In this document: positions 1 to 26,625 of the stretch, in pieces
Position numbering within the stretch: position 1 is the first letter of the stretch
Layout of the letters: each line of letters begins with the position of its first letter
IMG/VR virus record: IMGVR_UViG_2531839448_000003
Reading direction: 5' to 3' (one strand)
Length of the DNA stretch: 26,625 bases
Source of the DNA: a virus
Taxonomy: Duplodnaviria; Heunggongvirae; Uroviricota; Caudoviricetes
Made by a program: the position numbers and the translations under genes
The notes under the pieces: model-generated
Seen by the model: only the letters and a program-made list of their open reading frames with translations
Told to the model about the DNA's origin: nothing
Database searches by the model: none

Positions 1-1143
1 CTATGCTGTTTTGATATCTACGATAATCCAGTCTTTACCACGATCATCATTGTATCGGTCGGTCATTTTTCTGGATTTATGGCCTAACAATTTTTGCGTA
101 TCCAGACCCTGTTCCCGATATAACCGTTCTGACAGAGATCGCTGCTCATGAAATGTGGGCGCAGTTCCTTGCTCCCATTTTATGCCACATTTTTCCCGGG
201 CCTTTTTAAAAGCCGTTGTCAGAGTATTTGCAGAAACCTGGTCTCCTCTGTTTGCTTGAGAGGTAGTGTGACGGTAATGGACCAGATATTTACTAACAAC
301 AGCATCCCTGCACTGAGATATAACTTCACGAAGGGTAATATTCAGAGCATCGCATTTCAGGTTAAGCGGAATAGCAAGTTTTGAACCGGTTTTTTCCTGA
401 GTAATGTGCAACATGTCGTCCCATATATCAGAGAATTTCAAATTGCAGATATCGCCTAAACGTTGTCCAGTAACAAGAGCAAGTAGCATGCCGCATTTTA
501 AATAGGGCTGCCGTCTGCTTACGCTTTCAAATATTGCCTGCCATTCGGGCAGTGACAATCTTTGGCGGTTTACTCGATTTCGCGGTTGTTTTGTTGCCTG
601 CGCTGGGTTAAATCCTGGCGGAACATGTCCTGCGTGTTGTGCTTCTTTGAAGACGTCGATCAACACCATTCTCACGACTTGCGCCATCCTGTTATGACCT
701 TCAGCCTTTACAGCATCAATTATTTCGGCAATATCAAGTGCGGTAATATCCTTGAGGTGTTGCATTCCACAATGCTCACGGAAAAGACGAATGGGTTTGC
801 CTTTTTGCCGATAGGAGTTGGGTCTTAGTTCATTATGTTGCAGCCTGTCCTCCTGGATAGAAATATATTTATCAAGCCATTCTGTCACCGTAATGTCTGA
901 GCGCCTGCCTTTCATTCTTTCCAGACGCTCATTGACGCTTAATATTTGTCGGGTACGTTGTTCAGCAATAATGGTATTTGCTTCAGTAGCAACTTGTTTT
1001 GCTTCATTCTCATCAGTTCCTAAGCTATGAAAACGACCGGATAGTGGATGTTTGTATTGCCAATATACCTTTCCGGTTCGCTTATCTAATTTGCAATATA
1101 AATTGGGTATAGAGATTTTGTGAGATCGGGGTCTAGCAGCCAT
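1..1143 (-). CDS. int: Phage tyrosine integrase
   Basis: 380-aa ORF, ATG at 1141-1143 (rc), stop at 1-3; lambda-family integrase-like sequence; overlaps the excisionase ORF by 11 nt as in int/xis pairs; attachment site would lie left of the window. Confidence 0.9.
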   Translation of the reverse strand: MAARPRSHKISIPNLYCKLDKRTGKVYWQYKHPLSGRFHSLGTDENEAKQVATEANTIIAEQRTRQILSVNERLERMKGRRSDITVTEWLDKYISIQEDRLQHNELRPNSYRQKGKPIRLFREHCGMQHLKDITALDIAEIIDAVKAEGHNRMAQVVRMVLIDVFKEAQHAGHVPPGFNPAQATKQPRNRVNRQRLSLPEWQAIFESVSRRQPYLKCGMLLALVTGQRLGDICNLKFSDIWDDMLHITQEKTGSKLAIPLNLKCDALNITLREVISQCRDAVVSKYLVHYRHTTSQANRGDQVSANTLTTAFKKAREKCGIKWEQGTAPTFHEQRSLSERLYREQGLDTQKLLGHKSRKMTDRYNDDRGKDWIIVDIKTA

Positions 1144-1369
1144 CAGCGATTATCCGTTGGAGTTTTGGGTTTGCGTTTATTGGGAGTTGCGGTTCTGCAA
1201 GCGTTCCTACAAAACGGGAATTTCGGTCAATCATCCAGTAGCGACCAACTTTTATAGCGGGTGGGGCCATCATTTTCCCTTGCGCGTATTTTTTCAGAAC
1301 TCGCTCACTTGGTGCTAAGTCCCCAAATTCTTCTTTAGCCCAGTCCTGTAAAGTGATTAGTCGAGACAT
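1133..1369 (-). CDS. xis: Excisionase-like protein
   Basis: 78-aa ORF directly upstream of and overlapping int; GAGGAGG Shine-Dalgarno before the ATG; position and size fit a recombination directionality factor. Confidence 0.7.
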   Translation of the reverse strand: MSRLITLQDWAKEEFGDLAPSERVLKKYAQGKMMAPPAIKVGRYWMIDRNSRFVGTLAEPQLPINANPKLQRIIADGC

Positions 1370-1508
1370 TTGTCCTCCTCTTAGCTGCTGAGGGAGTTTG
1401 TGACCGATATATCTGACATGATATTAAGCTCATGGCAGGTACATCTCTTGACTGGTCATAGAGATAAATTTAATGCTGAGAAATGCAGTATTGAATTTAT
1501 CAATTTTT

Positions 1509-1748
1509 CTATTTTCTGCGTATGGCACGTAACTTCTTAATGTGTTCTGCCGTTTCGATCTCTTCTGCTATCCGATCTGCATCAGCTTTATTCACAGGTT
1601 CAAAGTCATGATTAAAGCGGAACATGCTGGCGATACATGTTCTGCCTTTTCGGATGTAGTGAACTTTGTTGTGGGTAGAACGCAGGATTTTGCAGGGAGT
1701 GCCGTGGTGGTCGACGTACCAGGTGTTAGGAAAAATGATTCTGAACAT
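1509..1748 (-). CDS. Hypothetical small phage protein
   Basis: 79-aa ORF with ATG preceded by GAGGTG; co-oriented with the early-left operon; no family recognised by eye. Confidence 0.5.
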   Translation of the reverse strand: MFRIIFPNTWYVDHHGTPCKILRSTHNKVHYIRKGRTCIASMFRFNHDFEPVNKADADRIAEEIETAEHIKKLRAIRRK

Positions 1749-1795
1749 TTTTACACCTCAGTTGGACGATGTTGAAATTTGCTGCTTTGAGGCCA

Positions 1796-2014
1796 TCACA
1801 ATCCCCATTGTTTGTTCTTAAGTTCGATCTCCTCCTGGCAACTTGCACAAGTCCGACAACCCTGAACGACCAGGCGTCTTCGCTCATCTATCGGATCGCC
1901 ACACTCACAACAATGAGTGGCAGATACAGTCTGGTAGTTCAGACGACGCATTTTTATTGCTGTATTGCGCTGTAATTCTTCGATTTCTGATGCTGAATCA
2001 ATGATGTCTGCCAT
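1796..2014 (-). CDS. DksA/TraR-family C4 zinc-finger protein
   Basis: 72 aa with CxxC-(17)-CxxC (CCECGDPIDERRRLVVQGCRTCASC), typical of TraR/DksA-like phage proteins. Confidence 0.8.
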   Translation of the reverse strand: MADIIDSASEIEELQRNTAIKMRRLNYQTVSATHCCECGDPIDERRRLVVQGCRTCASCQEEIELKNKQWGL

Positions 2015-2061
2015 CTTCCATTAATCCCTGAATTGTTGGTTAATACGCTTGAGGGTGAATG

Positions 2062-2090
2062 CGAATAATAAAAAAGGAGCCTGTAGCTCC
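2062..2090 (-). terminator. Putative intrinsic terminator inside the early-left operon
   Basis: Hairpin GGAGC-ctgta-GCTCC at 2076-2090, followed on the minus strand by TTTTTTATTATTC (rc of 2062-2075). Confidence 0.45.
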
Positions 2091-2112
2091 CTGATGATTT
2101 TGCTTTTCATGT

Positions 2113-2394
2113 TCACCGTTCCTTAAAGACGCCGTTTAACATGCCGATTGCCAGACTTAAGTGAGTCGGTGTGAATCCCATCAGCGTTACCGTTTCGCGG
2201 TGCTTCTTCAGTACGCTACGGCAAATGTCATCGACGTTTTTATCCGGAAACTGCTGTCTGGCTTTTTTGATTTCAGAATTAGCCTGACGGGCAATACTGC
2301 GAAGGGCGTTTTCTTGCTGAGGTGTCATTGAACAAGTCCCATGTCGGCAAGCATAAGCACACAGAATATGAAGCCCGCTGCCAGAAAAATGCAT
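2113..2394 (-). CDS. Hypothetical protein
   Basis: 93-aa ORF starting 10 nt after the methyltransferase stop; an internal ATG at 2328 would give 71 aa; no family recognised. Confidence 0.4.
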   Translation of the reverse strand: MHFSGSGLHILCAYACRHGTCSMTPQQENALRSIARQANSEIKKARQQFPDKNVDDICRSVLKKHRETVTLMGFTPTHLSLAIGMLNGVFKER

Positions 2395-2404
2395 TCAGTG
2401 GTTG

Positions 2405-2962
2405 TCATGCAGCCTCCCGACGGGCAAGAATCCTTGAGCCGAACGCCATCAACTCTCCACGATCAACGGTCGTAAAGTGGCAGTGTGTACGGGGGTATGG
2501 GTGCCAGATAATGAGCATCGAGCCTTTATTATTTCCACTGACGGGTTTCTCAGTGAGTGGGTTAATAAATGCCAGTCGTCCTGCCGTGATGAATCTGACC
2601 TCACTGGCGGTTTGTATCGCTTCATGAAACCATCCGACAGATGTGTCAGCAGGCAATAACATTACACATCCCACACTACTGAATTTGTTTTCAGTGGCTG
2701 CCTTTTTCACAAAAGGGGAAATATTGCTGTATGGTGGATTCAACCAGACATAACCAGAGGCATATCCCATTGCTTCAGGCCATGAAGTGGTTAATGTGTT
2801 CTGCTCCTGTGAGATAAAAAGCCGACATAGTCGGTTTTTTTCGCTGGCGGCAGCATCAAGTTGAAAAACGAACTCTGCATTAAGCGCAGCAAAAATCTCT
2901 GGTGGTGTGCGCCAGCTGTCGCGATGTTCGGCAGGAGTATTGCTTCCGGTGAAATCAGTCAT
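2405..2962 (-). CDS. Phage Dam-like DNA N6-adenine methyltransferase
   Basis: 185 aa with WRTPPEIF near the N-terminus and the NPPY catalytic motif (VWLNPPYSN), characteristic of small phage N6-adenine methyltransferases; GGGGG Shine-Dalgarno. Confidence 0.8.
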   Translation of the reverse strand: MTDFTGSNTPAEHRDSWRTPPEIFAALNAEFVFQLDAAASEKNRLCRLFISQEQNTLTTSWPEAMGYASGYVWLNPPYSNISPFVKKAATENKFSSVGCVMLLPADTSVGWFHEAIQTASEVRFITAGRLAFINPLTEKPVSGNNKGSMLIIWHPYPRTHCHFTTVDRGELMAFGSRILARREAA

Positions 2963-3112
2963 ACAGCCCCCGTTTATTATTTATCTCCTCAGCCAGCCGC
3001 TGTGCTTTCAGGGGATTTCGGATAACAGAAAGGCCGGGAAATATCCAGCCTCGCTTTGTAACGGAGTAGACGAAAGTGATCGTGCCTACCCGGATATTAT
3101 CGTGAGGATGCT

Positions 3113-3793
3113 TCATCGCCATTGCTCCCCAAATACAAAACCAATTTCAGCCAGTGCCTCGTCCATTTTTTCGATGAACTCCGGCACCATCTCGTCAAAA
3201 CTCGCCATGTACTTTTCATCCCGCTCAACCACGACATAATGCAGGCCTTCACGCTTCATACGCGGGTCATAGTTGGCAAAGTACCAGGCATCTTTTCGCG
3301 TCACCCACATGCTGTACTGCACCTGGGCCATGTAAGCCGACTTTATGGCCTCGAAACCACCGAGCCGGAACTTCATGAAATCCCGGGAGGTAAACGGGCA
3401 TTTCAGCTCAAGGCCATTGCCGTCACTGCATAAACCATCGGGAGAGCAGGCGGTGCGCATACTTTCGTCGCGATAGATGATCGGGGATTCAATAACATTT
3501 ACGCCGGAAGTGAACTCAAACAGGGTTCTGGCGTCGTTCTCGTACTGTTTTCCCCAGGCCAGCGCTTTAGCGTTAACTTCCAGAGCCACACCGGTGCAAA
3601 CCTCAGCCAGCAGGGTGTGGAAGTAGGACATTTTCATGTCAGGCCACTTCTTTCCTGATCGGGGCTTTGCTATCACGTTGTGAACTTCTGAAGCGGTGAT
3701 GACGCCGAGCCGTAATTTGTGCCATGCATCATCCCCCTGTTCGACAGCTCTCACGTCGATCCCGGTACGCTGCAGGATAATGTCCGGTGTCAT
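3113..3793 (-). CDS. exo: Lambda-type 5'-3' exonuclease (Red alpha)
   Basis: 226 aa matching lambda Exo as I recall it ([40 protein letters not shown]...); ATGA overlap with bet. Confidence 0.95.
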
Positions 3794-4575
3794 GCTGCCA
3801 CCTTCTGCTCAGTGGCTTTCTGTTTCAGGAATCCAAGAGCTTTCACTGCTTCGGCCTGTGTCAGTTCTGACGATGCGCGAATGTCGCGGCGAAATATCTG
3901 GGAACAGAGCGGCAATAAGTCGTCATCCCATGTTTTATCCAGGGCGATCAGCAGAGTGTTAATCTCCTGCATGGTTTCATCGTTAACCGGAGTGATGTCG
4001 CGTTCTGGCTGACGTTCTGCAGTGTATGCAGTATTTTCGACAATGCGCTCGGCTTCATCCTTGTCATAGATACCAGCAAATCCGAAGGCCAGACGGGCAC
4101 ACTGAATCATGGCTTTATGCCGTAACATCCGTTTGGGATGCGACTGCCACGGCCCCGTGATTTCTCTGCCTTCGCGGGTTTTGAATGGTTCGCGGCGGCA
4201 TTCATCCATCCATTCGGTAACGCAGATCGGATGATTACGGTCCTTGCGGTAAATCCGGCATGTACAGGATTCATTGTCCTGCTCAAAGTCCATGCCATCA
4301 AACTGCTGGTTTTCATTGATGATGCGGGACCAGCCATCAACGCCCACCACCGGAACAATGCCGTTCTGCTTATCAGGGAAGGCGTAAATTTCTTTCGTCC
4401 ACGGATTAAGGCCGTACTGGTTGGCGACGATCAACAATGCGATGAACTGCGCATCGCTGGCATCACCTTTAAATGCCGTCTGGCGAAGAGTGGTGATCAG
4501 TTCCTGTGGGTCGACAGAATCCATGCCGACACGTTCAGCCAGCTTCCCTGCCAGCGTTGCGAGTGCTGTACTCAT
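3790..4575 (-). CDS. bet: Single-strand annealing protein Bet (Red beta)
   Basis: 261 aa matching lambda Bet as I recall it ([59 protein letters not shown]...). Confidence 0.95.
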
Positions 4576-4580
4576 CCGTT

Positions 4581-4877
4581 TTATACCTCTGAATCAATAT
4601 CAAACTGGTGGTGAGCAATGGTTTCAACCATGTACCGGATGTGTTCTGCCATGCGCTCCTGAAACTCAACATCGTCATCAAACGCACGGGTAATGGCTTT
4701 TTTGCTGGCCCCGCAGCGTTGCAAATGATCGATACAGAGTGATTCAAACAGGTGCTGTGGAAGACCTTTTTCCATGTCGTCTGCCAGTTCTGCCTCTTTC
4801 TCTTCACGGGCGATCTGCTGGTAGTGACGTGCCCAGCTCTGAGCCTCAAGACGATCCTGAATGTAATAAGCGTTCAT
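4581..4877 (-). CDS. gam: Gam, host RecBCD inhibitor (short GamS-length form)
   Basis: 98 aa matching the C-terminal 98 residues of lambda Gam as I recall them ([21 protein letters not shown]...); upstream sequence still resembles the GamL leader but an in-frame stop prevents the extension. Confidence 0.92.
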
Positions 4878-4953
4878 GGCTGAACTCCTGAAAATGGCTG
4901 TGAAAATATCGCCCGCGAAATGCCAGGCTGATTAGGAAAACAGGAAAGAGGGG

Positions 4954-5160
4954 TTAGTGATTCAGGCCGTTACCGCGTCCGTCGAGAAAAACTTCTACGA
5001 GCAAATCACGGGTATAAGTGCGCTCGATGCCGCGATGCAGATAAAGCCGTCCGCGTAAATTAGCTGATGCAGTCCAGGTACCATCTTTGTGTTTGACCAG
5101 CATTCCTGGCATGACCGCACCGCGATTAACGGTCTGCGTTCCGTAATGTTGATGAACCAT
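4954..5160 (-). CDS. Hypothetical small protein, first gene downstream of the putative pL
   Basis: ATG at 5158-5160 (rc) preceded by AGGAG at 5-nt spacing gives 68 aa (MVHQHYGTQTVNRGAVMPGM...); the six-frame track extends this to 136 aa only by using a TTG start. Confidence 0.4.
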   Translation of the reverse strand: MVHQHYGTQTVNRGAVMPGMLVKHKDGTWTASANLRGRLYLHRGIERTYTRDLLVEVFLDGRGNGLNH

Positions 5161-5429
5161 AAAAACTCCTGCCCGTAAGCTGGGCTGCTGAACATATAAA
5201 GACTTCTGCGCGTATTCAGGCGGTGGATGGCCGCCGGTTGTCATAACTAAGCCGCCTCGTTGAAGCGACTGAGGTATGAAGTGTTGAGTTGATTTCAGCT
5301 GGTCACACCGACGTTCACGCGTCCGCTTCACCCCTCGCACTCCCCGGAGCCTGCTGAAATTCAAGCTGCGGATCTAAGCGGTCATCGCAACGGTGAATCA
5401 GGTGATTGCCGTATCGTTGTGTTGTTGCG

Positions 5430-5530
5430 ACATGGTGATAATAGCTATTGCTATTGATGATATCAATACTTATTGCTATTGCTAGATGTGTTTTGATATT
5501 AAATATTTGATAGCAAAAAGAATTAATTTT
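5430..5530 (-). promoter_or_regulatory. Putative oL/pL operator-promoter region
   Basis: Repeated ATTGCTATTG and a palindrome ATTGATgatATCAAT here; the same TTGCTATTGC motif and a TTGAtggTCAA palindrome recur between cI and cro (8145-8212), suggesting binding sites for one repressor. Confidence 0.45.
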
Positions 5531-5595
5531 GTGACTTGCATCGCATAGCGATAACTGAAGCGGGGTTGTGGTGGTTTTTTGAACGGTGTGTGTGA

Positions 5596-5645
5596 TGAGG
5601 GGAGGCAAAAGAAAACCCGGCACGGTGGCCGGGACGTTTTATTTC
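5596..5645 (-). terminator. GC-rich hairpin with flanking T-runs, possibly bidirectional; candidate terminator of the cI-cassette transcript
   Basis: CCCGGC-acggtg-GCCGGG at 5616-5633; minus strand follows with TTTTCTTTTGCC, plus strand with ACGTTTTATTTC; sits between the PIN-like gene and the operator-like repeats. Confidence 0.5.
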
Positions 5646-5733
5646 AAAGAAAAATTATGACTAGCGTATCTTGGAAGAAATTCATATAGTGTTAATGTCT
5701 TAACGCCGTGAGAAGCAGCAGCATCCGGGATCA

Positions 5734-6150
5734 TTATTCTTTTTTAGGTTTGCCACCGGATGGTTTCTCATGGGTAATAATAGTATATCCATGTGTCATC
5801 GCATGGGCTATTAAAAAAGCATCTGCTTTTTCATGGCTTGCAAAATCAAACTTTGCCTTTTCGGTAACATCTAATTTAGTTGACCAATTTATTAACTTTG
5901 CATAATTTTCTATTGAACTATGCTCATCTTCGAAGAATGATGATGGTAACTCTTCTTTAATCCATTTACACAATGGATCATCTTTTGCACATAGTTCTTT
6001 TTTTACAGCATTAATGCTATAAATCAGACCATTAATGTGTAAAGCGAGAAGAAAATCCCAAAATATTTTGCAATAATTGAAGTTATATGCAAAGTTTTTT
6101 GCCTCTATGAAGACATTACTATCAATTAAGAATTTTCCATTATGAATCAT
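5734..6150 (-). CDS. PIN-like (DUF4411-type) putative nuclease, candidate toxin/effector
   Basis: 138 aa; N-terminal FLIDSNVFIEA and C-terminal ADAFLIAHAMTHGYTIITHE resemble PIN-fold acidic motifs; AT-rich; start overlaps the upstream stop as ATGA at 6147-6150. Confidence 0.65.
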   Translation of the reverse strand: MIHNGKFLIDSNVFIEAKNFAYNFNYCKIFWDFLLALHINGLIYSINAVKKELCAKDDPLCKWIKEELPSSFFEDEHSSIENYAKLINWSTKLDVTEKAKFDFASHEKADAFLIAHAMTHGYTIITHEKPSGGKPKKE

Positions 6151-7286
6151 AGAGATTCTCGTTTTTTATAAAATTCAACAACTGTATCTGCTTTTACATT
6201 TAGCAGTACGCCTGCTTCCCTTAATGGTAATTGTTGAGACATTGCTTTGGAAATTATTATATTCGTAAGTTTTGGACTGTTACGAACAGGTAATGTGTTA
6301 AAGAAAGAACCACCATTGGATTCTTTTTTGGGCTTATTGTAAGCTTGATCTTTAATTATCTCCAAAGTGTTTCTTTCTATCAAATCTAATTGTAACGCTT
6401 TGATTGCACAAGCGAAATCACTAACCTTAAATAACTTAGAAACCTCTTTTACTCGATAATAATTATTATCGCTGGATGCATTAAGCCAGAAAGATTTGAA
6501 GAGATTATCAGGCATTAAGATTTCAGCAGCAACTTTATTACAAAAAGATTCTATGTTTTTTTCTGTGTCCCACCCAGAGACTCCATCGACTCCAAGCCAA
6601 AGATGAGCCACCTCATGAAATAATGTAAATACCTGCGCAGATAACGCGTCCGAGCTATTTACAAAAATGATCGGAGCAACGCTATCAGATATACAGAAAC
6701 CACGAAACTCTCGCGTGTCAAGTTTTCTTTTATTATTATTACCCACAACACCATTCTTGAAAACTAATACGCCAGTGTCTTCTATTAGTTTTGCCACTTT
6801 AGAAAAATAGCTCTCAAAAGTGACATTTTTTATCTCTTTTTGTATATCAAAATGTATTGTGTTTGCTATGTCTGTAGCAACAACCTTATAATTTAATTTT
6901 CTATTAAATTTAAATTTACCAATAAAATCGAGTGGATCATCATTACCATTTTCTCTTAAATAGTCTTTGTACCACTCAAGTTTATATTCTATATCATAGT
7001 AAACATCAAAAAAATCTTTTCCTAACTCACGGCTATTTATAGCTTGCCTTAAGTCAGGGATCTTGGGTTTGGCTGGAGTTGGTGGCGTTTCAAGAAATAA
7101 AAAACCGAAAGGGATTCCTCCAATTTTTGCCAGTTTTTCTGCTGCGGATTTACTTACCACTCCGTTAAGAAATTTATTAATCTTTTTGGGCATGACTTGG
7201 TCAGCAAGAGTTTCGATAGAAACTCCTTGAGAATTTGCTATCCAATCAATCATCTTCCTAGACAATTGAAATTCAACCGCTGCCAT
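6147..7286 (-). CDS. XRE-type HTH plus ImmA/IrrE-family (HExxH) metallopeptidase domain protein
   Basis: 379 aa; N-terminal HTH-like segment; single HExxH motif in FTLFHEVAHLWLG typical of ImmA/IrrE (COG2856 / peptidase M78); AGGTGA Shine-Dalgarno; AT-rich; immediately downstream of cI on the same strand. Confidence 0.72.
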   Translation of the reverse strand: MAAVEFQLSRKMIDWIANSQGVSIETLADQVMPKKINKFLNGVVSKSAAEKLAKIGGIPFGFLFLETPPTPAKPKIPDLRQAINSRELGKDFFDVYYDIEYKLEWYKDYLRENGNDDPLDFIGKFKFNRKLNYKVVATDIANTIHFDIQKEIKNVTFESYFSKVAKLIEDTGVLVFKNGVVGNNNKRKLDTREFRGFCISDSVAPIIFVNSSDALSAQVFTLFHEVAHLWLGVDGVSGWDTEKNIESFCNKVAAEILMPDNLFKSFWLNASSDNNYYRVKEVSKLFKVSDFACAIKALQLDLIERNTLEIIKDQAYNKPKKESNGGSFFNTLPVRNSPKLTNIIISKAMSQQLPLREAGVLLNVKADTVVEFYKKRESL

Positions 7287-7415
7287 GTTATCACCTAGTT
7301 AAAAAAACCTATTATTCAACAATTATTGTTGTGCACCTGATAGCTAACGTCAAGCCTAATTTATTGCCTTACTACAGTAAGCTGAAAAGCGAAGTGCATA
7401 ATTTTGTTCTGATTT

Positions 7416-8108
7416 CTACCCATGCTTTCTATATGTCTGCGGCATGCTCCCGATGACTTTCCCGAAGATGAACACGCGGTTCATCTCGTCTTTCTCGATC
7501 GGGTCCCACGGTGAGTAGCTCTTGTTATCAGAGATAACCAGCAGCTTATCCTTCATCATTTGCAGGCGTTTTACATGGGCGGTGTCGTCATACAGAAACG
7601 CATAGATACCATCACCGTCGAAAGATTTAACCGTGATATCAACGAACAGCAGATCACCTGGTTCGATCGTTCCTGACATGCTGTCACCACGCACGTTAAT
7701 GATGCGGATATTTTCCGCCTTCCTGCCATCGAACATGTGACGAGCATCGTCAAACGAGTATTCAACCGAGCGTAGAACTTCTACAAACTCACGGTTGATT
7801 ACACCCGGCCCGGCACTGACTTCTATATCAAGAACGTCAATTTTGAAGTATTTGGAATGGCTGACAGCAGGCTTCCCTGATTGTTGACCGTCATTTCTCA
7901 TCGGGCCTATGCCTGAAGAGAGCCATTCTGTTCGAACACCCAATGCATTAGCTATTTCAACAATTTTTGTTGAGCCGCGCGCGTTGCCGCTTGTCAGTCT
8001 CCAGATTGTGGGTTGAGCTACGCCAGACGCCTTTGCAAGAGCGCCTTGAGACATTCCAGATTGTTCCATCGCTAGATTTAAGCGATCAGCAAGAGTTTCT
8101 TTTTTCAT
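7416..8108 (-). CDS. cI: CI-type prophage repressor (HTH plus LexA-like S24 autopeptidase domain)
   Basis: N-terminal HTH (LAMEQSGMSQGALAKASGVAQPTIWRL) and C-terminal S24 motifs (GDSMSGTIEPGDLLFVD, HVKRL); track start 8144 is TTG, first ATG at 8106-8108 gives 230 aa; TATAAAT lies just upstream, suggesting a leaderless pRM-like transcript. Confidence 0.85.
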   Translation of the reverse strand: MKKETLADRLNLAMEQSGMSQGALAKASGVAQPTIWRLTSGNARGSTKIVEIANALGVRTEWLSSGIGPMRNDGQQSGKPAVSHSKYFKIDVLDIEVSAGPGVINREFVEVLRSVEYSFDDARHMFDGRKAENIRIINVRGDSMSGTIEPGDLLFVDITVKSFDGDGIYAFLYDDTAHVKRLQMMKDKLLVISDNKSYSPWDPIEKDEMNRVFIFGKVIGSMPQTYRKHG

Positions 8109-8218
8109 AAGTTTTAATTTATACGCTTGCGTATTGATGGTCAAAACACGTTTTGCTATTGCTTGGATTAATACTCATTGCTATTATTCATTCATTGCAA
8201 TACCAATAGGAATTGATA
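8109..8218. promoter_or_regulatory. Putative oR operator region with divergent pRM/pR
   Basis: Intergenic region between divergent cI and cro containing TTGCTATTGC repeats and TTGAtggTCAA / ATTGC...GCAAT palindromes. Confidence 0.55.
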
Positions 8219-8446
8219 ATGACAAATCAAACCATTCAACTCGCAATCAGTATTACAGGTAGTCAAAAACGACTGGCAGATCTATGCGGTGTAGCCCAAC
8301 CCACAGTTTGGCGTTGGCTACACGGTGGCGGAATTGATGCCCGCTATGTAATGAAAATTGTCTCAGCCACTGGTGGAAAGATTAAACCAGCAGATATTCG
8401 TCCCGACCTCGCACCATTGTTTAACGCGAGTAATTCTGCCGCCTAA
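8219..8446 (+). CDS. cro: Cro/YdaS-like HTH regulator
   Basis: ATG at 8219 with AGGAA upstream (track start 8213 is TTG); 75 aa with HTH (LADLCGVAQPTVWRWL); divergent from cI. Confidence 0.75.
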   Translation: MTNQTIQLAISITGSQKRLADLCGVAQPTVWRWLHGGGIDARYVMKIVSATGGKIKPADIRPDLAPLFNASNSAA

Positions 8447-8470
8447 ACTGCGGCGTTAACTGATAAGGCA

Positions 8471-9016
8471 ATGACTATGCAACCACTTACATACCAACAG
8501 ACTAGCGGATTTAGCCCGACTGCGGTGATAAATCGTTCTCAAACAAAACAAGCTCCAGGCCACGAAAAAATCCGTGATGCCGTCCGCGCCTGGTCGGCTG
8601 TAGATAATCAGGATGTCGTTGCCGCACTCATTGTGAATGAGTATCGGGAGCAGGGCGGCGGCACCATCGATTTCCCTGATGATGTCAGCCGTGCACGCCA
8701 GAAGCTGTTCCGCTTCCTCGATAACAAATTCGATTCTGAAAAATACCGAAATAACGTGCGTGAATTGACCCCGGCAATTCTGGCGGTACTACCGCTGGAA
8801 TATCGCGGCCACCTGGTTGAGCAGGATAGCTTCATGGCTCGGCTGGCTGAAATGGAAAAGGAACTCAGTGAGGCAAAACAGGCTGTCATTCTCAACGCAC
8901 CACGCCACCAGAAACTGAAGGAGATGAGTGAAGGCATTGTGTCGATGTTTCGTGTGGACCCGGATTTGGCTGGTCCACTGATGGCGATGGTCACCACCAT
9001 GCTGGGGGCAATATGA
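8471..9016 (+). CDS. YdaT-family protein, cII-position regulator
   Basis: 181 aa; NEYREQGGGTIDFPDD and RELTPAILAVLPLEYRGHL resemble Rac YdaT as recalled; follows Cro/YdaS as in Rac ydaS-ydaT. Confidence 0.65.
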   Translation: MTMQPLTYQQTSGFSPTAVINRSQTKQAPGHEKIRDAVRAWSAVDNQDVVAALIVNEYREQGGGTIDFPDDVSRARQKLFRFLDNKFDSEKYRNNVRELTPAILAVLPLEYRGHLVEQDSFMARLAEMEKELSEAKQAVILNAPRHQKLKEMSEGIVSMFRVDPDLAGPLMAMVTTMLGAI

Positions 9017-9102
9017 CAGGTTCGGAAATGGCGAAAGCCGGTCTGCGCGAACAGAACCGACTTTCAGGTGCAAATCGTAACACACTCATTGCGGGAGGAA
9101 TT

Positions 9103-10032
9103 ATGGCAAACACTGCTGAGATATTCAATTTTCCAGTGCCGGATGTGGCACAAAAGGAGCCGCGCGTGGCAGATCTCGACGATGGTTATACGCGCATTGC
9201 AAATGAGTTGCTGGAAGCTGTGATGCTGGCCGGATTAACACAGCACCAGCTTCTGGTCTTCCTGGCTGTCATGCGCAAAACATATGGCTTTAATAAAAGA
9301 CTGGATTGGGTGAGCAACGAGCAACTTTCCGAATTGACCGGGATATTGCCGCACAAGTGTTCTGCTGCAAAAAGCGTTCTGGTAAAGCGTGGGATTCTTA
9401 TTCAGAGCGGGCGGAATATCGGCATTAATAATGTGGTCAGTGAATGGTCAACATTACCCGAATCAGGTAAGAAAAATAAAGTTTACCTGAAAGAGGTAAA
9501 TTTACCTGAATCAGGTAAGAAAAGTTTACCCAAATCAGGTAAAGGCGTTTACCCGAATCAGGTAAACACAAAAGACAAACTAACAAAAGACAATATAAAA
9601 CCTTTTTCGTCCGAGAATTATGGCGAATCCTCTGACCAGCCAGAAAATGCCCTTCCTGTGGTGAAACCGGATGCTGCAATTCAGAGCGGCAGCAAGTGGG
9701 GGACAGCAGAAGACCTGACCGCCGCAGAGTGGATGTTTGACATGGTGAAGACCATCGCGCCATCAGCCAGAAAACCGAATTTTGCAGGGTGGGCTAACGA
9801 TATCCGCCTGATGCGTGAACGTGACGGACGTAACCACCGCGACATGTGTGTACTGTTCCGCTGGGCATGCCAGGACAACTTCTGGTCCGGTAACGTGCTG
9901 AGTCCGGCCAAACTCCGCGACAAGTGGACCCAGCTCGAAATCAACCGAAACAAGCAACAGGCTGGCGTGACAGCCGGCAAACCAAAACTCGACCTGACAA
10001 ACACAGACTGGATTTACGGGGTGGATCTATGA
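9103..10032 (+). CDS. O: Replication initiator O
   Basis: N-terminus MANTAEIFNFPV...ADLDDGYTRIANELLEAV resembles lambda O (MTNTAKILNF...); ATG at 9103 preceded by GGGAGGA; the track's ATG at 9013 (ATGA-coupled to the upstream stop) is an alternative start; ori iterons lie inside the gene. Confidence 0.85.
   Translation: MANTAEIFNFPVPDVAQKEPRVADLDDGYTRIANELLEAVMLAGLTQHQLLVFLAVMRKTYGFNKRLDWVSNEQLSELTGILPHKCSAAKSVLVKRGILIQSGRNIGINNVVSEWSTLPESGKKNKVYLKEVNLPESGKKSLPKSGKGVYPNQVNTKDKLTKDNIKPFSSENYGESSDQPENALPVVKPDAAIQSGSKWGTAEDLTAAEWMFDMVKTIAPSARKPNFAGWANDIRLMRERDGRNHRDMCVLFRWACQDNFWSGNVLSPAKLRDKWTQLEINRNKQQAGVTAGKPKLDLTNTDWIYGVDL
9452..9567. repeat. Origin of replication iterons within O
   Basis: About five 17-19-bp copies of TTTACC(C/T)GAATCAGGTAA(A/G) (each an inverted repeat, TTTACC...GGTAAA) starting at 9455, 9484, 9503, 9526 and 9550, followed by an A/T-rich stretch at 9568-9610; encodes the repeated LPESGKK peptide. 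Confidence 0.8.
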
Positions 10033-10742
10033 AAAACATCGCCGCACAGATGATTAACTTTGACCGTGAGCAGATGCGCCGGATCGCCAACAACATGCCG
10101 GAACAGTACGACGAAAAGCCGCAGGTACAGCAGGTAGCGCAGATCATCAACGGTGTATTCAGCCAGTTGCTGGCAACTTTCCCTGCGAGCCTGGCTAACC
10201 GTGACCAGAACGAACTGAACGAAATTCGCCGCCAGTGGGTTCTGGCTTTCCGGGAAAACGGGATCACCACAATGGAACAGGTTAACGCTGGAATGCGCGT
10301 AGCCCGTCGGCAGAATCGACCATTCCTGCCGTCGCCCGGCCAGTTCGTAGCGTGGTGTAAGCAGAGTGGCGGGGCGTTAGGTATCACTGTTGACCAAGTC
10401 ATAACCGAATACTGGGATTGGCGTAATCGTTCCTTCGAATTCACTTCCAGCGAGCATTTCCCGTGGTCACAGCCTGTCATGTACCACATCTGCGTCGAAC
10501 TGCGCCACCGCAGCACAGAGCGCCAGTTAACGCATGGTGAGCTGGCGCGTGAAGCCGGCGATCTGCTGGACATGTGGGAGAGGCGCGTCACCGAGGGCAA
10601 ACCAGTACCGCCTGTGCGCCGGGCGATTGCAGCACCGGCTGCCGAGCATGGCCCGACGCCAATCCAGCTGCTTCAGGCGAAGTACAACCGCAACAAGTCG
10701 AACGGGATGGTGCGAAGTGGTAAAGAAGATAATAAAGAATAA
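10029..10742 (+). CDS. P: Replication protein P (helicase loader), divergent C-terminal half
   Basis: ATG at 10029 overlaps the O stop (ATGA); the first ~130 residues match lambda P as recalled (MKNIAAQM.NFDREQMRRIANNMPEQYDEKPQVQQVAQIINGVF...), the C-terminal part is divergent. Confidence 0.85.
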   Translation: MKNIAAQMINFDREQMRRIANNMPEQYDEKPQVQQVAQIINGVFSQLLATFPASLANRDQNELNEIRRQWVLAFRENGITTMEQVNAGMRVARRQNRPFLPSPGQFVAWCKQSGGALGITVDQVITEYWDWRNRSFEFTSSEHFPWSQPVMYHICVELRHRSTERQLTHGELAREAGDLLDMWERRVTEGKPVPPVRRAIAAPAAEHGPTPIQLLQAKYNRNKSNGMVRSGKEDNKE

Positions 10743-10820
10743 TATTTAGGGTTATAGGTCTTAGCCCATTTTAAATGGAAGGCAGACATGCAGCCATGCA
10801 TACTTCGCATGGCAACATAA

Positions 10821-11249
10821 TTATTTAGACAAACTATCTAATTTTTGCGTCGCTTTTTGTGTTAGGTCGCTGTAACTGATAAACCCTACGTTAGCACCTA
10901 CAATTAACACTAAGAACACTAAGCTGCATATGGATAGAGTGGCAGATTTATGCTTATGGAAAACAAAATATGCTACTATTGCACTTAATATGAAGGAAAT
11001 GAATAGAAATATAGATGTTGATGTTTTTAGATATTTTTCAGGAAATAATGGGTGAGCAATAATGTATACAAGATTAAGTAGTATATAAATTGCTACCGGA
11101 ATGAAAATCATGCTCCAGTGTGTATCTTTTTTGGGAGGGATTGGCTGCAAATAATCAGACACCGTTTTTCCATCAGTTTCAAGAAGAATTACTAGATCTC
11201 TTACTTCACCACTGACTTGAGTGCCATCCTTAGTAGTAATGTTAATCAT
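10821..11249 (-). CDS. Small three-helix membrane protein, AT-rich moron, downstream gene
   Basis: ATG at 11247-11249 overlapping the upstream stop (ATGA); 142 aa; about 45-residue soluble N-terminus then three hydrophobic segments (MIFIPVAIYILLNLVYIIAHPLF, IFLFISFILSAIVAYFVF, ICSLVFLVLIVGANVGFISY). Confidence 0.55.
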   Translation of the reverse strand: MINITTKDGTQVSGEVRDLVILLETDGKTVSDYLQPIPPKKDTHWSMIFIPVAIYILLNLVYIIAHPLFPEKYLKTSTSIFLFISFILSAIVAYFVFHKHKSATLSICSLVFLVLIVGANVGFISYSDLTQKATQKLDSLSK

Positions 11250-11623
11250 TTTTTCCCTCCAAATACGATGCCCTCTACGTCTTTGGAAGCTTTTTGTGAT
11301 GACCACTCCTCTGAATCAGGTGATTTAATTAAAAATATTGTATCTCCATCAAAAATCGTATTTGTTCCGTAAAAATTTACATTTGATAGATCACCACCAA
11401 AAACCCTCTGCCCACTCGAGGTAATTGCCTCACCTAATTTAGTAAAATTACCTGCAATAGATGATTTTCTTTTTCCACTTCTATTCAAAGTGGCTTTAAT
11501 TACACCACCACCATCCTTAGAGTTAAATAATTGAATGTCCACTCCAGCAGTTGGTTGTATATATTTTGAAAGCTCTTTCTTGAACTTGTTAATATATTTA
11601 TCTTTGTTTTCTTTGTTGGTCAT
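11246..11623 (-). CDS. Small Gly/Ser/Asn-rich soluble protein, AT-rich moron, upstream gene
   Basis: 125-aa ORF with ATG at 11621-11623; low GC; no recognisable family; translationally coupled to the membrane-protein gene. Confidence 0.5.
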   Translation of the reverse strand: MTNKENKDKYINKFKKELSKYIQPTAGVDIQLFNSKDGGGVIKATLNRSGKRKSSIAGNFTKLGEAITSSGQRVFGGDLSNVNFYGTNTIFDGDTIFLIKSPDSEEWSSQKASKDVEGIVFGGKK

Positions 11624-11887
11624 TGGTTAGATCCATAGTTCTGGCTGTGATTAGGTGAAAGTATACAAGGTTTTTAAAGCGAAGATCACTGTTTTGGCTT
11701 CAAGATAGTTTTGATTTATCGTAATCAATCCGCCATAATCCTCTCATCGGAGCCTGAACAACTCCGGTGACTTCTGCGCATTTAAGGGGACTTAAATGCG
11801 ACCACAATCTGAACTCATCACCTTGTCACAGATGCAGAAATGCACCTGCGATTTTCTGCATTCTGCGGTTTCCGTTAGGGAGGCCGT

Positions 11888-12343
11888 ATGACTCTGCCAG
11901 TAGACGGCATCAAACTCCATCGCGGTAACTTCGCGGCCATCGGCCAGCAGATTCAGCCATTGCTGGATGCCGGGCAATGCTTACGCCTGCAGGTTAAGCC
12001 GTGGCGCGAGAAGCGCAGCCTGTCGCAGAACGCGCTCAGCCACATGTGGTACACGGAGATCAGCGAATATCTCATCGCCCGCGGCAAGACCTTCGCTACG
12101 CCTGAGTGGGTCAAAGACGCGATGAAGCACACCTATCTCGGCTACGAAAGCAAAGACCGTGTAGATGTCGTGTCCGGCGAGGTCACCACCGTCCAATCCC
12201 TCCGCCATACGTCAGAGCTGGAAACCGGCGAGATGTACATCTTCCTGTGCAAAGTCGAAGCCTGGGCGATGAATATCGGCTGCCACCTGACAATTCCGCA
12301 GAGCTGTGAATACCAGCAGCTGCGCGATAAGCAGGAGGCGTAA
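11888..12343 (+). CDS. ybcN: NinB/YbcN-family protein
   Basis: 151 aa; GGGAGG Shine-Dalgarno; KRSLSQNALSHMWYTEIS resembles the NinB SLxQN region; synteny with ninE-ybcO-rusA. Confidence 0.8.
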   Translation: MTLPVDGIKLHRGNFAAIGQQIQPLLDAGQCLRLQVKPWREKRSLSQNALSHMWYTEISEYLIARGKTFATPEWVKDAMKHTYLGYESKDRVDVVSGEVTTVQSLRHTSELETGEMYIFLCKVEAWAMNIGCHLTIPQSCEYQQLRDKQEA

Positions 12344-12513
12344 TGGCTACACCGCTTATTCGTGTCATGAACGGGCACATCTACAGAGTATCAAATCGTC
12401 GTAAGCGTAAGCCTGAGCTGAAGCCATCCGAAATACCAACACTGCTCGGATATACCGCTAGCCTGGTTGATAAAAAATGGTTGCGACTGGCAGCAAGGAG
12501 GAATCATGGCTGA
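12343..12513 (+). CDS. ninE: NinE-like small protein
   Basis: 56 aa found by eye (under the track cut-off): [56 protein letters not shown]; TAATG overlap with ybcN, stop overlaps the ybcO start. Confidence 0.6.
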   Translation: MATPLIRVMNGHIYRVSNRRKRKPELKPSEIPTLLGYTASLVDKKWLRLAARRNHG

Positions 12514-12796
12514 TTTGAGAAAAGCAGCGCGTGGTCGGGAATGCCAGGTAAGAATCCCTGGCGTATGTAATGGCAATCCTGAAACGTCAGTACTGGCACA
12601 TATCCGGCTGGCTGGATTGTGCGGTACCGGTATCAAACCGCCAGACCTGATTGCCACCATTGCATGTTCTGCCTGTCACGACGAAATCGACCGCCGCACA
12701 TATTTTGTCGATGCTGAGTATGCAAAAGAATGCGCGCTGGAAGGTATGGCGAGAACGCAGGTTATCTGGCTGAAAGAGGGGGTTATTAAGGCGTGA
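12506..12796 (+). CDS. ybcO: YbcO-like (DUF1364) putative nuclease
   Basis: ATG at 12506 with GGAGG upstream (track start 12467 is an upstream in-frame ATG); Cys/His-rich [24 protein letters not shown]...CSACHDEID. Confidence 0.8.
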
Positions 12797-13155
12797 ATAC
12801 CTACAGCATCACATTACCCTGGCCTCCGAGCAATAACCGCTATTACCGCCATAATCGCGGGCGCACACACATCAGCGCAGAAGGGCAGGCATACCGCGAT
12901 AACGTCACCCGAATCATTAAAAACGCAATGCTGGATATCGGCCTGGCTATGCCAGTGAAAATCCGTATTGAGTGCCACATGCCGGATCGCCGTCGCCGTG
13001 ACCTGGATAATCTGCAAAAAGCCGCTTTTGACGCACTCACCAAAGCAGGTTTCTGGCTGGATGATGCTCAGGTCGTTGATTACCGCGTTGTGAAGATGCC
13101 TGTTACCAAAGGTGGGAGGCTGGAACTGACCATCACCGAAATGGGGAATGAATGA
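12793..13155 (+). CDS. rusA: RusA Holliday-junction resolvase
   Basis: 120 aa matching E. coli RusA as recalled ([26 protein letters not shown]...); ATGA overlap with ybcO. Confidence 0.92.
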
Positions 13156-13292
13156 TGTTTGAGTTTTATATGGCAGAACTTCTTCGCCACCGCTGGGGGC
13201 ATCTGCGCTTATATCGTTTCCCCGGTTCTGTTTTGACCGATTACCGAATACTGAAGAATTACGCCAAAACCCTGACAGGAGCAGGAGTATGA
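13152..13292 (+). CDS. ylcG: YlcG-like small protein
   Basis: 46 aa found by eye ([46 protein letters not shown]), overlapping the rusA stop; DLP12-type position between rusA and Q. Confidence 0.55.
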
Positions 13293-13377
13293 AGTCAGAG
13301 ATAACAATCAACTAATACTGTTTTGTTGATTTTTGCTTGTAATTGGCGTTCTGGTCTGATTTTTGTGGAGTAAGTTG

Positions 13378-13761
13378 ATGCGTGATATTCAGATGGTTCT
13401 TGAGCGTTGGGGAGCGTGGGCGGCTAATAATCATGAAGATGTGACCTGGTCGTCCATTGCCGCCGGTTTTAAGGGATTAATTACTTCAAAAGTAAAATCT
13501 CGCCCGCAATGTTGTGACGATGACGCGATGATTATTTGCGGGTGCATGGCCCGTCTGAAAAAGAACAACAGCGATTTGCACGATTTATTAGTAGATTATT
13601 ATGTAGTCGGTATGACATTCATGTCACTGGCAGGTAAGCATTGCTGCTCTGATGGTTATATCGGGAAAAGGTTACAGAAGGCTGAGGGCATAATTGAAGG
13701 GATGTTAATGGCATTAGATATCCGGTTAGAGATGGATATCGTTGTTAATAACTCTAATTAA
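13378..13761 (+). CDS. Q: Late-gene antiterminator Q (QuuD-like)
   Basis: ATG at 13378 with GGAG upstream (track start 13363 is TTG); 127 aa, Cys-rich; position after rusA/ylcG and before the lysis genes. Confidence 0.8.
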
Positions 13762-13775
13762 TATGCCAATTGTTT

Positions 13776-13812
13776 ACTAAAAATTATTAAAAATGGGGCG
13801 TTGCAACGCCCC
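13776..13812 (-). terminator. Putative intrinsic terminator downstream of the porin gene
   Basis: Perfect palindrome GGGGCGTTGCAACGCCCC at 13795-13812, followed on the minus strand by ATTTTTAATAATTTTT; two further hairpins lie at 13879-13934. Confidence 0.4.
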
Positions 13813-13949
13813 CAAAAATAAAGGGTAATATATAACAGAAGGTTTATATAGTTAGAAGCAAGGTTGTGCTCCTAAAGGAAGTGGCTTGAGGGAGCCACTT
13901 ATATGTTGGGGAGGCAAAGCCTCCCGCAACATATCTTTTAGTAATCAAA

Positions 13950-15032
13950 TTAGAACTGGTAAACCATACCTACAGCAACGATATCATCGGTAGCAACGCC
14001 AGATGCTTTCGTGAAATCGCTCTTATCAATCAGGTTGATTTTGTAATCAACAAAAGTGGACATATTTTTGTTGAAGTAATAGGTTGCACCTACATCAATA
14101 TATTCAACCAGGTCCTGATCACCCCACGCACCCAAGTCTTTTCCTTTAGATTGCAGGTAAGCAACGGACGGACGCAGACCGAAGTCGAACTGATATTGTG
14201 CAACTACTTCGAAGTTTTGTGCTTTGTTGGCAATATGGTTATTACCAAAAACAGTCATGTTCTGGGTTTCAGAATAGGTGGTAGCCAGATAGATGTTGTT
14301 CGCATCATATTTCAGACCAGCTGCCCATACTTCAGCATTTTGACCAGATGCATTCAGGCTGTTGTTACCGTAGATAACCTGATTATTAGTGCGGTCAGAT
14401 TTAGCATAGGTTGCACCTACACCGAATCCTTCATACTCATAAGTAGTGGAGAAACCGAAACCATCACCATTAGCTTCAGTTACGTCAGTGCGGTCATTTT
14501 TACCCTGATACTGAGCAGCAAAGTTCAGACCATCAACCAGACCAAAGAAGTCGTTGTTACGATAAGTTGCAACACCAGTGGTGCGACCAGTCATGAACAC
14601 ATCTGTTTGGGTCCAGGTATCGCCACCGAATTCTGGCAGAACGTCAGTCCACGCACCGATGTCATATGCTACACCGTAGTTACGGCCGTAATCGATTGAG
14701 CCGTAGTCCCCGAATTTCAGGCCTGCAAATGCAAGACGGGTTTTGTCTTTGGAGGAGCCTTGAGATTCAGCGCGGTTGCCTTTGAATTCATATTCCCACT
14801 GACCGAAACCAGTCAGTTGATCGTTGATTTGGGTTTCACCTTTGAAGCCAAGACGGGCATAAGTAGTATCACCATCATCTGCATCATTAGAGGAGAAGTA
14901 GTGCTTGGCATTAACTTTCCCATATAGATCCAGCTTGTTACTGTCTTTATTATAAATTTCAGCTGCCTGAGCAGACATCGCCATCAGTACTGATGCAGCT
15001 ACAGCAGAAATTGCCACTGTTAATTTTTTCAT
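13950..15032 (-). CDS. nmpC: OmpC/NmpC-family outer-membrane porin
   Basis: 360 aa with signal peptide ([23 protein letters not shown]|AEIYNKD), porin-like sequence ending in ...VGMVYQF; intact. Confidence 0.92.
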
Positions 15033-15460
15033 CGTGAGCCCTTTTTTTTGAACTATTATTAAAAAATGATGTCACTGCGCGATAAATATTCATCTAATCA
15101 ATGTGATTATTTCAAGATGTAAGTTTTGGTTTCTCGTTTGATTTGTGAAGTAGATCTCTATTTTTATCTGAACTTTTTTCTATCGAATCCTATTCATGGC
15201 TCTTGGCTGAATAAAAATAAATCTATTAGCCAATTTATATTAACGGCTGTTATTTATAAGTGCTCTGTAATTTGAAGGTTCAATTTAAATCGGCTAAAAA
15301 TAACGCTGGAAATTATTTGCTGGTTATTTGTTGAGATTTGCTTATGTATTTGTAGTGGTGTTTTCAATACTCGGTAGCATTCTCGCAAATATCATTTTGT
15401 GGTTTACGTACGTAAAAAATTGGTTATGCTGTTAAGAGTGGTTACTTCGTCACACAGCTT

Positions 15461-15496
15461 AAACCCGCCGTCGAGCGGGTTTTTCCATTTTTTGAG
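15461..15496 (+). terminator. Intrinsic terminator upstream of the lysis cassette (tR'-like)
   Basis: AAACCCGC-cgtcga-GCGGGTTT hairpin followed by TTCCATTTTTT, about 110 nt before the holin start. Confidence 0.6.
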
Positions 15497-15605
15497 TCTC
15501 GATATTAGCTGATAACCCAATACCTGAGTTATTCACTGACTCCGAGTCTGTTACGTTTCGTAGTATTCCCTCAATTTACACCCGCTTTGTCTGCGAGGTG
15601 GGGTT

Positions 15606-15821
15606 ATGAAATCCATGGATAAGTTAACAACGGGTGTCGCCTATGGCACCTCAGCAGGTAGTGCCGGTTACTGGTTTTTACAGCTGCTCGATAAAGTCAC
15701 GCCCTCACAGTGGGCAGCAATAGGTGTGCTGGGTAGCCTGGTATTTGGCCTGCTGACGTACCTGACAAACCTTTATTTCAAGATTAAAGAAGATAAGCGC
15801 AAGGCTGCGAGAGGTGAATAA
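15606..15821 (+). CDS. essD: Holin, phage-21 S-type pinholin with dual start
   Basis: 71 aa with the M1-K-S-M4 dual-start motif ([24 protein letters not shown]...), resembling S21 as recalled; one TM-like segment and a charged C-terminus; TAATG overlap with the endolysin. Confidence 0.9.
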
Positions 15822-16251
15822 TGCCTCCATCATTACGAAAAGCCGTTGCTGCTGCTATTGGTGGCGGAGCAATTGCTATAGCATCAGTGTTAATCACTGG
15901 CCCAAGTGGTAACGATGGTCTGGAAGGTGTCAGCTACATACCATACAAAGATATTGTTGGTGTATGGACTGTATGTCACGGGCATACAGGAAAAGACATC
16001 ATGCTCGGTAAAACGTATACCAAAGCAGAATGCAAAGCACTCTTGAATAAAGACCTTGCCACTGTCGCCAGACAAATTAACCCGTACATCGAAGTCGATA
16101 TACCGGAAACAACGCGCGGCGCTCTTTACTCATTCGTTTACAACGTGGGTGCTGGCAATTTAGACTGGCCCCCTGAATCTCCAGACAACCAATATCACTT
16201 ATTTAAGTGATAGTCTTAATACTAGTTTTTAGACTAGTCATTGGAGAGCAG

Positions 16252-16617
16252 ATGATTGATGTCTTAGGACCGGAGAAACGCAGACGGCGTACTACACAGG
16301 AAAAGATCGCTATTGTTCAGCAGAGTTTTGAACCGGGAATGACAGTCTCCCTTGTTGCCCGGCAACACGGTGTGGCAGCCAGCCAGTTATTTCTCTGGCG
16401 CAAGCAATACCAGGAGGGAAGTCTTACTGCTGTGGCCGCAGGAGAACAGGTCGTTCCTGCCTCTGAACTTGCTGCCGCCATGAAGCAGATTAAAGAACTC
16501 CAGCGCCAGCTCGGCAAAAAAACGATGGAAAATGAACTCCTTAAAGAAGCCGTTGAATATGGGCGTGCAAAAAAGTGGATAGCGCACGCGCCCTTATTGC
16601 CCGGGGATGGGGAGTAA
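16252..16617 (+). CDS. insC: IS2 OrfA (InsC)
   Basis: ATG at 16252 ([24 protein letters not shown]...); the track ORF begins further upstream. Confidence 0.9.
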
Positions 16618-17480
16618 GCTTAGTCAGCCGTTGTCTCCGGGTGTCGCGTGCGCAGTTGCACGTCATTCTCAGACGAACCGATGACTGGAAAGATGGTCGC
16701 CGCAGCCGTCACTCAGATGATACGGATGTGCTTCTCCGTATACACCATGTTATCGGAGAGCTGCCCACATATGGTTATCGTCGGGTATGGGCGCTGCTTC
16801 GCAGACAGGCCGAACTTGATGGTATGCCTGCGATCAATGCCAAACGTATTTACCGGATCATGCGCCAGAATGCGCTGTTGCTTGAGCGAAAACCCGCTGT
16901 ACCGCCATCGAAACGGGCACATACCGGCAGAGTGGCTGTGAAAGAAAGTAATCAGCGATGGTGCTCTGACGGGTTCGAGTTCCGCTGTGATAACGGAGAA
17001 AAACTGCGAGTCACGTTCGCGCTGGACTGCTGTGACCGTGAGGCACTGCACTGGGCGGTCACTACGGGCGGCTTCAACAGTGAAACAGTACAGGACGTCA
17101 TGCTGGGAGCGGTGGAACGCCGTTTCGGCAACGAGCTTCCGGCGTCTCCAGTAGAGTGGCTGACGGATAATGGTTCATGCTACCGGGCTAATGAAACACG
17201 GCAGTTTGCCCGGATGTTGGGGCTTGAACCGAAGAACACGGCGGTGCGGAGTCCGGAGAGTAACGGCATAGCAGAGAGCTTCGTGAAAACGATAAAGCGT
17301 GACTACATCAGTGTCATGCCCAAACCAGACGGGTTAACGGCAGCAAAGAACCTTGCAGAGGCATTCGAGCATTATAACGAATGGCATCCGCATAGTGCAC
17401 TGGGTTATCGCTCGCCACGGGAATATCTACGGCAGCAAGCCAGTAATGGGTTAAGTGATAACAGGTGTCTGGAAATATAG
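16575..17480 (+). CDS. insD: IS2 OrfB transposase (InsD), DDE family
   Basis: 301 aa ([23 protein letters not shown]...), overlapping orfA in a different frame as in IS3-family elements. Confidence 0.9.
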
Positions 17481-17650
17481 GGGCAAATCCACAATTTCAG
17501 AACATCGACGCTTCTTCGCAAAATAAACCAGGGCGATATCAAAGGCGCATGTGATCAGCTACGTCGCTGGACATATGCTGGCGGTAAGCAATGGAAAGGT
17601 CTCATGACTCGTCGTGAGATTGAGCGTGAAATCTGTTTGTGGGGTCAGCA

Positions 17651-18112
17651 ATGAACAGAGTAACCGCGATTATCTCCGCTCTGGTTATCTGCATCATCGT
17701 CTGCCTGTCATGGGCTGTTAATCATTACCGTGATAACGCCATTACCTACAAAGCCCAGCGCGACAAAAATGCCAGAGAACTGAAGCTGGCGAACGCGGCA
17801 ATTACTGACATGCAGATGCGCCAGCGTGATGTTGCTGCACTGGATGAAAAATACACGAAGGAGTTAGCTAATGCGAAAGCTGAAAATGATGCTCTGCGTG
17901 ATGATGTTGCCGCTGGTCGTCGTCGGTTGCACATCAAAGCAGTCTGTCAGTCAGTGCGTGAAGCCACCACCGCCTCCGGCGTGGATAATGCAGCCTCCCC
18001 CCGACTGGCAGACACCGCTGAACAGGATTATTTCACCCTCAGAGAGAGGCTGATCACTATGCAAAAACAACTGGAAGGAACCCAGAAGTATATTAATGAG
18101 CAGTGCAGATAG
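17651..18112 (+). CDS. Rz: Rz i-spanin
   Basis: ATG at 17651 overlapping the endolysin stop; 153 aa with N-terminal TM segment ([23 protein letters not shown]) and coiled-coil-like remainder. Confidence 0.85.
17871..18053 (+). CDS. Rz1: Rz1 o-spanin lipoprotein, embedded in Rz in another frame
   Basis: 60 aa with lipobox (LVVVGC) and Pro-rich body ([16 protein letters not shown]). Confidence 0.8.
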
Positions 18113-18143
18113 AGCTGCCCATATCGATGGGCAACTCATGCAA

Positions 18144-18437
18144 TTATTGTGAGCAATACACACGCGCTTCCAGCGGAGTATAAATGCCTAAAGTAATAAA
18201 ACCGAGCAATCCATTTACGAATGTTTGCTGGGTTTCTGTTTTAACAACATTTTCTGCGCCGCCACAAATTTTGGCTGCATCAACAGTTTTCTCCTGTCCA
18301 ATTCCCGAAACGAAGAAGTGATGGGTGATGGTTTCCTTTGGTGTTACTGCTGTCGGTTTGTTTCCAACAGTAAACGTCTGTTGAGCACATCCTGTAATAA
18401 GCATTGCCAGAGCGGCAGAAAACAACATTTTTTTCAT
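18144..18437 (-). CDS. bor: Bor-family outer-membrane lipoprotein
   Basis: ATG at 18435-18437 gives 97 aa (MKKMLFSAALAMLITGCAQQTFTV...) resembling lambda Bor as recalled; lipobox LITGC. Confidence 0.88.
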   Translation of the reverse strand: MKKMLFSAALAMLITGCAQQTFTVGNKPTAVTPKETITHHFFVSGIGQEKTVDAAKICGGAENVVKTETQQTFVNGLLGFITLGIYTPLEARVYCSQ

Positions 18438-18799
18438 CTTATTATCCTGCATTGTTAAAAACGGCAGAATCCTATGTGACAACAATTAAACGATAGTTAA
18501 ATGGATTGATGAAAATTAAAACTATATAGGTGTACGCTCAGACTATTGGAGGAAGTTGGGGACACTCAGAATCCTGTGGAATGAAATAAACCGGTCTATC
18601 CGTCTATTACCCTTTTAGCTGCGCTGTATCGTCGCCGTATTCCCGCATTAACCATGACCGTAGCCCGACGGGGAATTCCTTCTGCGTGAGTGTGCGGGAA
18701 TAATCAAAAACGATGCACACCGGGTTTTACTGTGCTGACAGACGCAGGGTTACCCTCATAGTCGCTTTTCCGGTGCGATGGTGGAAGAAACCGGGATGT

Positions 18800-18994
18800 T
18801 CATCCATCATCACTTTGGATTGATGTATATGCTCTCTTTTCTGACGTTAGTCTCCGACGGCAGGCTTCAATGACCCAGGCTGAGAAATTCCCAGACCCTT
18901 TTTGCTCAAGAGCGATGTTAATTTGTTCAATCATTTGGTTAGGAAAGCGGATGTTGCGGGTTGTTGTTCTGCGGGTTCTGTTCTTCGTTGACAT
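18800..18994 (-). CDS. ylcI: YlcI-like small putative DNA-binding protein
   Basis: 64 aa (MSTKNRTRRTTTRNIRFPNQMIEQINIALEQKG...), between bor and cos as in DLP12-type prophages. Confidence 0.55.
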   Translation of the reverse strand: MSTKNRTRRTTTRNIRFPNQMIEQINIALEQKGSGNFSAWVIEACRRRLTSEKRAYTSIQSDDG

Positions 18995-19193
18995 GAGGTT
19001 GCCCCGTATTCAGTGTCGCTGATTTGTATTGTCTGAAGTTGTTTTTACGTTAAGTTGATGCAGATCAATTAATACGATACCTGCGTCATAATTGATTATT
19101 TGACGTGGTTTGATGGCGTAGATGCACGTTGTGACATGTAGATGATAATTATTATCATTTTGCGGGTCCTTTCCGGCGATCCGACAGGTTACG

Positions 19194-19205
19194 GGGCGGC
19201 GACCT
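19194..19205 (+). other. cosN cohesive-end site
   Basis: ...CCGACAGGTTACG|GGGCGGCGACCTCGCGGGTTTTCGCTATTTATGAAAA matches the lambda right-end/left-end junction as recalled. Confidence 0.8.
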
Positions 19206-19368
19206 CGCGGGTTTTCGCTATTTATGAAAAATTTCCGGTTTAAGGCGTTTCCGTTCTTCTTCGTCATAACTTAATGTTTTTATGTAACCGTCTCATTTAA
19301 ACCGTCTTTCGCCTCCCTTTCCTGTTTCCGATACTAATGTCCATTTTCGCAGTAAAGGGACATTTAAG

Positions 19369-20019
19369 ATGAATGCACGAAAAGCGGTACTGGCAGACAA
19401 TCCGGAATTGATCCTGCGTGTGCTACAGCTGAGATTTGACGAGTCACTGTCGTACCCGCGCATTTCTGCGCAGACCGGTGTCAGCAAAACCGCCATTTTT
19501 TCTCTGGTGAGGCGATTTCACCAGGTATTCACTGACTGGCCTCTTTCCGGTGAATATTCCTGCGGGCAACTGGCCCGGGCTCTTTTCCCGGGGCGATACC
19601 CTTCAGCCCCGACCGTGACTCAGCCTGTGAAAGCAGAGAAACCCCGCCGGAACCGATTTTCACCGGAGTTTAAATGGAGACTGGTTCAGCAAACTCTTTT
19701 ACCCGGTGCCTGTGTCGCACAAATAGCTCGAGAGAATGGAATTAACGATAACCTGCTCTTTAACTGGCGGCATCTCTGGCGTAACGGTGGCCTGCAACCG
19801 CCCGGCGAACATGAAACATCGCTACTTCCCGTGACGTTAACTCCGGAGCCGGATAATAAAATCCCGGCACCAGTGCAGATACCTGAACAGATAAATACAC
19901 TGCCAGACAGTCTGTGCTGCGAGCTGGTTCTGCCGGCCGGAACTCTCAGGCTGAAAGGTGAACTGACACCGGCGTTATTACAGACACTTATCCGCGAAAT
20001 GAAAGGGAGCAGCCACTGA
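19369..20019 (+). CDS. IS66-family Orf1 (TnpA-like)
   Basis: 216-aa first ORF of the element; its stop overlaps the orf2 start (ATGA/TGATG). Confidence 0.75.
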   Translation: MNARKAVLADNPELILRVLQLRFDESLSYPRISAQTGVSKTAIFSLVRRFHQVFTDWPLSGEYSCGQLARALFPGRYPSAPTVTQPVKAEKPRRNRFSPEFKWRLVQQTLLPGACVAQIARENGINDNLLFNWRHLWRNGGLQPPGEHETSLLPVTLTPEPDNKIPAPVQIPEQINTLPDSLCCELVLPAGTLRLKGELTPALLQTLIREMKGSSH

Positions 20020-20366
20020 TGATATCTCTCCCTGCCGGTTCGCGTATCTGGCTGGTTGCCGGTATCACCGATATGCGAAATGGCTTTAACGGCCTGGCCT
20101 CAAAAGTTCAGAACGTCCTGAAGGATGACCCGTTCTCCGGGCATCTGTTCATCTTCCGCGGACGCCGGGGTGACCAGATAAAAGTGCTGTGGGCTGACAG
20201 TGACGGACTGTGCCTCTTCACCAAACGCCTGGAGCGGGGCCGCTTCGTCTGGCCGGTCACCCGCGATGGAAAGGTTCACCTTACTCCGGCTCAGTTGTCC
20301 ATGCTTCTCGAAGGCATCGACTGGAAGCACCCGAAACGAACGGAACGCGCTGGCATCCGCATATAA
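20019..20366 (+). CDS. IS66-family Orf2 (TnpB-like)
   Basis: 115 aa (MISLPAGSRIWLVAGITDMRNGFNGLA...), typical IS66 orf2 size. Confidence 0.85.
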   Translation: MISLPAGSRIWLVAGITDMRNGFNGLASKVQNVLKDDPFSGHLFIFRGRRGDQIKVLWADSDGLCLFTKRLERGRFVWPVTRDGKVHLTPAQLSMLLEGIDWKHPKRTERAGIRI

Positions 20367-20385
20367 CCCGTTGTAAAGTGAGGAT

Positions 20386-21955
20386 ATGGACACCTCACTT
20401 GCTCATGAGAATGCCCGCCTGCGGGCACTGTTGCAGACGCAACAGGACACCATCCGCCAGATGGCGAAATACAACCGCCTGCTCTCACAGCGGGTGGCGG
20501 CTTATGCTTCCGAAATCAACCGGCTGAAGGCGCTGGTTGCGAAACTGCAGCGCATGCAGTTCGGTAAAAGCTCAGAAAAACTTCGCGCTAAAACCGAACG
20601 GCAGATACAGGAAGCCCAGGAGCGAATCAGCGCACTTCAGGAAGAAATGGCGGAAACGCTGGATGAGCAATATGACCCGGTACTGCCATCCCCCCTGCGC
20701 CAGTCTTCAGCCCGTAAGCCGTTACCGGCCTCACTTCCCCGTGAAACCCGGGTCATCCGGCCGGAAGAGGAATGCTGCCCGGCCTGTGGTGGTGACCTCA
20801 GTCCTCTGGGGTGTGATGTGTCAGAGCAACTGGAGCTTATCAGCAGCGCTTTTAAGGTTATCGAAACACAACGTCCGAAACTGGCCTGTTGCCGGTGCGA
20901 CCATATCGTGCAGGCACCAGTACCTTCAAAACCCATTGCACGCAGTTATGCCGGAGCGGGGCTTCTGGCTCATATCGTCACCGGGAAGTATGCAGACCAT
21001 CTGCCGTTATACCGCCAGTCAGAAATATACCTTCGTCAGGGCGTGGAACTGAGTCGCGCCACGCTGGGGCGCTGGACCGGTGCCGTTGCTGAACTGCTGG
21101 AGCCGCTGTATGACGTGCTGCGCCAGTATGTGCTGATGCCCGGTAAAGTCCATGCGGATGATATCCCCGTTCCGGTCCAGGAGCCGGGCAGTGGTAAAAC
21201 AAGAACTGCCCGGCTGTGGTCTATGTCCGTGATGACCGTAACGCCGGTTCACAGATGCCCCCGGCGGTCTGGTTCGCGTACAGCCGGACCGGAAAGGTAT
21301 CCATCCACAGAATCACCTGGCCGGTTACAGCGGTGTGCTTCAGGCAGATGCTTACGGTGGTTACCGGGCGTTATACGAATCCGGCAGAATAACGGAAGCC
21401 GCGTGTATGGCCCATGCCCGGAGAAAAATCCACGATGTGCATGCAAGAGTGCCAACCGACATCACCACGGAAGCCCTGCAGCGTATCGGTGAACTGTATG
21501 TCATCGAGGCAGAAGTCCGGGGATGTTCAGCAGAACAGCGTCTGGCAGCAAGAAAAGCCAGAGCGGCTCCACTGATGCAGTCACTGTATGACTGGATACA
21601 GGAACAGATGAAAACACTGTCGCGTCACTCGGATACGGCAAAAGCGTTCGCATACCTGCTGAAACAGTGGGAGGCCCTGAACGTGTACTGCAGTAATGGC
21701 TGGGTGGAAATCGACAACAACATCGCAGAGAACGCCTTACGGGGAGTGGCCGTAGGCCGGAAAAACTGGCTCTTCGCGGGTTCCGACAGCGGTGGCGAAC
21801 ATGCGGCGGTGTTGTACTCGCTGATCGGCACATGCCGTCTGAACAATGTGGAACCAGAAAAATGGCTGCGTTACGTCATTGAGCATATCCAGGATTGGCC
21901 GGCAAACCGGGTACGCGATCTGTTGCCCTGGAAAGTTGATCTGACCTCTCAGTAA
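20386..21955 (+). pseudogene. IS66-family transposase (Orf3/TnpC) interrupted by frameshift(s)
   Basis: N-terminal 20386-~21219 and C-terminal 21335-21955 are in different frames; a sensible reading ([22 protein letters not shown]) runs in the third frame between ~21219 and ~21284, implying single-base losses in homopolymer runs (TGG, CC). Confidence 0.75.
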
Positions 21956-22092
21956 ATATCAATACGGTTCTGGCGAGCCGCTTACGTTTTTATTTAAAAT
22001 ACCCTCTGAAAAGAAAGGAAACGACAGGTGCTGAAAGCGAGCTTTTTGGCCTCTGTCGTTTCCTTTCTCTGTTTTTGTCCGTGGAATGAACA

Positions 22093-22612
22093 ATGGAAGT
22101 CAACAAAAAGCAGCTGGCTGACATTTTCGGTGCGAGTATCCGTACCATTCAGAACTGGCAGGAACAGGGAATGCCCGTTCTGCGAGGCGGTGGCAAGGGT
22201 AATGAGGTGCTTTATGACTCTGCCGCCGTCATAAAATGGTATGCCGAAAGGGATGCTGAAATTGAGAACGAAAAGCTGCGCCGGGAGGTTGAAGAACTGC
22301 GGCAGGCCAGCGAGGCAGATCTCCAGCCAGGAACTATTGAGTACGAACGCCATCGACTTACGCGTGCGCAGGCCGACGCACAGGAACTGAAGAATGCCAG
22401 AGACTCCGCTGAAGTGGTGGAAACCGCATTCTGTACTTTCGTGTTGTCGCGGATCGCAGGTGAAATTGCCAGTATTCTCGACGGGCTCCCCCTGTCGGTG
22501 CAGCGGCGTTTTCCGGAACTGGAAAACCGACATGTTGATTTCCTGAAACGGGATATTATCAAAGCCATGAACAAAGCAGCCGCGCTGGATGAACTGATAC
22601 CGGGGTTGCTGA

Positions 22613-22638
<26 letters not shown>
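22093..22638 (+). CDS. nu1: Terminase small subunit Nu1
   Basis: 181 aa matching lambda Nu1 as recalled (MEVNKKQLADIFGASIRTIQNWQEQGMPVLRGGGKGNEVLYDSAAVIKWYAERD...). Confidence 0.93.
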
Positions 22639-26319
<3,681 letters not shown>

Positions 26320-26339
<20 letters not shown>

Positions 26340-26625
26340 TCTCCCGCATATTGCCAGCATGGCTTTTAATGAGCCGCTGATGCTTGAACCCGCCTATGCG
26401 CGGGTTTTCTTTTGTGCGCTTGCAGGCCAGCTTGGGATCAGCCGCCTGACGGATGCGGTGTCCGGCGACAGCCTGACTGCCCAGGAGGCACTCGCGACGC
26501 TGGCATTATCCGGTGATGATGACGGACCACGACAGGCCCGCAGTTATCAGGTCATGAACGGCATCGCCGTGCTGCCGGTGTCCGGCACGCTGGTCAGCCG
26601 GACGCGGGCGCTGCAGCCGTATTCG
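26320..26625 (+). CDS. C: Head protease/scaffold protein C, 5' part only (runs off the window)
   Basis: GTG at 26320 overlapping the B 3' end; translation VTAELRNLPHIASMAFNEPLMLEPAYARVFFCALAGQLGIS... resembles the lambda gpC N-terminus; absent from the ORF track because of the GTG start. Confidence 0.85.

Follow-up and report, generated by a model that had tools for sequence, protein, structure and literature searches.

A two-gene cassette of a lambda-like prophage, lying between its cI-type repressor gene and its OL/pL region, is probably a self-contained, horizontally acquired toxin-antitoxin (TA) module of the VapBC52 type, and the copy described here most likely carries a toxin-null allele. 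The cassette was found in a stretch of 26,625 nt, referred to below as the window, and its host is an E. coli lambda-like (lambdoid) prophage inserted beside icd. It consists of two minus-strand open reading frames (ORFs), at 6147..7286 (379 aa) and 5734..6150 (138 aa). They share an ATGA stop/start overlap at 6147..6150, with the ATG (6150-6148) running over the TGA (6149-6147) on the minus strand, an arrangement indicative of translational coupling. The antitoxin and toxin genes likewise abut or overlap in all of the related loci.

The GC content is 0.30-0.37 between 5800 and 7200, compared with 0.47-0.53 in the flanks. Upstream, the neighbouring gene of this strand lies outside the cassette and encodes a cI-type prophage repressor (7416..8144, minus strand) with Pfam matches to HTH_3 (E=1.5e-6) and Peptidase_S24 (E=1.5e-18). 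Its ORF opens at 8144, and the RefSeq start is at 8108 (230 aa). In the annotation of L001, a locus otherwise identical to the window, it is the XRE family regulator WP_001295669.1. A cro-like gene (8213-8446, plus strand) lies across the OR-type operators from cI. The original prediction, made from the sequence without database searches, had placed two overlapping minus-strand ORFs, more AT-rich than their flanks, just downstream of cI and on its strand, and our analysis confirms this description.

The antitoxin

The 379-aa protein encoded at 6147..7286 (minus strand), the predicted antitoxin, comprises an N-terminal HTH domain (residues ~1-65), a linker with the motif D78-L79-R80, and an IrrE/ImmA/CapP-type zinc peptidase (H224, E225, H228, E246) containing an internal HTH. 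Its C-terminus (~328-378) forms a domain of four helices. Pfam identifies Peptidase_M78 (E=1.2e-13) with its HExxH motif intact, in agreement with the proposed ImmA/IrrE metallopeptidase, and phrog_2439 matches the protein over its full length (3e-76). In our antitoxin alignment (A2), H224, E225, H228, E246, D78 and R80 are invariant, and all 30 aligned homologues have L or F at position 79. The AlphaFold model (pLDDT 88.3) shows five N-terminal helices (residues 10-64) and four C-terminal helices. Its best Foldseek matches are CapP (7t5t), IrrE (3dti) and PprI (8sln). The model contains no strand beyond residue 237 and hence no GAF domain. The HTH-like N-terminus that had been proposed is supported by the model, by weak Foldseek matches to the controller proteins C.BclI and C.AhdI, and by alignment with the N-terminal region of VapB52, although no Pfam HTH family matches this part of the protein.

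Relationship to VapBC52

VapBC52 of M. tuberculosis is formed by the antitoxin Rv2515c and the toxin Rv2514c (PDB 9vzy, 9vzz; Singh et al., NAR 2026, PMC13273310). This type of pairing was predicted by Makarova 2009 (PMC2701414) and Matelska 2017 (PMC5499597) and established as a TA pair in 2019 (TASmania). Rv2514c/Rv2515c is a classical toxicity and rescue pair, and the structure and mechanism of VapBC52 were worked out in 2026 (PMC13273310). Our antitoxin profile matches the VapB52 chain (9vzy_A) with E=2.9e-21 over residues 10-332, and the toxin profile matches the VapC52 chain (9vzy_D) with E=1.1e-12, the two toxins sharing only ~30% identity over 119 aa. The TA reading of the original prediction is upheld. 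The two proteins match both chains of a solved complex. Judged by these comparisons, the cassette is a member of the VapBC52 type, and its pairing is already known. The toxin is complete in the intact allele (170 aa; L001/P0001) and cut in the window; the locus is therefore the member and the window copy a truncated allele of it. The original prediction had left open whether the pairing was new and had named identity with a characterised system as grounds for giving up its proposal; with descriptions from 2009, 2017, 2019 and 2026, the cassette comes close to that case.

The two systems have much in common. In both, the antitoxin gene comes first and the toxin gene second. Each toxin is a PIN protein of the DUF4411 family, with conserved acidic residues and an extra C-terminal helix. 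The antitoxin, ~380-415 aa long, combines a controller-protein-like N-terminal HTH domain with an IrrE/CapP-like HExxH+E peptidase that contains an internal HTH. An [F/L]-R motif lies where the N-terminal domain meets the middle domain, and there D78-L79-R80 aligns with D-F-R of the VapB52 self-cleavage motif (F75-R76). Both antitoxins end in a four-helix domain and lack a GAF domain; this C-terminal domain is matched by architecture alone, since the sequences cannot be aligned.

Other features differ. The cysteine switch C229 of VapB52 (zinc cap) is replaced by S237, a position at which at least 90% of the sequences in alignment A2 have Ser, and the control of activation may therefore differ from that of VapB52. 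The switch is not a general feature of the peptidase family, being absent also from IrrE and from certain CapP homologues. VapBC52 resides on a mycobacterial chromosome, whereas AT-rich lambdoid prophages of Enterobacterales carry the cassette, beside cI. In the window copy the toxin is truncated.

A frameshift in the toxin gene

The 138-aa ORF at 5734..6150 (minus strand) is a truncated DUF4411 (PIN) toxin gene. Pfam matches DUF4411 with E=1e-31 over profile positions 1-130 of 159, and phrog_11126 matches over positions 2-134 of 167. The model of the full-length toxin (pLDDT 85.4) has VapC toxins as its best Foldseek matches (probability 1.0), and the PIN-like, DUF4411-like assignment of the small protein made at the outset is upheld. 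D10, E52, D110 and E128 are invariant in the toxin alignment (A1), and all four are kept in the 138-aa ORF, so residual activity of its product is possible.

The ORF lacks residues 138-170. A single A has been lost from an A7 run, leaving A6 at 5740..5745 (minus strand); this loss, which the original prediction had missed, shortens the toxin to residue 138 and is the sole reason why the frame stops at 5734. All cassette-bearing complete E. coli genomes (33/33) have A7 and a 170-aa toxin gene. Downstream of the frameshift, the out-of-frame 3' remnant of the toxin gene (5639..5733, minus strand; native frame RIMIPDAAASHGVKTLTLYEFLPRYASHNFSLK) is, indel aside, identical to the intact allele. The native 170-aa frame reaches 5639, with its stop codon at 5641-5639, and ends 5 nt short of the terminator stem. 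Apart from the indel the toxin gene shows no secondary decay. Judged from the full-length model, helices 141-147 and 155-166 are lost through the truncation, together with the last strand (152-153). The lost segment includes the equivalent of the VapC52 dimerisation helix, the C-terminal helix α8, which forms the dimer interface, and 145 of the best 150 family representatives align through it.

The A6 allele is present in five contigs, representing two SNP haplotypes and two prophage backbones. Other toxin-null alleles also lie alongside an intact antitoxin gene: L049 carries a G->T substitution that turns E52 into a stop codon, and in L061 one base is deleted from a second A7 run of the toxin gene (codons 50-52; 5998..6004, minus strand), which is intact in the window. 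The converse arrangement occurs in E. coli ATCC 43886, with an IS1 within the antitoxin gene and an intact toxin gene. This would be unexpected if an unneutralised toxin were lethal, unless the IS1 is polar. A Providencia-like 138-aa toxin (P0015) is not relied on as an independent truncation, because in its loci the antitoxin gene, too, is split and rep_O is variably broken, which may be assembly noise.

The module might be intact in the real strain, with an ordinary 170-aa toxin, if the missing A were a homopolymer sequencing or assembly error. The lesion is a single nucleotide in a 7-base homopolymer that reads A7 in every complete genome, and the remainder of the gene is undecayed. The Logan assembly of SRR059930, which has the same haplotype, differs at another A/T homopolymer (window 7301), a sign of homopolymer noise in the data, so an error in this strain is conceivable. 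We nevertheless consider it unlikely: the five contigs in which A6 was called come from at least three read sets, a 2024 assembly among them, and include a different prophage backbone and a different SNP haplotype, and the E52 stop in L049, being a substitution, cannot be a homopolymer error. It is still less probable that the 138-aa protein remains a working nuclease, for instance as a monomeric or differently regulated PIN protein, and that the module functions in spite of the frameshift. Such a protein would have kept the four acidic residues, and its allele is found in several strains without further decay, but it would have to do without a predicted strand and two helices that most family members retain and that supply the dimer interface in VapC52. 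Nor does the A-run offer an in-frame slippery heptamer for a programmed -1 shift. Programmed frameshifting is unlikely here, as the AAAAAAG heptamer is out of frame for a dnaX-type -1 slip, and so is transcriptional slippage, for which six As are a short run.

We favour a toxin-null allele beside an intact, orphan antitoxin gene as the most likely state of the window copy. The original prediction had proposed a defence or addiction module with a PIN effector. The TA type and the PIN fold of the effector agree with our findings, but the effector gene is frameshifted, and the window copy is therefore probably not a working module of either kind. In annotation, the 138-aa 'DUF4411 protein' of this strain corresponds to the frameshifted allele.

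Distribution and genomic slot

The antitoxin gene precedes the toxin gene in all 30 related loci and in 31 of 32 viral loci, and the pair stays together across phyla, from Enterobacterales to Aquificota and Firmicutes. In prophages of Escherichia, Klebsiella, Proteus and Providencia the cassette is found downstream of unrelated repressors. Its slot follows at least five unrelated repressor types and precedes N; in the Providencia and Proteus prophages it fits precisely between these two genes, cI and N. The region from cI to N is recognised as mosaic and as a hotspot for defence, and lambda rexAB occupies this variable slot; the comparison with the rexAB position made in the original prediction holds. 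In 29 of the 32 viral loci the cassette is preceded by a repressor gene of the same orientation. Some of these repressors are RacR-like (155 aa, HTH only) and lack the S24 autocleavage domain. The pair also occurs on non-phage integrative islands, beside an integrase and HicAB. Megablast and tblastn searches of 50,697 phage records did not find the cassette, the matches being to the pL region, plus one of 27% identity.

Comparison with other known systems

The architecture and gene order are identical to those of the predicted three-component TA system 'HTH + DUF955/COG2856 + DUF4411.1' (PMC2701414, PMC5499597), and the ImmA node D25 of NetFlax pairs with PIN-like toxins (PMC10440598). The earlier predictions, which were bioinformatic, noted the abundance of the class in phages and prophages; the cI-pL slot of lambdoid prophages and the toxin-null alleles are not described there.

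The original prediction had cited RosmerTA-type systems as a precedent. RosmerTA shares a fused HTH and M78 peptidase antitoxin (RmrA), an association with defence, and variable partners, but Rosmer toxins are not DUF4411 proteins. No PADLOC family, RmrT included, matches our DUF4411 protein at E<=0.1, and the RmrA models match the antitoxin weakly (6e-8 to 8e-4, the better hits at 1e-7 to 1e-8) and partially, mostly in the peptidase core; on the models available, membership is rejected. NCBIfam likewise gives no match to the toxin. The best PADLOC match of the antitoxin is capP (9.8e-15), and the peptidases of CapP/CapH, IrrE/DdrO and ImmA/ImmR share its fold and include its best structural matches. 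In these systems, however, the peptidase acts on a repressor encoded separately, and what changes is transcription. Both CapP and IrrE, for which sensing of ssDNA and DNA damage is known, contain a GAF domain, in contrast to the antitoxin, which has a fused HTH, a nuclease partner and no CBASS operon. We therefore do not assign the cassette, whose neighbours are cI and pL, to CapP/CapH. The spr1629 family repressor/antitoxin model (NCBIfam NF052239) scored 24.6 bits, below its curated cut-off of 335, and was also discarded.

Lambda RexAB and BstA of Salmonella BTP1 share the slot downstream of cI and, probably, expression in the lysogen. They are unrelated to the cassette in sequence and fold, and the mechanisms differ; the matches in Pfam, PHROGs and PADLOC include no Rex family. 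Canonical VapBC type II modules also have a PIN-fold toxin, with VapC giving the best Foldseek matches, but their antitoxin is a small AbrB/RHH/PhD-type protein instead of a large three-domain protease.

Proposed function and alternatives

We envisage the cassette as a horizontally acquired 'moron' of two genes with its own promoter and terminator. By analogy with the VapBC52 complex, which has a stoichiometry of 1:2, the antitoxin would hold the toxin dimer inactive, binding it through the N-terminal domain and shielding the active site with the C-terminal helices. The zinc peptidase would be switched on by ssDNA that stems from phage infection or DNA damage, and would then cut at the D-[L/F]-R linker, removing its own N-terminal domain. 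Once released, the PIN toxin would cut tRNAs and halt translation, resulting in growth arrest or abortive infection. More tentatively, the lambdoid cassette in the rexAB slot could be a lysogen-expressed abortive-infection or superinfection-exclusion system whose antitoxin, lacking a cysteine switch, detects ssDNA. As ssDNA also arises when the prophage itself undergoes SOS induction, the module would have to be silenced or tolerated at that stage. The cost of such a module would explain the repeated toxin-null alleles at two poly-A tracts, and the orphan antitoxins left by toxin loss might neutralise incoming homologous toxins. Even for VapBC52 a role in defence is hypothetical, because protection against phage was seen when VapC52 was overexpressed alone, and co-expressed VapBC52 did not protect against phage D29.

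The intact cassette may instead serve mainly in prophage addiction or stabilisation by post-segregational killing, or as a stress-response TA system, and not in anti-phage defence. The classical toxicity and rescue behaviour of Rv2514c/Rv2515c, the lack of protection against D29 under co-expression and the presence of the module on non-phage integrative islands are all consistent with this. Against it, the recurrent toxin-null alleles and the IS1-broken antitoxin in viable strains point to weak addiction, genes for exclusion or abortive infection are the typical content of the cI-N slot, and defence systems show an enrichment of ImmA-type antitoxin hubs; on balance we find a mainly addiction or stress-response role rather doubtful. 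A primary function of the 379-aa protein as an ImmA/ImmR-style regulatory protease, cleaving the neighbouring repressor or a Cro/CII-type HTH protein and so controlling induction, with DUF4411 as an accessory, seems highly improbable. ImmA/ImmR and IrrE/DdrO do operate in this way, and the frequent same-strand repressor gene upstream, in some cases of the type without an S24 domain, would suit it. Yet the cI of the window carries its own S24 domain, the pair is kept together without a repressor neighbour in many loci, and repressor types vary while antitoxin and toxin co-vary. Moreover, the solved homologue VapB52 cleaves itself and not a partner protein.

If the intact E. coli allele acts like VapBC52, a TA class that has just been described, with a DNA-sensing, self-cleaving protease antitoxin and a tRNA-cutting PIN toxin as its hallmark, would extend to temperate coliphages. 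The cassette would then be one further occupant of the cI-N defence hotspot, beside RexAB and BstA. It would also provide a tractable E. coli/lambda setting for the discrimination of invader ssDNA from that of the prophage's own induction, a setting that bears equally on the dispensability of the cysteine switch and on repeated toxin loss.

Transcription signals and operators

A sigma-70-type promoter of the cassette's own (TTGACG, 17 nt, AACAAT; 7325..7353, minus strand), recognised by promoter scan and conservation, is positioned between cI and the antitoxin gene. In eight genera, TTGAC and AAnAnT are invariant and the spacing is fixed at 17 nt, with divergent spacer sequences. Expression from pRM, as had been suggested, is consequently not required. 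A palindrome, TCAACAATTATTGTTGT, covers the -10 hexamer (7316..7332, strand not assigned) and is a possible candidate operator for the antitoxin HTH. It is rejected as a conserved operator: it is missing in two loci of other genera (L009 and L020) and differs in a third (L019).

The cassette is closed by an intrinsic terminator (5607..5633, minus strand; -11.8 kcal/mol) consisting of an all-GC 6-bp hairpin (5633->5616) followed by TTTTCTTTT, which forms the U-run; the GC hairpin with T-runs described at 5616-5633 is thus present. Because the N gene is absent, a put-like antitermination RNA was looked for between pL and kil, where the fold is no better than that of shuffled sequences (z=-0.7), and an Rfam scan of the whole window gave no matches. 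OL-type operators with a pL-like promoter (5466->5438, minus strand) form the downstream edge of the slot (5432..5505), and OR-type operators are located between cI and the cro-like gene (8132..8187). The operator-like repeats noted earlier as common to these two regions are borne out by 76% identity between 5432-5480 and 8137-8185 and by the word TTGCTATTG, which occurs solely at 5448, 5473 and 8153 (3 occurrences, 0.4 expected).

Locus architecture

The cassette consists of two minus-strand ORFs of 379 aa (6147..7286) and 138 aa (5734..6150), which overlap in ATGA and whose GC content of 0.30-0.37 is below the roughly 0.5 of the flanking DNA. Their upstream neighbour on this strand (7416..8108/8144) encodes a cI-type repressor carrying HTH_3 and Peptidase_S24 domains. 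On its downstream side, the cassette is terminated by an all-GC hairpin with a 6-bp stem and a U-run (5633->5616, minus strand), beyond which a promoter scan placed a leftward pL-like promoter (5466->5438, minus strand). Operator-like repeats are common to 5432-5505 and 8132-8187, and the word TTGCTATTG is confined to these two regions (3 occurrences versus 0.4 expected by chance). The shared repeats and the pL-like promoter place the cassette between cI and OL/pL, as rexB-rexA in lambda. The observations behind the original prediction, a coupled AT-rich pair right downstream of cI in a rexAB-like slot, with a GC hairpin and shared operator-like repeats, are thus confirmed; its interpretation is partly supported, as detailed below.

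The window opens with the integrase gene of a lambdoid prophage that is integrated next to icd, and it is identical (100% over 14,150 bp) to AFEB01000020.1 (GCA_000225245.2). Divergent from the repressor gene lies a Cro/YdaS-like gene (8213..8446, plus strand; Pfam YdaS_toxin, 1e-14), and the gene at the cII position (8471-9016, plus strand) matches Pfam YdaT_toxin. These matches mark a Rac-type immunity region, in which the 'toxin' names denote regulators at the cro and cII positions. No N-like ORF was found between the pL-like promoter and a kil-like gene (5165-5440), where Rfam gave no match and the predicted RNA fold did not exceed shuffles (z=-0.7); related Providencia prophages carry an N_peptide gene at the equivalent position. 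The Q antiterminator gene and the lysis genes flank an OmpC-family porin gene (13950-15032, minus strand), annotated ompC in L001, an otherwise identical E. coli prophage; such porins are a known type of lambdoid cargo. In L001, which comes from E. coli CV839-06, an IS1A element (L001 15090-15856) has inserted with a target duplication of ~10 bp; the window lacks it at about 11478-11487.

Homology to VapBC52

The 379-aa protein matches Peptidase_M78 (Pfam, E=1.2e-13) and, end to end, phrog_2439 (3e-76). H224-E225-x-x-H228, E246-x-x-C249-N250 and D78-x-R80 are conserved among thirty homologues with identities as low as 36%. In the model of the protein (pLDDT 88.3), five N-terminal helices precede a four-strand peptidase core, further helices and four C-terminal helices; among solved structures it is most similar to CapP (7t5t), IrrE (3dti) and ssDNA-bound PprI (8sln). 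The predicted ImmA/IrrE-type peptidase is thereby upheld; the five N-terminal helices, with weak structural matches to the controller proteins C.BclI and C.AhdI, lend some support to the HTH-like N-terminus. The small protein belongs, as proposed, to the PIN-like DUF4411 family (E=1e-31; phrog_11126, 2e-54), and the full-length toxin model matches VapC toxins 3h87, 5ecd and 6a7v at probability 1.0. The suggested parallel to Rosmer-type systems fared less well: PADLOC ranked capP best for the antitoxin (9.8e-15), with RmrA models weak, and no PADLOC or NCBIfam model matches the small protein.

The toxin-family profile matches PDB chains 9vzy_D and 9vzz_A ('DUF4411 family protein', E about 1e-12), and the antitoxin-family profile matches residues 10-332 of 9vzy_A (E=2.9e-21), a 393-aa 'HTH cro/C1-type domain-containing protein'. 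Both entries come from M. tuberculosis and show VapC52 and the VapB52-VapC52 complex (Singh et al., NAR 2026), so the pairing, which the original prediction could not place as described or undescribed, is already characterised. VapC52 (Rv2514c) is a DUF4411 PIN RNase that cuts tRNA in the variable or anticodon loop and forms an unusual open dimer via its C-terminal helix alpha8. VapB52 (Rv2515c) comprises a controller-protein-like HTH N-terminal domain required for toxin binding, a CapP/IrrE-like peptidase in the middle and a four-helix C-terminal domain that occludes the active site; it binds the toxin dimer 1:2. Once activated by ssDNA, the peptidase cuts the N-terminal domain off VapB52 itself, close to an F75-R76 motif. 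The toxin on its own protected against phage D29, but co-expression of the pair did not (all Singh et al., NAR 2026). Earlier work had predicted this antitoxin-toxin architecture and shown that Rv2514c is toxic and rescued by Rv2515c.

The F-R motif and zinc ligands of VapB52 correspond to L79-R80 and to H224, H228 and E246 of the window antitoxin. The 'cysteine switch' C229 corresponds to S237, a position at which 90% or more of the proteobacterial antitoxin family have Ser; IrrE and some CapP homologues likewise lack a switch cysteine of this type. The window toxin is 30% identical to VapC52 over 119 residues. Judged by sequence, the locus is a new predicted member of a kind that is already known and has recently been characterised, and it occupies a known hotspot. 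The interval between cI and N is recognised both as mosaic and as a hotspot of defence genes, with rexAB and bstA among its occupants.

While the architecture and the homology are directly evident, we infer the mechanistic steps from VapBC52. Antitoxin and toxin would form an inactive 1:2 complex, in which ssDNA from an infecting phage or DNA damage would activate the peptidase. Self-cleavage of the antitoxin at the D-[L/F]-R linker would then release the PIN toxin, which would cleave tRNA and arrest translation. A defence role for the cassette is plausible as a hypothesis, as it is for VapBC52, where the co-expressed pair gave no protection. The homology backs the proposed toxin-antitoxin reading, but the toxin gene is frameshifted in the window.

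Genomic context and autonomy

The antitoxin gene directly precedes the toxin gene in each of 30 loci, 12 of them independent genome hits (Enterobacterales, Methylobacter, Succinivibrio, Hydrogenothermus, Mediterraneibacter), and in 31 of 32 IMG/VR contigs, the exception having no upstream DNA. In prophages, the repressors encoded upstream of the pair are of five or more unrelated types, and an N gene, where present, lies downstream of the pair. Prophages inserted at icd, ybhC and proA share the E. coli immunity module, and a pair at 33% identity lies beside an integrase in a non-phage island.

Between the repressor and antitoxin genes, eight genera share a promoter in which a 17-nt spacer separates TTGAC(G/C) from AACAAT or AATACT; hexamers and spacing are invariant, and the spacer sequence is divergent. 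Because it has its own conserved promoter and terminator, we regard the cassette as an autonomous moron. Transcription may also read through from pRM, as the search detected no terminator separating cI from the antitoxin gene in the window, though such read-through is not required.

A near-perfect palindrome, TCAACAATTATTGTTGT (7316-7332), overlaps the -10 hexamer of this promoter. The antitoxin HTH might use it as an operator, but conservation does not extend to the Klebsiella, Rosenbergiella and Proteus loci; a 90% similar copy lies inside cI (7956-7975). In Klebsiella-type prophages (L009-L012, L051-L053, L058-L059), the cassette follows a 155-aa HTH-only RacR-like repressor without the S24 autocleavage domain. 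By analogy with ImmA, which acts on ImmR, the ImmA-like protease might also act on such repressors.

A truncated toxin allele

In L001, RefSeq gives the small gene a length of 513 nt, encoding 170 aa (WP_000581650.1). Across 2.1 kb the window differs from it solely by the loss of one A, which shortens an A7 run to A6 at 5740-5745; the run is A7 in 33/33 complete E. coli genomes with the cassette (33 of 5,426). The native frame stops at 5641-5639, five bases short of the terminator stem, and close homologues of the toxin have 167-174 aa. Within the toxin family (~4,500 members, E<=1e-3), the deleted segment aligns in 145 of the top 150 representatives compared. The 138-aa product retains the invariant acidic residues D10, E52, D110 and E128 and lacks the conserved tail RIMIP(D/N)AA..GVKTLTLYEFL..NFS. 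An AlphaFold model of the full-length toxin (pLDDT 85.4) shows this tail as two helices (141-147 and 155-166) with a strand (152-153) between them. Most likely, the window toxin cannot fold or dimerise, leaving an orphan antitoxin; the toxin gene of this copy is probably disabled.

The exact 138-aa product is called on five contigs, which derive from three or more read sets. Two SNP haplotypes are represented, as are two prophage backbones: the first lies next to icd, the second next to proA and includes a DndB gene. Both haplotypes also occur with A7, and this distribution argues for a genuine, probably recurrent mutation. A sequencing or assembly error could nevertheless account for the missing A in the window strain, since the Logan assembly of SRR059930 (L005), which has the same haplotype, has one A fewer in another homopolymer, the A7 run at window 7301; we consider such an error unlikely. 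The run at 7301 lies in the antitoxin 5' leader, and the mismatch indicates homopolymer-length noise in one or both assemblies.

Other natural lesions of the pair

Two further loci are independently toxin-null with an intact antitoxin gene. In L049, a single G->T substitution replaces the codon of catalytic E52 by TAA (L049 5154-5156; window equivalent 5995-5997). In L061, one A is lost from a second A7 run in codons 50-52 (L061 about 5147-5150; window equivalent 5998-6004), so that mutated examples of both A7 tracts of the toxin gene are found. Both genes are broken in Providencia-like L031-L033 (ERR59xxxxx; antitoxin 164+210 aa, toxin 138 aa), where rep_O breaks differ between contigs, which could reflect real decay or noisy assemblies. 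Conversely, in E. coli ATCC 43886 (L036, NZ_CP024256.1), IS1 splits the antitoxin gene into 188 + 205 aa (L036 2249-4165; window equivalent about 6150-7286) and leaves the 170-aa toxin gene intact; strain E2528-C1 has the same arrangement. That such a strain is viable points either to a polar effect of IS1 or to a toxin tolerated at native levels.

Follow-up and report, generated by a model that had tools for sequence, protein, structure and literature searches.

Disruption of prophage genes by insertion sequences is commonplace, and a single case of it carries little weight. In the cryptic prophage DLP12 of E. coli K-12, for instance, one IS knocks out one prophage gene (nmpC::IS5); the IS5 copy sits in the porin and leaves the lysis genes intact. 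The module order of DLP12 is Q (quuD), an antisense porin, essD, rrrD, rzpD/rzoD and an antisense bor. The catalytic motif of the GH24 endolysins (E-X8-D-X5-T) has been described together with the SAR/pinholin logic of lysis (PMC9239132). In the phage 21 record, an antiholin, a class II holin and an i-spanin are annotated at the endolysin locus.

Concerning the element itself, Sengstag and Arber are said to have found a hot region for IS2 in phage P1. The A6G frameshift window of IS2 has been described (PMC3299598), and the element moves via a figure-of-eight and a minicircle (PMC3299598, PMC3219604). Curvature-associated targets have been proposed for it (PMC3299598), and a mutation-accumulation study obtained no logo from 58 IS2 duplications (PMC5009759).

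Here, we analysed a stretch of 26,625 nucleotides, referred to in its entirety as the window, from a phage-21-like prophage in the E. coli chromosome, integrated beside icd. The modules are arranged in the same order as in DLP12 and, as in that prophage, a single IS has knocked out a gene. In the present case it is the endolysin gene that is split, with the porin left intact; unlike DLP12, the prophage sits at icd and still has the full early and head genes. Taken as a whole, it is very probable that a divergent IS2 copy inserted in rrrD of this icd-adjacent prophage, duplicating CAATT, and that lysis was lost. The observation in itself is an ordinary gene knock-out by an IS, and the allele already appears in RefSeq annotations as a split rrrD pseudogene. 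The part that goes beyond the annotated insertion is the likely hot spot in rrrD.

The split endolysin gene and its junctions

The lysis cassette has the phage 21-type layout, with a pinholin, a SAR endolysin and an Rz with embedded Rz1, all co-directional and in the order seen in K-12 DLP12. The coordinates of the features are listed in Table 1. The holin is identical to K-12 EssD (71/71 residues), Rz is identical to K-12 RzpD at 144 of its 153 residues, and Rz1, which is embedded in Rz in a different frame, is identical to K-12 RzoD at 58 of 60.

Table 1. Features of the lysis cassette and of the inserted element (window coordinates)
Feature	Position	Strand	Description
Pinholin/antiholin essD (S21 type)	15606-15821	+	71 aa, dual start MKSM, intact; Pfam PF04971 'Bacteriophage P21 holin S', E=2e-35
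SAR endolysin (rrrD/R21 type), 5' part	15821-16160	+	codons 1-113 and first base of codon 114; SAR domain, E35/D44/T50 triad
Present ORF	15821-16210	+	129 aa: 113 endolysin residues and 16 residues from the IS2 left end; TGA stop
Target-site duplication, left CAATT	16156-16160	.	rrrD nt 336-340
IS2-type insertion sequence	16161-17491	+	1331 bp, IRL first; transposase co-directional with late operon
IRL	16161-16201	+	TAGACTGGCCCCCTGAATCTCCAGACAACC...; first 41 nt as in K-12 IS2, first difference at IS position 42
orfA (InsC/TnpA, HTH)	16252-16617	+	121 aa; Pfam HTH_Tnp_1, E=2.6e-19
A-AAA-AAG (A6G) slippery heptamer	16569-16575	+	predicted -1 frameshift giving a 409-aa OrfAB transposase
orfB (InsD, DDE/rve)	16575-17480	+	301 aa, uninterrupted; Pfam rve, rve_3, HTH_21
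IRR	17452-17491	+	ends ...GGGGCAAATCCA; last 26 nt as in K-12 IS2, last difference at IS position 1305
Target-site duplication, right CAATT	17492-17496	.	
Endolysin, 3' part	17497-17654	+	remainder of codon 114 to codon 165 and stop
Rz (i-spanin, rzpD)	17651-18112	+	153 aa, intact; Pfam PF03245, E=5.8e-54
Rz1 (o-spanin lipoprotein, rzoD)	17871-18053	+	60 aa, intact; Pfam PF06085, E=9.3e-20

The IS3-family element occupies 1331 bp exactly between two copies of CAATT; read directly, its left end is TAGACTGGCCCCC and its right end is GGGGCAAATCCA. The insertion point lies between nt 340 and 341 of rrrD. The 5' part of the endolysin gene is identical to nt 1-340 of intact rrrD genes and the 3' part to nt 341-498, and the endolysin stop overlaps the Rz start in ATGA. 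When the two parts are joined, without the IS and one CAATT, they form a single ORF of 165 codons that ends in CLWGQQ and a stop codon. In each of the 12 genomes listed, an intact gene annotated as 'lysozyme RrrD' matches this 498-nt sequence at 100% identity, which means that a simple insertion has divided a single gene and that the flanks do not resemble it by chance. The same 5 bp would recur at two fixed positions by chance with a probability of ~1/1024; here the repeat coincides with exact IS ends and exact restoration of the ORF.

The sequence-only reading had placed the element and its 5-bp duplication at these positions, had followed the endolysin frame from its start to NVGAGN and into the IS, and had seen it resume directly past the element. 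On direct reading every coordinate was right (codon N113 lies at 16157-16159), and the alignment to intact genes bore out the continuity of the frame. That reading had further described the holin, Rz and Rz1 as intact, and all three are full length by Pfam and by comparison with K-12.

The restored protein of 165 residues is a close relative of the phage 21 R and DLP12 RrrD endolysins, which it resembles in length, in its Gly/Ala-rich SAR segment, in the catalytic triad and in its position after an S21-type pinholin and before Rz/Rz1. It is identical to RrrD (PDB 4zpu) at 163 of 165 residues (E=2.5e-111), and it is 98.8% identical to the phage 21 'SAR endolysin glycosyl hydrolase'. It also matches PDB 3hde (E=9.6e-111); this entry and 3hdf are titled only 'Lysozyme', and we take both to be the phage 21 endolysin. 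Pfam PF00959 Phage_lysozyme covers residues 34-156 of the restored ORF (E=2.8e-45), the triad reads E35-X8-D44-X5-T50, and the weakly hydrophobic SAR segment (residues 8-26) is identical to that of RrrD (PDB 4zpu). The differences from K-12 RrrD are two substitutions (K91E, V159I) and the split after codon 113. The IS is the sole lesion in the endolysin gene.

The same junctions were found at 100% identity in the complete genomes CV839-06 and ETEC1731, in which the prophage adjoins icd and annotated rrrD pseudogene halves flank an IS3-family transposase. At least 24 public contigs encode the truncated 129-aa product, and AFEB01000020.1 matches the window at 100% identity over 12.39 kb. IS2-like copies number a median of 4 and up to 41 per genome and are a classic source of misassembly, by which repeat reads could have been collapsed in the wrong place and the IS assigned to rrrD as an assembly or chimera artefact. 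The probability of this is negligible, as the 5-bp duplication is perfect, the ends are exact and identical junctions are present in two independently sequenced complete genomes (China, Belgium) as well as in several draft assemblies. The allele is a genuine one, inherited in an E. coli lineage that includes porcine ETEC strains. The endolysin insertion is the earliest shared lesion of this lineage, whose members later gained private ones (IS1, IS66, a nested IS, a stop codon and a frameshift).

Relation of the element to IS2

Isoforms of an insertion sequence are, by the ISfinder convention, those that share at least 95% nucleotide and/or at least 98% amino acid identity. Compared with K-12 IS2A (insC1/insD1) over its full length, the element showed 95.57% nucleotide identity, just above the first of these lines, with 59 substitutions (4.4%) distributed across the whole element, mostly synonymous, and no indels. 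OrfA, with 120 of 121 residues identical to K-12 InsC (99.2%, one change), lies above the amino acid line, while OrfB, with 291 of 301 identical to K-12 InsD (96.7%, ten changes), lies below it. The two elements are alike in their 1331 bp, their termini, the orfA/orfB overlap with A6G, the rve/DDE domain and the 5-bp duplication. The length and the termini of the element (IRL TAGACTGG..., IRR ...GCAAATCCA, with imperfect repeats of ~40 bp) are those of IS2; the arms at 16170-16201 and 17452-17483 share a 32-nt core that is 78% complementary. OrfA scored 235.4 bits against the NCBIfam model NF006928 'IS2 repressor TnpA' (cut-off 229), and OrfB scored 706 bits against NF006918 'IS2 transposase TnpB' (cut-off 597). 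RefSeq annotates a 'programmed frameshift' on the same IS copy.

The low OrfB identity and a nucleotide identity of little over the isoform line could mean that the name IS2 is a misnomer and that the element is a separately named IS2-group member of the IS3 family. RefSeq calls the canonical copies 'IS3-like element IS2 family transposase' and this variant only 'IS3 family transposase', and a copy at 99% identity or more is present in only 386 of 7740 matching records. We nevertheless consider a separate name unlikely to be warranted. The element is equal to K-12 IS2 in length and free of indels, its terminal 41 and 26 nt are identical, the A6G site and the 5-bp duplication are the same, and both of the IS2-specific cut-offs are passed. 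Mosaic copies show free recombination with canonical IS2, and the nucleotide identity is above the 95% line, whereas a truly distinct relative, ISEc36, reaches only 81%.

Judged by its sequence, the element is probably a divergent IS2 isoform, and it looks competent for transposition. Its earlier identification as IS2 stands on length, termini, duplication, A6G and the NCBIfam cut-offs, but not in the sense of the canonical K-12 IS2. Other E. coli genomes carry copies with 99.9% identity to the element; unlike the K-12 type, its lineage is a minority one among E. coli IS2. The copy would have entered rrrD by copy-out/paste-in transposition via a minicircle, with OrfAB supplied by the -1 frameshift at A6G.

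Expected consequences for lysis

The ORF that begins at the endolysin ATG now stops inside the IS (16208-16210), and the only readable product is the native part with an IS-encoded tail. This product keeps the SAR domain and E35/D44/T50 and is without the last 52 of the 165 residues (31% of the protein). The split cuts the lysozyme domain at residue 113, and the missing part corresponds to positions ~83-125 of the 125-position Pfam profile; the 52 C-terminal residues are encoded 1.3 kb away, without a start codon of their own. Given the loss of 31% of the protein, the truncated endolysin is presumably inactive, and both the membrane release and the muralytic activity of the split gene's product are expected to be lost. 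If the protein is inactive, the pinholin would still depolarise the membrane and kill the cell on induction, but with the wall left undegraded there would be neither lysis nor phage release. Late transcription from pR' is Q-antiterminated and for this reason would probably read through the IS, and it could still express Rz and Rz1. The left junction also has a promoter-like sequence (TTTACA and TAGACT, 18 nt apart; 16137-16166), but with 3 such sites in the region against 3.3 expected from shuffling, the idea of a hybrid promoter was rejected.

SAR endolysins can be released spontaneously without a holin, which makes residual activity of the truncated form conceivable (PMC9239132). The SAR domain and the triad lie upstream of the break, and E. 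coli genomes with an rrrD-like gene carry one to six copies. The 129-aa protein, or the endolysin of another prophage acting in trans, might thus still degrade the wall and leave the cassette functionally enabled. This is highly improbable in view of the 52 residues and the part of the lysozyme profile that are gone, and no second endolysin was found among the window's ORFs. The stable inheritance of the allele, with further decay of the prophage, is likewise what is expected of a dead lysis gene. Loss of endolysin function would explain the expected inability of this phage-21-like prophage, which is well preserved in other respects, to lyse its host.

The sequence-only reading had also taken the cassette to be specifically disabled at the endolysin. 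This is correct for the lysis cassette and does not extend to the prophage, in which a second element, of the IS66 family, was located at 19284-21985, 1.8 kb downstream, where it splits the interval from cosN to the terminase gene. The IS66 junction was absent from all complete RefSeq E. coli genomes (5426/5426), and the second IS probably impairs packaging in this strain. The two IS lesions would lock the prophage in place with its porin and bor/iss cargo genes still intact.

Probable recurrent IS2-group insertion in rrrD

Junction queries, which covered largely nt 1-340 of the 498-nt rrrD gene, revealed five positions (73, 93, 140, 252 and 340) at which IS2-group elements of different strains, flanked by the same duplication, occur in both orientations. 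The duplications at these positions are GTTAA (69-73), GTAAC (89-93), GTTGG (136-140), CCAGA (248-252) and CAATT (336-340). Five shared both-orientation positions were thus observed against 0.2 expected (P(>=5) ~2e-6). The hot spots are occupied by two IS2 lineages, and one of them (nt 252) also by ISEc36. A 5-bp duplication was present in every IS2-group copy examined in full; a 5'-truncated copy, in MB06173, is without the left one. These results make it likely that rrrD contains at least five hot spots, CAATT among them, at which IS2-group elements insert at the exact nucleotide and independently of orientation.

Recurrence at the same nucleotide could also arise from one old insertion that was spread by prophage recombination, with its IS overwritten by gene conversion. 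Mosaic IS2 copies were identified, of which that in MB56 has a K-12-type left and a window-type right part and that in GPEC1405 is window/K-12/window, so the two lineages do undergo conversion with each other. Near the site, moreover, the window and PK8566 have almost identical rrrD flanks. Conversion cannot, however, invert an element, and both orientations are found at all five positions; PK8566 (+) and 400660 (-) differ at 1 of 1100 flanking nucleotides and have the IS in opposite orientations. One occupant of nt 252, ISEc36, shares only 81% identity with IS2, a divergence at which conversion would not be efficient. The IS of the window and that of PK8566 differ at 58 of the 59 positions diagnostic for window versus K-12 type, up to 42 and 26 nt from the ends. 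Overwriting is accordingly rejected for ISEc36 and wherever the orientations are opposite, and as a general explanation it is quite unlikely, although gene conversion may account for certain pairs with the IS in the same orientation (MB56/DSM103246 and CH4804/2EC1, for example).

The target-site duplications seen were CAATT, CCAGA, CAACG, GTTAA, GTAAC, GTTGG, GGAAA, CCGGA, CTGTC, GCCCA and CATAA, among which no convincing motif could be discerned by eye, in agreement with the mutation-accumulation data (PMC5009759). The IS2 targeting reported earlier, in the phage P1 region and in PMC3299598, is likewise non-random and without obvious consensus; unlike it, the recurrence in rrrD is nucleotide-exact, orientation-independent and common to two IS2 lineages and ISEc36. 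A literature search retrieved no paper that names IS2 together with rrrD, and general searches returned nothing specific. If the hot spots are real, IS2 follows a strong, still undescribed target rule for which the SAR-endolysin gene is a natural reporter, and the recurrent rrrD hits provide a compact natural system for working out IS2 target choice. The findings suggest that endolysin loss through IS2 recurs in prophage domestication; if so, the knock-out would represent a recurrent route to the lock-in of E. coli lambdoid prophages.

IS911 and IS30 are known for IR-targeted insertion. A resemblance of the rrrD hot spots to the IS2 IRs was rejected as an explanation, as the permutation P varied between 0.01 and 0.6 with the choice of site set and of post hoc thresholds, and the geometry was inconsistent between sites; the resemblance remains only a lead. 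Three 8-mers only are common to rrrD and the IS2 IRs, at nt 76-83, 98-105 (reverse strand) and 248-255, and each of them lies at most 6 nt from a hot spot.

The interrupted endolysin gene and the inserted element

Direct reading of 15400-18400, together with a script, showed a 1331-bp insert starting with TAGACTGGCCCCCTGAATCTCCAGACAACC and ending with ...GGAAATATAGGGGCAAATCCA between two copies of CAATT at 16156-16160 and 17492-17496. This agrees with the sequence-only reading, which had placed an IS2 with a 5-bp target duplication in the SAR endolysin gene (rrrD) and had claimed that the flanks form one endolysin ORF; joining 15821-16160 to 17497-17654 gave a single 165-codon ORF. As it stands, the frame from the ATG at 15821 reads ...YNVGAGN (N113 at 16157-16159), followed by 16 IS codons and TGA at 16208-16210. 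The readable product lacks residues 114-165, and no separate start codon is available to the 3' fragment.

A comparison with intact R genes had been proposed as a check. The restored protein was identical to PDB 4zpu ('Lysozyme RrrD') at 163 of 165 residues (E=2.5e-111), matched PDB 3hde, which we take to be phage 21 R (E=9.6e-111), and showed 98.8% identity to the 'SAR endolysin glycosyl hydrolase' of Escherichia phage 21 (OL657228). It has a Gly/Ala-rich N-terminal SAR segment, a Pfam Phage_lysozyme match at residues 34-156 and the triad E35-X8-D44-X5-T50; the SAR endolysin motif E-X8-D-X5-T has been described (PMC9239132). On every sequence criterion, the interrupted gene is thus assigned to the R21/RrrD SAR endolysin family. 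The restored 498-nt DNA was 100% identical to intact 'lysozyme RrrD' genes in 12 of the 12 genomes listed, and therefore the IS is the sole lesion in the gene. A near-full-length homologue was present in 3789 of 5426 complete E. coli genomes.

The element is IS2 in the broad sense, as had been claimed, although 'divergent IS2 isoform' is more exact. The suggested alignment to the IS2 reference ran end-to-end with K-12 IS2A (1331 versus 1331 nt, no gaps) with 59 substitutions (95.57% identity), which were confined to IS positions 42-1305, so that both tips are identical to IS2. The substitutions were mostly silent, leaving 120/121 OrfA and 291/301 OrfB residues identical. The terminal inverted repeat is imperfect (arms 16170-16201 and 17452-17483, 78% complementary), and orfA, orfB and the slippery site specify a 409-aa OrfAB. 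The NCBIfam models 'IS2 transposase TnpB' and 'IS2 repressor TnpA' scored 706 and 235 bits against curated cut-offs of 597 and 229, respectively. Judged by its sequence, the element has every testable structural feature of IS2 and should work like it; the isoform-identity threshold is the sole borderline point. Among complete E. coli genomes, only 386 of 7740 matching records held a copy at least 99% identical to it, most falling in the 95-99% identity band; the variant is a minority IS2 lineage, labelled 'IS3 family transposase' and not 'IS2 family' in RefSeq.

Features of the window and lesions in related prophages
Feature	Window position	Location or sequence	Remarks
S21-type pinholin	15606-15821	upstream of rrrD	71/71 to K-12 EssD; MKSM dual start
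IS2-group site, rrrD 69-73	15889-15893	GTTAA	165 (+), 2018-01-1CC (-)
IS2-group site, rrrD 89-93	15909-15913	GTAAC	E9 (+), 162.2 (-)
IS2-group site, rrrD 136-140	15956-15960	GTTGG	MB06173 (+), F467 (-)
IS2-group site, rrrD 248-252	16068-16072	CCAGA	LD39-1 IS2 (+), EC2001 ISEc36 (+), PK6 IS2 (-)
IS2-group site, rrrD 336-340	16156-16160	CAATT	IS2 in both orientations
orfA	16252-16617	IS2	intact
Slippery site	16569-16575	A-AAA-AAG	intact
orfB	16575-17480	IS2	intact
Rz	17651-18112	downstream of rrrD	153 aa, intact
Rz1	17871-18053	embedded in Rz	60 aa, intact
IS66-family element	19284-21985	between cosN and nohD	2702 bp; private lesion, window
IS1			private lesion, CV839-06 and UGAN01 assembly
Internal stop		tape-measure gene	private lesion, CV839-06
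Methylase frameshift			private lesion, ETEC1731
IS3-family element		nested in IS2	private lesion, AIGA01000034

Insertion hot spots in rrrD

Junction searches, which within their geometry were blind to most insertions in rrrD nt 341-498 (counted from the ATG), identified IS2-group elements inside rrrD or a short way upstream of it in 30 genomes in (+) and 18 in (-) orientation. Twenty-one such loci were fetched, and their ends, duplications and IS type were mapped. The 498 nt of rrrD held 11 distinct (+) and 9 distinct (-) positions, 7 of these 20 being deduced from hit spans alone. Five positions were occupied both ways round in different strains (loci L003, L008-L010 and L022-L028 from other E. 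coli genomes), against 0.2 expected (P ~2e-6), and at each of them both orientations came with an identical 5-bp duplication.

At CAATT, the variant IS2 lies in (+) orientation in the window, CV839-06 and ETEC1731. Canonical IS2 occupies the same site in (+) orientation in PK8566 (99.8% to K-12), in another prophage adjoining trkG, and in (-) orientation in strain 400660; between 400660 and PK8566, the flanks show one difference in 1100 nt. Two IS2 lineages use the five sites, and one site (248-252) also holds ISEc36, an IS2-group relative with just 81% identity to IS2.

In some IS2 copies, K-12-type and window-type segments form a clear mosaic; the two lineages therefore recombine or undergo gene conversion, and consequently some same-orientation coincidences could represent one old insertion altered by conversion. 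Conversion, however, cannot explain opposite orientations at one site, and it is unlikely for ISEc36. We conclude that the five positions are genuine nucleotide-exact, orientation-independent hot spots for IS2-group elements. The mosaics were seen in MB56 (L013 1020-2350), where the left half is K-12-type and the right half window-type, GPEC1405 (L015 1020-2350), CH4804 (L011) and ET490 (L007).

The duplications at the rrrD sites showed no visible consensus, and the resemblance of the hot spots to the IS2 inverted repeats was not significant. A logo was likewise not found among 58 IS2 duplications (PMC5009759), and DNA curvature has been proposed as an IS2 target factor (PMC3299598). Our literature search found no paper naming IS2 together with rrrD, because the event is so ordinary. 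No new kind of system is involved, and the hot-spot pattern is the only part that might merit a transposition specialist's attention.

Lysis and packaging in the late region

Holin, Rz and Rz1 are full length, as had been stated. The late operon is transcribed by Q-modified RNA polymerase, which is terminator-resistant; read-through of the IS to Rz/Rz1 and the head genes is therefore expected. Triggering of the pinholin kills the cell (PMC9239132). From knowledge of phage 21 lysis, S21 would still trigger upon induction and depolarise the membrane, while without a working endolysin the murein would be left whole and the spanins would have no substrate to act on. The predicted outcome is cell death without lysis or phage release.

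The transposase genes of IS2 point the same way as late-operon transcription. The left junction (16137-16166) presents a sigma-70-like pair directed into them, TTTACA in rrrD and TAGACT at bases 1-6 of IS2, with an 18-nt spacer. The count of promoter-like sites in the region was not above the shuffled expectation, and the pair may therefore be due to chance.

The proposal of a specific defect at the endolysin is correct for the lysis cassette and does not extend to the late region as a whole, which also carries the IS66-family element. This element (tnpA, tnpB, and tnpC split in two ORFs) is flanked by the 8-bp duplication GTTTTTAT at 19276-19283 and 21986-21993. It lies 79 nt past the single lambda-type cohesive-end sequence GGGCGGCGACCT (19194-19205) and 107 nt ahead of nohD (start 22093), which encodes the small terminase subunit. 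We take the cosN-to-nohD interval to be the location of cosB in lambda and 21, and packaging is therefore probably impaired. The IS66 junction was found in none of 5426 complete E. coli genomes and was present in the draft assembly AFEB01000020.1.

Distribution, prophage context and decay

Both IS2 junctions have 100% identical counterparts in the complete genomes CV839-06 (from a piglet in China) and ETEC1731 (from a pig in Belgium), where RefSeq places a transposase between two rrrD pseudogene halves; the allele is thus already on public record as an annotated pseudogene. The truncated 129-aa product was found, in exactly this form, in 47 index blocks of a public assembly collection and on at least 24 contigs. 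The window is 99.97% identical to the two genomes save for the extra 2.7 kb at 19284-21985, and AFEB01000020.1 (GCA_000225245.2) is 100% identical to it over 12,390 bp, this extra segment included. Overall, every coordinate of the initial finding was confirmed, and its interpretation is supported with the refinements described.

In CV839-06 and ETEC1731 (L002 and L005), the prophage directly adjoins icd, the attachment locus of phage 21 and e14. The gene order in both is int, xis; exo, bet, gam; repressor and cro-like; the replication genes O, P; ninE, rusA; quuD; an antisense OmpC/NmpC-type porin; the lysis cassette; antisense bor/iss; cos; and lambda-like head and tail genes. The window starts within the integrase (1-1143, (-) strand), and no interruption is apparent in its early region (exo, bet, gam, repressor, O, P, Q).

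The IS2 insertion in rrrD is the lesion common to all these relatives and the others are private, a pattern consistent with lysis having been lost early and the prophage having then decayed piece by piece. In AIGA01000034.1 (L018 6943-8252), the nested element of ~1.3 kb lies in orfB of IS2, at about window 16763. Cargo genes are intact in the window, namely the bor/iss serum-resistance lipoprotein gene (18144-18437, (-) strand) and the porin (13950-15032, (-) strand, 360 aa) between Q and the holin. K-12 DLP12, in contrast, has IS5 in the equivalent porin and intact lysis genes.

Follow-up and report, generated by a model that had tools for sequence, protein, structure and literature searches.

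A 2.7-kb IS66-family insertion sequence (IS) sits inside cosB, the packaging signal of a lambda-like prophage, in the window analysed here (the whole stretch of 26,625 nucleotides). The host is a lambda/21-like prophage beside icd in a porcine-ETEC-type E. coli. We regard it as probable that a recent transposition brought the element into I1, the IHF-binding spacer of cosB, and duplicated 8 bp of the target, that packaging initiation is impaired in cis, and that the event belongs to neutral prophage decay.

Insertion site within the cos region

The sub-sites of cos and the boundaries of the insertion are as follows.

19164-19170, + strand: GGGTCCT (lambda -30 to -24), at the position of cosQ in lambda; intact, the same bases being present in lambda DE3 and in phages Turner and PhiR68_2
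19194-19205, + strand: cosN cohesive-end sequence GGGCGGCGACCT (lambda bp 1-12); intact, the same 12 bases being annotated 'cos site' in phage DE3
19211-19243, + strand: I2 segment (lambda bp 18-50); carries a private T>A change at window 19231 (bp 38)
19243-19258, + strand: R3, the terminase small-subunit site closest to cosN (lambda bp 50-65); intact, core GGCGTTTCCGTTCT at 19244-19257
19259-19283, + strand: left-hand part of the interrupted I1 (IHF) region (lambda bp 66-90); the IHF-consensus match crosses the break
19276-19283, + strand: left copy of the target-site duplication, GTTTTTAT, at the end of the left I1 remnant (lambda bp 83-90)
19284-21985, + strand: IS66-family insertion sequence, 2702 bp (intact relatives, 2704 bp)
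21986-21993, + strand: right copy of the target-site duplication, GTTTTTAT (lambda bp 83-90)
22012-22027, - strand: R2, the inverted R site (lambda bp 109-124); intact, an exact inverted copy of the R1 core, shifted 2,710 bp from R3 and cosN
22053-22068, + strand: R1 (lambda bp 150-165), by sequence match; intact, shifted along with R2

The left and right flanks were joined and aligned to phage DE3 as the lambda reference. Window position 19194 corresponds to lambda bp 1 (cosN), the left flank (19194-19283) matches lambda bp 1-90 with a sole mismatch at bp 38 (T>A), and the right flank resumes at 21994, equivalent to lambda bp 91, and runs on into Nu1. Removal of the 2702 bp at 19284-21985 together with one copy of GTTTTTAT restores the sequence of lambda DE3 bp 1-700, from which it then differs by three substitutions and by no indel. 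The break point therefore lies between lambda bp 90 and bp 91, where the net sequence added is 2,710 bp, and the gap between R3 and R2 grows from ~45 bp to ~2.75 kb. The first-pass annotation had read the two flanks as the lambda left end from cosN continuing into Nu1, and had placed the insertion at about bp 83-90 between R3 and R2 near the IHF site, with R2, R1 and the terminase genes moved about 2.7 kb from cosN; the alignment bears out each of these points and puts the insertion inside cosB, not outside it. Its description of the element as separating cosN from Nu1 holds as far as the separation goes but understates the arrangement, in which cosN keeps R3 and I2 beside it and loses only R2, R1 and part of I1.

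Identity to lambda is unbroken over bp 1-37 and -30 to -24, and the cosN-R3 spacing is native, with no indel between the two. The bp 38 substitution falls outside the critical I2 block at bp 30-35, both this block and the extent of I2 being defined in PMC4856287. The coordinates of R3 (bp 50-65) and the order R3-I1-R2-R1, with R2 inverted, follow PMC9026076, and I1 lies between R3 and R2 (PMC4856287, PMC4669245). I1 was placed here by consensus match and this published layout, the best IHF-consensus match (bp 79-91, minus strand, one mismatch) spanning the insertion point; the R2/R1 mutant phenotypes used below are background from lambda genetics. The mapping of I1 and the tests of R2/R1 mutants are reportedly the work of Xin and Feiss in 1993 and of Cue and Feiss in 1992. 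The insertion leaves cosQ, cosN, I2 and R3 contiguous and places R2, R1, Nu1 and A 2,710 bp downstream, so that a cosB of ~120 bp with a contiguous I1 between R3 and R2 is absent here. The insertion spares cosN, I2 and R3, the last being the most critical site, and this is a counterpoint to any packaging defect.

The IS66-family element and its genes

The genes of the element are listed in order.

19369-20019, + strand: tnpA, intact IS66 accessory protein of 216 aa; Pfam HTH_Tnp_1; NCBIfam NF038385 (283.6 bits; cut-off, 150)
20019-20366, + strand: tnpB (115 aa, IS66 accessory protein), intact; Pfam TnpB_IS66, 136.8 bits; NCBIfam NF033819, 128.9 bits
20386-21955, + strand: tnpC (IS66 DDE transposase), interrupted as assembled; NCBIfam NF033517 and alignment to the intact copy L007

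By its gene and domain content the element is confirmed as a three-gene IS66-family IS: tnpA, tnpB and tnpC are consecutive on one strand, with the tnpA stop and tnpB start overlapping (TGATG), the NF038385, NF033819 and NF033517 models all score above their cut-offs, and Pfam finds TnpB_IS66, LZ_Tnp_IS66, zf-IS66, DDE_Tnp_IS66 and DDE_Tnp_IS66_C. The family had been named earlier from the letters alone, and these equivalogs and domains agree with it. The element begins with GTAACCGTCTCA and ends with CGAGCCGCTTAC, as do other E. coli copies, in keeping with the GTAA termini and the 2702-bp length first proposed. Its terminal inverted repeats are imperfect (left GTAACCGTCTCATTTAAACCGT; right, as reverse complement, GTAAGCGGCTCGCCAGAACCGT); both start with GTAA (left GTAACCGTCTCA..., right GTAAGCGGCTCG...) and agree at ~15 of 22 positions. 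The 8-bp duplication GTTTTTAT noted in the first reading is present on both sides, and five other copies of the element each have an 8-bp duplication of their own.

As assembled, the element appears to lack the intact DDE transposase expected of an autonomous IS. Alignment with L007, the copy on plasmid pW1316-1 to which the element is 99.85% identical, places two 1-bp deletions within the DDE domain of tnpC, after 21217 (GGG>GG) and after 21283 (CCC>CC), and these account for the element being 2 bp short of 2704. The Pfam DDE_Tnp_IS66 match breaks at profile positions 91 and 112 and that to NF033517 at 171 and 189, and the tnpC pieces appear as open reading frames at 20386-21492, 21216-21392 and 21335-21955. 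Both deletions may be real or may be sequencing errors, the latter because both lie in 3-nt homopolymers of a 2011 draft assembly. An element with a frameshifted tnpC would stay mobilisable in trans, and near-identical copies number in the hundreds in E. coli. A scan for promoters and terminators across the IS gave counts no different from those in shuffled sequence, and a terminator-like hairpin at its right end (21965-21980) was not significant.

Empty site, relatives and distribution

The prophage of the porcine E. coli strain ETEC1731, which adjoins icd and is otherwise 99.97% identical, has the uninterrupted site. An empty site in a related strain had been proposed as a check, to be sought by PCR, and was found here by BLAST comparison, in which two segments overlap by the duplicated bases. 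This identity, the uninterrupted site and the overlap together argue that the insertion is not a chance arrangement. The junction (31-mer AACTTAATGTTTTTATGTAACCGTCTCATTT) occurs in none of the 5,426 complete E. coli genomes, and none of the metagenome contigs covered by an exact 31-mer search contains it. Since the ETEC1731 site is empty and the junction is absent from these complete genomes, we take the insertion to be recent and confined to a single draft assembly, made in 2011. An exact-protein look-up led to the single contig AFEB01000020.1 of that assembly, GCA_000225245. The window rests on this one 2011 draft.

It is very improbable that the 2011 assembler put the IS into cos by repeat collapse or scaffolding, even though there is only one public contig, the IS is multicopy in related strains, homopolymer lengths differ between the assembly and its closest relative, and the interior of the IS shows two 1-bp deletions that look suspicious. 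Both ends of the element coincide exactly with canonical IS termini, with a perfect 8-bp target duplication on both sides, and its flanks rejoin to an exact cos; a misjoin is an unlikely source because it would not make a target-site duplication. The contig also crosses an IS2-like element, whose placement is corroborated by a complete genome.

Across E. coli chromosomes the lambda-type cos-Nu1 junction is common, and its intact form is present in 3,964 of the 5,426 complete genomes. An IS66-family element interrupts or deletes part of the cos-Nu1 interval in three other genomes, in all of them elsewhere (lambda bp 183-190). A hotspot for IS66 elements at cos was considered and rejected, as there are only these three other genomes, with a different site, against 3,964 intact junctions.

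Terminase genes and the proposed effect on packaging

Downstream of cos, both subunits of a lambda-type terminase are full-length.

22093-22638, + strand: Nu1 (terminase small subunit, 181 aa), intact; Pfam Phage_Nu1, 333 bits, profile positions 1-164 of 164
22613-24538, + strand: A (terminase large subunit, 641 aa), intact open reading frame; GpA_ATPase and GpA_nuclease on the called gene

The Nu1 ATG at window 22093 equals lambda bp 191, as in the published lambda layout (among PMC9026076, PMC4856287, PMC4669245).

Published work describes a hairpin model for packaging initiation, and treats R3 as the most critical site and R1 as accessory (PMC9026076, PMC4856287, PMC4669245). In this model, normal initiation proceeds through an IHF-induced hairpin at I1 that brings R3 and R2 together, whose juxtaposition allows a TerS (Nu1) dimer to dock and TerL to be anchored on cosN. 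With I1 split and neither R2 nor R1 nearby, the initiation complex would be expected to assemble poorly, and cos cleavage and packaging initiation of the prophage's own DNA would be strongly reduced in cis, while no effect is expected on the production of terminase or on termination at cosQ/cosN. R-site mutants of lambda are reported to become IHF-dependent, and the R3/R2 double mutant to be lethal. By analogy with lambda genetics, a cis-acting packaging-initiation defect is likely, and the earlier view that the insertion probably impairs packaging seems reasonable.

We consider it unlikely that the split cos is still largely functional and the insertion nearly silent, with terminase anchored by R3 only, as in the simple cosB of N15, perhaps assisted by looping to R2/R1 2.7 kb off. 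Such a reading can draw on R3, I2, cosN and cosQ being intact at native spacing, on R3 being the critical site and R1 accessory (PMC4669245, PMC9026076), on N15 relying on one R3, its inverted R ~200 bp away being non-essential (PMC4669245, PMC9026076), and on a lambda yield of ~30% even without IHF (PMC4856287). However, lambda TerS is a tight dimer, modelled to dock at both R3 and R2 over the bend at I1, R2 and R1 are both removed and I1 is split, and the 2.7 kb exceeds the N15 rR2 distance more than tenfold. Single R-site mutations are said to suffice to make lambda IHF-dependent, a result attributed to Cue and Feiss in 1992; here, with I1 split and neither R2 nor R1 in place, IHF would be unable to compensate. 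Nor is there a substitute R site within the IS, where nothing matches the 14-nt R core with up to three mismatches and the only two R-like 7-mer cores are at chance frequency. That the natural allele keeps substantial packaging, via R3-only anchoring or long-range TerS-oligomer looping to the distal R2/R1, we hold to be slightly less likely again; if true, the allele would be a natural intermediate on the way from the complex cosB of the lambda/Monarch type to the simple one of the N15 type.

Decay of the prophage

An IS2-like element, common to the ETEC1731 prophage, splits the endolysin gene (rrrD), and the prophage was already lysis-defective before the cos insertion. The order of decay is an older IS2-like insertion shared with relatives, followed by the private IS66-family insertion. 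As the endolysin gene was already broken, the packaging phenotype is largely moot for the source strain, and the cos insertion would represent neutral prophage decay rather than adaptation. The ETEC1731 prophage measures ~48.7 kb from icd to an icd' fragment, and the added 2.7 kb would bring the prophage roughly to the maximum that a lambda head can hold.

The cargo of the prophage includes an iss/bor lipoprotein and an OmpC-like porin, host-benefit genes which might suggest that the insertion was favoured for immobilising the prophage, keeping this cargo or a terminase source without self-packaging; the three other genomes in which IS66-family elements struck or deleted the cos-Nu1 interval could be read in the same way. 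Selected domestication of this kind is nevertheless scarcely credible. Only one assembly carries the insertion and the empty site is kept in close relatives, four cases fit random insertion when cos sites number in the thousands and IS copies in the hundreds, and the older endolysin insertion had already disabled the prophage, leaving nothing to select for.

Under the favoured reading of neutral decay, the prophage offers a clean, datable case of stepwise IS-driven decay in a porcine ETEC-type lineage. For annotation, scoring it as 'intact' from its complete head and terminase genes would be wrong, since the cis-acting packaging signal is split and the endolysin gene broken.

Comparison with known systems

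The closest known elements are the Enterobacteriaceae IS66-family ISs of the IS679/ISCro1 group, reportedly described by Han et al. in 2001 and Gourbeyre et al. in 2010, the type copy of IS679 being that of plasmid pB171; PGAP names close copies 'IS66-like element IS679 family' or 'ISCro1 family'. Like that group it has a length of ~2.7 kb, the order tnpA-tnpB-tnpC with overlapping tnpA and tnpB frames, a DDE transposase with leucine-zipper and zinc-finger modules, GTAA-starting inverted repeats and an 8-bp target duplication. It differs in that the present copy is 2702 rather than 2704 bp with tnpC, as assembled, frameshifted twice, and it is placed here at the family level. Classic IS66 members have three ORFs and GTAAGCG/GTAACCG repeats (PMC12888890).

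The allele resembles the engineered lambda cosB and spacing mutants of the Feiss, Becker and Catalano laboratories in altering the R3-I1-R2-R1 architecture that anchors terminase for cosN nicking, and a cis effect on initiation, not termination, is expected in both (PMC4856287, PMC4669245). Whereas those mutants carry a point mutation, a small cosN-R3 indel or a deletion, this is a natural 2.7-kb insertion in I1 that leaves the cosN-R3 spacing unchanged. Its value for phage biology is minor and lies in parting R3 from I1-R2-R1 with that spacing untouched; in a cosmid, it could probe how far R3 alone supports lambda terminase.

As in the simple (R3-only) cosB of N15 and cos-type PICIs, one R site lies by cosN at the R3 position and the others are distant. 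Unlike this prophage, with its lambda-type Nu1 TerS, N15 has a co-adapted TerS and no IHF site; its rR2 is ~200 bp away (PMC4669245), whereas the distal R sites here are 2.7 kb off, by accident in a decaying prophage. The accumulation of IS insertions is shared with other IS-inactivated lambdoid prophages, such as the EHEC defective pools and the cryptic K-12 prophages DLP12 and Qin with their noh/cos remnants. In contrast to those, the target struck here is a cis-acting packaging signal, not a gene, at an exact site occupied in 0 of 5,426 complete genomes. The insertion is another case of a known type of event, and current understanding is unchallenged by it.

Insertion of an IS66-family element in cosB

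The lambda cohesive-end sequence GGGCGGCGACCT was found at 19194-19205, and window position 19194 therefore corresponds to lambda bp 1; the identical 12 bases carry the annotation 'cos site' in phage lambda DE3. Once 19194-19283 had been spliced to the sequence from 21994 on, the product aligned with the cos-Nu1 region of lambda DE3 over 700 bp, with three substitutions (bp 38, 541 and 654) and no indels. The excised piece consists of 19284-21985 (2702 bp) and one copy of an 8-bp repeat. As the joined flanks rebuild lambda, the insertion point falls at lambda bp 90/91, with bp 83-90 duplicated. The insertion in cosB is real, and the first-pass annotation, which had placed a 2702-bp element with an 8-bp duplication between a lambda left end starting at cosN and a right flank running into Nu1, was essentially right in its interpretation. 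It is unlikely that an assembly artefact placed the element in cos, because a misjoin would not yield exact IS termini, a perfect 8-bp duplication and flanks that rejoin exactly.

Features of the insertion region (window positions)
15821-16164 and 17492-17654, pieces of rrrD flanking an IS2-like element
19244-19257, R3 core (lambda 51-64), located in sequence
19276-19283 and 21986-21993, 8-bp direct repeat GTTTTTAT, from the joined-flank comparison with lambda DE3
19369-20019, tnpA, 216 aa, same strand as tnpB and tnpC; NCBIfam IS66_access_TnpA, 283.6 bits (cut-off 150)
20019-20366, tnpB, 115 aa, same strand as tnpA and tnpC; Pfam TnpB_IS66, NCBIfam IS66_TnpB
20386-21955, tnpC, same strand as tnpA and tnpB; LZ_Tnp_IS66, zf-IS66, DDE_Tnp_IS66, DDE_Tnp_IS66_C
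22012-22027, R2 (lambda 109-124), inverted; 16-mer shared with R1
22053-22068, R1 (lambda 150-165); 16-mer shared with R2

The Pfam and NCBIfam matches of all three genes bear out the proposed IS66-family identity. The ends (GTAACCGTCTCA... left, ...CGAGCCGCTTAC right) are imperfect inverted repeats and start with GTAA, in line with the GTAA-type termini proposed. Five further copies, taken from E. coli genomes, share these ends, and each is bounded by an 8-bp duplication of its own. Classic IS66 members have three ORFs and GTAAGCG/GTAACCG repeats (PMC12888890), a layout and type of repeat matched here. Relative to the intact 2704-bp copy on plasmid pW1316-1, the window copy has two substitutions and two 1-bp deletions; the deletions, after 21217 (GGG>GG) and 21283 (CCC>CC), are in tnpC and break up its DDE domain, at profile positions 91 and 112 in Pfam and at 171 and 189 in NCBIfam, so that tnpC as assembled is a pseudogene. 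Either true mutations or homopolymer errors in the 2011 draft assembly (GCA_000225245.2, contig AFEB01000020.1) may account for these deletions; the differences of this assembly from the closest complete relative are mainly in homopolymer lengths. No identical copy was present in complete genomes among the matches listed. At the right end, a terminator-like hairpin (21965-21980) is followed by a T-run, CTTACGTTTTTATTT, made partly by the right copy of the target duplication; terminator-like sites in the region were not more numerous than in shuffled controls.

Cos anatomy around the break

In lambda, cosB spans about 120 bp in the order R3-I1-R2-R1, with R2 inverted; R3 occupies bp 50-65, I2 about bp 18-50 (bp 30-35 being critical), the IHF site I1 lies between R3 and R2, and the Nu1 ATG is at bp 191 (PMC9026076, PMC4856287, PMC4669245). 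In agreement with the first-pass annotation, the break falls between R3 and R2; the sequence that best fits the IHF consensus WATCAANNNNTTR (bp 79-91, minus strand, one mismatch) spans it. Consequently cosQ (identical to lambda), cosN, I2 and R3 are still contiguous at native spacing, and R2 and R1, along with Nu1 and A (both intact), are displaced by 2,710 bp, close to the 2.7 kb anticipated. No R-like site able to replace R2 was found within the IS. The substitution at bp 38 (window 19231, T>A) turns A4T4 into A5T3 in the A/T tract of I2, between cosN and R3 and outside the critical block bp 30-35. It is common to the near-identical prophage of porcine E. coli ETEC1731; the base is T in lambda and in the free-living phages Turner and PhiR68_2, and the change is private to this prophage lineage.

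Distribution and age of the insertion

The first 19,283 bp and last 4,640 bp of the window match the ETEC1731 chromosome at 99.97% and 99.96%, respectively. ETEC1731 is without the IS, and the duplicated bases are covered by both alignments; its prophage, in essence the same one, has the empty site. The same IS-cos junction was found in none of 5,426 complete E. coli genomes and in no metagenome contig, the uninterrupted cos-Nu1 junction being present in 3,964 genomes, which indicates a recent and private insertion. Cos as a preferred IS66 target was rejected as unsupported: the cos-Nu1 interval contains an IS66-family element in only three other genomes, each time at bp 183-190 instead (duplication GAATGAAC). 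In MSI001 (L001 3283-5986) this lies one base before the Nu1 ATG; 09-00049 (L005 2508-5211) and OkiPb01715 have a single copy whose left flank is the site of a related element in GB089 (L004 2508-5211) and whose right flank is the MSI001 site. Such mixed flanks imply that these two lost ylcI and the whole cos by IS-IS recombination.

The prophage adjoins icd, and its modules for recombination, replication, lysis, head and tail are lambda-like. Its late region carries cargo genes: an OmpC-like porin (13950-15032, minus strand), placed between a Q-like antiterminator and the genes for lysis, and an iss/bor lipoprotein (18144-18485, minus strand) just upstream of cos. The endolysin gene rrrD is interrupted by an IS3-family element with IS2-like ends (TAGACTGGCCCC...GGGGCAAATCCA, about 16165-17491). 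The identical insertion is annotated in ETEC1731 and is therefore older than that in cos; it had already made the prophage lysis-defective. Pseudogenes in ETEC1731 also include a tail-fibre assembly gene and a pin-like recombinase gene close to the right end. Selection of the cos insertion for prophage immobilisation is unsupported, the allele being private and the prophage disabled beforehand; the insertion is an ordinary event, a multicopy IS entering a decaying prophage.

Homology to annotated ETEC1731 genes places an ImmA/IrrE-family metallopeptidase and a DUF4411 protein beside an XRE-type repressor, in 5734-7286 (minus strand) and 7416-8144; this immunity region is unlike lambda cI/cro. 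Homopolymers differ from ETEC1731 at 2835 (T7 versus T6; methyltransferase gene intact in the window, frameshifted in ETEC1731), 5739 (T6 versus T7; DUF4411 gene truncated in the window, 138 versus 170 aa) and 16569 (A6 versus A5, at the slippery site of the IS2-like element), which suggests indel noise in one of the assemblies or in both.

Expected effect on packaging and comparison with known systems

Lambda packaging begins when the terminase small subunit (TerS, Nu1) binds cosB and places the large subunit (TerL) on cosN; in the current model, an IHF bend at I1 brings R3 opposite R2, and a TerS dimer docks across both. Published lambda anatomy ranks R3 as the most critical R site and R1 as accessory. 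Cue and Feiss are said to have found in 1992 that lambda with single R-site mutations becomes IHF-dependent and that an R3/R2 double mutant is lethal. Because R2 and R1 are 2.7 kb away and I1 is split, cooperative assembly is expected to be very weak or to fail, and a cis-acting defect in packaging initiation is predicted. Termination (cosQ, cosN) should stay unaffected, as should terminase synthesis, since antiterminated late transcription should read through the same-orientation IS. Adding 2.71 kb to the ETEC1731 prophage, which spans about 48.7 kb, would give about 51.4 kb, close to the most DNA that lambda can package, about 105% of 48.5 kb. The allele is a modest curiosity only, in that R3 is parted from I1-R2-R1 with cosN-R3 spacing unaltered. 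The split cos may nevertheless keep some residual packaging function, as N15 and cos-PICIs function with an R3-only cosB.
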